A stretch of DNA of 44,842 nucleotides from Anaerolineae bacterium (lineage in GTDB: Bacteria; Chloroflexota; Anaerolineae; Anaerolineales; UBA4823), in assembly GCA_041481345.1 (NCBI GenBank), contig JBGPBQ010000003.1, positions 1 to 44,842 of the forward strand, written 5' to 3'. Under the pieces are notes generated by a model that saw only the letters and a list, made by a program, of their open reading frames with translations, was not told the DNA's origin and made no database searches. The stretch's first letter is position 1. The number at the start of each line of letters is the position of its first letter. Position numbers and translations under genes: made by a program. Below, piece by piece: positions 1 through 44,842 of this stretch.

Positions 1-15
1 CCATTTATCGCGGCT

Positions 16-40
16 GTTGGGGCGACCCAACGGGTCGCCC
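16..40 (+). repeat. REP-like palindrome (GTTG-headed)
   Basis: GTTG followed by GGGCGACCC-AAC-GGGTCGCCC, a perfect 9-bp stem, in non-coding DNA. Confidence 0.6.
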
Positions 41-134
41 GCCCATCATATCCACCCTTTATGTGCGGCCGTTGGGTGCATAAAACTGGTGGTGTAAAGC
101 CACCGGCGCCCAGGGGTTCGCAGGAGAGTAAATA

Positions 135-485
135 ATGGCTCGTGTAAAAACTTGTCCGTATCGACACCGTCACCACAAGAAAATCCTCAAAATGATGTCA
201 GGTCAATTTGGCACACGTCATCGTTTATATCGACGTGCCAATGAAGCCATGCTCAAGTCATTATGGTATTCCTATCGTGACCGGCGCCAACGCAAACGCG
301 ATTTGCGCCACCTTTGGATCGCCCGTATCAACGCCGCTGCACGGCTCAACGGTGTGTCCTACAGCCGCCTGATCCACGGCATGAAGACTAATAAGATCAC
401 TATCAACCGCAAGATGCTGGCCGATCTGGCGGTACGTGATCCGCAGGCATTTGCTGCGGTCGCTGCCCAAGCGAAAGCCGCATAA
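135..485 (+). CDS. rplT: 50S ribosomal protein L20
   Basis: MARVK start, YRDRRQRKRDLRHLWIARINAAAR and INRKMLADLAV motifs; RBS AGGAG. Confidence 0.98.
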   Translation: MARVKTCPYRHRHHKKILKMMSGQFGTRHRLYRRANEAMLKSLWYSYRDRRQRKRDLRHLWIARINAAARLNGVSYSRLIHGMKTNKITINRKMLADLAVRDPQAFAAVAAQAKAA

Positions 486-515
486 CCCTCACACTTTCTC
501 CACACAAAACTCCCC

Positions 516-549
516 GAACCCGTTTTCTGAATGAAAACGGGTTCTTGTT
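516..549 (+). terminator. Intrinsic terminator after rplT
   Basis: GAACCCGTTTTC-TGAAT-GAAAACGGGTTC 12-bp stem then TTGTT. Confidence 0.75.
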
Positions 550-599
550 ATAAAAAGCTACCCCTGAGGTAAAATGGGACCAATCACGTGGGAGGTGCC

Positions 600-1172
600 A
601 TGGACCCTATGCTTATAGCTCATACCCTGCCCTCCGGGCAGCGGCTGGAGGTCGCCCAGGGGGATATCACCGCCGAGACCACCGATGCGATCGTCAATGC
701 TGCCAACCGCTTCCTCGAGCACGGCTCAGGTGTGGCGGGCGCCATCGTCCGTCGCGGAGGCCCACAGATCCAGGCAGAGAGCAGCCAGTGGGTGCGAGAG
801 CACGGGTTGGTCACTCACGCTGAGCCTGCCTATACAAATGCCGGCAACCTGCCCTGCAGTTATGTCATCCATGCCGTCGGCCCGGTGTGGGGTGAGGGGG
901 ACGAAGAGACCAAGCTCGTAAACGCGATCCGCGGTTCCCTCTGCCTGGCAGACCGGCTCGGTCTTCACTCGATCGCTTTCCCTGCCATCTCGACTGGCAT
1001 CTACCGCTTCCCCGTACCCCTCGCCGCCCAGGTGATCCTGGCAGCCATCGCGGGCTATCTGGCTGATAACCCCACCTCCCGCCTGGAGCTCATTCGCATG
1101 GTGCTGTACGATCGTGACACCTGGCAAGTCTTTGCCGACGCCTTGGAGCAGCATGATCACCTCGATCCATAA
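600..1172 (+). CDS. Macro domain protein (O-acetyl-ADP-ribose deacetylase / ADP-ribosylhydrolase family)
   Basis: GDIT, DAIVNAAN, GSGVAGAI, VIHAVGP, SIAFPAISTGIY; ATG 600 follows GGAGGTG. Confidence 0.93.
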   Translation: MDPMLIAHTLPSGQRLEVAQGDITAETTDAIVNAANRFLEHGSGVAGAIVRRGGPQIQAESSQWVREHGLVTHAEPAYTNAGNLPCSYVIHAVGPVWGEGDEETKLVNAIRGSLCLADRLGLHSIAFPAISTGIYRFPVPLAAQVILAAIAGYLADNPTSRLELIRMVLYDRDTWQVFADALEQHDHLDP

Positions 1173-1944
1173 CCCCCGGGTCCAGGCCGTGCGCAGGCTG
1201 TTGGCGCAGTCTAAGGCGCGCCGTGAGCAGGGTGAGTTCGTCATCGAAGGGGTGCGTCTGGCAGAGGAAGCCCTGCATGCCTCCTGGGAGGCGCGTCTGG
1301 TGCTGTTCACTGCTCAGCTGGATCAGCGCGGTCAGGCTGTGGTGGATGGGTTCTCCGCTCGGGGCGTTCCCATCGAGCAGGTGAGCGACTCGGTGATGCA
1401 CGCCATCAGCCAGACGGAGACGCCCCAGGGTATCCTCGCCGTCATGGCGATCAAAATGCTGCCTCTCCCGCCCTCAACCCATTTCCTGCTTATTCTTGAC
1501 AGGATGCGTGACCCCGGCAATCTGGGTACCATCCTGCGTACAGCAGGTGCCGCTGGGGTGCAGGCAGCGCTGCTTGCATCCGGCTGTGCCGATGCCTGGT
1601 CTCCCAAAGTGGTGCGTGCCGGCATGGGTGCTCATTTTCGCTTGCCCATCCTCAACCTGAGTTGGTCGGAGCTCAAGCGCACCCTCACCCAGAGTGGCTC
1701 CAACCTGCGGGTCTTCCTGGCTGATTCATCCGCTGGCATCCCTTACACTCAGGCTGACTTCCGCCCACCCCTCGCCCTCATCATCGGCGGCGAAGCTGCC
1801 GGTGCCGGCGCCGAGTCACTTTCCGTGGCAGATACGAAAGTGCACATCCCCATGCCGGGCGGGAGCGAGTCGCTCAATGCGGCCGCGGCTGCCAGCATCC
1901 TCCTTTTTGAGGTCCAGCGGCAGCGCAGTGAGGGGAAAACATAG
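1153..1944 (+). CDS. TrmH/SpoU family RNA 2'-O-methyltransferase
   Basis: ITS..NPRV, IEG.RL, DPGNLGTILRT, IIGGEAAG, IPMPGGSESLNAA; start moved to ATG 1153; overlaps the macrodomain gene by 20 bp. Confidence 0.95.
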   Translation: MITSIHNPRVQAVRRLLAQSKARREQGEFVIEGVRLAEEALHASWEARLVLFTAQLDQRGQAVVDGFSARGVPIEQVSDSVMHAISQTETPQGILAVMAIKMLPLPPSTHFLLILDRMRDPGNLGTILRTAGAAGVQAALLASGCADAWSPKVVRAGMGAHFRLPILNLSWSELKRTLTQSGSNLRVFLADSSAGIPYTQADFRPPLALIIGGEAAGAGAESLSVADTKVHIPMPGGSESLNAAAAASILLFEVQRQRSEGKT

Positions 1945-1985
1945 TCAAATTATGCTACAATAAGGTCACGGTAGGTAACGAGAAG

Positions 1986-2408
1986 ATGGACCTGATCCCA
2001 GAGCGCAACCCCCTAGTGCACGCTGAACATCGCCGTGAAACCTTTCGGCAGATTTTATTACCCCTCATCATCGCTTTCGTCTTGGCGCTGGTTGTGGTCG
2101 CTATCATCATTATATTAGGCTTCGGCTCGACCCTCGATCTGAGCAGGTTGGCGGCTGTCTCCATTATTGGGATGATCATTCCATCCATGTTGATAGCCCT
2201 AATTCTCTTGGTCGTCGTGCTTGGGCTGTTGTTTGCAATCAGCCGCTTATTGGGTATATTGCCAGGCTATTCCAGGATTGTCCAGTCTTACTTTTCCCAG
2301 GCACAGACAACGGTCAGCCACATCACCGACCAGGCAGTCGAGCCCGTTTTACGCCTGCGCAGCGCCTGGGCAGTTACGCACCGCCGCGGCAAACGGGAAA
2401 ATAAGTGA
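1986..2408 (+). CDS. Hypothetical membrane protein (2 TM)
   Basis: 140-aa ORF with two long hydrophobic segments. Confidence 0.75.
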   Translation: MDLIPERNPLVHAEHRRETFRQILLPLIIAFVLALVVVAIIIILGFGSTLDLSRLAAVSIIGMIIPSMLIALILLVVVLGLLFAISRLLGILPGYSRIVQSYFSQAQTTVSHITDQAVEPVLRLRSAWAVTHRRGKRENK

Positions 2409-2479
2409 GTTCGTCATTGACAGTAATGGATCAAGGGCATTATCTCTGATATAAAATGGCAGTAAGAAAGGGATCATCC

Positions 2480-2737
2480 ATGGACAAACAGGAAAAATTG
2501 ATTGTTGAGCAAGGCCAGGAAGTTGTAGTAGACACAACCTGGACAACGAAGGTATTAGGCATCGGGGCGGCGGTTGGCGCACTGACTGGTCTGGGGGCAG
2601 CTTATTTGCTAGTCCAACAGACGAAAAGGAAGGGTGAGCTACCTGACCTCAATGCAGGCGAAGGCATTCGGCTGGCGCTGCTGCTGTTTGGTGTTCTGCG
2701 TCAGGTGGCATTGCTGGGCAATAACGACGAAAAATAA
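2480..2737 (+). CDS. Small hypothetical membrane protein
   Basis: Glycine-zipper-like helix LGIGAAVGALTGLGAAYLLV; ATG 2480 after AAAGGGA. Confidence 0.7.
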   Translation: MDKQEKLIVEQGQEVVVDTTWTTKVLGIGAAVGALTGLGAAYLLVQQTKRKGELPDLNAGEGIRLALLLFGVLRQVALLGNNDEK

Positions 2738-2757
2738 GCTGAAAAGCTCGGCTTCAC

Positions 2758-2784
2758 TATCCCACAAGCATCTCCTTGTGGGAT
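2758..2784 (+). terminator. Hairpin, probable terminator
   Basis: TATCCCACAAG-CATCTC-CTTGTGGGATA followed by TTTATTT. Confidence 0.6.
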
Positions 2785-2836
2785 ATTTATTTAAATTGAA
2801 TTTCGGACAAAACACCGAACGATAATAACAAACGCC

Positions 2837-2905
2837 TGTCATCGCGGAATCTCACTTGCTTTTAGTGAGAAGCCGCAAGCGCTCTTCTTGCGGCGTGGCA
2901 ATCTC
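2837..2905 (+). repeat. TGTCATCGCG...CGTGGCAATCTC palindromic element
   Basis: Two internal hairpins (TCTCACT/AGTGAGA; GCCGCAAG/CTTGCGGC); termini resemble GTCATTGCGAG...GCAATCTC extragenic repeats. Confidence 0.5.
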
Positions 2906-2995
2906 CTCTTTACTGGTATTGCTCAATTAAAACGCTTTCAATGATTGTTTGGGAGGGTTTACCCGAACCTTCGTCAGAACCTAAGATTTAAATGC

Positions 2996-3023
2996 TTGAC
3001 ATGTTGAGAATTTAGCTTAAAAT
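2996..3023 (+). promoter_or_regulatory. sigma70-type promoter of TetR-ABC operon
   Basis: TTGACA (2996-3001), 16 nt, TAAAAT (3018-3023). Confidence 0.7.
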
Positions 3024-3024
3024 C

Positions 3025-3038
3025 TGAACGAACGTTCA
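3025..3038. promoter_or_regulatory. Probable TetR operator
   Basis: Palindrome TGAACG-AA-CGTTCA over the predicted transcription start, just upstream of the TetR gene. Confidence 0.7.
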
Positions 3039-3048
3039 TTCAAGGGAT

Positions 3049-3675
3049 GTGGAATTCGATACCATGGTCTCTGCTGTTGATCGCCGCGAACACACCCGTA
3101 CCGCTATCCTGCAGGCCGCCCATGACCTGTTCATCAGACAGGGTTACCATGGCACCTCCATGCGCCAGATTGCCCAGGCTGCCCATATTGCCCTTGGCGG
3201 GCTCTACAACCATTTCCCCAGCAAAGAGAAGGTCTTTGAGGCGGTATTCTTGACTTTTCATCCCTACCATGAGGTTCTACCGATGATTGCCGCTGCAAAA
3301 GGGAATAACCTCAAACAGCTGGTGCAGGATGCCATCCGGCGTATGGAACAGGTCGTCGAAGGGCGTCCAGATTTCATGAACCTGATGTTCATCGAGCTGG
3401 TCGAGTTTAAAAGCGCGCATGCCAGGCAGCTTTTTACCTACCTCTTTCCTCAGGGTATGCAGCTCATGCAGCAGTTGGTTGAATCATATCCCGAGCAGAT
3501 GCGTTCCATCCCAGCCCCTATGGTGGTGCGCACATTCTTGGGCCTGTTTTTTGGGTACTACCTCACCGAAACCGCCCTCGCCCCAGCCGCCCCGCCTGAA
3601 TTTCGCCAGGACGCCATGCAGTATTTTGTGGATATTTATCTCCATGGGATCCTGGCTGTGGAAACCCCCAGTTAA
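3049..3675 (+). CDS. TetR/AcrR family transcriptional regulator
   Basis: ILQAAHDLFIRQGYHGTSMRQIA...GLYNHFPSKEKVF HTH. Confidence 0.95.
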   Translation: MEFDTMVSAVDRREHTRTAILQAAHDLFIRQGYHGTSMRQIAQAAHIALGGLYNHFPSKEKVFEAVFLTFHPYHEVLPMIAAAKGNNLKQLVQDAIRRMEQVVEGRPDFMNLMFIELVEFKSAHARQLFTYLFPQGMQLMQQLVESYPEQMRSIPAPMVVRTFLGLFFGYYLTETALAPAAPPEFRQDAMQYFVDIYLHGILAVETPS

Positions 3676-3705
3676 GTATCTTATTGCACCTTTATAGGAA
3701 GTGCC

Positions 3706-4839
3706 ATGTTCAACACCCGTCTTCGTTCGCTCATCCGCAAAGAATTCATCCAGATCCGGCGTGACAAGCGCACCCTCATCCTGGTGCTGATCATCCCCAT
3801 CATGCAGTTGTTCCTGCTGGGTTACGCCGCCACCAACGATGTGCGCAATGTGCCCCTGGCAGTCTATGACCAGGACCATGGTACAGAGGCTCGGGCTCTT
3901 CTGGATGCCTACCGCGCAGCCGATTACTTTACCCTATCCTATGAGGCTAGCTCTGAGCAGGAGCTGCGCGATTTGGTCGATACGGGTCAGGCACGTGCCG
4001 GTCTGATCATCCCCCCCGACTATACCGATAAGATCCAGGGAGGGCAAACGGGGCAGGTGATGTTTATCCTGGACGGTTCCGATCCCACCGTCGCCTCGAC
4101 TGCTCTTTCCGCGGCTAAGCTGATTGGTCAAGCCCACTCCACGCAGATCCTTGCCGCCCGGTTATTGGCCCGCGGTCAGGCTGCCGCCATCCAGGCGCCG
4201 GTCCAGGTGGGCACCAGCGTATGGTACAACCCTGACCTAGTCAGCGCTTACTTCATGATCCCGGGCGTCATTGGCATGATCCTGTTTGCCCTCACTTCGA
4301 TCCTGACCGCCACCGCCATTGTTCGCGAGCGTGAACGGGGTACAATCGAACAGCTGATTGTTACTCCTATTCGCCCGTGGGAGCTGATGGTGGGCAAGCT
4401 GCTGCCTTATGTCATCCTGGCCTTCCTGAATGCCTTGGAAGTCCTGGCAATCGGTCACTATTGGTTTGGAGTACCCATCCGCGGTAGCCTGCTGATAATG
4501 GCGGGCGCTTCCTTCTTATTCTTGCTCTCCAGCCTGGGAATCGGCTTGCTGGCTTCCACCATCGCCAACACCCAGCAGGAAGCCATGCTCACCGTTTGGA
4601 TGCTGCTGCTCCCCAGCATCTTCCTGGCGGGTTTCTTTTTTCCGCTGGAAGCAATGCCCAAAGTTTTGCAGTTGATATCATACATTTTTCCATTGCGTTA
4701 TTACCTGGTGATCATCCGTTCCTTGATGCTGAAAGGCGTCGGCATTTCAGCTTATACCGAGGATTTAATCGCCCTGGCAATCTTTGGGGTTGCCATTATG
4801 TCCCTGGCAGCTCTACGGTTTCGCAAGCGGCTCGACTAA
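3706..4839 (+). CDS. ABC-2 type exporter permease (YbhS/YbhR-like)
   Basis: KEFIQIRRD, WYNPDL, IVRERERGTIEQLIVTP; multiple TM. Confidence 0.93.
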   Translation: MFNTRLRSLIRKEFIQIRRDKRTLILVLIIPIMQLFLLGYAATNDVRNVPLAVYDQDHGTEARALLDAYRAADYFTLSYEASSEQELRDLVDTGQARAGLIIPPDYTDKIQGGQTGQVMFILDGSDPTVASTALSAAKLIGQAHSTQILAARLLARGQAAAIQAPVQVGTSVWYNPDLVSAYFMIPGVIGMILFALTSILTATAIVRERERGTIEQLIVTPIRPWELMVGKLLPYVILAFLNALEVLAIGHYWFGVPIRGSLLIMAGASFLFLLSSLGIGLLASTIANTQQEAMLTVWMLLLPSIFLAGFFFPLEAMPKVLQLISYIFPLRYYLVIIRSLMLKGVGISAYTEDLIALAIFGVAIMSLAALRFRKRLD

Positions 4840-4863
4840 TGTTTTGAAATTCAGGAGGTAATT

Positions 4864-6243
4864 ATGAAGGTTGGAAGAATCATACTCGCTATCCTTTTGA
4901 TTGCAGCAGTCATTGTGGTTGCCTACTGGTATGTGACCACTCACAATACATCGACCGCCTCCACCGCTCTCACCGGGTCTGGTACGGTAGAAACCACCCA
5001 GGTCGCCATATCTCCCGAGGTGAGTGGGAAAGTCGTGGACGTACTGGTCAACGAAGGCGATGAAGTTAAAGCTGGGGCTATTTTATTCACGCTCGATGAC
5101 ACTTTGCTAACTGCTCAGAAGGAACAAGCCCAAACCAACCTGGCGGCCGCTCAGGCCGGGTTGGATGCCGCCAATACGGCTCTCGCAGCTGCCCAGGCCG
5201 GCGTTACGACCGCTCAAACCCAATATGACCTGACGCGCGCTTCCTCTCGCCTGCAGGCTCAGCCTGCCCGTCTCACCGCCTGGAGCCAGCCGGCACCTTC
5301 CGAGTTCAACCAGCCCAACTGGTATTTCAGCCATACGGAAGAAATTACTGCTGCTCAACAAGAGGTCCGTGCTGCCAGCGCTGCTCTGGATACCGCTAAA
5401 ACAGACTTCTCATCCCTGATTTCGAGTGGCACCTATACGAATCTCACCAGCACCGAATCCCGTCTGGCAAAGGCGCAAGCCGCCTTCTTGGATGCCAGGG
5501 CTGTGCTCGATCGTGCTCAAACCCAGAATAACCGCAGCCTGCGCGATGTGGCTCAACAGGAGTACGATGCCACCAAGGCTGAGCTGGATGCTGCCCAGCA
5601 AGCCTATAATGAGCTCCTTACCAACCAGGAAGCTACCGATGTGCTGGACGCAAGGGCTCACCTGGCTGCTGCCCAGGACCGCTACGATACTGCTGTCGAC
5701 CGGTATAATTCCCTCCTGACAGGAGAAAATTCTCTCACCGTGAAGGTCACCGCTGATACAATAGCTCAGGCTCAAGCCAATGTCACTGCTGCCGGCTCGA
5801 AAGTTACCCAGGCGCAAAAAGCCATCGATCAAGCTCAAGCTGCGCTCAATCTGATCGATGTACAGCTGGAAAAACTGGTCATCACCTCACCCAACGATGG
5901 TGTGATCCTGACGCGTAATATCGAGCCGGGTGAAGTCGTGGTAGCCGGAGCTACTGCCCTGACCGTCGGGCAGCCGAATGACCTCACCATAACTGTCTAC
6001 ATTCCAGAAAATCGCTACGGCGAGGTGAAATTGGGCGATCAAGCTGTTGTCAGCGTGGATTCCTTCCCCAACCAAACCTTTGACGCCAAAGTCACCCGGA
6101 TTGCAGACCAGGCTGAATTTACGCCTCGCAACGTGCAGACGGCTGAGGGACGACAGACCACCGTCTATGCAGTTCACCTCGCTGTTCAAAACCCTGGCGG
6201 TCTTCTCAAACCGGGCATGCCCGCCGATGTTACTTTCAAGTAA
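4864..6243 (+). CDS. HlyD/YbhG-like membrane fusion (adaptor) protein
   Basis: N-terminal TM, lipoyl half motifs, long Ala/Gln coiled coil, AEFTPRNVQT, LKPGMPAD. Confidence 0.92.
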   Translation: MKVGRIILAILLIAAVIVVAYWYVTTHNTSTASTALTGSGTVETTQVAISPEVSGKVVDVLVNEGDEVKAGAILFTLDDTLLTAQKEQAQTNLAAAQAGLDAANTALAAAQAGVTTAQTQYDLTRASSRLQAQPARLTAWSQPAPSEFNQPNWYFSHTEEITAAQQEVRAASAALDTAKTDFSSLISSGTYTNLTSTESRLAKAQAAFLDARAVLDRAQTQNNRSLRDVAQQEYDATKAELDAAQQAYNELLTNQEATDVLDARAHLAAAQDRYDTAVDRYNSLLTGENSLTVKVTADTIAQAQANVTAAGSKVTQAQKAIDQAQAALNLIDVQLEKLVITSPNDGVILTRNIEPGEVVVAGATALTVGQPNDLTITVYIPENRYGEVKLGDQAVVSVDSFPNQTFDAKVTRIADQAEFTPRNVQTAEGRQTTVYAVHLAVQNPGGLLKPGMPADVTFK

Positions 6244-6275
6244 TCCTTGAAATTTCGGGATTTAGGTTATCATCT

Positions 6276-7250
6276 ATGCCTAACATCCTTCTATCTCACC
6301 TGTCAAAGTCATTCGGTACAACTGTTGCCGTCAATGACGTCAGCATTCAGGTCGATCCGGGCGAGATATACGGGTTGATCGGTCCCGATGGAGCGGGTAA
6401 GACCACCACCATGCGCTTGCTATGTGGAGCCCTGCTGCCTGACCTGGGGAAAAGCACGGCTGAAACGGTCGTCCAAATAGCGGGGCTGGACATACTGACA
6501 CAAACCGACACTGCCCGGGCGCAGCTAGGTTACCTGCCGCAGCGCTTCTCGATGTATGAGGAGCTGACCGTGCTCGAGAATCTGCGTTTCTTCGCCGAAG
6601 TGCGGGGTCTCTCAGAATCTACCTGGCGGCCGCGCTGTATGCAAATCCTTGAGTTTGTCGGTTTGGCTGAGTTTATTAACCGCAGCGCCGGGCAGCTTTC
6701 TGGCGGCATGCGCCAGAAGCTGGGTCTGGCGGTTGCCCTGGTGCACTCACCTAAGGTGCTGCTGCTGGACGAGCCCACCACCGGGGTCGACCCCGTCACC
6801 CGACAGGATTTCTGGCAGCTCATCATCCGCCTGGTCGCCGAAGAAGGCGTGGCGGTTTTGGTCAGCACTCCATATATGGATGAGGCTGGGCGGTGTGCCC
6901 GAGTGGGTTTTATGCGCCAGGGGAAAATCATGCTCGAAGGCAAACCGGATGAGCTGCGCGCTAGGCTAAATGGTCGCATCATTGAAGTGCACGGGCAGCC
7001 GCTCCAGCTGCTGCGTGACATGGCGCGCAAGGATGTTAATGTGGAGGATGCGCAGATGTTTGGTGACCGCTTGCACCTGCGTGTTCATCCTGGGTCGTAC
7101 CAGCAGGTGATCGAACATCTGCAGGTAGAAATCCCAGCCCAGGGAGGCAAGCTTACACAGATGCGCTCCATCACACCTCAGCTCGAGGATGTTTTCATCG
7201 ATCTATTGGAAGGTCAATCAGACCAGTTTCCTATGCAAGAGGGTAGTTAA
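6276..7250 (+). CDS. ABC transporter ATP-binding protein (YbhF N-half-like)
   Basis: GPDGAGKTT, LSGGM, LLLDEPT; STPY at the H-loop. Confidence 0.95.
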   Translation: MPNILLSHLSKSFGTTVAVNDVSIQVDPGEIYGLIGPDGAGKTTTMRLLCGALLPDLGKSTAETVVQIAGLDILTQTDTARAQLGYLPQRFSMYEELTVLENLRFFAEVRGLSESTWRPRCMQILEFVGLAEFINRSAGQLSGGMRQKLGLAVALVHSPKVLLLDEPTTGVDPVTRQDFWQLIIRLVAEEGVAVLVSTPYMDEAGRCARVGFMRQGKIMLEGKPDELRARLNGRIIEVHGQPLQLLRDMARKDVNVEDAQMFGDRLHLRVHPGSYQQVIEHLQVEIPAQGGKLTQMRSITPQLEDVFIDLLEGQSDQFPMQEGS

Positions 7251-7253
7251 TCC

Positions 7254-8192
7254 ATGCCTCAAGAAGTGATCCTTGCCCACAACCTCACCAAACGCTTCGA
7301 TAGCTTCACCGCGGTCGACCATATCTCCTTCAGCGTTAATGCAGGCGAAGTAGTGGGCTACCTGGGACCCAACGGCTCGGGGAAAACCACCACCATCCGC
7401 ATGCTGTTGGGTTTATTACTCCCAAGCGAGGGTGAAGCATCCGTCCTGGGATATGACGTTGTGCGCCAATCCGAGCGCGTGCGTGAACGGGTGGGCTACA
7501 TGTCTCAGAAGTTCGCTCTGTATCACGACCTGACGGTGGGGGAAAACCTGGCTTTTTACGCTGGTGTCTATGGTGTAAGAGATCAGCAGCGCCTGTCGGA
7601 AGTGTTGGATTTAATCGGTTTACGCTCGCTGCAAGCAGTGCGGGTCAGTGATCTTTCCACTGGCTGGAAGCAGCGCCTGGCATTGGCCACTGCCATCGTT
7701 CACCAGCCGCGTTTGTTGTTCCTGGACGAACCCACCAGTGGGGTAGACCCCACTGCCCGGCGTGCCTTTTGGGATTTGATCTACACTTTGGTCGCCCAGG
7801 GTGTGACTGCTCTCGTGACCACTCATTACATGGACGAAGCTGAATATTGCGGTAAGGTGGGGATCATGCGCGACGGCAGGCTTTTAGCGATGGACAGCCC
7901 ATCCGCCCTCAAGCAGCACGCTTTGCCCGACCTCGCCTGGGATGTGTTTGCTGAACCCCTTCTGCCTGCCCTGGTCGCCCTGGAACATTGCACCTGTGTG
8001 ATCCGGGCAGGGCTCACAGCTGACCATCTACGCGCCATTACTCCCACCGATGCCGATGCTGATACCCTGGTCAAGACCTTAGGGGATGCAGGCATCCGGG
8101 TGGAACGCATCGAGCGCGCCGAACCCACCCTTGAAGATGTATTCCTGGCGCTAGCCCAGGTCAACGTTATGCGTTCTACCGGCAATTCGTGA
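7254..8192 (+). CDS. ABC transporter ATP-binding protein (YbhF C-half-like)
   Basis: GPNGSGKTT, LSTGWKQR, LFLDEPT, TTHY. Confidence 0.95.
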   Translation: MPQEVILAHNLTKRFDSFTAVDHISFSVNAGEVVGYLGPNGSGKTTTIRMLLGLLLPSEGEASVLGYDVVRQSERVRERVGYMSQKFALYHDLTVGENLAFYAGVYGVRDQQRLSEVLDLIGLRSLQAVRVSDLSTGWKQRLALATAIVHQPRLLFLDEPTSGVDPTARRAFWDLIYTLVAQGVTALVTTHYMDEAEYCGKVGIMRDGRLLAMDSPSALKQHALPDLAWDVFAEPLLPALVALEHCTCVIRAGLTADHLRAITPTDADADTLVKTLGDAGIRVERIERAEPTLEDVFLALAQVNVMRSTGNS

Positions 8193-8283
8193 ATCAGAGT
8201 ATAAAATTCTATCCAAGAACACAAAATAATTGAATATAATCTAAATAAAATCAATATTTATATCGAAATTATTCAATATATCA

Positions 8284-8311
8284 TTGACAAATATCAAATA
8301 TTGTGTATAAT
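8284..8311 (+). promoter_or_regulatory. Consensus sigma70 promoter of DUF2089 operon
   Basis: TTGACA (8284-8289), 16 nt, TATAAT (8306-8311), with AT-rich upstream DNA. Confidence 0.8.
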
Positions 8312-8355
8312 ATTGTTCAGAAACAAGCAGCGCAACGACGCCAAAGGAGGCTGTT

Positions 8356-8592
8356 ATGTTTGAACAGAGAATTGTTGAATTGATGAAATTGGATAATCGG
8401 AACGCCTGCGATGAGTTTGATCAGGTTCAATCGAATATGAGACCAGTCCATTTCAAGCCATCTTTGATGGACCGGGTCTTGCCCACCCTCGGAGAAGCGA
8501 TGATCAGCGTTGGGCTCAAACTTAAAAACCGTCCTCACATGAAGCTGAACACTGAACAGGCAAATTCACCCAATTACATGATTATGCTGTGA
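8356..8592 (+). CDS. Small hypothetical protein (78 aa)
   Basis: RBS AAGGAGG directly after the promoter; amphipathic LGEAMISVGLKLK segment. Confidence 0.65.
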   Translation: MFEQRIVELMKLDNRNACDEFDQVQSNMRPVHFKPSLMDRVLPTLGEAMISVGLKLKNRPHMKLNTEQANSPNYMIML

Positions 8593-8654
8593 TTTGCAGG
8601 AAACAGAAAAATGGAAAGACTCTATCGAGAAACTATCCCCGGAGGTGAATCAGA

Positions 8655-9041
8655 ATGAACACCTTACCCACCCGATGCCCGCTCTGCGGTGGCGAAGTTA
8701 CCGTCACACGGATATACTGCCAGGATTGTGATACGACCATAGAGGGTCGCTTCACTGGTGGTCCATTCTCCCAGCTCACCCAGGATCAGCTCTCTTTCGT
8801 CGAAACCTTTATCCGCTGTGAAGGGAAGATCACCCGCATGGAAGTCGAGCTTGATCTGTCCTACCCGACCATCCGCAACCGGCTACATGAAGTCATCCGG
8901 GCGCTGGGTTATGAACCGGGTGGCGAAGAGCCGATCACAGGTCTGAGTGATACAGAGCGACAACGCATCCTGGAAGATCTAGACCAGGGTGTGATCAGTG
9001 CAGAGGAAGCCATGCGCTTGTTGCAGGAAAGCGAGAAGTGA
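8655..9041 (+). CDS. DUF2089 family protein (Zn ribbon + HTH + SHOCT-like tail)
   Basis: CPLCGG..C..C.T.IEGRF, SYPTIRNRL, RILEDLDQGVISAEEAMRLL; RBS GGAGGTG. Confidence 0.9.
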   Translation: MNTLPTRCPLCGGEVTVTRIYCQDCDTTIEGRFTGGPFSQLTQDQLSFVETFIRCEGKITRMEVELDLSYPTIRNRLHEVIRALGYEPGGEEPITGLSDTERQRILEDLDQGVISAEEAMRLLQESEK

Positions 9042-10318
9042 GTATGGATAAACAGTTTGCAAGCACCAGTGCCTCTCCCCATGTCGTGTTGGATGTCAGT
9101 GGAGACCTGCGGCTTAAAGGGCAGGATGACTTTGAGGTGGTGGCAAAATCAGATTCTCCCGAGGATCTCGCCTTAGAAGCCCGCGATGATCAGGTCGCGA
9201 TCCGCTGCACAAGCAACTGTAGCGTGCGCGTTCCACGTGCAGCGGTCGTAGAAATTCACTCAGCCCATGGAGAAGCGGTTATCAAAGCCCTGGACGGGAG
9301 TTTATCGATTGAAACAGTCGATGGAGATTTGGAACTGCGCAGTGTATGTGTAACGAGTATTGGCAAGGTGAATGGGAATCTGACTGCCAAGAATGTGGAC
9401 GGTGATCTCAGCATTGAATCAATTGCTGGTGATGTTTTTGTGCGCAGTGTCCAGGGGAATTTCACCGTTGCCAAGTCGATTAATGGCAACCTTAACCTCA
9501 CAGATGTAGGTGGGAGTGCCAAAGCCTCAGCCAATGGTAATATCCTTCTCCGTCTCGATCCTGCTCCCGGGCATGATTATGAATTTGACTGTACCGGCAA
9601 CCTGTTTTGCCGCTTATCTTCAGACGCCAGTGTAGAGATCAGTGTGCCGAAGGCCTCTCAGGTGATGGTTGATCTGCCTGGGATTCATGCCTCAGCCCCA
9701 GTGCAAACACCCTATGCCCTCACCCTTGGTGAAGGCGACGCAAAGATCACCCTGTCTGCGAAAGGCAACGTTGTCCTGGATACCCATGCTCCCGAGTGGG
9801 ACATGGAAGATTATGACATTAACATCGGTGCTGAAGTGGAAGGGATGGCCGACGCAGTCAGCCAACAGATAAATCAGCAGGTTGAATCTCAGGTGCGCAT
9901 GATCGAAGACCAGCTGAATGCCCAGCTTTCCAGCCTTACCATGCGTTTGAGCGCCGCAAAACTGACCGAAGACCAGGCACGCAGGATTGAAGACCGAGCG
10001 CGTGAAGCTAGTGAACGGGCCACTCAACGGGCGCAGGAACGTGTGCATCGAGCGCAGGAGAGAATGGAACAAAGGATGGCGGCTGCTCAGCGAAAAATGG
10101 AGTATAAAGCTCAGGCAATGGAACGTGCTTCACGCCATGGGCGTCATCCGGTAGGGATGGGAATCTTCACTGTTCCTGGCTCCCCGAAGCCACCAACCCC
10201 ATCCGGTGAACCGGTTAACGAAGAGGAACGCTTGATGATCCTGCGCATGCTCGAACAGAAGAAAATTACCATGGAAGAGGCGGAGAACCTGCTTACAGCA
10301 TTGGAAGATCAGGCTTAG
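9038..10318 (+). CDS. DUF4097-like beta-repeat + coiled coil + C-terminal SHOCT-like protein
   Basis: Repeated V.GDL/V.GNL strands, RAQER coiled coil, EERLMILRMLEQKKITMEEAENLL; GTGA overlap with the upstream stop. Confidence 0.85.
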   Translation: MSMDKQFASTSASPHVVLDVSGDLRLKGQDDFEVVAKSDSPEDLALEARDDQVAIRCTSNCSVRVPRAAVVEIHSAHGEAVIKALDGSLSIETVDGDLELRSVCVTSIGKVNGNLTAKNVDGDLSIESIAGDVFVRSVQGNFTVAKSINGNLNLTDVGGSAKASANGNILLRLDPAPGHDYEFDCTGNLFCRLSSDASVEISVPKASQVMVDLPGIHASAPVQTPYALTLGEGDAKITLSAKGNVVLDTHAPEWDMEDYDINIGAEVEGMADAVSQQINQQVESQVRMIEDQLNAQLSSLTMRLSAAKLTEDQARRIEDRAREASERATQRAQERVHRAQERMEQRMAAAQRKMEYKAQAMERASRHGRHPVGMGIFTVPGSPKPPTPSGEPVNEEERLMILRMLEQKKITMEEAENLLTALEDQA

Positions 10319-10382
10319 AAGGTTACATAATCCCAGATCGAACTGTCCTCCCATATCCCGTGGTGAAAGGTGAAGGTAAAGT

Positions 10383-11057
10383 ATGACCAACGAAACAGAA
10401 CGTCTGCAAATCCTCGAAATGATCGAAAAAGGTGTCATCAGTGCTGCCGAGGGCGTCAGGCTGCTCAATTCCCTCCAGGGAGAGCCTGAAGAGGTCGAAA
10501 CACGGCTGTTTAGCCCCACCATCCCGACCGCAGCAGGACCTTCTCCGGAACCTGAAGTTACTGTAGAAGAACCCGCACCTGAAGCCAGGCCTTCGCCCGT
10601 ACCGTCTGAATTTGACGCTAAGACCAGGAAGTGGCGCCGCTGGTGGTGGATTCCTTTAACTATCGGTGTAAGCATTACTGTGATCAGTGGTCTGCTAATG
10701 TTCCTGGCATACCAGAGTAGTGGATTCGGGTTTTGGTTTGCTTGTTTATGGTTCCCGTTGCTGTTCGGTGTGGTCATTATGAGCCTTGCAGCTGCCAGCC
10801 GAACCACGCGTTGGTTGCATGTCAGGGTTCACCAGGAGCCTGGCGAATGGCCCCGGACCATCGCCATCAGCCTACCGATTCCCCTCCGTTTTACCGCCTG
10901 GCTATTGCGCATTTTTAAGCCTTATATTCACAATATGGAAAATACCAGCCTGGATGAAATTATCCTTGCCTTGGAAAAAACTTCTCCTGACCAGCCATTC
11001 TACGTGAACGTAGACGAGGGCGAATCAGGTGAAAAAGTCGAAGTTTATATCGGATAA
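10383..11057 (+). CDS. SHOCT-like domain membrane protein (2 TM)
   Basis: ERLQILEMIEKGVISAAEGVRLL, Pro/Glu linker, two TM helices, C-domain similar to the next gene. Confidence 0.85.
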   Translation: MTNETERLQILEMIEKGVISAAEGVRLLNSLQGEPEEVETRLFSPTIPTAAGPSPEPEVTVEEPAPEARPSPVPSEFDAKTRKWRRWWWIPLTIGVSITVISGLLMFLAYQSSGFGFWFACLWFPLLFGVVIMSLAAASRTTRWLHVRVHQEPGEWPRTIAISLPIPLRFTAWLLRIFKPYIHNMENTSLDEIILALEKTSPDQPFYVNVDEGESGEKVEVYIG

Positions 11058-11125
11058 AAGCTATCATAGGATGTAGAGCTGATCCCAATCTCATCTCTCG
11101 TGCCAGAATTTATGTGGAGGTCTTT

Positions 11126-11500
11126 ATGGCAACAACAGAAGAAAGAATGCGAATTTTACGAATGATCCAGGAAGGCAAGATTACTGCTGATGAAGGTGCC
11201 AAGCTGCTTGCAGCCTTGCGTGAGAGTCGTAAGGAAGCTCGCCCGGTTGTCACAACCAGCCGTCCCGGAAAAGGTATGCTGCGTGTGCGTGTCACAGATA
11301 TGTTAACTGGCAAAGCCAAGGTCAATGTCAACCTGCCCCTGGGGCTGGTGGATGCGGGGATGAGTATTGCCAGCCAGTATGCTCCGGATATAAATTTTGG
11401 TCAAATCGCGGACGCGATACGATCCGGGCAGATGGAAGGAAAGATCGTGGATGTGGTGGATGAGGAAGACGGAGAGCATATTGAAGTTTTCATCGATTAA
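11126..11500 (+). CDS. SHOCT-like domain soluble protein (YvlB/LiaX N-terminal-like)
   Basis: EERMRILRMIQEGKITADEGAKLL; LRVRV...VNLPL...GEHIEVFID; ATG 11126 after GGAGG. Confidence 0.88.
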   Translation: MATTEERMRILRMIQEGKITADEGAKLLAALRESRKEARPVVTTSRPGKGMLRVRVTDMLTGKAKVNVNLPLGLVDAGMSIASQYAPDINFGQIADAIRSGQMEGKIVDVVDEEDGEHIEVFID

Positions 11501-11544
11501 TCGCATGCCAATGCCCTGCAGTCGGAAAATTTATGGAGGTTATT

Positions 11545-12555
11545 ATGTCTGATGAAATCATTGAACAAAGATATGAAGTAGCTGCACCAGCCCGTTTGAT
11601 CATCTCCAACGTCCGTGGTTCAGTCACCATCCAGCCGGGCGAGGCCGGTGTGATTGAGGTCAAGGCCGTCAAGCATGGTAATTTTGACAACGGCCAGAAT
11701 GCGGTCGAGATGACCCAGGATTCAGATGGGACCGTGCGGGTTGAAACCCGCTCCAATGACGCCTTTTTTGGTTTCCTGTCACACCCGCCCAGGGTGGACT
11801 ATTCTGTGCGTGTCCCTCAGGGTATCCATCTTGAGGCTTCCTGTGTCAGCAGTACCATCGACGTGAGTGAGCTGGAAGGTGTGTTTAAGTTAAAGACCAT
11901 CAGTGGTAGTGTTACCCTGGCTAAGCTGTCCGGTCCATTGAAGCTTGGTGCGGTGAGTGGGAATATCAGCGGCACACAGCTCGTTGGTGTGATTGATTTG
12001 AATACGGTTTCAGGTAGGGTACACCTGACAGAGTCCAACTTTCCTTCAGCAGATGCCTCCACGGTCAGCGGTGATTTGCTCCTTCAAACCCCAGTCGCAG
12101 ATGGACCGTATCGGTTCAGCTCGGTTTCAGGTTCGGTGCACATGATTGTGCCTGCAGATACGCGCTGTAATGTAGAGCTAAACAGTGTCAGCGGCAGCAT
12201 CCGCTCCTCTCTGCCAGCCGCAGTCACCAAAATGGGTCATGGGTTAAAAGTGACCCAGATCCAGGGTGGCGGTACCGCGGTTCGTCTCAAGAGCGTCTCG
12301 GGTGGAGTATCGATCGAGACGGAAGGCACTACCGCCACCGCGGTCCAAACGACTGCGCCTGCTAACGTAGCTCCTATTCCCCCGGTTCCACCTATTCCCC
12401 CGGTTCCACCTGTTCCTTCTGTTCCTCCGGTTCCTTCAACTGAGATCCCTTCCACCCCTCCGGAACAGCTCACCACATCTGAAATCCTGCAGCGCATCGA
12501 GAGAGGTGAGATGACGGTCGACGAGGCGATCAAACTGATGAAGGATAAATCCTGA
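11545..12555 (+). CDS. DUF4097 beta-strand repeat protein with C-terminal SHOCT-like tail
   Basis: Many (T/S)VSG repeats, Pro-rich linker, EILQRIERGEMTVDEAIKLM; ATG 11545 after GGAGG. Confidence 0.88.
   Translation: MSDEIIEQRYEVAAPARLIISNVRGSVTIQPGEAGVIEVKAVKHGNFDNGQNAVEMTQDSDGTVRVETRSNDAFFGFLSHPPRVDYSVRVPQGIHLEASCVSSTIDVSELEGVFKLKTISGSVTLAKLSGPLKLGAVSGNISGTQLVGVIDLNTVSGRVHLTESNFPSADASTVSGDLLLQTPVADGPYRFSSVSGSVHMIVPADTRCNVELNSVSGSIRSSLPAAVTKMGHGLKVTQIQGGGTAVRLKSVSGGVSIETEGTTATAVQTTAPANVAPIPPVPPIPPVPPVPSVPPVPSTEIPSTPPEQLTTSEILQRIERGEMTVDEAIKLMKDKS
12373..12435 (+). repeat. Coding tandem repeat (PIPPVP) linker
   Basis: CCTATTCCCCCGGTTCCA x2 followed by degenerate 9-bp units. Confidence 0.8.
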
Positions 12556-12576
12556 TTATCATTCCATCTATCTTCT

Positions 12577-12613
12577 AAGACGACCCGTGGAGATCTTCCG
12601 CGGGCGTTTTTTT
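12577..12613 (+). terminator. Intrinsic terminator closing the DUF2089 operon
   Basis: CCCGTGGA/TCCGCGGG stem with a T run. Confidence 0.85.
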
Positions 12614-12633
12614 GAGAAGATCAGAACATTAAT

Positions 12634-14043
12634 ATGATGAACCTACCCCGCACTCCCACAAAGCCAGAAGATTCAAAACTTCCGACCGGAATGTTTGGCT
12701 TTACCATCGTCTGGTTTGGTCAGATCATTTCGCTGCTGGGCACCAGCATGACCGGGTTCGCCATGACCATCTGGGCGTATCAAAAGACCAATGCTGCCAC
12801 CGCCCTAACCCTGATTGGTTTCTTCTTCGTTGCACCGATGCTCATCGCTTCCCCATTCGCCGGGGCCTTGGTCGATCGCTCCAATCGCAAGCTGATGATG
12901 ATGGTCTCTGATATAGCCTCCGGCATCGCCAGCTTCATCATTCTTATCCTCTTTACCACCGGGCATCTGCAGATATGGCACCTGTTTATCACCAGCGCCT
13001 TCCAGGGAGTGTTCCAATCCTTCCAATGGCCGGCTTATTCTGCTGCTATTTCCACCATGATTCCCAAGCAGCATTATGGGCGGGCGAACGGCATGCTCAC
13101 GCTGGCCGATTCGGCCTCGAACATTTTTGCCCCCATCCTGGCCGGATCTCTGTTGGGGATTATCGGTGTGCCGGGCATTTTATTAATCGACCTGGGTACA
13201 TTTATTTTTGCCATCGGTGCTTTGCTGCTGGTACATATCCCTCAGCCCAGGGTCACCGAAGAAGGGCGCCAGGCACGTGGAAACATTCTCGAGGAAGCCG
13301 TTTTCGGCTTTCGCTACATATGGAGCCGTCCTCCATTGCTCGCCCTGCAAATCGTCTTTCTCACCGGTAATTTCTTCGTGGGTATCCCGGCTGCGGTCGA
13401 GGCCGCCATGATCCTTGCCAATACCGGCAGCAACGAAAAAGCGCTTGCCTATGTAAATTCGGCTGCGGCAATTGGGGGCGTGGTGGGTGGTCTGGTAATG
13501 AGCGCCTGGGGTGGTCCCAAACGCCGCGTGCATGGGGTTCTCTTTGGCTGGTTCATCGCCAGCCTTCTTGGTAGTGTCCTGATGGGATTCAGCCGGAGTA
13601 TCCTCTTCTGGGCGATTTCCGGATTTTTGGGAATGTTCTTCATCCCTATCATTAACGGCTCCAACCAGGCGATCTGGCAGGCAAAGGTCCCCCCAGACTT
13701 GCAGGGGCGCGTTTTTTCCATTCGCCGGCTGATTGCCTGGTTTGTCAGCCCACTGGCATTGCTTATTGCCGGACCCCTGTCTGATAAGCTGCTGGAGCCT
13801 GCCATGCGCGATCCAGAAAGCTTCCTGGCTTCTACTGTTGGTTCGATCATCGGCATAGGCCCCGGGCGCGGTATGGCGCTCCTTTTTATCATCGGCGGCG
13901 GGATTGCTGCCCTGATTGGGATCAGCGGGTATGTCTTCCGCGTCCTTAGGGATGCCGACACGCTCCTGCCCGACCATGACACTCTCCCCTCTTCTGTTCC
14001 TCCGGACGAAAAATTTACGAGCATGCAGGAGCTGCCTGAGTAG
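12634..14043 (+). CDS. MFS transporter (DHA3/macrolide-efflux-like)
   Basis: GQIISLLG, AGALVDRSNRK, QAKVPPDLQGRVFS; about 12 TM. Confidence 0.93.
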   Translation: MMNLPRTPTKPEDSKLPTGMFGFTIVWFGQIISLLGTSMTGFAMTIWAYQKTNAATALTLIGFFFVAPMLIASPFAGALVDRSNRKLMMMVSDIASGIASFIILILFTTGHLQIWHLFITSAFQGVFQSFQWPAYSAAISTMIPKQHYGRANGMLTLADSASNIFAPILAGSLLGIIGVPGILLIDLGTFIFAIGALLLVHIPQPRVTEEGRQARGNILEEAVFGFRYIWSRPPLLALQIVFLTGNFFVGIPAAVEAAMILANTGSNEKALAYVNSAAAIGGVVGGLVMSAWGGPKRRVHGVLFGWFIASLLGSVLMGFSRSILFWAISGFLGMFFIPIINGSNQAIWQAKVPPDLQGRVFSIRRLIAWFVSPLALLIAGPLSDKLLEPAMRDPESFLASTVGSIIGIGPGRGMALLFIIGGGIAALIGISGYVFRVLRDADTLLPDHDTLPSSVPPDEKFTSMQELPE

Positions 14044-14180
14044 CGCAATCACTGGGTAGCCCAGCCTGTAGCCCCCGAGCGTGAGCAGGCGCTCAAAACG
14101 ATCTCGAATTCACTGCGCAAGCTAGGCGAGAATCAGCTGCTACCGACCGAGTAGCCTTGTTTCGTCGATCGATGGTTATT

Positions 14181-14744
14181 CTATTGGGTGGTAGGTGAGG
14201 AAAATTTCCGCTCCAATACGATTGCCGCCATGGTATCGTCGGCTAAGACCGTGTCTCCTTCGTAGTGGACGATCGTCCGCCAGCCCATATCGATCCAGAA
14301 CCGAAGCGCCGGCCAATTTTTCAGGCATACTCGCAGCCAAATTGCCTCATATTCACCTAGCTGCCTGAATTGGTCCCATAATCCATATGCCAGCTCAGAT
14401 CCATAATGGTTCTTCTGGAAATGCGGATGGACCACAAACATCGATATCCACACCCGGTGTGGCATCGGTGCATCATGGAACAGGTGAAAATATCCGATGA
14501 TATCCGCTCCACCGCGCAGAAAAACGCTTTGCATTTTGAAAATATCTTTTGCTGTGTGATTTAATCCCAGGCTTTTCGAAACCAATTTGATAAAGGCTTC
14601 CTCAGTTTCTTCATAAAACGTATTGTCCCACTCAGCCACGTACGAACACGCATTGAACACATTCCGTAAATGGGGAACATCCTCCATGGTGGCATCCCTC
14701 ACCATCAATCGGTCCGTTCCCCAGCTTTCCGGTAAAATTTTCAT
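14181..14744 (-). CDS. GNAT family N-acetyltransferase
   Basis: FVVHPHFQKNHYGS motif A variant, NWPALRFW..MGW. Confidence 0.85.
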   Translation of the reverse strand: MKILPESWGTDRLMVRDATMEDVPHLRNVFNACSYVAEWDNTFYEETEEAFIKLVSKSLGLNHTAKDIFKMQSVFLRGGADIIGYFHLFHDAPMPHRVWISMFVVHPHFQKNHYGSELAYGLWDQFRQLGEYEAIWLRVCLKNWPALRFWIDMGWRTIVHYEGDTVLADDTMAAIVLERKFSSPTTQ

Positions 14745-14943
14745 GCTCTATGCCCTCTGCAGCTAATTTTATGATTAATCCAGGTTCCTCTACCCCATTT
14801 AAACGATGATGCCCGAATTATTTTATCTCATTATGCTTAAAATAAACTTTTAAGAGATTAATCATTCTATAGAATCGTTGATAACGCGGTACACTTACCT
14901 TGTGAAATTCCCCACATCCACAAAATAGTCGGAGATAAGTCAT

Positions 14944-17900
14944 ATGAGAAGAATCCGCATCGTGCTCCCGATTCTGGTCCTTTTTTTTATTTTCATGCTG
15001 GGTATTTTGCTCACCAACCCTTCTAAGGCGCAAGTTGGTCCCATCTGGCTCCCATTTGATGGCAAATCAGCCCCTTCTGAGCCAGCTCTGACCCTGCTCA
15101 ATGCCAGCCCGACCGAGATTCAATTACATGCCTCCCTCCCTGGTGCGTATGCTGATTCTGTGACAGCCGAAGGGTATCCATACACCCGTCTGACGGCTCC
15201 TGGGTATGGTTTTCCTGCCTCTTATGGTCTGCCTGAGCTGCCTGTTCTGCGCCGTGAAGTGGAGATCCCGTTTGGTGCCCAGCTATCCATCGAGGTCATC
15301 TCAGCCCAATTCACTGATAATTCACTGGGAAGCCTTGGTCTCAACCCCATATACCCCTTGCAGCTGCCGGTCCCTAAAGCGGCTGGGGTTGAAGATAACC
15401 AACCCTTCACCATCGATGCAAAATACTATGCCAATGGAGGGCGCTATCCTTCCAACGTGATTTCGATCGGTGAGCCCTATATCGTCCGTGGTCACCGCAT
15501 CGTGATGGTCGAGGTCTGGCCGGTCGCCTATGATCCCTCCCAGGCGAGCCTGCGCCTGTATTCCCAGGTGACCTTTCAGCTTGACCTCAGCGGCTCGGAC
15601 ATGTCAGCCACCAACCGCCTGGCACAGCGCTATTCATCGCCGGTCTTCGATCCCTCCCTCTCTAACCGGGTGATCAATTTCAACCAGGGTCTCCCGCTCG
15701 CCGTGAATGGGCAGGTTGGCTACTTGATCATCACCGCCGATGCCTATGCAGGAGCCCTTCAGCCCCTGGTCGATCTGCGCTCCAACCGTGGCTTCGCTGT
15801 CACTCTGACGAAACTCTCCGCAATACCATATGGCAGCACAGCTCAAGGCATTAAATCCTATATCCAGACCGCCTATGACACCTGGCCTATCCCGCCATCC
15901 TATGTCCTGCTGGTGGGTGATACCGATACCATGCCCGCCTGGAGTAGCCCTGTTATCAGTACTTTTACCGACCTGTATTACGCCACCATGGATGGGGACT
16001 CTGACTGGCATCCAGATATCGGCCGCGGACGCTTCCCGGTGCGCTCCGTCGAGCAGACCACTGCCATGGTGGATAAATATATTTTTTATGCCGGTCTCAC
16101 CGGGCAGGAACCCTGGCTGAAAACCGCCTCCTTCCCGGCTTCCTGTGATGGTAGTAATTATGGTGTAGCCGAAGGCAGTCATAATTATGTCATCGGTAAT
16201 TACACTGCTCCAGGTGGCTGGACCGGGACCTTCCCCCAAAACCCAAATCCGGGGGGCGACCAGCTGTACTGTATCTCCAATAGTGCCACCCACCAGGATC
16301 TGGTTGATCAATTCAACCAGGGGCGCTGGGCGATCATCTATTCGGGGCACGGATACCAGGGAGGTTGGGAAATGGATTATACCCAGACTGATATCCAGAA
16401 TATGCCTGCCAATACGATGTACCCGTTCGTAGCCTCCCACGCCTGCCTCACCGGCGATTTTGGATTTACCGGCCAGGATGAAGTCTTTGGAGAGACCTGG
16501 GTGCTGCAGGCGAACAAAGGCGCTATGATCTATTGGGGCTCAGCCACTTACAGCTATTGGGGTGAGGATGACGTCTTGGAACGTAGCATGTTTGATGGTC
16601 TGTTTACCAACACCTCCCCGCATGCCGACGTCACCGCCATGACCTACACAGGTCTCGCCGGGGTCGAGGCTGCCTTTCCTTCCAGCGCCCAGTACTACTG
16701 GGAAACCTATAACATCCTCGGAGATCCATCCGTCCATCTGTTCATGGAACCCGACCAGCCTGCCTTCTCCTTAAACCTTGATCCGGCCCACCAGGAAGTC
16801 TGTGTGGAAGGCACGGTTACCTCCACCGCCGAAATCGGTAGCATTTTGGGCTACTCTTCCACCGTCTACCTTGAATCTGGGGACCTGCCATTCAATGTCG
16901 CTGCCAGCTTTGACCCGGCCCAAGCTCCTGCGCCTTATACCTCCACACTCACGCTGGATGTCTCCGCAGGCGCACCAGAGGGCGACCATACCATCATCAT
17001 CACCGCCACCGACCACGTAAGCCAGACTTTATACACCTCCCTCGACCTGCGGATCAATACCACTCTCCCCGGCGCACCCTGGTTGCTCAGCCCTGAAGAT
17101 GGCGCTACCAACCAACCATCTACCCCTACTTTTGATTGGTCTGATCTACCCTTGGTGGACAGTTATAACTTTGAGCTGGCGACCAGCCCGCTGTTTGAAA
17201 CTCCGATCATCACTGCCAGCCATCTGCTCAGCTCTGGTTTTATTCAGCCAGAACCTTTGGAGGGTGGCACGTGCTACTGGTGGCACGCCCAGGCGGATAA
17301 TGCCTGCGGCACCAGTCTCTGGTCCGATCCATTCCACTTCAGAACCATTGATCTCGGTGTGTTGTTCTCAGACGATCTGGAATCCGGTGCAGGTCAGTGG
17401 TCCCATGCCGCAAATCCGGGCATCGACCATTGGGTGGTTTCCACCGACCAATCCCATAGCTCCACCCACGCCTGGTTCGTGCCAGACGATGAAGTTGTCA
17501 CAGACACCAGCCTATGGACGACCGAGACTATCCAGCTGAGTGATAGTAGCCTGCTCACCTTCTGGCACCGCTACCAGTTCGAAGATCCCGATTATGATGG
17601 TGCGGTGTTGGAGATATCCACTGATGCGGGCAACACTTGGTCTGACCTGGGACCTCATATCACTGCCAATGGCTACACTGGAGTCATTAACTCCGGCTAC
17701 AGCAACCCCCTGGGAGGCCGGCAGGGTTGGACGGGTGATCTGCTTGACTGGACGCAAGTGACGGTTGACCTGAGCACTTTCGCCGGGCAGGATGTGATGA
17801 TCCGCTGGCGCCTGGGGAGCGATTCCTCGGTTAGCGATGTTGGCTGGTATATCGATGATGTCGAAATTACGGCTCCACTTCCACCCGGCCCGCCACCGAC

Positions 17901-18450
17901 GCTTGTTTCCATATCCCCCGACTCAGCCAGTCATGACATGCAAACAGTCGTTGTGATCACAGGCACTAATTTCATCGGCTCACCCGCCCTCAAGCTGGGT
18001 GACACCTGGCTGGGACTATCGTATGTGATGGACCCCGAAAGGATCCTTGCCGTTGTACCAGCGGGCCTCCCCTTGGGAACATATGATTTGACCATTTACA
18101 ATGGTGATTGCCAATCGGATACGCTCGAGGGTGCCTTTACCGTGCTTGAGGGAGATGATCCTATCACAGGGTTGAGGGCGGCGAATGATAGCCCGACCGT
18201 GCTTGGCAGTCTTACCACGTTCACTGCTACGGTAGATACTGGCACGAATGTCCTCTACACCTGGGATTTCGGCGATGGAACCAGTGCAGACGGTCAGATG
18301 GTGACGCATGTATATTCTGAAGTTGGCGCTTACACTGCGAAAGTGTTTGCACACAACTTCAACAACGCTGCCTCCACAACCACCGAAGTAACCATCATCG
18401 TCCCGCCGCAAGTATTCCACTTAATTTACCTGCCGGTAACCTTTAAATAA
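14944..18450 (+). CDS. Secreted gingipain-like cysteine peptidase (family C25) with propeptide, Ig/FN3-like, beta-sandwich, IPT/TIG and PKD domains
   Basis: Signal peptide; G.PELP propeptide; YVLLVGD, D.YY, IGRGRFP, YSGHG (His), HAC.TGDF (Cys), YNILGDP; YTWDFGDG PKD; ends IYLPVTFK. Confidence 0.92.
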   Translation: MRRIRIVLPILVLFFIFMLGILLTNPSKAQVGPIWLPFDGKSAPSEPALTLLNASPTEIQLHASLPGAYADSVTAEGYPYTRLTAPGYGFPASYGLPELPVLRREVEIPFGAQLSIEVISAQFTDNSLGSLGLNPIYPLQLPVPKAAGVEDNQPFTIDAKYYANGGRYPSNVISIGEPYIVRGHRIVMVEVWPVAYDPSQASLRLYSQVTFQLDLSGSDMSATNRLAQRYSSPVFDPSLSNRVINFNQGLPLAVNGQVGYLIITADAYAGALQPLVDLRSNRGFAVTLTKLSAIPYGSTAQGIKSYIQTAYDTWPIPPSYVLLVGDTDTMPAWSSPVISTFTDLYYATMDGDSDWHPDIGRGRFPVRSVEQTTAMVDKYIFYAGLTGQEPWLKTASFPASCDGSNYGVAEGSHNYVIGNYTAPGGWTGTFPQNPNPGGDQLYCISNSATHQDLVDQFNQGRWAIIYSGHGYQGGWEMDYTQTDIQNMPANTMYPFVASHACLTGDFGFTGQDEVFGETWVLQANKGAMIYWGSATYSYWGEDDVLERSMFDGLFTNTSPHADVTAMTYTGLAGVEAAFPSSAQYYWETYNILGDPSVHLFMEPDQPAFSLNLDPAHQEVCVEGTVTSTAEIGSILGYSSTVYLESGDLPFNVAASFDPAQAPAPYTSTLTLDVSAGAPEGDHTIIITATDHVSQTLYTSLDLRINTTLPGAPWLLSPEDGATNQPSTPTFDWSDLPLVDSYNFELATSPLFETPIITASHLLSSGFIQPEPLEGGTCYWWHAQADNACGTSLWSDPFHFRTIDLGVLFSDDLESGAGQWSHAANPGIDHWVVSTDQSHSSTHAWFVPDDEVVTDTSLWTTETIQLSDSSLLTFWHRYQFEDPDYDGAVLEISTDAGNTWSDLGPHITANGYTGVINSGYSNPLGGRQGWTGDLLDWTQVTVDLSTFAGQDVMIRWRLGSDSSVSDVGWYIDDVEITAPLPPGPPPTLVSISPDSASHDMQTVVVITGTNFIGSPALKLGDTWLGLSYVMDPERILAVVPAGLPLGTYDLTIYNGDCQSDTLEGAFTVLEGDDPITGLRAANDSPTVLGSLTTFTATVDTGTNVLYTWDFGDGTSADGQMVTHVYSEVGAYTAKVFAHNFNNAASTTTEVTIIVPPQVFHLIYLPVTFK

Positions 18451-18457
18451 TACAAAT

Positions 18458-18489
18458 CACTCACGGGCGCATTACTGCACCCGTGAGTG
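18458..18489. terminator. Hairpin between convergent genes (likely bidirectional terminator)
   Basis: CACTCACGGGCGCA-TTAC-TGCACCCGTGAGTG. Confidence 0.7.
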
Positions 18490-18541
18490 TATTTACATTT
18501 ATAATTCGATCGCCAGATCTATACCGGCAATCGCATCCAGA

Positions 18542-18980
18542 TTATTTATTTTTAGCCACGTCCATCCGGCACCAGGCGTATAACGCATCATACATATCAA
18601 ACTGGTGCGCCAGGTTATCGTTATCTTCCGGGAAGCGCAGGCTGAACCCACTCGCCAGGGCTTCCAGCCCGCGTGCCAGTGGCTCTTTGTCGATATCTTG
18701 ATCGACATCGGCAGAATGCACAATCTTAGCCAGCCGCAGAAGCCCGGGTTCTTTCAGCCCATATTTCAAGATAATGGACTCAAACGAGCACCTGCCTTCT
18801 ACATGCCCGAGCTCCACCCCGGGGGCATCATAGGGGATGGCGCCGGTTTCAGCCACCACCTTCTCGATCTGGCTGTTGGGGGACGAACAGGAACTCTGCC
18901 TCACTATCAACAAACCGTGTGATCAGCCATGGGCAGGCCACGCGGTCAACGTGTACATGTGAACGGGTTACCCATAACAT
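18542..18980 (-). pseudogene. chrB: Chromate-resistance ChrB C-terminal-domain protein, frameshifted
   Basis: ATG 18980 gives MLWVTRSHVHVDRVACPWLITRFVDSEAEFLFVP; the rest (PYDAPGVELGH..CSFE..MYDALYAW) is in another frame; one extra base in the G5 run at 18878-18882. Confidence 0.8.
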
Positions 18981-19107
18981 AGTCGTTTCTCCTATCTTTT
19001 CTAGTAATTATACACTTCTAAAATTAAGCATCGCAGCCTATAATGGGTGGATCTTTGCGGTAGAATGAATACAGCAACAAATCCTTATCGTTAGGAAGGC
19101 AATCGGT

Positions 19108-20886
19108 TTGACCCCAATTCAGCTCGTTTTTTCGTATGCCAAGCGTTATAAACTGGAACTTGGTGTCACCATCCTAAGCATGTTCCTCCTGGTAGGTGCG
19201 CGCCTGCTCGTTCCAGCGGCGATTACCAAGCTCATTGATATTGTTACCACCTCTACCGTTATACCCGAGTCATTTAAAGTAGTGAATGTCCTGGCGCTGG
19301 CGGTGTTGGGGATTTATATTCTCCGTGCCGGGATGACGTTCCTGCGTTCCTATATGGCTCACCTGGCAGGCTGGGGGGTGGTGGCGGATGTGCGTAAACA
19401 TATTTACGAGCATCTACAGGCCCTTTCGCTGCGCTACTATGAGGATAAGCAGACCGGTCAGCTGATGAGCCGCGTGATCAACGACACCGAGCTGTTTGAA
19501 CAGCTCATCAGCCACGCCGTACCCGACGTGGTGGTGAATATCATCACCCTGGTGGGAGTAAGCGTCATCCTGTTATTCATGAACTGGCGCCTGACTCTGC
19601 TCACGATGATACCCATCCCGCTGGTGGTCATCTCGCTCCGGGTGTATGCCCGCTATGTGCGCCCGGCATTCCGCGAACGCCAGAAAGAGCTGGGCAACCT
19701 CAACGCCATCCTGAATGACAGCCTGCAGGGCATCCGCGAGATCAAAGCCTTCACCCGCGAGGTGGAAGAGATGAAGCGCGTCAGTCAGGGCATTGACCGT
19801 TACCGCGTCTCCCTGCTCGGGGCGCTCAAGCTCATGGCCACCTTCCAGCCTTTCGTTGAGTTCACCTCCTCCTTGGGGGTGCTGATCGTGATCTACTTCG
19901 GCGGCAGGTTGGCGCTGCAAGGGACTCTTTCGGTGGCAGAATTGGTAGGTTTCTTTTTGTACCTCGAAATCTTCTATCAGCCGGTGCGCGAGCTAAGCAA
20001 TGCCTGGGAGCAGATCCAGGGCTCACTGGCAGGTGCCGACCGGGTGGCGGACCTGCTGGCAGAGCAGCCGGAGATCATGAACAGCCCCGACGCCATTGTT
20101 TTCGAAGGGCGCGCCCAGGGGAACATTTCCCTCCAGAATGTGAACTTTGAATACTCACCTGATACCCTGGTATTGGAGAATATCAACCTGGAAATCCCGG
20201 CCCAACAGGTGGTGGCGCTGGTGGGACCGACCGGAGTGGGTAAATCGACCATGGTCAGCATGATTCCACGCTTTTATGACGTCACCTCGGGTTGCATCAC
20301 CCTGGACGGCACCGATATCCGCCAGTACACCCTCGAGTCGCTTAGGCGGCAGATCAGCATCGTGCTGCAGGACGTGTTCCTGTTTCATGGCTCGGTGCGC
20401 GAAAACATCCTTTTCGGTCGCCCGAATGCCTCGGAGCAAGAGCTGCTCGCGGCTGCCCGCATCGCCAACGCCGATGGCTTTATCTCTGCTCTCTCCGATG
20501 GCTACGACACCTTGATCGGGGAGCGTGGGGTGAAACTTTCAGGTGGTCAGAAACAGCGCCTGTCCATCGCCCGCGCTGTGCTCAAGGATGCGCCCATCCT
20601 GATCCTGGATGAAGCCACCTCGTCGGTGGATACAGAGACCGAGCTGCTCATCCAGCAGGCATTGGAGCGCCTGATGGTGGGACGAACCACCATCATCATC
20701 GCCCACCGGCTTTCCACCATCCGCAACGCTGATAAAATCGTGGTGCTGGAGGGCAGGCAGATCCAGCAGGTGGGCACGCATGCCGAGCTGATGGCGCAGG
20801 ATGGCCTGTACCGTCGCCTGAACACCGTCCAGAACCGGCTGGAAGCTCCCGATATCGAAGAACCGTTCAGGCAGCCCGCGTTATAA
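19108..20886 (+). CDS. ABC exporter, fused TMD + ATPase (MsbA/Sav1866-like)
   Basis: TM domain, GPTGVGKST, LSGGQKQR, ILDEAT, IAHRLST. Confidence 0.95.
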   Translation: MTPIQLVFSYAKRYKLELGVTILSMFLLVGARLLVPAAITKLIDIVTTSTVIPESFKVVNVLALAVLGIYILRAGMTFLRSYMAHLAGWGVVADVRKHIYEHLQALSLRYYEDKQTGQLMSRVINDTELFEQLISHAVPDVVVNIITLVGVSVILLFMNWRLTLLTMIPIPLVVISLRVYARYVRPAFRERQKELGNLNAILNDSLQGIREIKAFTREVEEMKRVSQGIDRYRVSLLGALKLMATFQPFVEFTSSLGVLIVIYFGGRLALQGTLSVAELVGFFLYLEIFYQPVRELSNAWEQIQGSLAGADRVADLLAEQPEIMNSPDAIVFEGRAQGNISLQNVNFEYSPDTLVLENINLEIPAQQVVALVGPTGVGKSTMVSMIPRFYDVTSGCITLDGTDIRQYTLESLRRQISIVLQDVFLFHGSVRENILFGRPNASEQELLAAARIANADGFISALSDGYDTLIGERGVKLSGGQKQRLSIARAVLKDAPILILDEATSSVDTETELLIQQALERLMVGRTTIIIAHRLSTIRNADKIVVLEGRQIQQVGTHAELMAQDGLYRRLNTVQNRLEAPDIEEPFRQPAL

Positions 20887-20896
20887 ACAGTTGAAT

Positions 20897-21949
20897 TTAC
20901 TTGGTCAGGGTAACTTTGTGGATCGAGCGCGGCTGGTCCGGGTCAAACCCGCGCCTCTTGGTCAGGTGGTATGCCAGCAGCTGCCCCGGGATGACCGCCG
21001 GGATTGGGCTGAGCCATTCCGGTAGCCCTCCCGGCACGGGGATGAACGTATCCTGCTCGGCAGTGTGACCGATGAGCTCCGCATCCCCGATGGTGATCAG
21101 CCTGGCGCCTCTCGCCCGCAGGGTGCTGCCTAAGGCATTCAGCTCCTCCCTGAAAGTATCTCCAATCGAAATCAGGTTCACCGGGAAGCCCTCGTCCACG
21201 ATGGCGATCGGTCCGTGCAGGAAATCGGCTGAGGAATAAGGTTCAGCCTGGATGTTCGCCAGCTCCTTACACTTCAGCGAAATCTCATGGGCAGTCGAAT
21301 AATTGAACCCCCGCCCGATAAAGATGGTATGGTCAGACCCCGCCAGGATCCTGGCGGCTTCCTGCGCTTGCGGCTCTGACTTCAGCGCTTGTGCCAGGGC
21401 CTCGGGGACGGCCTGCAGCAGGTCGAGCTGGATGGGGCTGCCCTTCAGGCACAGCGCCAACAGCGCCAGAGCGGTCAGCTGGGCGGTGTAGGTCTTTGTT
21501 GCCGCCACGCTGCATTCCTTCCCCACCCCCAGCGCAATCTTAAATTCAGCTGCCAGTGCCAGCGGAGAGTCGAGGTCATTGGTGATGGCGATGGTTGGCA
21601 CTCCCTGGCGTCGGCCTTCATCAATCACACTGACGATATCCGGCGACTGCCCCGACTGTGAGATGCCGATCACGAGCGACCCTTCCAGGCGGGGCGGTGC
21701 GTGGTAGCGGGTGAACAGGGACGGCGCCGCCAGTGCCACCGGCAGGCGGTTGATCGCTCCCAGGATGTACTGCCCATATCGGGCGGCATTATCTGACGTG
21801 CCACGCGCTGCTAACAATGCGTAGGAGAACGTGCGCGGCGATAGCTGCCGGCTGATCCACTCCACCCGCTCCGATTCTGCTTTCAGCATTCCTCGGATGG
21901 CTTCAGGCTGTTCGTAAATCTCGTTCAATAGTTCGGAGGGTTTCGTCAT
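20897..21949 (-). CDS. Double SIS-domain protein (GlmS C-terminal-like; probable glucosamine-6-P deaminase/isomerase)
   Basis: EIYEQP, ARGTSDNA, ISQSGQSPD, VAATKTY, HGP, KVTLT; start could be 21967. Confidence 0.88.
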   Translation of the reverse strand: MTKPSELLNEIYEQPEAIRGMLKAESERVEWISRQLSPRTFSYALLAARGTSDNAARYGQYILGAINRLPVALAAPSLFTRYHAPPRLEGSLVIGISQSGQSPDIVSVIDEGRRQGVPTIAITNDLDSPLALAAEFKIALGVGKECSVAATKTYTAQLTALALLALCLKGSPIQLDLLQAVPEALAQALKSEPQAQEAARILAGSDHTIFIGRGFNYSTAHEISLKCKELANIQAEPYSSADFLHGPIAIVDEGFPVNLISIGDTFREELNALGSTLRARGARLITIGDAELIGHTAEQDTFIPVPGGLPEWLSPIPAVIPGQLLAYHLTKRRGFDPDQPRSIHKVTLTK

Positions 21950-21984
21950 GGTGAATTCTGTTTTCATCCTAATAGTAGATAAGC

Positions 21985-23283
21985 CTAACCCTTCCAAAAC
22001 CGGGACAGGTATCGCCGGTTGATCACCAGCATATCATCCAAAACCGCCTGCACCTGGTCTGCCTTGGGTCCCAGCGGGTGCGCCAGTAGTGCCTGGTAGG
22101 CGGCTTTGCGGTCTCCGTGCACCGCGGCTTCAACCGTGAGCAGCTCATAAGACTTCACCTGTGCCAGCAGACCGAAGCAAACTGGAGGCAGCGGCTCAGC
22201 TGCTAGGGGCTGGACGCCTTCTTTATCGACTTTGCATGGCATCTCGAGCACCCATTCCGCTGGCCACCCTTTCACGGCTCCAGCGTGTGCGGTGTTGACG
22301 ATATGAGTCTCACCCAGGTCGTTGTAATGCGCGTTGAGCAGCTGGGTGGCGACGGTGGAATAGTAGGCCCCACCGCGCAGCATCAAGTCTGCCGGGGGGC
22401 TGCTGAGGGCTGGGTCGGCATATTCCCTGAGCAGGTCTCTCTCGATTTTGATCACTTCCTCCCCCCGTGAGGGAGGCCAGCTGTGCTGTGCTTTCAGCTT
22501 GCGGTCGGTGTGGTAGAAGTACTGCAGGTAATAATTGGGCAGCATTCCCAATATCTCGATCGTGCGCGGCTCCCACTCCGGTTCTGCCTCAGACCGCAGC
22601 TCGTTAAGTGTGGCTTCAATCACCTGCGGCCAGATATCCTCCCCATCAATCGTGAAGCCGCGATGCCAGGAGAGATGGTTCAAACCGAGGGTATTAAGCT
22701 CCGTCCGCTCGGGGGTGACGTCCATGTCATTAAATTCCTTCAACCCTGTGAGGATGCCCATCTTGGTGGTGACCGCTACGTTGCAAACCCCCACCGAGGG
22801 TACCTCCGGGGCATATGTCTGTAACGCCTGGGTGACCAGGCCCGCCGGGTTGGTAAAGTTGGCCAACAACGCGCCCGGGGCACCCAGCTCACGCATATCT
22901 GCCGCAATCTGCAGCACCACCGGGATGGTGCGCAGGGCTTTGGCCATCCCCCCCACGCCGGTCGTCTCCTGACCGATCAATCCGTGCCTGAGTCCCAGGT
23001 ATTCGTCTGCCACGCGTGCCGGCATCTGCCCCACCCGCAGCTGGGTGATGACGTAAGAGGCATTTTGAACAGCAGCCTTCTGGTCCCCCGTCAGCACAAC
23101 CTTGAACGGCTCGCCTTTGGCCTGCACCATGCGCTGAGCGAACCCCCCCACAATATTCAGGCGTTCTGCGTCGATATCCATCAGCCACAGCTCAGTGACG
23201 GGCAGTGTGCCAATCCGCTCGAGGAATCCGTTGACCAGCTCTGGGGTGTAAGTGGACCCCCCGCCGATGACCGCGATTTTCAT
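21985..23283 (-). CDS. Glycoside hydrolase family 4, 6-phospho-beta-glucosidase-like
   Basis: KIAVIGGGSTYTPEL, GQETTGVGG, NFTNP, GVCN, GLNH, RGGAYYS. Confidence 0.93.
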   Translation of the reverse strand: MKIAVIGGGSTYTPELVNGFLERIGTLPVTELWLMDIDAERLNIVGGFAQRMVQAKGEPFKVVLTGDQKAAVQNASYVITQLRVGQMPARVADEYLGLRHGLIGQETTGVGGMAKALRTIPVVLQIAADMRELGAPGALLANFTNPAGLVTQALQTYAPEVPSVGVCNVAVTTKMGILTGLKEFNDMDVTPERTELNTLGLNHLSWHRGFTIDGEDIWPQVIEATLNELRSEAEPEWEPRTIEILGMLPNYYLQYFYHTDRKLKAQHSWPPSRGEEVIKIERDLLREYADPALSSPPADLMLRGGAYYSTVATQLLNAHYNDLGETHIVNTAHAGAVKGWPAEWVLEMPCKVDKEGVQPLAAEPLPPVCFGLLAQVKSYELLTVEAAVHGDRKAAYQALLAHPLGPKADQVQAVLDDMLVINRRYLSRFWKG

Positions 23284-23337
23284 GGTTGCATTCCTTTCAC
23301 GAGGATTGTAGCATTAAATATTTGAAATTATCTAATT

Positions 23338-23367
23338 AACCGCAGATAAACGCAGATTGACACAGAT
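23338..23367 (+). repeat. 10-bp period short repeat (CRCAGAT)
   Basis: CGCAGATAAA CGCAGATTGA CACAGAT. Confidence 0.65.
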
Positions 23368-23395
23368 AATAAGAGAATATTTTATTATTAAGAAT

Positions 23396-23420
23396 GTAGC
23401 CGGGATCGTTGATCCCGGTC
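23396..23420 (+). repeat. REP-like palindrome, CCGGGAT family copy 1
   Basis: GTAG-CCGGGATC-GTT-GATCCCGG-TC. Confidence 0.7.
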
Positions 23421-23519
23421 TTTTGCTTCTTTCATCAAGGACGCCAGGCGGGGCCTTCTAGTTATTCGGTTTTTAATCACTGATATAATCTACGATCAAT
23501 AGGTTCAAGGAGGTATGAA

Positions 23520-23939
23520 ATGACTCAACCAACATTTACCGGTAAAGGAACTGCGAACGATCCTTGGATTCTTCAAACCCCGCCGGGCACATCTGAGTAC
23601 AAAATGTATCGTGACGAAACATCCAACCCGCCCGCCTTAGTTTGCATCGTAGGGACAACCAAGCTCAGTTACCATCTGCGTTGCATTGAAGACCTGCATG
23701 CAATGCTCAAGAAGCACGGCGATTGGATGTTACTCGGTAGTGCTGACGAACAGAAACCAGCCGCGGAAGGAACCGTGGAGGCATGGGCCCGCTCGGTGGA
23801 CAACCCTGTGGGCGGGTGGTATGGATTGAAGAAGGGTCTGCGGGGAAGGTTTGCCATGTACGTACCACCTTTGATGGAAGCTTTAGGGCTGGCAGAGGTC
23901 GAGCACAATGCGAAGAACAATCGCATACGCGCCCTCTGA
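23520..23939 (+). CDS. Conserved hypothetical protein (DUF6855-like)
   Basis: RBS AAGGAGG; GT..DPW.L.TPPG and NPVGGWYGLKKG.RGRF motifs recalled from this family. Confidence 0.75.
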   Translation: MTQPTFTGKGTANDPWILQTPPGTSEYKMYRDETSNPPALVCIVGTTKLSYHLRCIEDLHAMLKKHGDWMLLGSADEQKPAAEGTVEAWARSVDNPVGGWYGLKKGLRGRFAMYVPPLMEALGLAEVEHNAKNNRIRAL

Positions 23940-24280
23940 TATCGTTCCAACCCCAATCTCGTTCTAATAATGCCACCCAACCCCTAGCTAATGGCTGGAG
24001 GTTCGCATTACATCCTTAGATTTCGAGCGATAATTGGTAATGAGTATCGCCAGTTTCGCTACTGCTGAGTCAAGCTTTCAAGCTGCAAAGGTTCATAAGC
24101 TGTTTAGCCACTAAGTCACAACTAATTGATTCGTTCGTCCAGTAGACAATCGAGATAGAATTACTGCTTCTTGTTTAAATTGGTGAACTGGATAGTAGGT
24201 TTTTCTGGCAAAAACGGGATTACGGTTCATCGATTTGGGCAGTACTCTGTTGGAGATAAATTGGTTTCTGGTAATCATGA

Positions 24281-25204
24281 ATGAGAAGCGTTTCAATTAC
24301 TAAACTATTTCAGGTGGCTCGTCCACAATTTTTACTTTGCGGAATGGGTCTATTCGCCTTTGGGGCTCTCTGGGCATTATTATTAGGAGCGCCTTTTTCC
24401 CTTTCGCGGATACTCCTTGGTTACCTGGTCCTTCTACCGGCCCATCTTTCCATTTCCTACAGCAATGACTACTTTGACGTGGATGTCGACAAGTATGGCA
24501 AACCCACTTTCTTCACCGGAGGCAGTGGTGTGCTGGTGGATCACCCCGAGTTGAGAAAACCTGCCCTATGGACTGCGATAACCCTGATCTTGTGCTCCCT
24601 GGCACTTGGAATTGTGTTTCAAATAGTGTATACGTTTCCGATCTGGTTCTTGGGTTTTGTTATATTGGGCAACTTATTAGGCTGGTTTTACTCTGCGCCA
24701 CCTTTAAGGCTTGCTTATCGCGGTTTAGGGGAATTGGCGATGACCTTTTCCATTGGCCTACTGATCCCGGGACTTGGATATCTGGTTACAAGTGGGCAGA
24801 TGAATCTGGATGGATTGCTTTTTCTCGTACCCCTGATGCTATATGGCTTAGCATTCATTCTTACTGTAGAGATACCGGATATGGAATCGGACCGATCAGG
24901 CAATAAGAGGACATGGGTAGCTCAAAAGGGTCGCAGCTTTGGCTTCACAGTAATTGCGACGTCGTTTCTCTTGGCAACAGTATTCTTCTTCTGTTTCCCA
25001 TGGCTAACATCCCGTGCCTATCCGTTGGATTTTCGCATTCTGGGTATACTGTCCCTAATACCTCTCGGAGCAGGTGGCATTGGTCTGCTAAAGAGACGTA
25101 CAGAGAGACAATCGGCTACCCGGATTGTCAACGTGATTATGATCACTATTGCAGCTTTCTGTATCTTGTTAGATGGGTATATGGGTTATCTTATCCTCAG
25201 TTAG
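24281..25204 (+). CDS. UbiA/MenA family prenyltransferase
   Basis: RP, NDYFD..VD, YSAPP.RL.YRG.GE, EIPD.ESD...KRT; polytopic. Confidence 0.9.
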   Translation: MRSVSITKLFQVARPQFLLCGMGLFAFGALWALLLGAPFSLSRILLGYLVLLPAHLSISYSNDYFDVDVDKYGKPTFFTGGSGVLVDHPELRKPALWTAITLILCSLALGIVFQIVYTFPIWFLGFVILGNLLGWFYSAPPLRLAYRGLGELAMTFSIGLLIPGLGYLVTSGQMNLDGLLFLVPLMLYGLAFILTVEIPDMESDRSGNKRTWVAQKGRSFGFTVIATSFLLATVFFFCFPWLTSRAYPLDFRILGILSLIPLGAGGIGLLKRRTERQSATRIVNVIMITIAAFCILLDGYMGYLILS

Positions 25205-25364
25205 ATTGTGTAAGTGAGGATAGAGAAAAAGTGGGAGCCGGATAGAATAAAGCACCAAGCCAAGCCACTAATTTGTCGGTTATTTCAAAGGACCTTTTAG
25301 TAAAGCTCTTATTTCTCAGGTACAGTGGGAAGCACATTAATCTTGACCTGCCGAAAACTATTAA

Positions 25365-25463
25365 TCACCCCGACCGATCCTGGCAATCCTCGTCCTCATC
25401 AATGGGTAGGTAGACTTCCCCGTTGCAACGTAAGCACCTCGAGAGGATACGGACTTTGAGCAT
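25365..25463 (-). CDS. 32-aa CxxC small ORF, possibly a truncated zinc-finger gene
   Basis: RBS AAGGAGG; MLKVRILSRCLRCNGEVYLPIDEDEDCQDRSG*; below the ORF-track cutoff. Confidence 0.5.
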   Translation of the reverse strand: MLKVRILSRCLRCNGEVYLPIDEDEDCQDRSG

Positions 25464-25489
25464 GGTTACCTCCTTTTTTGGATAGAATC

Positions 25490-25614
25490 AAAAAGCCTGC
25501 CTCTCAACCGAGAGGCGGGTGTAGAAAGGACGTGCGATCTTTAGCGGATGGGCAGGCAGCACGGTAGCCTGCACCCCGTGCGCCCATGTGGTGCCTTTCA
25601 GGATCACTGACACC
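25490..25614 (-). ncRNA. Candidate structured leader RNA (three hairpins, the last terminator-like)
   Basis: Stems at 25590-25614, 25548-25587 and 25495-25520, then U5, ahead of the RBS. Confidence 0.4.
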
Positions 25615-25735
25615 AGGGGAAAAAAGAAGTACTTACGTTAACCCTCCCAGAGTTTACTAGTAAACTTTGCTTTCCTCTTTCAAAACCGTGTCATTACCAG
25701 CCCGAGGATTTACCGGGCGAATTGTGAAAAAGTAG

Positions 25736-25763
25736 TTGCAATAATTTAAATTGCATATATACT
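25736..25763 (+). promoter_or_regulatory. Putative promoter with overlapping palindrome
   Basis: TTGCAA, 16 nt, TATACT; TGCAAT-N7-ATTGCA inverted repeat at 25737-25755. Confidence 0.4.
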
Positions 25764-26037
25764 GAATATACCGAAAAATTAGTATTCGTTATAGGAATGT
25801 ATACCATTTGTAGAGTCAGGGTAGTAGCAATGAATTGGATAGAAGGATAAATATGGGGTTATCCCAACGCATCATGCATATTTTCTTCCAGGGAAAAATA
25901 GGTATTCAATAATTCCCTGGATATCATCCAGATACCAATCGTTGGGTTGCCCGCCAATTCCAACAAAAAGTTAAGCGGATGGTTTTGCTGCCCAATCACA
26001 TGAGTGGACATCGATTGCCTCAAGGAGGGATAGCAGT

Positions 26038-27153
26038 ATGAACAACCGATTATGCCGCCTGCCAATAGTGTTTCTACTTGCGACAATTATTCTGGTTTTA
26101 TCCGGTTTGAGTGTGTCTAACTCTGAAGGTGTAAAAGGAGACACCGCAGCTGCAAGCTTTCAAAATATAAGCTGGACTAAGGTGTCTAGTCCGGTGACCG
26201 ACACGCTCAACTCTATCGCAATGGTCTCAGCTAACGATGGCTGGGCAGCTGGAGAAAATGGTGCATTGCTTCATTACGATGGATCGGTGTGGGTATCCTC
26301 CAACCTTCCCTTGACAATGACACTATTCTCAGTGTCCATGTCATCAGAGAATAATGGATGGGCAGTAGGGGCGGATAATATCCCCCCTGGTAATGGCATC
26401 CTATTACGTTGGAATGGTATTGGGTGGCAGTCTGTTCCGAAGCCATCGATTCCATGGCCGTTCTATATGACGGATGTCTCGGTTCCGAATGACACGAGTG
26501 CGTGGATCGCTGGCGGAATTATTGTATGCTCGGTTGGGCCCCCGTGTGTTCCCACCGACGCACTTGGCACAATTGCTTATTGGGATGGCAGTATATGGAG
26601 TACCTATCAGATTTCTGACGTATTTCTATCATCTATTTACATGATAAGTGATACCAATGGCTGGGCGGTAGGAACCGAGGTGGTTCAACCTACGAAGGAA
26701 TTACGAAGTTCAATAATGCACTGGGATGGCAGCAGCTGGAGTAGTGTCGCTCATCCCACCATTGTTTATCCACCTGGAAATTATCAAAGTATTCTCGAAG
26801 AAGTCACTGCACTAAATGCAACCAATGCCTGGTCTGCTGTCTCTAACCAAAACACTTTTCTACATTGGGACGGAATGGCATGGACCCAAGTGGACAGCCC
26901 AGTGAGGGGAAAGCCTTCCTTAGCTGTCATTTCCACCAATGATGCGTGGGCGGTAGGAGGTGAAGGTGATATAGGATATTGGGATGGCAATATCTGGACC
27001 CAAGTGTCCAGTCCAGTAACCGTAACCCTTACTTCTGTAGCAATGGTTTCGATCAATGACGGTTGGGCAGTTGGGTATGGCGGCGCAATTCTACACGGCA
27101 TTGGTTTTCAGGGAATTGGCTTTCAGATATTCTTACCTTTGGCCTGGAAGTAA
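26038..27153 (+). CDS. Secreted beta-propeller repeat protein (YCF48/BNR-like)
   Basis: Signal peptide; repeats L.S..M.S.NDGWAVG...ILHWDG..W; ends IFLPLAWK. Confidence 0.85.
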   Translation: MNNRLCRLPIVFLLATIILVLSGLSVSNSEGVKGDTAAASFQNISWTKVSSPVTDTLNSIAMVSANDGWAAGENGALLHYDGSVWVSSNLPLTMTLFSVSMSSENNGWAVGADNIPPGNGILLRWNGIGWQSVPKPSIPWPFYMTDVSVPNDTSAWIAGGIIVCSVGPPCVPTDALGTIAYWDGSIWSTYQISDVFLSSIYMISDTNGWAVGTEVVQPTKELRSSIMHWDGSSWSSVAHPTIVYPPGNYQSILEEVTALNATNAWSAVSNQNTFLHWDGMAWTQVDSPVRGKPSLAVISTNDAWAVGGEGDIGYWDGNIWTQVSSPVTVTLTSVAMVSINDGWAVGYGGAILHGIGFQGIGFQIFLPLAWK

Positions 27154-27215
27154 TTCAAAACAGATATTTGTGTTATTCCTTTGTGTCCCTGGTGTCCTTA
27201 GTGGTTTTCTTTTCT

Positions 27216-27270
27216 TAGGGGTGCGACGAGGCCGGTCAGCTCTACGACCGAAGCGTCACTGCGCCCTTAC
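27216..27270. repeat. Degenerate REP-like inverted repeat
   Basis: TAGGGGTGCGACG...CGTCACTGCGCCCTTAC with an inner GGTC/GACC stem. Confidence 0.45.
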
Positions 27271-27307
27271 TACTTCAGCTCGCTTCGGCCTCCTCATGCT
27301 TATCATT

Positions 27308-27369
27308 GTACGGGCGCAGGGGAGAAATCCCTACTGATTCATGTTTATATTCCTCCCCTGCGCCCCTAC
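27308..27369. repeat. GTAG-type REP doublet
   Basis: GTACGGGCGCAGGGGAG ... CTCCCCTGCGCCCCTAC, 16/17 inverted match. Confidence 0.7.
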
Positions 27370-27704
27370 CGGTCCTATCTATAAAAAAATTGGCTCTTAT
27401 AGGGTTTCAAGGAGGTGGTCAAATGAGAGCCAGGAAACTTGATGGAAGGTACGACGACATCATCATGGCACTACACTTCGATTCGTGATCAGCGGCCACA
27501 TCACGCGCGGAAGCAATGCGAGAACGCGCCAAAATAGGAAAAGGGAGTAATCGCCTGAACTACATTCCCAAATCCAGCGGGATAAACTTCCCGAAGGATT
27601 GGGAATCCATCTGATGACGCGGGAAGACCCCCGTGCTATACTTTATGCAATCAATCAAGGCGACCATGTTGTGGCTTTTCACCTTCACTTAGAAAGGTCT
27701 AAGT

Positions 27705-28754
27705 ATGATGTTCCGAAAAATTCTCGCCTTTAGCCTGACGCTTGTTCTTACGGCTTGCGGAATTCAGCCAACGCCTCATCTAACCCCTACACCTTTCACG
27801 GGTACAGTGCGTCCCGTCATCATTGACACGGATATGGCGGCTGACGATTGGATGGCAATCCTGTACCTGCTTAATCGTCCAGATGTAAGCGTAGCAGCGA
27901 TCACAGTTTCAGGGACAGGCGAAGCGCACTGCGAGCCGGGTATTAAAAATGCCATGAGTCTGACTGCTTTGGCTGGACAACCAGATATTCCTGTCAGTTG
28001 CGGGCGTACCACTCCCTTGCAAGGAGATCATGCCTTTCCACCGGATTGGCGCACCAGGGTGGATGCCTTAGCCGGACTTACCCTTCAAAGCAATCCTGCT
28101 TCTGTTACGCCTCAATCTGCTGTAGATTTGCTCACAGCCAAAATCATATCAATGCCCGACAAAGTGACGATCATCACGCTTGGTCCGCTCACCAATCTGG
28201 CTGAGGCGCTGCAATCTGCTCCTGAAATCAAGGAAAACATAGAGATGGTCTATATGGTGGGCGGCGCGGTGGATGTACCCGGCAATGTGGGGATTTCCCA
28301 CGCGGGCATCGACAACTCGGTGGCTGATTGGAATATTTATGTGGACCCGCGCGCAGCTGCCATCGTTCTCCAGTCCGGCGTGCCGGTTACCCTCGTCCCG
28401 CTGGACGCGACCAATCACGTTCCCGTTACTACGAATTTTATTGAACGCCTCAAGAAAGATCGTAAAACGCCTGAAGCCATGTTTGTCTTCGAGGTGTTGT
28501 CACAATCACAATACTACGATTTCGTTCAGTCTGGAGGGTACTATTTTTGGGATCCACTTGCAGCCGCGATCCTTACCGATAACTCGCTGGCAGCTTTCGA
28601 AACCCGGAACCTTACCGTCATCGAAGAGGAAAGCAATCAAAGCGGGCGCACGCAAGCGAGCGAGAGCGGCGCCCCCGTTCGTGTGGCTGTGGACGTTGAG
28701 GCTGAACGCTTTGAGCAATTGTTTCTGGATACGCTGAATACTCCTGAGAAATAA
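27705..28754 (+). CDS. Nucleoside hydrolase (IUNH family) with lipoprotein signal
   Basis: LTAC lipobox; DTDMAADD, LGPLTNLA, GGAVDVPGN, WNIYVDP, PLDAT, FWDPLAA. Confidence 0.92.
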   Translation: MMFRKILAFSLTLVLTACGIQPTPHLTPTPFTGTVRPVIIDTDMAADDWMAILYLLNRPDVSVAAITVSGTGEAHCEPGIKNAMSLTALAGQPDIPVSCGRTTPLQGDHAFPPDWRTRVDALAGLTLQSNPASVTPQSAVDLLTAKIISMPDKVTIITLGPLTNLAEALQSAPEIKENIEMVYMVGGAVDVPGNVGISHAGIDNSVADWNIYVDPRAAAIVLQSGVPVTLVPLDATNHVPVTTNFIERLKKDRKTPEAMFVFEVLSQSQYYDFVQSGGYYFWDPLAAAILTDNSLAAFETRNLTVIEEESNQSGRTQASESGAPVRVAVDVEAERFEQLFLDTLNTPEK

Positions 28755-28758
28755 AGTT

Positions 28759-29767
28759 GGCTCTTTAATAAAATCAAGGAGGTAGTCACAGGAGAAGCAA
28801 GCTGGTAATATAAGAGCATGTTACTCCATATTGATGACTTGATAGACGAGCAGAAATGCTATGAAGAAGTGCGCCAGATGCGCTGGGCCAAAGGGGTGGG
28901 CTGCCCGTATTGCAACGCCAAGCTAATCAACAAGCGTGGTTTTCATACGCATCAAGCTCACCGGCAGCGCTATCACTGCCAGGTGTGTGGCAAGCAGTTT
29001 GATGATTTGACCGGAACCATCTTTGAAGGCCATCACCAGCCTCTGAAGACCTGGATCTTGTGCCTGTACTTCATGGGCTTGAACCTTTCCAATCAACAGA
29101 TAGCCGCCGAGCTGGACTTATCTGCCAGTGAAGTGCAAGCGATGACCAGCCAATTGCGGGAAGGGATCGTGGCAAAAAAAAGCCCGTCACCCTAAAGGGC
29201 GAGATCGAAGCTGACGAAGTGTACATTACTGCTGGCCACAAAGGCCATCCCGCAGTCGTGGCTCGCTTGGGACGAGCAGGTAGACGCAGAAAGCTGCGCG
29301 GCAAACGCGGGCGGGGGACGCTGGCCGACGAAAAACCGCCGGTGTTGGGCATGTTACAGCGTAACGGAGAAGTGGTCATCCAGATGCTCCCTAATGTCCA
29401 GCAGGTGACGATCCAACCCTTGATCCAAGAAACGGTTGTTCCCGGTAGCTTGATCTACACCGATGAGTATGACATCTATGACCGCTTACCCGTCTGGGGC
29501 TATGCCCACAAATCCGTCAACCATGGCGCTGGCGAGTTTGCCCGAGACGAAGATGGCGATGGCTTCTGCGAAGTACATGTCAACACCCTGGAGGGCTTTT
29601 GGTCCTTGCTACGTTCGTGGTTGCGACCGCATCGCGGCGTTTCTCAGGAGAAGTTGCCCTGGTACTTGGGTTTCTTCTAGTTCGTCCATAATATTCGCCA
29701 GCGGGGCAAAGCCCTGCTTCATTCGTTGGTGGCTACATTAGTAGCTCCTTGAAACTGTTAAAGAGCC
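28759..29767 (+). mobile_element. IS1595 family (ISXO2-like) insertion sequence, 1009 bp
   Basis: TIRs GGCTCTTTAA.....TCAAGGAG at both ends (19/23); zinc-ribbon + DDE transposase. Confidence 0.92.
28818..29752 (+). pseudogene. IS1595 transposase: -1 frameshift at A8 and in-frame amber near the C-terminus
   Basis: CPYC..C..C ribbon; -1 frame after A8 (29174-29181) gives EADEVY, IYTDEY, HVNTLEGFWS; TAG 29678-29680 interrupts GFF*FVHN. Confidence 0.8.
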
Positions 29768-29855
29768 AAAAAATTTTGTAGCCTTTTGTGTACTTTGTGG
29801 GGTTCTTTCTATAAATATTCCACTAGGTTATCAGCGCGCTCTGCTTTCACACAAA

Positions 29856-29880
29856 GACCGGGATCCCCAATCCCGGTTAC
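29856..29880 (-). repeat. REP-like palindrome, CCGGGAT family copy 2
   Basis: Minus strand GTAACCGGGATTGGGGATCCCGGTC. Confidence 0.65.
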
Positions 29881-30051
29881 CGGATATCAAGGAACGTATC
29901 TTGCGACGAAGCGACGCGCTGTGTTCTTTACAAGCGTCAAAATATGCTCAATGTGAGCGATATATATCATGAGATTGGGTCGAGGGTTCGTGCCCAACCC
30001 AACCTTCCTCCTACCAACCCTGATATCTCAGATATATTGTTGTGTGTGCCT

Positions 30052-30273
30052 CTACATATGCAGATATTTAAGCGCCTCAAAAATCAGCAGCGCTGGCCAG
30101 ACAATGCCCTTTAAAAATCCTAAAACACCCAGCCAGAACGTGGCAGCGTGGCCGATGAAATATACCCACGCACCGATCAGGCCCAATCCATAAACTGCGC
30201 CACCGGCGCCATTGCGGTAAATCACTTTTGGTTTTTCGCGTATGATTTGAATGGGGGTAGGTTCTGTAGTCAT
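30052..30273 (-). CDS. Small membrane protein (2 TM)
   Basis: GAVYGLGLIGAWVYFI...FLKGIVWPA; ATG 30273 after GAGGTG. Confidence 0.75.
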   Translation of the reverse strand: MTTEPTPIQIIREKPKVIYRNGAGGAVYGLGLIGAWVYFIGHAATFWLGVLGFLKGIVWPALLIFEALKYLHM

Positions 30274-30431
30274 GGTATTCACCTCGGGGAAATATCTATA
30301 TTACAGCATATATACGGTAAAACACCGGTTAAAGTTGCGCTCTGCCCGGTACAGCTTTATATTGGCATATCCAATGAAACCGCTGAATAGGCGGGAAACA
30401 CACCGCACTCTGGGATCCCGCACTAAAAAAT

Positions 30432-30455
30432 GCCGGGATCGACGATCCTGGCTAC
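30432..30455 (-). repeat. REP-like palindrome, CCGGGAT family copy 3
   Basis: Minus strand GTAGCCAGGATCGTCGATCCCGGC. Confidence 0.65.
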
Positions 30456-30466
30456 AGATTCTATAA

Positions 30467-30533
30467 GGGCGAAGCATCATTTAGAACAGAAGCAATTATC
30501 CATATTGCTACCTAGCTGATGCTTCGCCCCAAC
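30467..30533 (-). repeat. REP-like long inverted repeat abutting the acyltransferase stop
   Basis: GGGCGAAGCATCA / TGATGCTTCGCCC 13-bp perfect stem; GTTG head on the minus strand. Confidence 0.65.
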
Positions 30534-31201
30534 TATAAATCAATATACCTCGTGCTGGCATTCGCTCCATCAGCATAAACCCCGCGGTACTCCGGCGGCA
30601 GCACCAACGCCAGCTGGTACATCATTTCCTCCACCATCGCCTGCCTCACCTCACGCGTCACTTTTTCCCCACGGGTTTCCAGGTGAAAAGGTGTCCCCAC
30701 CCGCAGGTGAAAATCGGTGCGCTTCAGCCTGCGCAGGTTCTCGGTGTAGTTCTCAGCCCCGTAAAATCCCACCGGCAGCAGGGGAGCCCCGCTGTGCAGC
30801 GCCAGCAACACCACCCCCGGGTGAGCAGGCTGCAGCTTCCCATCGTGACTGCGCGTGCCTTCGGGTGCAATGATCAGCATCTCGCCCCTCTCGAGTGCTT
30901 CCAGGCCGGTGCGGATGGCGGAAAAATCCGCCTCGCCTCGGTGCAAGGGGATTGTCCTGGTCACATCCAGAGTCCAATTAAGTATGGGGATTTTCCAACG
31001 TTCAGCGAGCAGCATCCCGCGCACCCTGCGCGGTTGCAGGTGGGTGTATGTGATCGGGATTTCGAGGATATTGACGTGGTTGGTGTAGATGATCAGCGGT
31101 CCCTGCCGTGGGACGCGCTCCAGCTCTTTATCGTCGATGCGGCAGATCAGGCCGGTGAGCCCCTTCGATACGTTTACGACCAGCCAATGCGCTACGCTCA
31201 C
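30533..31201 (-). CDS. Lysophospholipid acyltransferase (PlsC-like)
   Basis: NH....E variant of HxxxxD, APEGTRS. Confidence 0.88.
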   Translation of the reverse strand: MSVAHWLVVNVSKGLTGLICRIDDKELERVPRQGPLIIYTNHVNILEIPITYTHLQPRRVRGMLLAERWKIPILNWTLDVTRTIPLHRGEADFSAIRTGLEALERGEMLIIAPEGTRSHDGKLQPAHPGVVLLALHSGAPLLPVGFYGAENYTENLRRLKRTDFHLRVGTPFHLETRGEKVTREVRQAMVEEMMYQLALVLPPEYRGVYADGANASTRYIDL

Positions 31202-32139
31202 GCATTTGCCTGCTGTGGCTTGCAGATAATCTCCAGCTGGCGCGGCAACACTTCCACCTCCAGGCGGCTGCCATCCACGCAGATGATCTCGCCATCTGTT
31301 TGGGCGGGTAGCGGACCATCCTGGGCAGTGATGTTGATCCTGGCAGCCCGCCCGGTCTTTATCGTAGGCTGGGTGGCTTGGTCGCCACGCGTGAAATGCG
31401 GGATCATCTTGATCACTTCAAATGAGCTCATCTGCTCAGCGATGCACAAGTCAAACATACCATCATCGGGCACAGAATTGGGCGCCATGATGAACCCTCC
31501 GCCCAGCCGGCGCCCGTTCATGATCGAGATCAGCAGCGAGCGCTGGGTGATCTCTTTACCGTCATACTCAATACGTGCCAGAGGAGCTTTATTATAGAGG
31601 AAAACAGTCTTGAGCACAGCCGCCATAAACGCCAGATAGCCGCCCCAGCGCGGCAGCTTGTGCACCTCGATGGTGGTGATGGCATCGAAACCCACGCCCA
31701 CGCAATTGGCAAAATACCTGCCCTGCGGGTAGTTGCCCCCCGTCACGCGCCCAACGTCCACGGTGCGCCTGAAATTAGCCTTCAAAGCCTGGACCCCACC
31801 TTCGAGGTCCTCGGGGATGCCCATGCTGCCAGCAAAATCATTCCCTCGTCCGACGCACAGCACTCCCAGGGGAGGGATGACTGCCCCTTCCAGCCTGGAT
31901 TCCATCAACCCATTCACCACCTCGTTAACGGTGCCATCACCGCCCGCTGCAATCACCACCTCGCAGCCTTCCTTCAACGCCTGGCGGGTCAATTCGATAC
32001 CGTGCCCTGGGCGTTCGGTGCGCACAAGGCCGTAGCTCAGGTTGTATTGGGTGAAGAGCTGTTCGATCTGCGGCAGTGCATTCTTACCGTTGCCATTCCC
32101 GGCGGTTGGGTTGAGGATGATTTTGTAGGAAGGGTTCAT
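31198..32139 (-). CDS. Diacylglycerol/lipid kinase family (YegS/DgkB-like)
   Basis: NPTAG, GGDGTVNEVVNG, G.GNDFA, QTDGE. Confidence 0.93.
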   Translation of the reverse strand: MNPSYKIILNPTAGNGNGKNALPQIEQLFTQYNLSYGLVRTERPGHGIELTRQALKEGCEVVIAAGGDGTVNEVVNGLMESRLEGAVIPPLGVLCVGRGNDFAGSMGIPEDLEGGVQALKANFRRTVDVGRVTGGNYPQGRYFANCVGVGFDAITTIEVHKLPRWGGYLAFMAAVLKTVFLYNKAPLARIEYDGKEITQRSLLISIMNGRRLGGGFIMAPNSVPDDGMFDLCIAEQMSSFEVIKMIPHFTRGDQATQPTIKTGRAARINITAQDGPLPAQTDGEIICVDGSRLEVEVLPRQLEIICKPQQANA

Positions 32140-32221
32140 AGCGTGATTATATCAGCCGACCGATGTTCGGTTAAGATTGTTTTATCAACTTGTAAAGCCT
32201 GTTGTATCACTGGTGATTGCC

Positions 32222-32381
32222 GGATATCGAGTGACCTTCTCGATAGGATATCGAGTGACCTTCTCGATAGGATATCGAGTGACCTTCTCGATAGGATATC
32301 GAGTGATCTTCTCGGTAGGATATCGAGTGATCTTCTCGGTATGATTACCCGATTATCGGTTATCGAGTGAATTTCTCGATA
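32222..32381. repeat. 24-bp palindromic tandem array (5 contiguous copies + 1 detached)
   Basis: GGATATCGAGTGACCTTCTCGATA x3, GGATATCGAGTGATCTTCTCGGTA x2, then TATCGAGTGAATTTCTCGATA at 32361-32381. Confidence 0.95.
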
Positions 32382-32536
32382 ATGCTTGTCTTATTCCAAA
32401 AATTCCTTTCCGTCGGAGGGCGCATTCTTAGCGCACCTTCGTGTCCTTTGTGTTTAATTCTTTTTCTTGCTTTTGGTACCAATTGGTAGTAAATTAAGGC
32501 ATCCAAAATCGAGCCAATCAAACCACGGAGGTACCA

Positions 32537-33310
32537 TTGGATAACACTCGCATGCCGGTATTGTTCCTTGGGCACGGCAGCCCGATGAATGCCATCGAAG
32601 ATAATGAATTTACCCTTGCCTGGCAGGAAGCTGCCAGGCACATCCCCACACCCACAGCCATCCTGTGCATCTCGGCTCATTGGGAGACACAGGGCACTCA
32701 AGTCACTGCGATGGAGGCACCTCGCACCATCCACGATTTCTACGGCTTCCCACGCCCGCTATTTGAGAAGCAGTACCCCGCCCCAGGCTCGCCTGAGCTG
32801 GCAGCCAGGACCGTTAATTTAATGCGCTCATCCAAAATCCAGCTCGATCACTCGTGGGGGCTGGACCATGGGACCTGGTCAGTGCTGTGCCGTATGTACC
32901 CCGAGGCACGCTTGCCGGTGGTCCAGCTGAGCCTGGACCGTTCGATTGATCCGGTCGGGCATTACCAGCTGGGGCGCGAGCTGCAGCAGCTGCGCCAGGA
33001 AGGGGTGCTGATCGTCGGGAGCGGCAACATCGTGCACAATCTGCGTTTGATGGTGTGGGAAGATCAGGCTTTCGACTGGGCAGTTGAATATGATGCCAAA
33101 GTCACCCAGTGGATCCTCGAGGACGACCACGACTCGATCATTCATTATGAAAAATATGGCAAGCCTGCCCTGCTCTCAGTGAACTCTGCCGAGCATTACC
33201 TGCCCCTGCTCTACATCCTGGGGCTGAAGGACGGGGCTGACCCGGTTAGCTTCTTTGCCGACAAACTTTGGGGCGGCTCGCTTTCTATGCGCTGTGTCCG
33301 AATAGGATAA
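32537..33310 (+). CDS. ygiD: 4,5-DOPA extradiol dioxygenase (LigB family)
   Basis: MPVLFLGHGSPMNA, ISAHW, TIHDF.GFP, WGLDHGTW, GSGNIVHNL, EHYLPLLY. Confidence 0.92.
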   Translation: MDNTRMPVLFLGHGSPMNAIEDNEFTLAWQEAARHIPTPTAILCISAHWETQGTQVTAMEAPRTIHDFYGFPRPLFEKQYPAPGSPELAARTVNLMRSSKIQLDHSWGLDHGTWSVLCRMYPEARLPVVQLSLDRSIDPVGHYQLGRELQQLRQEGVLIVGSGNIVHNLRLMVWEDQAFDWAVEYDAKVTQWILEDDHDSIIHYEKYGKPALLSVNSAEHYLPLLYILGLKDGADPVSFFADKLWGGSLSMRCVRIG

Positions 33311-33431
33311 AAACACACGCAGGTTGTGAACACAACTAATCAGATGCCACCGGTTTTTGAGCTTATTACTAAAAACTCTGGAACCAGACCACCTTGACCC
33401 TGCCGTTCCTCTTTGCCAATGGAGGTTACAC

Positions 33432-33755
33432 ATGCTGTATTGGATCTACCTGCTGATTGCCATCCTCACCGAAGTGGTGGGCACAACGATGATGAAGGTT
33501 TCCCAGGGGCTGACGCGCCTCATGCCCTCCGTGTTGATGTTCGTGATGTACGCCATCAGCTTCGTCCTTATGGCGCTGGCACTCAAAAAGATCGAAGTCG
33601 GCACCGCATATGCCATCTGGTCGGGTTTGGGCACCGCTCTGATCGCCACGATCGGCATTGTAGCATTCCGCGAATCTATGAGTATCCCCAAGCTGGCAGG
33701 GCTGGTGCTGATCATCGCTGGAGTAGTGCTGCTTAATTTAAAAGGAGCTAGCTAA
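33432..33755 (+). CDS. Small multidrug resistance (SMR/DMT) transporter
   Basis: W..L.IAI..EVVGT..MK, G.AYAIWSG.G; ATG 33432 after GGAGG. Confidence 0.92.
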   Translation: MLYWIYLLIAILTEVVGTTMMKVSQGLTRLMPSVLMFVMYAISFVLMALALKKIEVGTAYAIWSGLGTALIATIGIVAFRESMSIPKLAGLVLIIAGVVLLNLKGAS

Positions 33756-33866
33756 TCTTACGCCTGCTCCCTGGTAGTTAATAACATAACTACTCACCCA
33801 TTCCCCGCATGCAAAGGATAGGCTGGGGGTGGGGTGCGTGTAGATACTTAATTTCTAACGAACTTG

Positions 33867-34487
33867 CTAGCTTGAGCTTGAGACTACCTCGCGCCCGGCT
33901 TGGAACGCCTGGCGGTTGAGGTCGGCGTATTTTGGTGGCACCCTAGCAATGATCACTTTCAGCCAGGTATCAGCAGATAACTCTGCACCCGTTAAACCTT
34001 CCCGTTCCATTAGCGCCGAGAGCGCCCCCAACAGGACCACGTTGGCAGCCCTGACGTTGCCCAACCCCAGGGCTGTGGTTTCACCGTCCACATAGATGAC
34101 TTCCCGGGTAACCTCGGAGATTTTTTGGTGCAGGGTCGCGTCGTCGGGGTAGGATTGCCCGCCCGTGGTGACTGTGACGGGTTCGATGGCTGCCAGGTTT
34201 ACCAGCGCCAGGGCACCCATCCTCAGCTGGTTCAGGTTGCGCAGAGCCTCAGCTTTCTCGAACGCCAGGAAGACGTCCACCTCTCCAGCCCCCACCAGAG
34301 GAGAATAAACCGTGCGACCCCAGCGTACGAAGCTGGTCACACTGCCGCCGCGCTGAGACATGCCGTGTACTTCAGCTTGTTTAGCCTGATACCCAGCCGC
34401 CAGGCCTACGTTAACCAACACGTTACTGGCGAGGATGGTACCCTGCCCACCGACGCCTGCCAGCAGGAAATTGATCGCGTCTCTCAT
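33867..34487 (-). CDS. iorB: Indolepyruvate:ferredoxin oxidoreductase beta subunit
   Basis: GVGGQGTILAS, EVHGMSQRGGSV, NVVLLG. Confidence 0.93.
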   Translation of the reverse strand: MRDAINFLLAGVGGQGTILASNVLVNVGLAAGYQAKQAEVHGMSQRGGSVTSFVRWGRTVYSPLVGAGEVDVFLAFEKAEALRNLNQLRMGALALVNLAAIEPVTVTTGGQSYPDDATLHQKISEVTREVIYVDGETTALGLGNVRAANVVLLGALSALMEREGLTGAELSADTWLKVIIARVPPKYADLNRQAFQAGREVVSSSS

Positions 34488-34488
34488 C

Positions 34489-36288
34489 CTAAACCTCACT
34501 CATCTCAACCTGACGGAAGGTGATCGCGTCCTGTGGGCAAATTTGAGCACATACCTCGCAGCCTGTGCACAGGGCAGCATCGATGAGTGCCTTCGGTCGC
34601 TGCAAGCGGGCATCCAGCTCATCGCTCTTCAAGATCGCCGGGCAGCCAATGCGGAAGCACAGGGCACAACCATTGCATTGCTCCGCCAGCACTTCCAGTG
34701 GTGTCCAGGTCTTGCGCACCTCGGGCAGCAGCACGCATGGTTCAAGGGTGATGAGCACTGCCGGCTCGTCCAGCTTCAGGAACTCCTTCAGTGTGGCTTC
34801 AATCTCCGCCACGTGATAGGCTGGCACGGTTTTGACCTGCTTTATACCAAGTGCGCGCACCAACGGTTCGAGCTCGATCTGCGTGGTCGTCTCACCCTGC
34901 AACGTGACCCCTGTTCCCGGGTTTTGCTGGTGACCAGTCATGCCGGTTACGCGGTTGTCCATGATGATGGTGATCACCCGGCTGCGGTTGTAGACGGTGT
35001 TGATCAACGCCGGGATGCCGGTGTGGAAAAAGGTCGAATCTCCGATGACCGCTACGTGGTGCTCGGGGCTGCCGGCTTTCACCGCCCCATGTGCCACGGC
35101 GATCCCTGCTCCCATGCAGCCGCAGGAATGGATAGCGCTGAGTGGCGGGATGAGCCCCAGGGTGTAGCACCCGATATCGCCGTTCACCGGCACCTTCAGC
35201 TTGTTGAGCACATAGAACACACCCCGGTGAGGGCAGCCGGGGCACAGCACGGGTGGGCGGGCAGGCAGCGGACCCACCTCAACTCCAGGCAGAGGCACAT
35301 GGGCGGAGGCGGGCAGCAGGCTTGAATGAATCGCCGATTCGCGCACCACACGCGGGTCAAGCTCGCCGGTCAACGGGAAAATGCTCTTCCCTTCGACCGG
35401 GATGCCCATCAGCTGCACAGCTTCCTCGATGAACGGGTCCAGCTCTTCGATGACGATCAGCTTCTCTACTGAGGCTGCGAACCGTCTGATCATCTGCTCC
35501 GGTAGGGGCCAGGTCATCCCCAGGCGCAGGATGGAGGCAGTAGGGAAGACTTCCTTGGCGTACTGGTAAGCCACCCCGGCGGTGATGATCCCGAGGCCAG
35601 TTTCGCCCATCTCAATGCGGTTGAGGGGGAAACTTTCAGCAAATTTGGCAATATCCAGGATGCGCTGCTCGATGACTGGATGGCGCTTGACGGCGTTGCC
35701 GGGCACCATCACGTATTTGGCCGGGTTGCGCGGGAAGGGTTTTGGTTCAACAGGCGTCCCATCCACGCGTTCACCCAGCTCCACCGCACTGGTGGAGTGG
35801 CAGATGCGGGTGGTCAGGCGCAGCAACACAGGCGTATCAAAGCGCTCGCTCAGCCCAAATGCGGCGATGGTCATGTCTTTCGCTTCCTGGCTGTCAGATG
35901 GCTCCAGGCAGGGGATGCGGGCGAACTTGGCGAAGGTGCGATTATCCTGCTCGTTCTGGCTGGAGTGCATGGCTGGGTCATCGGCGGACACAATGACGAG
36001 ACCGGCTTCCATGCCTGTCATGGAGGCGTACATAAAGGAGTCGGCGGCTACATTGAGCCCCACATGCTTCATGGCTGCCAATCCACGCCGCCCGGCGTAG
36101 GCAGCCCCGATGGCAACATCCACCGCTACCTTCTCGTTGGGCGCCCACTCAGCGTAAATATTGGGATAATGGACCAGGTCCTCCAGGATTTCGGTGCTGG
36201 GAGTGCCCGGATAGGCTGAAGCCACGGCAACACCTGCTTCCCAGGCGCCGCGGGCAACAGCTTCATCGCCCGAGAGCATTTTTATCAT
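34489..36288 (-). CDS. iorA: Indolepyruvate:ferredoxin oxidoreductase alpha subunit
   Basis: YPGTPSTE, MKHVGLNVAAD, RPPVLCPGCPH, GDIGCY, GDSTF.H, two 4Fe-4S motifs. Confidence 0.95.
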   Translation of the reverse strand: MIKMLSGDEAVARGAWEAGVAVASAYPGTPSTEILEDLVHYPNIYAEWAPNEKVAVDVAIGAAYAGRRGLAAMKHVGLNVAADSFMYASMTGMEAGLVIVSADDPAMHSSQNEQDNRTFAKFARIPCLEPSDSQEAKDMTIAAFGLSERFDTPVLLRLTTRICHSTSAVELGERVDGTPVEPKPFPRNPAKYVMVPGNAVKRHPVIEQRILDIAKFAESFPLNRIEMGETGLGIITAGVAYQYAKEVFPTASILRLGMTWPLPEQMIRRFAASVEKLIVIEELDPFIEEAVQLMGIPVEGKSIFPLTGELDPRVVRESAIHSSLLPASAHVPLPGVEVGPLPARPPVLCPGCPHRGVFYVLNKLKVPVNGDIGCYTLGLIPPLSAIHSCGCMGAGIAVAHGAVKAGSPEHHVAVIGDSTFFHTGIPALINTVYNRSRVITIIMDNRVTGMTGHQQNPGTGVTLQGETTTQIELEPLVRALGIKQVKTVPAYHVAEIEATLKEFLKLDEPAVLITLEPCVLLPEVRKTWTPLEVLAEQCNGCALCFRIGCPAILKSDELDARLQRPKALIDAALCTGCEVCAQICPQDAITFRQVEMSEV

Positions 36289-36486
36289 GTGACCTCCAGG
36301 ATTTGGTTAAATAAACAACGACTCAGGCTGTTATTTTACACCGGAAGTTAGGGATTTTGCTTAAGTGAATGTGAAGAGATAGTTGTGGACAGATGCCTGA
36401 TCACAGCTCCCAGGCAGATTATATGGTAGATGGGAAGGTGCGCTAAGAGCTGGCAAATAGTCAATTGGATTTCATTCGGCTAAGGG

Positions 36487-37620
36487 TCATTTGCGATGGA
36501 AGATGATGATCGAGGTGATCAGGATGAGTAAGGCGAGCCCACCCAGGGCGACGACTCGCGATTGAGGAATCACCTCGGGGTATATCTGAACTGGGATGCT
36601 GGAGTCAAACTCGATAATCTGCGGAGCAGAAGCGGCTTGGATCTGAGATAAGGTATCCAGGTACTGGGTGCCGAATTTTTGGGATGGCTCAATGTAGGAA
36701 TTTTCGCTGAACTCATTCCAGCTGATGATTCCCAGGGCATCTGGCGAGGAAGCCATGGCAGTGTTGATCTCAGTGCGGAAGGTCTCACCATTATTGCGGT
36801 CGACAATGCTGGTGCCGCCGATCAAGCGTGCGTCAAAACCTGGGGCAGCCGGGGCAATCCACAGCTGGTTATTATCATGCACCGCCTGGCTCATTTGGAT
36901 AAGCTTTTCTGCGTATCCAGGATATGTGGCGGGGTTGACTGAAGACCAGTAATAAGCGTTGCCATCCACCATGGTTGCCAGGCGCGTGTATCCGGCAAGA
37001 TCGCGCTCTGAGGCAAGCAAAAGAAGCTTATCCCGCCTGATCTTCGTCACCTTGTCTATGTCCTGCGTGCTGAATTTCCACGTCCCTGACCAGATTACCA
37101 ACGGTTTGGAGAACAGCTGAAAGACGGGCAGACTGGCATAGCGCTGAATGAAGACATCCAGGTCACTGGCAACCTGGTCCACCGGGAGCGGGTCCCGGCT
37201 AAAATCCAATCCCTGGTAGATGATCGCCAGCTTGAAATCCTCCTGCTGGGCGACCTGAGCTAACTGGTCCAGACGACGGTTGAGCACATCGGTGCTCTTC
37301 CAGCTAACGATAAATCCATCAATCCCGGCAGCCTTGGCCTCCCGGATGTGCTTACGCATCACTGACATGTCATCACTGGTATAGGTCCCCAGAAGAGGTA
37401 TATCGGTCTTGGCGCGGCCCCAGGAATTGGAATCATACCAAATGTAATAATACGCCAGGACTGGGACGGGATTTTTAGCTTGAGCTGACGGAACTTGTGC
37501 CTGAGCTATACTGGGGGCTAGGATAGTTTGAGCACTAACGGTTATCGACGAAGTAAGCAGCCATGGTAGTACAAGAAGGGACAATACCCAAACAGGTAGA
37601 TGTCGTTGGCTGGAGTTCAT
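36487..37620 (-). CDS. Membrane-anchored glycoside hydrolase, GH99/GH71-like
   Basis: Signal peptide, AYYYIWY, AGIDGF.VSW, PGFDA, ISWNEFSE.SYIEP, C-terminal TM; ATG 37620 overlaps the upstream stop (ATGA). Confidence 0.8.
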   Translation of the reverse strand: MNSSQRHLPVWVLSLLVLPWLLTSSITVSAQTILAPSIAQAQVPSAQAKNPVPVLAYYYIWYDSNSWGRAKTDIPLLGTYTSDDMSVMRKHIREAKAAGIDGFIVSWKSTDVLNRRLDQLAQVAQQEDFKLAIIYQGLDFSRDPLPVDQVASDLDVFIQRYASLPVFQLFSKPLVIWSGTWKFSTQDIDKVTKIRRDKLLLLASERDLAGYTRLATMVDGNAYYWSSVNPATYPGYAEKLIQMSQAVHDNNQLWIAPAAPGFDARLIGGTSIVDRNNGETFRTEINTAMASSPDALGIISWNEFSENSYIEPSQKFGTQYLDTLSQIQAASAPQIIEFDSSIPVQIYPEVIPQSRVVALGGLALLILITSIIIFHRK

Positions 37621-39089
37621 GAACCAAAATCCTTTCCCATTTGGCGGGAAGAGTAGCGCTTCCTGCGAAAGACGTACTCCAGCAGCCAAGGGCGACCATA
37701 GAAAATCAGCCCCAACGCAACACCTATTGCTAAAATACCAACCACTGCCATGTCCATCCTGGTAACGACGTTTAGATTAACCACCTGGTTACGAGATAGC
37801 GCCACCGGCGTACTCGTGCCCATCCCATTGCTGCCGATCAGGTTGACATGGTAAATACCGCGCGCCAGGGCGTGGATATCCATCTTGCCGGATTGATCGA
37901 GCGGGTAGTATATACTCTGCCCATTGGGAAAAACAACCTCGATCGACTTTCCTGTGGGTGAAGCAAACAGGGCATCCCGGGTAGTAATGTGCATCGCGAA
38001 GAGGAGCAAAGAGATAGACCAGGTGTCATCTGGTTTGGCATAAAAGCGCTGTTGGGCTGAATTTACCACGTTCGATCCATCAATGGTGACGCTGTTCACC
38101 GAATACAGCAGGTTGGTCTCCTCCAGTCCATTCTGGCGACGTGCGGTCCGGCTGGCAGGCAGCCAGGGGGTATCTCCAGGCTTGATGGTGAATACATCTC
38201 CCTGGATGCTCCGGATCGATATCTCGGTAATGCGGGAAGGGTCAACCGGGAAACCCTCCAGGTCGATAAACTTCAGGCTGACTTTATGATATAAGTTCAG
38301 ACCCACCTGGATAACGCTGTTATTGGGGACCACAATATTCCGGAATGGTTGATAGGATTCTTCGGTCCAGCGTCCAAATTTAACCTGCTGCGATGGGTTG
38401 TTATATTGATCGATCAAGACATCCAGGCGATACTCCCCCGCCTTATTAATATTGATGCTTGCCATGCCATCCTGCCCGGAAATAAACTTCTGTCCATCCA
38501 ATTGGAAAGTGATGCCGGCGACTGCAGGCACAGTAGCGACTTTGACTGTAGCCGGAAGGATCTCAAAGGAGATGGCGGAAGAAGCTGGCGCAAGCAGATG
38601 AGCGCCTTTGAAGGCAGCAATCACCTTATAATTACCTGCCGGCAAGTTTTTATTGATCTGGATTTTATAGGTCCCACTGGCGCTGGTACGAGCCTGACCC
38701 AGCACTACCCCAAAGGAGGAAAAATTGATCATTTTATCTGGAATCCCCTGCTGGGTAGATAAATCGGTGAGGACCCCAGATAGATTGATCGGATCGTTGA
38801 GCTGAATTTGATTGGTACCAACCAGGTTAATGGCTACCTCATGCGGACTTATTGTACCCAATAGGCCAGCCGCAGGTGCAATGATTCGAGCGGACGGCTG
38901 GACAATAAAATTATCCACGCTGAGAGAAGGGTAGTCATTACCACTCAAGCTTAACCTGTGTGAAATAACACTTGGTGAAAAGCTACCCACACTCAGCGCG
39001 CTGGCATACACCGGATTAACTAAAACCCTCTGCATGCCAAGCATGAATAGGATGGATAAGATTATCGCTGCAAACAACCGCTTCATCAT
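37617..39089 (-). CDS. Secreted Ig-like/beta-sandwich protein with C-terminal TM anchor
   Basis: Signal peptide, G.Y.V.A.F.G Ig-like strands, TM + RRKR tail. Confidence 0.75.
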   Translation of the reverse strand: MMKRLFAAIILSILFMLGMQRVLVNPVYASALSVGSFSPSVISHRLSLSGNDYPSLSVDNFIVQPSARIIAPAAGLLGTISPHEVAINLVGTNQIQLNDPINLSGVLTDLSTQQGIPDKMINFSSFGVVLGQARTSASGTYKIQINKNLPAGNYKVIAAFKGAHLLAPASSAISFEILPATVKVATVPAVAGITFQLDGQKFISGQDGMASININKAGEYRLDVLIDQYNNPSQQVKFGRWTEESYQPFRNIVVPNNSVIQVGLNLYHKVSLKFIDLEGFPVDPSRITEISIRSIQGDVFTIKPGDTPWLPASRTARRQNGLEETNLLYSVNSVTIDGSNVVNSAQQRFYAKPDDTWSISLLLFAMHITTRDALFASPTGKSIEVVFPNGQSIYYPLDQSGKMDIHALARGIYHVNLIGSNGMGTSTPVALSRNQVVNLNVVTRMDMAVVGILAIGVALGLIFYGRPWLLEYVFRRKRYSSRQMGKDFGS

Positions 39090-40447
39090 TTTTCTTCCTT
39101 TTTGGAGTCACGCGCTTTTGAACGGCGAGGGCGGAAATTAGCCAGACTGAAGAACGATACAGCCAGGAATAATGCTCCTCCATACCCGAGGTAGATCACG
39201 GTGGTTGGGTTCTTTTTAGGCGGGATTACGGTAATACGGGCTAACGGGAGGAAGTTAGGTAAGCGCGGTGATTGGTTAAAATCGAAAGCTGATATGAAAT
39301 TGTTCGCTTTGGTATCCCGGCCTGCCAAAGGTGCTATGTTCCAGTTATGCTCGATGAACTTAAGGATCGAGGTAAAATCCAGCATGGTGTGATCGGTGTA
39401 GCCACTTTTTGCATACGGGCTGACCAGGATTGCCGGGACACGCGGCCCATAACCAAACTGGTCAACCTGGATGGGCTTGACGTGGTCGTACCAGCCGCCC
39501 CAATCGTCATAAGAAAGAAGAAACGCTGAGTTATCCCATGAAGTTGAGCGCATCAGCTCCTGGATGATAGATTTTACGAAGCGTTGTCCACTCATCAGGT
39601 TGCTTGGTGGATGCTCGCTGGCGCCTGATGGGACGATATACGACACCGCAGGCAGCGTCCCATTATTCAAATCGATGAAATACTGACTGAGATCGACAAT
39701 ATGGCTGGATAAGGTTGGGTCATCAATAAAACGGTCGAAGTTGAGCAGCGGTACCCAGATGACCTGTGAAGCCTTGTTGCCGCTGCTAGACTCGTCACGG
39801 TAGGTGATCGTTGGGTCGTAGTTTTGCACGTAGAATTTCCACGAGACGCCCGCGGCCTGGAGGCTGTCGAAAATTGTGGGAACATTCGCAAGCACATCGG
39901 ATAGTTTTTGACCTTTGGCAGCTATCGGTGGGATAGCAGCCACCCAATACATGTGGTTTGCAAAGCTGCCATCCTGGGCAGAGCTAAAGAACTGGTCGAA
40001 GAGCACATAGTTATCAGCCAGGTTCCAGTAGTAGGGGATATCCGTACCATCATAATAGCCCATAGACAGCTTACCATCCTGGTTGCGGGCATTCAATGCC
40101 GAGACGAAACCATCCATCTTGCCATTGTCATATTGATCGTGAAAGGTTGGCGAGTTATGGCTTAGGTCGGTGATCGTGGAATTGCCAATGTGCCAGGGTG
40201 TGACATAGCCAGCAGAGGGATTGTTAGGATCAACCGGCATTTTCGTGCCAGCCGGCAGACCATCTGCCCCCGGGTAAGTACCAAAATAGTTATCAAAGGT
40301 GTGGTTCTCCTGCAATAGAACTACCAGGTGCTGGATGGGTGTTATAGGTTGATGACCCTGCTGGGAAGGTGCTGCCTGTACTGGAAGGAATTGGGCACCG
40401 GCGATAACCATGACAGAGAAAATAGCTAAAAAAGTACGTTTCACCAT
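39086..40447 (-). CDS. Phosphoesterase (phospholipase C / AcpA family), membrane anchored
   Basis: HLVVLLQENHTFDNYFG, SEHPP, YDDWGGWYDHV, GPRVP, DFTSILKFIE; C-terminal TM. Confidence 0.92.
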   Translation of the reverse strand: MVKRTFLAIFSVMVIAGAQFLPVQAAPSQQGHQPITPIQHLVVLLQENHTFDNYFGTYPGADGLPAGTKMPVDPNNPSAGYVTPWHIGNSTITDLSHNSPTFHDQYDNGKMDGFVSALNARNQDGKLSMGYYDGTDIPYYWNLADNYVLFDQFFSSAQDGSFANHMYWVAAIPPIAAKGQKLSDVLANVPTIFDSLQAAGVSWKFYVQNYDPTITYRDESSSGNKASQVIWVPLLNFDRFIDDPTLSSHIVDLSQYFIDLNNGTLPAVSYIVPSGASEHPPSNLMSGQRFVKSIIQELMRSTSWDNSAFLLSYDDWGGWYDHVKPIQVDQFGYGPRVPAILVSPYAKSGYTDHTMLDFTSILKFIEHNWNIAPLAGRDTKANNFISAFDFNQSPRLPNFLPLARITVIPPKKNPTTVIYLGYGGALFLAVSFFSLANFRPRRSKARDSKKEEK

Positions 40448-42039
40448 GGGTATACCTCATAAATGATGATGACAGGTTTAACTATGGAATTACCATCTTT
40501 ATCTTTGACGGGGATGGTCTCCGTATATACCGCCCTACCGTTATATTTATTGACATACCCCATCAGCTTATCTGCAAAAAACGGCGATCGGGCGGCCGAG
40601 AACGAATCCCACACCAGGTACTGCATCTCTGAGTTGCGGATCTGCAGGTCGGGGTTAGTGATGGGGTCATATGAAGGGTTACGGTGCAGTGGATTCGCAC
40701 TGACGGCCAAACCATAAGCGGGATGCGCCCCGTAAAACTCGATGATGTTCGCCATGGATGGGCCGATGGTCATGAAGCGGGCTTTGAGTGGGACGTGTGC
40801 CTGGATCCAGACGCCAACCTCTCTTCCACCCGGCACACCACCGGTACCTGCCAGAAAGGTGGCCGAGGTTTCAGGTTGGATTTGTTGCCAGGAAGTGAAG
40901 CTTAATGAAAAGACCACCACGCCGGTCATCAGCCAGTAAACTGCCGGATGGTTGAACAAGGTTTTTATCGGTGATACAAAGCGTTTCCCTTTTGCCAATT
41001 GAATCCACCTGCCTAAAGTCCGGCCGGCTAACAATGCCAGCGGTGGAGCGATCGGCAGGAGATATTGGTACCCCTTAACCGGCCAAATTTCAAAGAAAGC
41101 CAGCGGCACGATAATCCACGCCAGCAAAAGTTTTTCACGCCAGGTGAATTCACGCCTGAGAAAATAAAGACCTGCTAAGGCGGCGATGATCACCAGCACA
41201 CCCACAGCTGGGGGAACCACTGTGAAATAAAACGACCATGGGTGGTTCGCCCGGCGGAAGAGCTGCCAGATAAGATAATTCCGACCGGTAGTGGAACTTC
41301 CAGCCAGGATCAGGGAGATGGGAAAAGGTACTACGACCAGGATCATCACGACAACTGACAAGATCACATCTCGCAGGCGCGTGTGAATCTCTGAGGCGAG
41401 CGCCAGGAACACAAAAATGCTGCCCAACATAACGATGCTGGTTTCCTTGGATAAAAAGGTCAGGCCCATGCTCCCACCGGCTGCATACAGCCACACTGCC
41501 CGATGGGTTTTACCAAACCTGGCCAGCATGTAGAGCGTCAGCGTAGCGAAGAACGCCATTGGGCCATCCAGGAGCACTTGACGTGAAACGATGACATGGT
41601 ACGGCATCAATGCCATGAACATGGCTGCCAGGGCTCCAGGCAGTCTTCCATAAAGGGTTTTCCCAAGTGCGTATGTGACGAGGACGGTCGCCAAACCGAA
41701 ACCCACAGCCAACAGTCGTCCTGCCAGATCGCTGAAATAAACCCGGTCAACGATGGAGAGCAGAAATTGGAATAATAGGGGGTGGGCACGGAAGATCGAA
41801 AATATGTCTTTTAACCCGGCAATACGGGCAATGGCGGCTGCCTGACCAGCATAGACGGCTTCATCTGTGTTGTATCCCATGGCATTGATCTGCCAGATGC
41901 GTAAAAAAACCCCAGCTCCCACGGCCAGCACCAAGATAACCCGGCTGATCACAAATTCATTTATTATGGGCAAGGTGCGAGGCTTCGCAGCTTCGCGTTC
42001 ATAAATCCTCTCACTCACATTCATAATGTTATTTTCCAT
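40441..42039 (-). CDS. GT-C fold glycosyltransferase (PMT/ArnT family)
   Basis: DEAVY loop, HPLL, SR..LLD, many TM helices. Confidence 0.88.
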   Translation of the reverse strand: MENNIMNVSERIYEREAAKPRTLPIINEFVISRVILVLAVGAGVFLRIWQINAMGYNTDEAVYAGQAAAIARIAGLKDIFSIFRAHPLLFQFLLSIVDRVYFSDLAGRLLAVGFGLATVLVTYALGKTLYGRLPGALAAMFMALMPYHVIVSRQVLLDGPMAFFATLTLYMLARFGKTHRAVWLYAAGGSMGLTFLSKETSIVMLGSIFVFLALASEIHTRLRDVILSVVVMILVVVPFPISLILAGSSTTGRNYLIWQLFRRANHPWSFYFTVVPPAVGVLVIIAALAGLYFLRREFTWREKLLLAWIIVPLAFFEIWPVKGYQYLLPIAPPLALLAGRTLGRWIQLAKGKRFVSPIKTLFNHPAVYWLMTGVVVFSLSFTSWQQIQPETSATFLAGTGGVPGGREVGVWIQAHVPLKARFMTIGPSMANIIEFYGAHPAYGLAVSANPLHRNPSYDPITNPDLQIRNSEMQYLVWDSFSAARSPFFADKLMGYVNKYNGRAVYTETIPVKDKDGNSIVKPVIIIYEVYPW

Positions 42040-42111
42040 AATCGCAAGCCTTTTTCGTTCTCACACCATAAAATATTTGACAAACAGTATAGTTTAAAAA
42101 TACTTTCTCCA

Positions 42112-42150
42112 TCTCCTTCAGACAGTTACGAATAACCTGTCTGAAGGAGA
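42112..42150. other. Strong intercistronic hairpin
   Basis: TCTCCTTCAGACAG / CTGTCTGAAGGAGA, perfect 14-bp stem. Confidence 0.75.
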
Positions 42151-42189
42151 ATGGGATGAGCTGTGCTGGTTAGGGTGGCCCCTGGCAGA

Positions 42190-44493
42190 TCAATCACCGG
42201 ATAAAGGACGTAAGGATATACTCTGAGGTGATCTCTCTGCTTGATTGGTCGGGCACGCACAGTCATTGGCGATTTGTTCATCAATAAAGGTCGGTATCAG
42301 GCACCACCAATCCAAGTTTTTCGACCGGATCATGGTAGCTGGAAGCCCCCCAAATGCCTCTCGAATAATACTCTGTTCGAGCTTGCGTAAATCAACCCCG
42401 TTGTGGTTATACAAGAACTCCTTCAAGTCATTGTACGGTGGGAAGCCGTAGGCATCCTCACAGTTACTCAACAAAATCTCCAATGCTTCATCATTTTTCA
42501 CCGCGACTGTCCCTTCGCCGTTACGCTCGATGATGAACATACCCATAAAACCTGCCGTTTTGGAGAGCTTGACTTCAGGGAGGAGCTTGCTCACAAAGTA
42601 TTTAGGCGGTGGAACCAGCATCTGCAACATCATGTTGATAGTGGCAGCTGGGAGAAGAGTCTTGTTGATTAATGTTGCTACTTTGCGACCTGTGCGGGAA
42701 TGGATGCGACTCTGGATCGGCAGGGCAAGCTTTTCCCTAAAGGTCAACGTGTCTACATTGATCGCCGATAAGGTGTGAGCGCTAATGGTCAAAGGCTTGG
42801 GATAGGTCATGGCGATCCCATTAGGTGAAACGATGGTCATGTCATCGGATAAAAAGGCTGCACGATCGCTGTTGCGGCGTTGGTGGCTCAAGATTTTTAG
42901 CAAGGTGGTCGTTTTACCGGTGTCGGTGCGCGCCGTGATAATGAAAGCCTCTGTACCAAATGCAATCGTAGCTCCATGAACCAGAGCGTATCCTTTTGTA
43001 ACAAATGTCCAGCGTAAGATTGGCTCGACCACGTTGGTATACAAGACATGGGGTGATAAGCGTAGTAGAGGCGAGGCAACTACATTCACCTGCTCACCCA
43101 TCCAGATACCGACTTCGAAACCAACATGCCCGAAGATTTCTCGGAAGCGGAGATAGTTGGGATCCTTCGCTCCGTTCGATTTCGGCGAGGGCGGGATGCC
43201 TATTTTGACGCGGATTGTCGGTTGGTCAATTTCCTGTTGTACACGGAACGGTTCCAACTCAGGCAGCTCCCCTTCTGAGACCACTGTTACTAGGTCATGG
43301 ATACTGTAAGAATATACTCTCCTGGCGGTAGATGCGGCGGTCATTTGTCCCCAGATCATGTTGTCAGCGGTCAAGAACCGCAGACCAGTCAGCAGGACCA
43401 ATGAAATCAGGTTTGAGACGACATAGTGGACATTGAACAATGAGGTCAAGACAATAATGATTGGACTGCGTAATGCCAATGCTGCCAGGTTCATGACGGA
43501 AAATAAGGCGAACCGGCGTAAACGACCATCGGGATGATGGGCAGCGCGATAAACCCAAAACTCTGTCAGACCGAAATTCCAGACAGTTGAAGCGACTGTA
43601 GCGATGACAACTGAGACCAGATAGTAAATATTCAGCCTGGCTGTCACCAGGTACAAGACGAGGGAATTGATGAATATCCCACTCGCACCGACCAGGACAA
43701 AACCCGCCAGGCGAAGCGAGCCGCTACCGAATTTCAATGTCCATAACGACTTGAGATAGTTGTATGCTTCGACTGTGGAGGCTTTACTCTTACCAGACAG
43801 ACGCTCTCCGAAGTGGAAAGGAACCTCTGCTTTGTGCAACTTTGGATTACGTACTAGGATCTCTAGTAGGATTTTGAACCCATTGGGTTGGAGTGTGGAC
43901 AGGTCTAAAGCTTTGATCCGCACCAGGAAAAAACCAGACAGTGGGTCACTCACACCATGCAAGCGGCGCGGAAAAAAAGCACGCGCTACCAGGTCTAGAC
44001 CGCGGCTGATGAGGTTGCGAGCTGCATTTAGACCAGTTACCTGGCTGTTTTCAACACGGCGGGTAGCAGCGACCAAATCTACGTTCTTTTCCAAAGCGGT
44101 TCGCAACAGGGCGGGAAGGAGTTCAGGTGGATGTTGGAGATCTCCATCCATGACGCAGGCATATTCTGAACGTGCATTCTTAAGGCCGAGGAAAACGGCA
44201 CCTCCCAAGCCACCAATGCGCTTTTCAGCAGTCCGGTGAAACAGCCGAATAATCAGGTTGGGGAAAAGCGGGATGGCAGCCTCAATCATTTGCGGAGTTT
44301 CGTCCGTTGAATCATCTACGAAGAGCACCTCGGCATGAATACCGCTGAGCGCCTGATTAATCCTGGTTAATAGTGGATTGATATTTCCGACCTCATTACG
44401 CGTCGGGATTATGATTGAAAGATCTAAAACTTTTGAAGAGAGGCTGGTTGATAGTTCAAGTTCAGCCCCTGTGAGAGAAGCTTTGGGTAGCAT
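42190..44493 (-). CDS. Fusion: polyprenol-phosphate mannose synthase-like GT2 + GtrA flippase + HprK-like P-loop kinase
   Basis: IIPTRNE, VDDS.D, MDGDLQHPPE, DPLSGFF, GFKILLE; 4-TM GtrA; VHGA...RTDTGKTT and LSDD; RBS AGGAGG. Confidence 0.88.
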   Translation of the reverse strand: MLPKASLTGAELELSTSLSSKVLDLSIIIPTRNEVGNINPLLTRINQALSGIHAEVLFVDDSTDETPQMIEAAIPLFPNLIIRLFHRTAEKRIGGLGGAVFLGLKNARSEYACVMDGDLQHPPELLPALLRTALEKNVDLVAATRRVENSQVTGLNAARNLISRGLDLVARAFFPRRLHGVSDPLSGFFLVRIKALDLSTLQPNGFKILLEILVRNPKLHKAEVPFHFGERLSGKSKASTVEAYNYLKSLWTLKFGSGSLRLAGFVLVGASGIFINSLVLYLVTARLNIYYLVSVVIATVASTVWNFGLTEFWVYRAAHHPDGRLRRFALFSVMNLAALALRSPIIIVLTSLFNVHYVVSNLISLVLLTGLRFLTADNMIWGQMTAASTARRVYSYSIHDLVTVVSEGELPELEPFRVQQEIDQPTIRVKIGIPPSPKSNGAKDPNYLRFREIFGHVGFEVGIWMGEQVNVVASPLLRLSPHVLYTNVVEPILRWTFVTKGYALVHGATIAFGTEAFIITARTDTGKTTTLLKILSHQRRNSDRAAFLSDDMTIVSPNGIAMTYPKPLTISAHTLSAINVDTLTFREKLALPIQSRIHSRTGRKVATLINKTLLPAATINMMLQMLVPPPKYFVSKLLPEVKLSKTAGFMGMFIIERNGEGTVAVKNDEALEILLSNCEDAYGFPPYNDLKEFLYNHNGVDLRKLEQSIIREAFGGLPATMIRSKNLDWWCLIPTFIDEQIANDCACPTNQAERSPQSISLRPLSGD

Positions 44494-44842
44494 GTTTCCT
44501 CCTGTAGGTAGCTAATCCATATTTTCTCGGCACCATGCAATGTTTAACCACATAACTGACGGTTTAAAGTCGATGTGAGGATAATTAGTTAATTAATTGG
44601 TGCCCTTCCTGGGTAGACCTAAGCTGAATACATTACCCCACTAACTATCCGATTCCATGTCATTGTTGTTATTATCATACTCCCCTCGAGCAACAATGTG
44701 GACAATTATAATGATATTTATCTAAAAAGCAAGCTCAAAATAATTAATGTTTTTTAAGCAACTCTGCAATAATTTCTGAAAATGCCTAATTTATTTGACG
44801 CCTGGTGGTCTGGCTGAGAGCACGACAATCAAGTCCTTCACC

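Follow-up and report, generated by a model that had tools for sequence, protein, structure and literature searches.

Five consecutive plus-strand genes of an uncultured Chloroflexota bacterium (g1 to g5, positions 8655-12555 of the 44,842-nucleotide stretch of DNA analysed here, the window) each encode one copy of a short helical hairpin of the Pfam family PF22746 (SHOCT-like_DUF2089-C). We consider it possible, at a probability of roughly 0.45, that g0 to g5, followed by an MFS exporter, make up a self-contained regulatory operon that works without a kinase and in which the hairpins would act as handles for pairing one protein with another. The features on which this proposal draws are listed below, with residue numbers referring to the proteins unless DNA is specified.

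8251..8316, plus strand: candidate operator, repeats found in the sequence
8284..8311, plus strand: sigma-70-type promoter, TTGACA-16 nt-TATAAT, 12/12 matches to consensus
8356..8592, plus strand: g0, 78 aa, function unassigned, no hairpin and no Pfam match
8655..9041, plus strand: g1, DUF2089 regulator; Zn ribbon 8-38, HTH 41-87, flexible linker, C-terminal SHOCT-like hairpin (DNA 8955-9038)
9038..10318, plus strand: g2, Toastrack-like protein; beta-helix ~28-233, long helical region ~260-365, Pro-rich linker, C-terminal hairpin (DNA 10223-10309)
10383..11057, plus strand: g3, 2-TM protein; N-terminal hairpin (DNA 10398-10490), Pro-rich linker, two TM helices (from ~88 and ~113), C-terminal X domain
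11126..11500, plus strand: g4, soluble paralogue of g3; hairpin helices 4-16 and 21-36 (DNA 11138-11233), linker 37-50, X domain 51-123
11533..12555, plus strand: g5, Toastrack (DUF4097) protein; Toastrack domain 24-261, Pro-rich linker (PPVPP repeats), C-terminal hairpin (DNA 12478-12543)
12584..12613, plus strand: terminator-like hairpin, 9 pairs (12584-12604) followed by a T7 run
12634..14043, plus strand: MFS_1/MFS_3 transporter (Pfam)

One hairpin family in five proteins

The initial annotation had described five open reading frames with a common motif; all five exist as described, and their motifs indeed form one family. The 32-position PF22746 model, with a Pfam gathering score of 27 bits, matches g1 (residues 101-127, 28.2 bits), g2 (396-424, 29.6 bits), g3 (6-36, 33.0 bits) and g4 (9-40 of the ORF as first listed, 47.7 bits) above that cut-off, and g5 (316-337) below it at 18.9 bits; the g5 motif aligns with the other four and is kept in g5 orthologues. 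The alignment of the five is nearly gap-free, the sole exception being a 3-residue gap in helix 1 of g5. The translations also bear out that the motif is C-terminal in g1, g2 and g5 and N-terminal in g3 and g4, and they place Pro in the linkers of all five proteins, one more than had been counted. A six-frame search of the organism's own genome (3.9 Mb, 85% complete) returned PF22746 at the five operon sites only, so the clustering is far beyond chance.

The first of the five proteins has the architecture of a DUF2089 regulator, matching in order PF22747 (Zn_ribbon_DUF2089, residues 8-38, 50.2 bits), PF09862 (DUF2089-HTH, residues 41-87, 72.9 bits) and the hairpin model, each above its cut-off. 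The four Cys of the Zn ribbon are invariant across 21 orthologues, and linker residues 84-98 have low confidence in the AlphaFold2 model (pLDDT 78.9). In structural superposition the HTH matches DNA-binding domains of the LuxR/GerE/NarL type as well as ECF sigma region 4 (~2 A over ~50 residues), with Foldseek E values of only 0.3-1.3. HTH domains of the LuxR/GerE type bind inverted repeats as dimers.

The start of g2 overlaps the g1 stop codon (GTGA). Both g2 and g5 had been called DUF4097-type proteins. For g5 this holds (PF13349, Toastrack/DUF4097, 74.0 bits over positions 6-246 of 247, cut-off 22.9), whereas g2 scores only 18.0 bits against the same model but aligns with g5 by BLASTP (E 5e-7 over 213 columns). 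Orthologues of g5 occur within the genus as well as in certain other lineages. None of the operon proteins qualifies under the PADLOC anti-phage defence models, where the helical part of g2 gave only weak coiled-coil matches (E >= 6.5e-4) and the other proteins none.

The most likely start of g4 is the ATG at 11126, which gives 124 aa; GGAGG lies 6 nt upstream, and orthologues start there. Its X domain is modelled by AlphaFold2 (pLDDT 84.3) as two strands, two helices and two strands, with linker 37-50 at low confidence, and is homologous to that of g3 (hhalign probability 98.7%, E 4.7e-16, 78 columns). Hydropathy gives the TM pair of g3, and the basic residues on its flanks predict a cytoplasmic location for both ends of the protein. 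No operon protein has a signal peptide. The g4 family comprises 471 clusters at 50% identity (E <= 1e-10) and its X domain is without a Pfam model, as 94 of 94 members match PF22746 only; in the literature searched, the domain appears only as the unnamed ‘X’ of Table S4 in Ravi et al. (PMC11237479). Two natural relatives carry two tandem hairpins ahead of X, and none of 15 longer relatives checked, out of 150 listed, is a DUF2089-g4 fusion.

Contrary to what had been supposed, not all products of the unit carry the motif, since a sixth gene, g0, lies between the promoter and g1 and lacks the hairpin. It has a strong ribosome-binding site (AAAGGAGG) and a conserved core, LGxxLIxxGxxLK, with a C-terminus ending in PN(Y/F)(L/M)IML within the genus. 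It has a coding signature, with synonymous to non-synonymous changes of 1715:1162 in frame versus 660:2302 and 253:2821 in the other frames. Orthologues are found in 7/7 same-genus loci, a g0-like ORF stands immediately upstream of g1 in 34/78 loci, and 17 other clusters are annotated as hypothetical proteins; the literature searched holds no description of it. The initial annotation had included neither g0 nor the X domain common to g3 and g4, nor the MFS exporter encoded after the operon in many relatives.

Promoter, conservation and transporter linkage

The unit had been credited with its own promoter and terminator. The promoter lies 345 nt upstream of g1; it matches the consensus perfectly, and either hexamer shows little or no variation across 20 distinct orthologous upstream regions. 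A terminator-like hairpin does follow g5; a strict scan found a comparable one in only 3 of 35 related loci in which an MFS gene follows. Such a gene comes after g4 or g5 in 35/80 loci and in 7/7 same-genus loci, and overlaps the g4 stop codon by 4 nt in four of the loci, so the unit is not always closed at g5. An ABC ATPase and an ABC-2 permease lie within the operon in three loci. The MFS transporter is likely to be the regulated output of the system.

Around the promoter we found a set of repeated half-sites. The -35 box is preceded by two of them, TCAATATT (8251-8258) and TTCAATAT (8272-8279), and AATATTGT occurs both in the promoter spacer (8297-8304) and overlapping the -10 box (8309-8316); the arms of an inverted repeat (8274-8284 / 8293-8303) flank the -35 box. 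Among related loci no 8-mer is commoner in the stretch before the -35 box than AATATTGA/TCAATATT, which has 35 occurrences in 29/78 loci versus 1.9 +/- 1.3 in shuffles, an enrichment overstated by the AT-rich setting of the element and by the 14 of 78 tested loci that come from one genus. It is also present in distant loci, and a genome search found no second copy of the element elsewhere in the organism's own genome. Most likely, to judge from the sequence, g1 binds AATATTGA-type inverted half-sites around its own promoter.

Co-conservation of the neighbourhood across Chloroflexota, proposed as a check on the initial annotation, proved strong. The conserved core consists of the regulator, the Toastrack protein, the 2-TM protein and the soluble protein: g1, g2, g3 and g4 are present in 80, 77, 71 and 71 of 80 Chloroflexota loci, with a detected hairpin in 78, 72, 70 and 71, the apparent losses being mostly divergent hairpins or truncated ORFs. 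The hairpin was found in 84 of 121 sampled Chloroflexota genomes. A minimal form, seen in eight loci, consists of adjacent g1 and g4; in 5/5 apparently single-copy genomes, and likewise at another of these loci (L014), both members of the pair carry the hairpin. Among 30 loci mapped gene by gene, a regulator without an adjoining hairpin partner was met only once, as a solo second copy.

Candidate roles of the hairpins

Across the 80 loci, a hairpin resembles its orthologues (identity 0.56-0.77) more than it does the other hairpins of its operon (0.32-0.53), and each class is therefore conserved separately. All five classes carry a net negative charge (class means -1.2 to -4.1), but they differ in detail. 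The charge of helix 1 is negative in g1 (-1.4) and g3 (-1.0) and positive in g4 (+0.4); at column 12, 80% of g1 hairpins have D/E, and 89-97% of those of g2, g3 and g4 have M; and column 11 holds E/D in g1 but K/R in g4 and g2, an apparent complementarity based on consensus residues of related, non-independent sequences. In the AlphaFold2 models of g1 and g4 the hairpins are confident helices and the linkers low-confidence (pTM ~0.5). Joined to one terminus of each protein through a flexible linker rich in Pro, the hairpin is most likely a handle for protein-protein pairing, and its class-specific charges suggest selective pairs rather than one interchangeable plug. The ‘universal’ module of the initial annotation was in this respect too strong a term. 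In the literature, bacterial two-hybrid assays identify YvlB, which combines a SHOCT-like domain with a Toastrack domain, as an interaction hub (PMC9239133), and a classical SHOCT domain, from a different Pfam family, showed no oligomerisation by size exclusion (PMC3581485).

In the circuit that we propose, g1 would act as a transcription factor on its own promoter through its Zn ribbon and LuxR/GerE-like HTH, and its acidic hairpin would pair with the hairpins of partner proteins. Foremost among the candidates is g4, the soluble SHOCT-X protein with the basic hairpin, a partner retained even in the two-gene form. Its membrane-anchored paralogue g3 has an acidic hairpin resembling that of the regulator, and the Toastrack proteins g2 and g5 may compete for hairpin handles or scaffold them. 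The X and Toastrack domains would sense membrane state or a ligand and so determine the amount of free regulator at the promoter, which would in turn set expression of the operon and of the downstream efflux pump. One doubtful elaboration is that the acidic and basic hairpins form selective, competing pairs, with g4 shuttling between g3 and g1, which have similar hairpins, the Toastrack proteins serving as further competitors or scaffolds and the X domain as the sensor. Such an exchange of a common dimerisation handle would relay the state of a membrane or ligand to a promoter without a kinase, as a bacterial counterpart of dominant-negative HLH/Id-type control.

A rather unlikely alternative to pairing is that every hairpin attaches independently to the inner leaflet, gathering regulator, Toastrack and X proteins without contact between hairpins, and that a change in the membrane frees the regulator. 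Membrane anchoring has been predicted for SHOCT-like domains by Ravi et al. 2024 (PMC11237479), and it would suit the hydrophobic stripes that the hairpins conserve (ILxxL / LL), the membrane protein g3 among the partners and the adjoining transporters. However, net acidic hairpins would be unfavourable for anionic bacterial membranes, class-specific charge patterns are not expected of a generic lipid anchor, g3 keeps its hairpin despite having two TM helices of its own, and the minimal pair of g1 and g4 includes no membrane protein. The acidity and the charge differences thus appear to fit pairing between proteins better than anchoring.

Less probable still is a role for each hairpin within its own protein, as a homo-oligomerisation element or stabilising cap (a dimerisation element in the regulator), in which case its presence throughout would reflect domain shuffling within one operon rather than cross-talk. 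The HTH type that g1 resembles in Foldseek needs a dimer, and class-specific conservation would fit separate roles, but it speaks against this reading that all genome copies sit in one operon, that the regulator is nearly always beside a tagged partner and that the hairpins, like a portable handle, are attached through flexible linkers to four unrelated types of domain, at one terminus or the other. It is very improbable that the acidic hairpins sense cationic amphipathic molecules, for example antimicrobial peptides or lipopeptides, and turn on the adjoining efflux pumps upon their entry. The analogy would be with the LiaX N-terminal domain, whose binding of daptomycin and cationic LL-37 depends on charge (PMC6936494) and whose first ~30 residues weakly match the hairpins (NCBIfam model positions 2-27 or 3-34). 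Against it, that domain is ~290 residues long with the hairpin a tenth of it, LiaX scores here are 13-19 bits versus a cut-off of 350, and the operon proteins lack signal peptides, g3 being predicted to have both termini in the cytoplasm.

Relation to known systems

The absence of a kinase or sigma factor from the operon, reported in the initial annotation, agrees with our Pfam search, but the ‘envelope stress’ label is an analogy only. LiaX (NCBIfam NF038025) scored at best 18.6 bits versus a cut-off of 350 and LiaG (NF049997) 39.6 versus 285. The operon contains none of the marks of a Psp/Lia system (PspA/LiaH in operon or genome, or PspC, LiaF or LiaRS nearby), and PspA/LiaH (PF04012) had no match in the organism's genome, where 85% completeness leaves absence short of proof. 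Both YvlB of B. subtilis and LiaX of Enterococcus join a SHOCT-like N-terminus to a helical region and a Toastrack domain, and the C-terminal beta domain of LiaX inhibits LiaFSR (PMC6936494); g2 and g5 likewise hold the two domain types in one protein, in reversed order, with Toastrack first and the hairpin last. The classical SHOCT domain (PF09851; Eberhardt et al. 2013, PMC3581485) is likewise a short bihelical module found at protein termini and fused to many unrelated domains, yet it has no match in the five proteins at E <= 1.

A four-gene context of Ravi et al., comprising a sigma factor, a zf-HC2 anti-sigma factor with HEAT repeats, a membrane-anchored Toastrack protein and a DUF2089 protein, is predicted to pass membrane-proximal signals to transcription (PMC11237479). 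It similarly unites DUF2089 with Toastrack; here the Toastrack proteins are soluble, with hairpins in place of TM anchors, and Pfam finds neither sigma factor nor zf-HC2 anti-sigma in g0-g5 or the flanking genes. Our literature search found no experiment on any DUF2089 regulator or on this SHOCT-like domain. If the hairpins do pair selectively, they would represent a compact form of signalling, in wide use and apparently tied to efflux pumps, that dispenses with kinases and sigma factors alike. Experiments could begin from the predicted operator, the charge positions expected to set partner choice, the two-gene minimal form, and the uncharacterised X domain and g0.

The closest relative is the gene pair of DUF2089 regulator and SHOCT-X partner already described, with the SHOCT-like domain and the DUF2089 architecture, by Ravi et al. 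2024 in mSystems, who list it in Bacillus too (PMC11237479). The regulator architecture and the partner type (hairpin plus X, as in g4) are the same, and g1 and g4 lie in one operon with g2 and g3 between them, X being putatively the same domain as in the B. megaterium protein. Hairpin pairing, class-specific hairpins, g0 and an operator are not discussed in the part of that paper used here (PMC11237479). The locus is therefore an expanded form of an already described kind, to which it adds a Toastrack-coiled-coil-hairpin protein, a 2-TM paralogue, a second Toastrack protein, the tag-less g0 and an MFS exporter.

The hairpin operon and its promoter

The hairpin operon is real, conserved and well delimited. 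It had been described as five genes whose every product carries the same SHOCT-like hairpin, and the five tagged genes (g1 to g5) are indeed present; a sixth, g0, which has no hairpin, lies between the promoter and g1. All six genes are co-directional, and the unit has the consensus promoter proposed for it and, at the place of the proposed terminator, a terminator-like hairpin:

8284-8311, + strand: sigma-70 promoter, a perfect consensus (TTGACA-16-TATAAT)
8356-8592, + strand: g0, 78 aa, with a strong ribosome-binding site (AAAGGAGG)
8655-9041, + strand: g1, DUF2089 regulator
9038-10318, + strand: g2, Toastrack/DUF4097 protein, its start overlapping the g1 stop
10383-11057, + strand: g3, protein with two transmembrane (TM) helices
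11126-11500, + strand: g4, soluble protein (the GTG listed at 11114 falls inside the GGAGG site)
11533-12555, + strand: g5, Toastrack/DUF4097 protein
12584-12613, + strand: terminator-like hairpin with a T7 run
12634-14043, + strand: MFS transporter gene, 3' of the terminator-like hairpin

A strict scan of 35 related loci in which an MFS gene follows found a comparable terminator hairpin in three, and says little about conservation of the terminator. Comparison with PADLOC led us to reject a reading of the operon as a defence system.

The g0 start lies 45 nt 3' of the promoter, and all seven same-genus loci have an orthologue. Single-base codon differences are synonymous or non-synonymous in a ratio of 1715:1162 in frame; read in the two remaining frames, the ratios are 660:2302 and 253:2821. 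Of 78 related loci, 34 have a g0-like small ORF directly 5' of g1, detected with an iterated profile and sharing the core LGxxLIxxGxxLK. Judged by these comparisons, g0 is a real gene. It has no Pfam match and is unnamed in public data. A riboswitch between the promoter and g1 was ruled out, as the stretch is occupied by g0 and Rfam has no match anywhere in the window.

Pfam finds one family, PF22746 (SHOCT-like_DUF2089-C), in all five proteins g1 to g5, at the C-terminus of g1, g2 and g5 and at the N-terminus of g3 and g4. Four copies pass the gathering cut-off and that of g5 falls below it (18.9 versus 27 bits). The five align with almost no gaps, only g5 having a three-residue gap in helix 1, so that the single recurrent motif of the initial annotation stands. 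Since a six-frame search of the genome (a 3.9-Mb assembly, 85% complete) returns exactly these five copies, the observation is not a product of chance. As for other domains, g1 has the DUF2089 Zn ribbon and a helix-turn-helix (HTH); g5 is a clear Toastrack/DUF4097 protein, and g2, a weak Toastrack match by Pfam, is homologous to it. Basic residues lie on either side of the TM helices of g3, and both its ends are therefore predicted to be cytoplasmic. As had been claimed, the domains of the five proteins include neither a kinase nor a sigma factor. A PDB sequence search gave nothing meaningful for g1 or for the g4 profile.

HTH domains of the LuxR/GerE type usually bind inverted repeats as dimers. 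The g1 HTH superposes at about 2 Å on LuxR/GerE/NarL-type domains (DosR, VpsT, LiaR, RcsB) and also on region 4 of ECF sigma factors, with E-values that are not significant for a domain this small, and the likeness agrees with the classification given by Ravi et al. 2024 (PMC11237479). Half-sites TCAATAT and ATATTG bracket the promoter, whose two hexamers are unchanged or almost unchanged across 20 distinct orthologous regions. In the 88 nt 5' of the -35 box of 78 loci, the commonest 8-mer is AATATTGA/TCAATATT, with 35 occurrences in 29 loci against 1.9 ± 1.3 in shuffles; it is present in distant loci too. The AT-richness of the region and the relatedness of the loci overstate this enrichment. 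From the bracketing half-sites, the conserved promoter and the enriched 8-mer, we infer that g1 probably autoregulates through this candidate operator. A pattern search of the same genome gave no convincing second palindrome/promoter site.

Conservation and association with efflux genes

DUF2089 occurs in 37 of 41 relatives, the genome itself counted, and exceeds the family cut-off in 36. Control genomes give DUF2089 matches as well. Twenty loci of these relatives were mapped gene by gene. All seven same-genus loci have g0 to g5 and the MFS gene. Ten more, which belong to other genera and families within the order, retain g1-g2-g3-g4 with a hairpin on each; of these ten, two end at a contig edge after g3, and L012 has just a 57-aa hairpin ORF at the g3 position. 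The mapped loci also include one bare g1+g4 pair and one solo second g1. A further 80 loci, gathered with the g1 alignment from Chloroflexota only and overlapping in part with the mapped genomes, hold genes like g1, g2, g3, g4 and g5 in 80, 77, 71, 71 and 31 cases, of which 78, 72, 70, 71 and 19, respectively, have a hairpin by a five-sequence profile; when the loci with "missing" hairpins were inspected, divergent copies or truncated ORFs accounted for most cases. The gene neighbourhood is thus co-conserved across Chloroflexota, with g1-g2-g3-g4 in most of the 80 loci.

A phylum-wide sample has PF22746 in 84 of 121 genomes, in one to five copies that are usually adjacent. Ten sample loci were re-examined: eight from genomes that had shown a single copy, L104 from a genome with two, and the second locus of genome G039. 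Nine have at least two adjacent hairpin genes, five are the g1+g4 pair, and in L106 the hairpin is on the partner only. G039 carries g1+g4 (L014) and g2+g3 (L110) at separate loci about 370 kb apart, and the four-gene core can evidently work as two separate pairs. In two loci a single gene is divided. A same-genus locus (L003:2443-3421, - strand) has g5 as ORFs of 120 and 196 aa, and a same-family locus (L006:3078-3903, + strand) has g3 as a hairpin ORF of 74 aa and a TM+X ORF of 144 aa, X being the C-terminal domain common to g3 and g4. Either division could be genuine or could stem from a frameshift or an assembly error.

Efflux genes accompany the hairpin operon. Of the 80 loci, 35 have an MFS_1/MFS_3 gene 3' of g4 or g5, and at four of these the gene overlaps the stop codon of g4 by 4 nt. 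A DrrA-like ABC ATPase with one or more ABC-2 permeases lies within the operon in L007, L012 and L082. In the window, an exporter operon (3049-8192, + strand) is immediately 5' of the hairpin operon, and same-genus loci have a homologous ATPase 5' of g0. The flanking genes are:

3049-3675, + strand: TetR regulator
3706-4839, + strand: ABC-2 permease
4864-6243, + strand: HlyD-type membrane-fusion protein
6276-7250 and 7254-8192, + strand: two DrrA-like ABC ATPases
14181-14744, - strand: GNAT acetyltransferase, convergent with the MFS gene
14944-18450, + strand: large secreted-type protein with C25 (gingipain-like) peptidase, propeptide, MAM-like and PKD domains

Six same-genus loci have an ORF of the same size at the GNAT position, and L012 has a GNAT gene within the hairpin operon. 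L004, L011 and L013, which come from different genera, encode 5' of the operon a protein of about 390 aa with a weak M23 peptidase match below the cut-off (E 9e-5 to 3e-4).

Paralogy and proposed pairing of the hairpin proteins

Domain X of g3 and that of g4 align by hhalign over 78 columns (probability 98.7%, E 4.7e-16), and by this measure the two proteins are paralogous, with hairpin and X in common. In the AlphaFold2 model (pLDDT 84.3), X consists of two strands followed by two helices and a further pair of strands. Pfam has no model for it, 94 of 94 family members matching PF22746 alone, and a structure search produced no clear relative; ESM Atlas matches to g0 and X are leads only, falling in unnamed or PF22746-bearing clusters (scores 0.81-0.88). 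No DUF2089-g4 fusion was found among 15 longer relatives chosen from 150 listed. Two g4 relatives, P0123 and P0126, have two tandem SHOCT-like hairpins before X, which might form an intramolecular four-helix bundle.

In the AlphaFold2 models of g1 and g4, the hairpin is a confident helix pair on a low-confidence linker (pTM about 0.5), which indicates a module that would move independently. Ravi et al. predict that the SHOCT-like domain anchors to the membrane. Applied to each hairpin here, that explanation seems less likely than pairing: all classes of hairpin have a net negative charge (means -1.2 to -4.1), a poor fit to anionic membranes; g3 retains its hairpin despite two TM helices; and the minimal system lacks a membrane protein. 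Nor would anchoring sit well with the differences between classes, as orthologous hairpins are 0.56-0.77 identical and those within one operon 0.32-0.53, and charge differs systematically, helix 1 being basic in g4 but acidic in both g1 and g3, and column 12 of the alignment being D/E in g1, M in g2 to g4 and R in g5. Pairing between hairpins therefore seems likelier. That each class keeps its own hairpin version and its own charge suggests that the pairs would be selective, with g4 able to choose between g1 and its membrane-bound paralogue g3. Complex prediction for g1 and g4, which scored 0.00 in a run without controls, speaks neither for binding nor against it. In a 2013 study, a classical SHOCT domain showed no oligomerisation (PMC3581485). 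Docking is a plausible hypothesis, here made more specific.

Comparison with known systems

In the literature searched, we came upon no experiments on a DUF2089 regulator or on PF22746. Ravi et al. 2024 (PMC11237479) defined SHOCT-like domains, resolved DUF2089 into a Zn ribbon, an HTH and a SHOCT-like part, and tied it to Toastrack contexts. YvlB (PMC9239133) and LiaX (PMC6936494), which act with Psp/Lia components, have the same two domain types as g2 and g5 in reversed order. LiaX and LiaG scores in this operon are far under the cut-offs, and PspA was not found in the 85%-complete assembly. By analogy, the operon, while not a member of the Lia-type modules, may work like one. Ravi et al. 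also list a Bacillus megaterium pair, "DUF2089 -> SHOCT-like+X", and the operon is an expanded, all-tagged, pump-linked version of this already catalogued regulator/partner module.

Follow-up and report, generated by a model that had tools for sequence, protein, structure and literature searches.

The segment 27392-29767 of the window (i.e., the whole stretch of 44,842 nucleotides analysed here, from an Anaerolineae bacterium) is likely a hybrid transposon that carries a gene and arose in two steps. Originally, as the comparison of copies shows, a nucleoside hydrolase gene with its 313-bp leader formed a mobile cassette whose left boundary was the outer end that we call O. In the first step, also shown by comparison, a different insertion sequence (IS) of the same family inserted 4 bases past the hydrolase stop codon, at the target ATAAAGTT. 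In the second step, the transposase of this IS, or that of a relative acting in trans, may have paired O with the right end of the IS, and O, leader, hydrolase and IS would have moved as one unit into an A/T-rich spot, duplicating AAAAAATT and leaving behind the second ATAAAGTT copy and the rest of the old element. We infer that the transposase of this IS recognizes O. Afterwards, the window copy gained a TAG codon at 29678. The coordinates of the features are given in Table 1.

Table 1. Features of the 2376-bp unit and of its immediate flanks (positions of the window)
Feature	Positions	Strand	Remark
Left copy of the 8-bp target duplication, AAAAAATT	27384..27391		Identical to 29768-29775
Outer end O	27392..27434	+	43-nt stub; IS1595-type left inverted repeat and subterminal region
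Leader	27435..27704	+	Between the O stub and the hydrolase start; always travels with O
Passenger gene, inosine-uridine-type nucleoside hydrolase	27705..28754	+	Pfam IU_nuc_hydro, E 6.5e-63
ATAAAGTT, 8 bases left of the IS	28751..28758		Putative first-insertion target, overlapping the stop codon of the hydrolase
IS left inverted repeat, now internal to the unit	28759..28788	+	Matches the right end at 23/30 and can be aligned with left ends of relatives
Transposase ORF1, zinc ribbon and presumed DNA-binding part	28818..29195	+	Pfam Zn_ribbon_IS1595
A8 run, -1 frame change from ORF1 to ORF2	29174..29181	+	Candidate site of programmed frameshift or transcriptional slippage
Transposase ORF2, DDE domain	29180..29752	+	Pfam DDE_Tnp_IS1595, E 2.7e-25
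Right inverted repeat of the IS, which also closes the 2376-bp unit on the right	29738..29767	-	
Right copy of the 8-bp target duplication, AAAAAATT	29768..29775		X3 has different DNA after the right end

The outer end O and the IS-free cassettes

O begins with GGCTCTTATAGGGTTTCAAGGAGGTGGTCA and is directly preceded by AAAAAATT. It is identical to the right end of the IS at 19 of the 23 core positions (22/30 over a longer stretch), and the left end of the IS itself reaches the same core score against this right end (19/23); compared with one another, the two left ends agree at just 16 of 23 core positions. The two 19/23 scores, the position of O, the limits of the IS (28759-29767) and the identity of the two 8-mers are as a preliminary description of this DNA had given them. 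The likeness of O to real IS left ends spans 43 nt, including the part past the inverted repeat. Indeed, O and the left end of a solo IS in G481 share 36 of these 43 positions, and beyond them only 4 of 17. In the same way, the majority consensus of seven O copies (positions 24-45) agrees with the left end of the window IS at 15 of 22 positions, a score reached by only 12 of 200,000 random 22-mers of the window.

O, followed by the leader, was found elsewhere in G019 (twice), G001, L026, L027, L028 and L029. These seven copies, which make up the base-for-base alignment, all start exactly at the base equivalent to 27392, and four of them extend into the hydrolase; in an eighth O copy, from G021, the end is a variant that is shorter by one base. 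Counting this variant, the copies show at least six distinct left junctions. Since O borders IS-free copies at several sites, it was an element border before the present IS arrived. As read from these alignments, O is a genuine, recurrent element end and not a chance site.

The first insertion can be followed on the IS-free copies. G019, L026 and L029 carry the equivalent of 27392-28758 at 97-98% identity without the IS, and they pass position 28758 unbroken, ATAAAGTT running directly into AAGCACAGCC, with 45 shared bases. A contig of X4 likewise crosses this position, from ...AAAGTT into AAGCACAGCC. Because the IS-free copies read through 28758, the 1009-bp IS is a later insertion at ATAAAGTT, and the insertion at the hydrolase stop codon put forward in the preliminary description is thereby borne out. 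After the 45 shared bases, the old cassettes contain what is left of another IS1595-type transposase gene, decayed and in inverted orientation; the remnant in G019 is 77% identical to the window IS over 146 alignable bases. Beyond this remnant, we read by eye a diverged inverted left end.

The older O-hydrolase cassette has its left end in all copies; a mobile insertion cassette needs both ends and no transposase. No right inverted repeat of the older cassette was found in the 45-85 bases past the hydrolase, nor any right-end-like 23-mer (at most 6 mismatches) in L026, L029 or the G019 locus. Judged by sequence comparison, this old cassette is mobile and common; it occurs, lacking the present IS, in metagenomes as well as in genomes of related Chloroflexia.

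The leader is 93-98% identical across all copies. It gave no Rfam match at E 0.1, nor any beyond noise at E 10, and its pattern had no match in viral contigs. Its fold has a z-score of -2.1, and 0 of the 88 predicted pairs show a compensatory change among seven near-identical copies, which are too alike to disprove a structure. As for the passenger, its reading frame is intact, as the preliminary description had reported; in NCBIfam it is RihA/RihC-like, under the equivalog cut-offs, and its N-terminus resembles a lipoprotein signal (...LTAC..., a putative lipobox picked out by eye).

The incoming IS and its transposase

The IS proper measures 1009 bp. Its left end begins with GGCTCTTTAATAAAATCAAGGAGG and its right end, in reverse complement, with GGCTCTTTAACAGTTTCAAGGAGC; these GGCTCTT-type starts presumably resemble ISH4-group ends. 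ORF1 passes the Pfam Zn_ribbon_IS1595 model (31.8 bits for a cut-off of 25.4) and the NCBIfam IS1/IS1595 zinc domain NF050000 (30.2 for a cut-off of 28), and ORF2 passes both Pfam DDE_Tnp_IS1595 (89.6 bits for a cut-off of 27) and the NCBIfam IS1595 transposase NF033547 (109.6 for a cut-off of 75). The DDE transposase, the zinc ribbon, the inverted repeats and the 8-bp duplication are thus those of the IS1595 family. According to the ISfinder description, this family has one transposase reading frame; here, the layout with ORF1 and ORF2 at an A7 or A8 run was found in 7 of 9 copies, from 6 genomes, and one copy, that of G138, is naturally fused in frame. The two frames with their -1 shift probably reflect recoding and not decay.

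In the window copy, ORF2 is shortened by a TAG codon (29678-29680), ahead of the natural TGA stop (29750-29752) that lies inside the right repeat; X3 and G481 have GAG at 29678. Given this nonsense codon near the end of the transposase, the window copy can probably no longer move itself.

Perfect 8-bp duplications surround related ISs, namely TTCAATTT in G318, TAAGGCAA in G408 and ATTGTTTT in G481, i.e., three of the four relatives with both ends found, the exception being G138. This agrees with the target duplications of about 8 bp that the preliminary description had stated for IS1595 elements. The family targets A/T-rich DNA.

The 2376-bp unit, its flanking DNA and the rival readings

The unit 27392-29767 has AAAAAATT on both sides, 8 positions out of 8. 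The flanks of the IS on its own, ATAAAGTT on the left and AAAAAATT on the right, agree at only 6 of 8 positions, as expected if the right duplicate stayed behind; the mismatch that had been noted between them therefore holds as to identity, but the two flanks are not wholly unlike. In the genome, AAAAAATT has 199 occurrences on both strands (about 2.5e-5 per position) and is rare even among A/T-only 8-mers, which occupy 28,533 positions. The target of the unit is a repeat-rich intergenic stretch. The pattern GGCTCTT-N8-12-CAAGGAG occurs three times in the 3,903,780-base assembly, every time at this locus, and the IS1595-type ends of the genome are these three only (27392, 28759 and 29767); a 23-mer search allowing 6 mismatches found nothing nearer than 5 mismatches elsewhere. 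Further copies of the unit or of the IS, for which the preliminary description had advised a search, were not found in this genome, an 85%-complete draft, by blastn, tblastn or pattern searches.

The unit apparently exists in a second context. In X3, a soil metagenome of a separate study, the match of one contig begins at precisely 27392, after 10 unmatched letters, and extends to 29237, and a second contig covers 29322-29768 and continues with 83 letters unlike the window, beginning ATGAATAA. Both boundaries thus seem to be present with other flanking DNA, the two ends being on separate contigs. The 30-mer of this right flank is absent from the own genome and the stored loci (at most 5 mismatches) and from 61 genomes, i.e., the own genome and 60 relatives (at most 3 mismatches). 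Together with the 8/8 repeat and the duplications of the relatives, this second context supports the mobilization of the unit from O to the right end of the IS that had been suggested from the window. Moreover, the left flank, O and the hydrolase are covered by contigs of X1 and X2, as are the internal end of the IS and the right junction; this assembly has thus not created the junctions artificially. The region is repeat-rich, and a break at 27173-27212 is seen in many contigs. In runs X5-X20, word shares were 0.34-0.50, which we did not count as evidence.

The strict empty site (27391 joined to 29776), by which the two-step reading was to be checked, was not found among 40 relatives by a DNA search with 26000-31200, by tblastx synteny or by protein search. 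Contigs of X1-X4 contain no joint across the unit either, a result of little weight as contigs drop rare variants. Relatives carrying the hydrolase at this locus without the IS, which the preliminary description held to be incompatible with its reading, were not encountered. Indeed, the 23.3-30.05 kb segment (6.7 kb) is wholly missing in four syntenic relatives (G002, G016, G008 and G011), and the hydrolase is thus not a resident gene of the locus. The neighbouring BNR-like gene of the left flank has no ortholog in the 40 relatives (best match, 42% identity).

These observations can be read in other ways. The old cassette itself could have inserted at AAAAAATT, the IS could have landed behind the hydrolase, and a deletion, transposase-mediated or by recombination between two similar right-facing ends, could have joined the right end of the IS to the old right duplicate; the unit from O to the right end would then never have transposed here. 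We consider this course of events unlikely. IS-adjacent deletions begin exactly at the IS end, the old cassette is mobile and common, and the diverged inverted left end past the G019 remnant means that similar ends could have faced the same way; yet such a deletion would also have to end at precisely the outermost base of the old element, nothing of the old tail remains to the right of 29767, and X3 appears to have the unit with both boundaries in other DNA, so that the unit would have moved at least once either way. It is very unlikely that two A/T-rich targets share AAAAAATT by coincidence and that the structure is a product of unrelated rearrangements or a chimera of metagenome assembly. 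The A/T-rich targets of the family and the repeat-rich region, with its many contig breaks at 27173-27212, speak for it, but the rarity of AAAAAATT even among A/T-only 8-mers (199 on both strands, for 28,533 A/T-only positions) and the junctions reproduced by independent contigs of X1, X2 and X3 speak against it.

Slightly less credible still is the origin of O that the preliminary description had put forward as a possibility, i.e., a cryptic look-alike of an IS end that lay by chance near the 3' terminus of a donor GNAT gene and served a single time, in a one-ended event comparable to those known for ISEcp1. The frame through O reads GFQGGGQ.RARKLDGRYDDIIMAL, which we take to recall, loosely, GNAT C-termini (it ends in ...ALHFDS*, and not in ...ALHF* as first written), and the true left end matches the right end just as well as O does. 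However, the 60-aa frame belongs to no Pfam family at E 0.01, G019 and G001 lack the start codon of the short frame, and the reading frames of at least 60 aa upstream of ten distant hydrolase homologs are unalike by eye. With the 31-aa peptide, tblastn matched cassette copies only. A one-ended GNAT-gene donor is largely ruled out by the Pfam result, by the IS-derived first 43 nt (36/43 to G481) and by the IS-free copies that O bounds at several sites. The fortuitous end and the one-ended transposition from it were consequently given up: O, which also bounds seven other copies, is the surviving left-end stub of an older relative. The two-step history is thus supported as to insertion followed by mobilization of the unit, but not as to the one-ended use of a chance end.

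Known systems and the proposed making of a transporter IS

Transporter ISs (tIS) of the IS1595 family were reportedly described by Siguier, Gagnevin and Chandler in 2009. They have IS1595-type ends and a passenger beside the transposase (10.1101/2021.05.26.445724). The unit of the window likewise has IS1595-type ends around an unrelated passenger and a single transposase gene, and an 8-bp duplication around the whole. It differs from them by a third, internal left end persisting between cargo and transposase and by an outer left end that comes from a diverged other member of the family; moreover, the IS-free precursors allow the capture to be read. Compound transposons consist of two IS copies around a cargo (10.1101/2021.05.26.445724). 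As in these, the cargo would have been moved by the outer ends of two IS-derived sequences, but the left IS is here a 43-nt stub, and the ends are direct, being left ends of different relatives. We rejected a compound transposon as such, since the IS sequence left of the cargo amounts to no more than 43 nt and the genome has no second transposase copy.

MIC231 is a mobile insertion cassette. The ISsaga paper (PMC3129680) describes solo inverted repeats and transposase-less cassettes as activatable by a cognate transposase. The older O-hydrolase cassette would fit this class, and, as with solo repeats, MITEs and mobile insertion cassettes, an IS-end remnant without transposase would have been moved by a related transposase. 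Unlike in these cassettes, the helper IS is here in cis and would provide the second end, and a search for a right repeat belonging to the old cassette gave none. ISEcp1 mobilizes adjacent genes with one genuine end and an alternative end; here too, a real IS end would pair with a distant alternative end and carry the neighbouring DNA, but this alternative end is a genuine IS remnant and it replaces the left end, not the right one. Finally, IS1 makes its transposase by a -1 frameshift at an A-run. The window IS shares with it the upstream zinc-finger ORF, the A-run and the DDE ORF downstream in the -1 frame, its N-terminal part hitting the IS1/IS1595 zinc model. On the other hand, its catalytic part passes the IS1595 model and scores 33.7 bits in the IS1 equivalog, for a cut-off of 100.

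In the element, IS-type ends enclose transposase and passenger, and an 8-bp target duplication surrounds the whole unit, as in a transporter IS. Element and cargo are otherwise ordinary, the latter being a nucleoside hydrolase, predicted to be exported, of Chloroflexia from sediment and soil that have not been cultured. On the comparisons made here, the unit is probably a cargo cassette that had been left stranded until a related IS arrived and rescued it, a transporter IS caught in the making. A broader scheme, to which we give somewhat less than even credence, is that IS1595-type left-end stubs serve as docking points for the capture of genes. Any incoming member inserting downstream may then pair its right end with a heterologous stub and turn an orphan cargo into an autonomous transporter IS; the internal left end would be a short-lived intermediate that decays afterwards, and an IS1-like -1 recoding step in the production of the transposase would link the two families mechanistically.

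With transporter ISs, the boundary between insertion sequences and transposons becomes indistinct, and their acquisition of passengers has mostly been guessed from finished products. Here, three stages can be compared: a precursor cassette with a stub end, an insertion supplying transposase and right end, and the resulting unit, apparently at two sites. They suggest a capture route in which the decayed ends of one member are reused by another, so that stranded cargo stays in the mobile pool. If this is true, the locus, its IS-free precursors and the second-site copy would together constitute a before-and-after record of the birth of a transporter IS.

The outer end of the unit

The locus lies on contig 3 of a draft assembly (3.9 Mb, 368 contigs, 85% complete). 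The insertion sequence (IS) has terminal repeats identical at 19/23 and 23/30 positions, and its second transposase frame scores 109.6 bits on the NCBIfam IS1595 transposase model (cut-off 75). The IS itself is flanked by ATAAAGTT (left) and AAAAAATT (right). A further end, again of left-end type, begins at 27392, and the 8 bases preceding it, AAAAAATT, are those that follow the right end of the IS. Coordinates and sequences agree with the preliminary description, which had correctly noticed these ends, the identical 8-mers and the enclosed hydrolase.

Features of the unit and of the segment that contains it
Feature	Coordinates	Length	Description
Extra segment	~23300-30050	6.7 kb	Unnamed 139-aa ORF, UbiA-like prenyltransferase, BNR-like secreted protein, short repeats, unit
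Unit	27392-29767	2376 bp	Outer end, leader, hydrolase gene, IS
Leader		313 bp	Between outer end and hydrolase gene
Nucleoside hydrolase gene	27705-28754		Intact, inosine-uridine type; Pfam E 6.5e-63
Insertion sequence	28759-29767	1009 bp	Two transposase frames
Transposase frame 1	28818-29195		IS1595 zinc ribbon
A8 run	29174-29181		Window copy; -1 junction of the two transposase frames
Transposase frame 2	29180/29219-29680		IS1595 DDE domain; Pfam E 2.7e-25

A DNA search of 40 relatives located the segment starting at 27392 in three congeneric genomes, and scans for exact patterns yielded four further carriers, all metagenome contigs. Seven copies were aligned base by base (two from genome G019, the others from G001, L026, L029, L027 and L028), and in each of them similarity to the window starts exactly at the base matching 27392; the copy of G021 has a variant outer end, one base shorter. 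Because the left-hand DNA varies among copies, at least six junctions can be distinguished, each of them A/T-rich (AAAAAATT, TTGATTTT, TTGATTAA / TTTTGTTA, ATAAAAAAA, TTGGCCAA, ATTGTTTT). By eye, several junctions come directly after terminator-like hairpins with T-runs.

A family-level search identified in genome G481 a solo intact relative of the IS (84% identity over its full length), bordered by a perfect duplication, ATTGTTTT. From its first base on, the outer end agrees with the left end of this relative at 36/43 positions and then at 4/17, vs 32/43 and then 15/17 for the left end of the window's own IS. Moreover, the majority consensus of the seven outer-end copies matches the left end of the window's IS at 15/22 of positions 24-45, i.e., outside the 23-nt core scored in the preliminary description, a level reached by just 12 of 200,000 random window 22-mers. 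Because of the recurrent exact boundary, the match to the G481 IS and the consensus match beyond the core, we consider the outer end a stub: 43 nt of a genuine left end, joined to unrelated leader DNA. It had been suggested that this end may be fortuitous and lie inside a donor gene, as it reads into a peptide resembling a GNAT C-terminus. The boundary recurring in other copies and the IS-derived first 43 nt do not bear out a fortuitous end, and the 60-aa frame concerned lacks any Pfam match; its start codon is absent from the G019 and G001 copies, half of its peptide is encoded by IS-derived sequence, and we give the GNAT idea little credit.

The cassette (outer end, leader and hydrolase gene without the IS) of L028 and the solo IS of G481 have the same 8-mer, ATTGTTTT, ahead of them; the flanking bases agree at 12 of 14 positions and the DNA further out is unrelated. 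This common flank may reflect a target preference. The leader itself contains a long imperfect hairpin (27562-27607) and a terminator-like hairpin overlapping a promoter-like site (27618-27642). It has no Rfam match and a fold z-score of -2.1, and its hairpins display no covariation among the copies, which are too alike.

Transposase frames and damage

Seven of the nine copies having both parts, from six genomes (the window copy, two in G408, and one in each of G095, G318, G258 and G481; loci L032, L033, L031, L046, L034, L059), retain a run of A residues (A7 or A8), after which the reading continues in the -1 frame. The predicted -1 product reads ...KKKPV..GEIE.DEV. In the G138 copy (L035), the run is interrupted (AAGAAAAAG) and the two parts are naturally fused in frame, and a truncated copy in G258 is out of register. 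Since the layout is kept in most copies, we do not regard the two-frame split as damage. The frame change looks like IS1-style recoding, ribosomal or transcriptional; in IS1, as in this IS clade, a -1 shift at an A-run links the two frames. The text returned by a full-text literature search holds no report of a programmed frameshift for the IS1595 family. A separate IS variant, in L013 (G021:C22, ~3026-3134), has its A-run and DDE part about 25 bases after the left repeat; the entire zinc-ribbon ORF is absent and the contig ends within the IS.

An in-frame TAG at 29678-29680, which removes the last 24 transposase codons (29681-29749), is damage. The copy in public run X3 and the G481 solo IS have GAG at 29678 vs TAG in runs X1 and X2, from the same locus as the window, so that the nonsense change must have arisen at this site. 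Autonomy was probably lost after the window copy arrived.

Insertion of the IS and probable movement of the unit

The stretch 27392-28758 is carried at 97-98% identity, without the IS, by G019, L026 and L029. These three continue IS-free, ...GAGAAATAAAGTT being followed by AAGCACAGCC(C/T)CGAAGGTTTGTTCGTTCGACTGGTGCAATTCACC, with 45 bases in common, and a contig of run X4 has the same continuation past 28758. The 45 bases are followed by what is left of another IS1595-type transposase gene, in inverted orientation. The G019 remains extend from the A-run to the motif GRGT (146 of their bases being 77% identical to the window's IS) and are followed by a diverged inverted left end (by eye); in L026 and L029, they comprise the last codons only (...RGKALLHSL..., translations by eye), without right repeat. 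The window's IS lies precisely at the boundary between ATAAAGTT and AAGCAC, and the old tail is absent there. This comparison shows that the IS entered an already formed cassette. In the simplest reading, the IS would have inserted at ATAAAGTT, 4 bases past the stop codon of the hydrolase; the stub would then have been used as an end together with the right end of the IS, leaving the second ATAAAGTT and the old tail at the donor site.

Left of the cassette, in L026 2540-2800 and L029 4100-4400 (minus strand), a tyrosine-recombinase-like frame is fused with the final 100 bases of an ABC-transporter ATPase gene, the join being at a common CTGCGCCTGCGC (by eye). This ATPase gene is the cassette's neighbour in G001 and G019; the fusion suggests a further rearrangement, carrying the cassette with a piece of old flank.

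The direct repeat around 27392-29767 is identical at 8/8 positions, and 8-bp duplications were found in three of the four relatives with both ends found (G318, TTCAATTT; G408, TAAGGCAA; G481, ATTGTTTT), the internally deleted G138 copy having none. Contigs of two sediment runs, X1 and X2, one of which may be the source sample, reproduce the locus with its left flank, its two internal junctions and the junction on the right, so that the arrangement is not an assembly artefact. In X3, a soil run that belongs to a different study, 27392-29237 is covered by a contig of 1857 bp, whose match begins exactly at 27392 with 10 unmatched letters ahead; a second contig covers 29322-29768, followed by 83 letters unlike the window (...TGAATAATTGC...), and a search of the own genome and 60 relatives did not find this right flank. 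As both boundaries are shared and the flanks differ, X3 thus appears to hold the same unit in other DNA. Together, the 8/8 repeat, the duplications in relatives and the public-run contigs support movement of the unit.

A chance match is given little weight: in the genome, AAAAAATT has about 2.5e-5 occurrences per position, and the three instances of the end motif GGCTCTT-N8-12-CAAGGAG in the complete assembly are all at this locus. That the right border arose by deletion at this site is improbable. We judge it quite likely that the unit arose in two steps and that its outer end is a genuine stub. The two-step capture initially proposed is supported by the IS-free precursors, the 8/8 repeat and X3; its fortuitous GNAT end is not supported.

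Host locus and relation to known elements

Four relatives (G002, G016, G008, G011) have the match to 21985-23283 directly beside that to 30052-30282, a small membrane-protein gene; because they join these two conserved genes directly, the 23.3-30.05 kb segment is extra in the window. Its BNR-like gene has no ortholog among 40 relatives (best match 42% identity). The strict empty site (27391 joined to 29776) was not found in any of the searched relatives, and none has the hydrolase here, so that the preliminary description is not contradicted by relatives with an IS-free hydrolase at this locus. The REP cluster it proposed as target fits the left flank, in which two short-repeat families (~27176-27215 and ~27303-27375) recur on many own-genome contigs and in the majority of relatives; it is here that metagenome contigs break. 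The small membrane-protein gene (30052-30282, minus strand), adjoining the unit's right end, has a homolog (...GAVYGLG.IGA...GFLK..VWP...) in L002 of G019 (~3050-3270), where it adjoins the outer left end. As G019 holds a closer match elsewhere, the homolog is probably a paralog and its position coincidental.

The unit resembles ISEcp1-type capture, which works through an alternative end, but differs in that here this end is a genuine remnant of an IS. A compound transposon was rejected, only 43 nt of IS lying left of the cargo. Transporter IS, i.e., IS with passenger genes, are restricted to the IS1595 and IS66 families according to one source (the TnCentral preprint, 10.1101/2021.05.26.445724), and a cognate transposase can move solo repeats and transposase-less cassettes, as stated in another (PMC3129680). 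The unit has the structure that defines a transporter IS, from which it differs by a kept internal third end and by an outer left end that derives from a different member of the family. We regard it as a variant of kinds of element already known; what makes it valuable is that its precursor, intermediate and product can be set beside one another.
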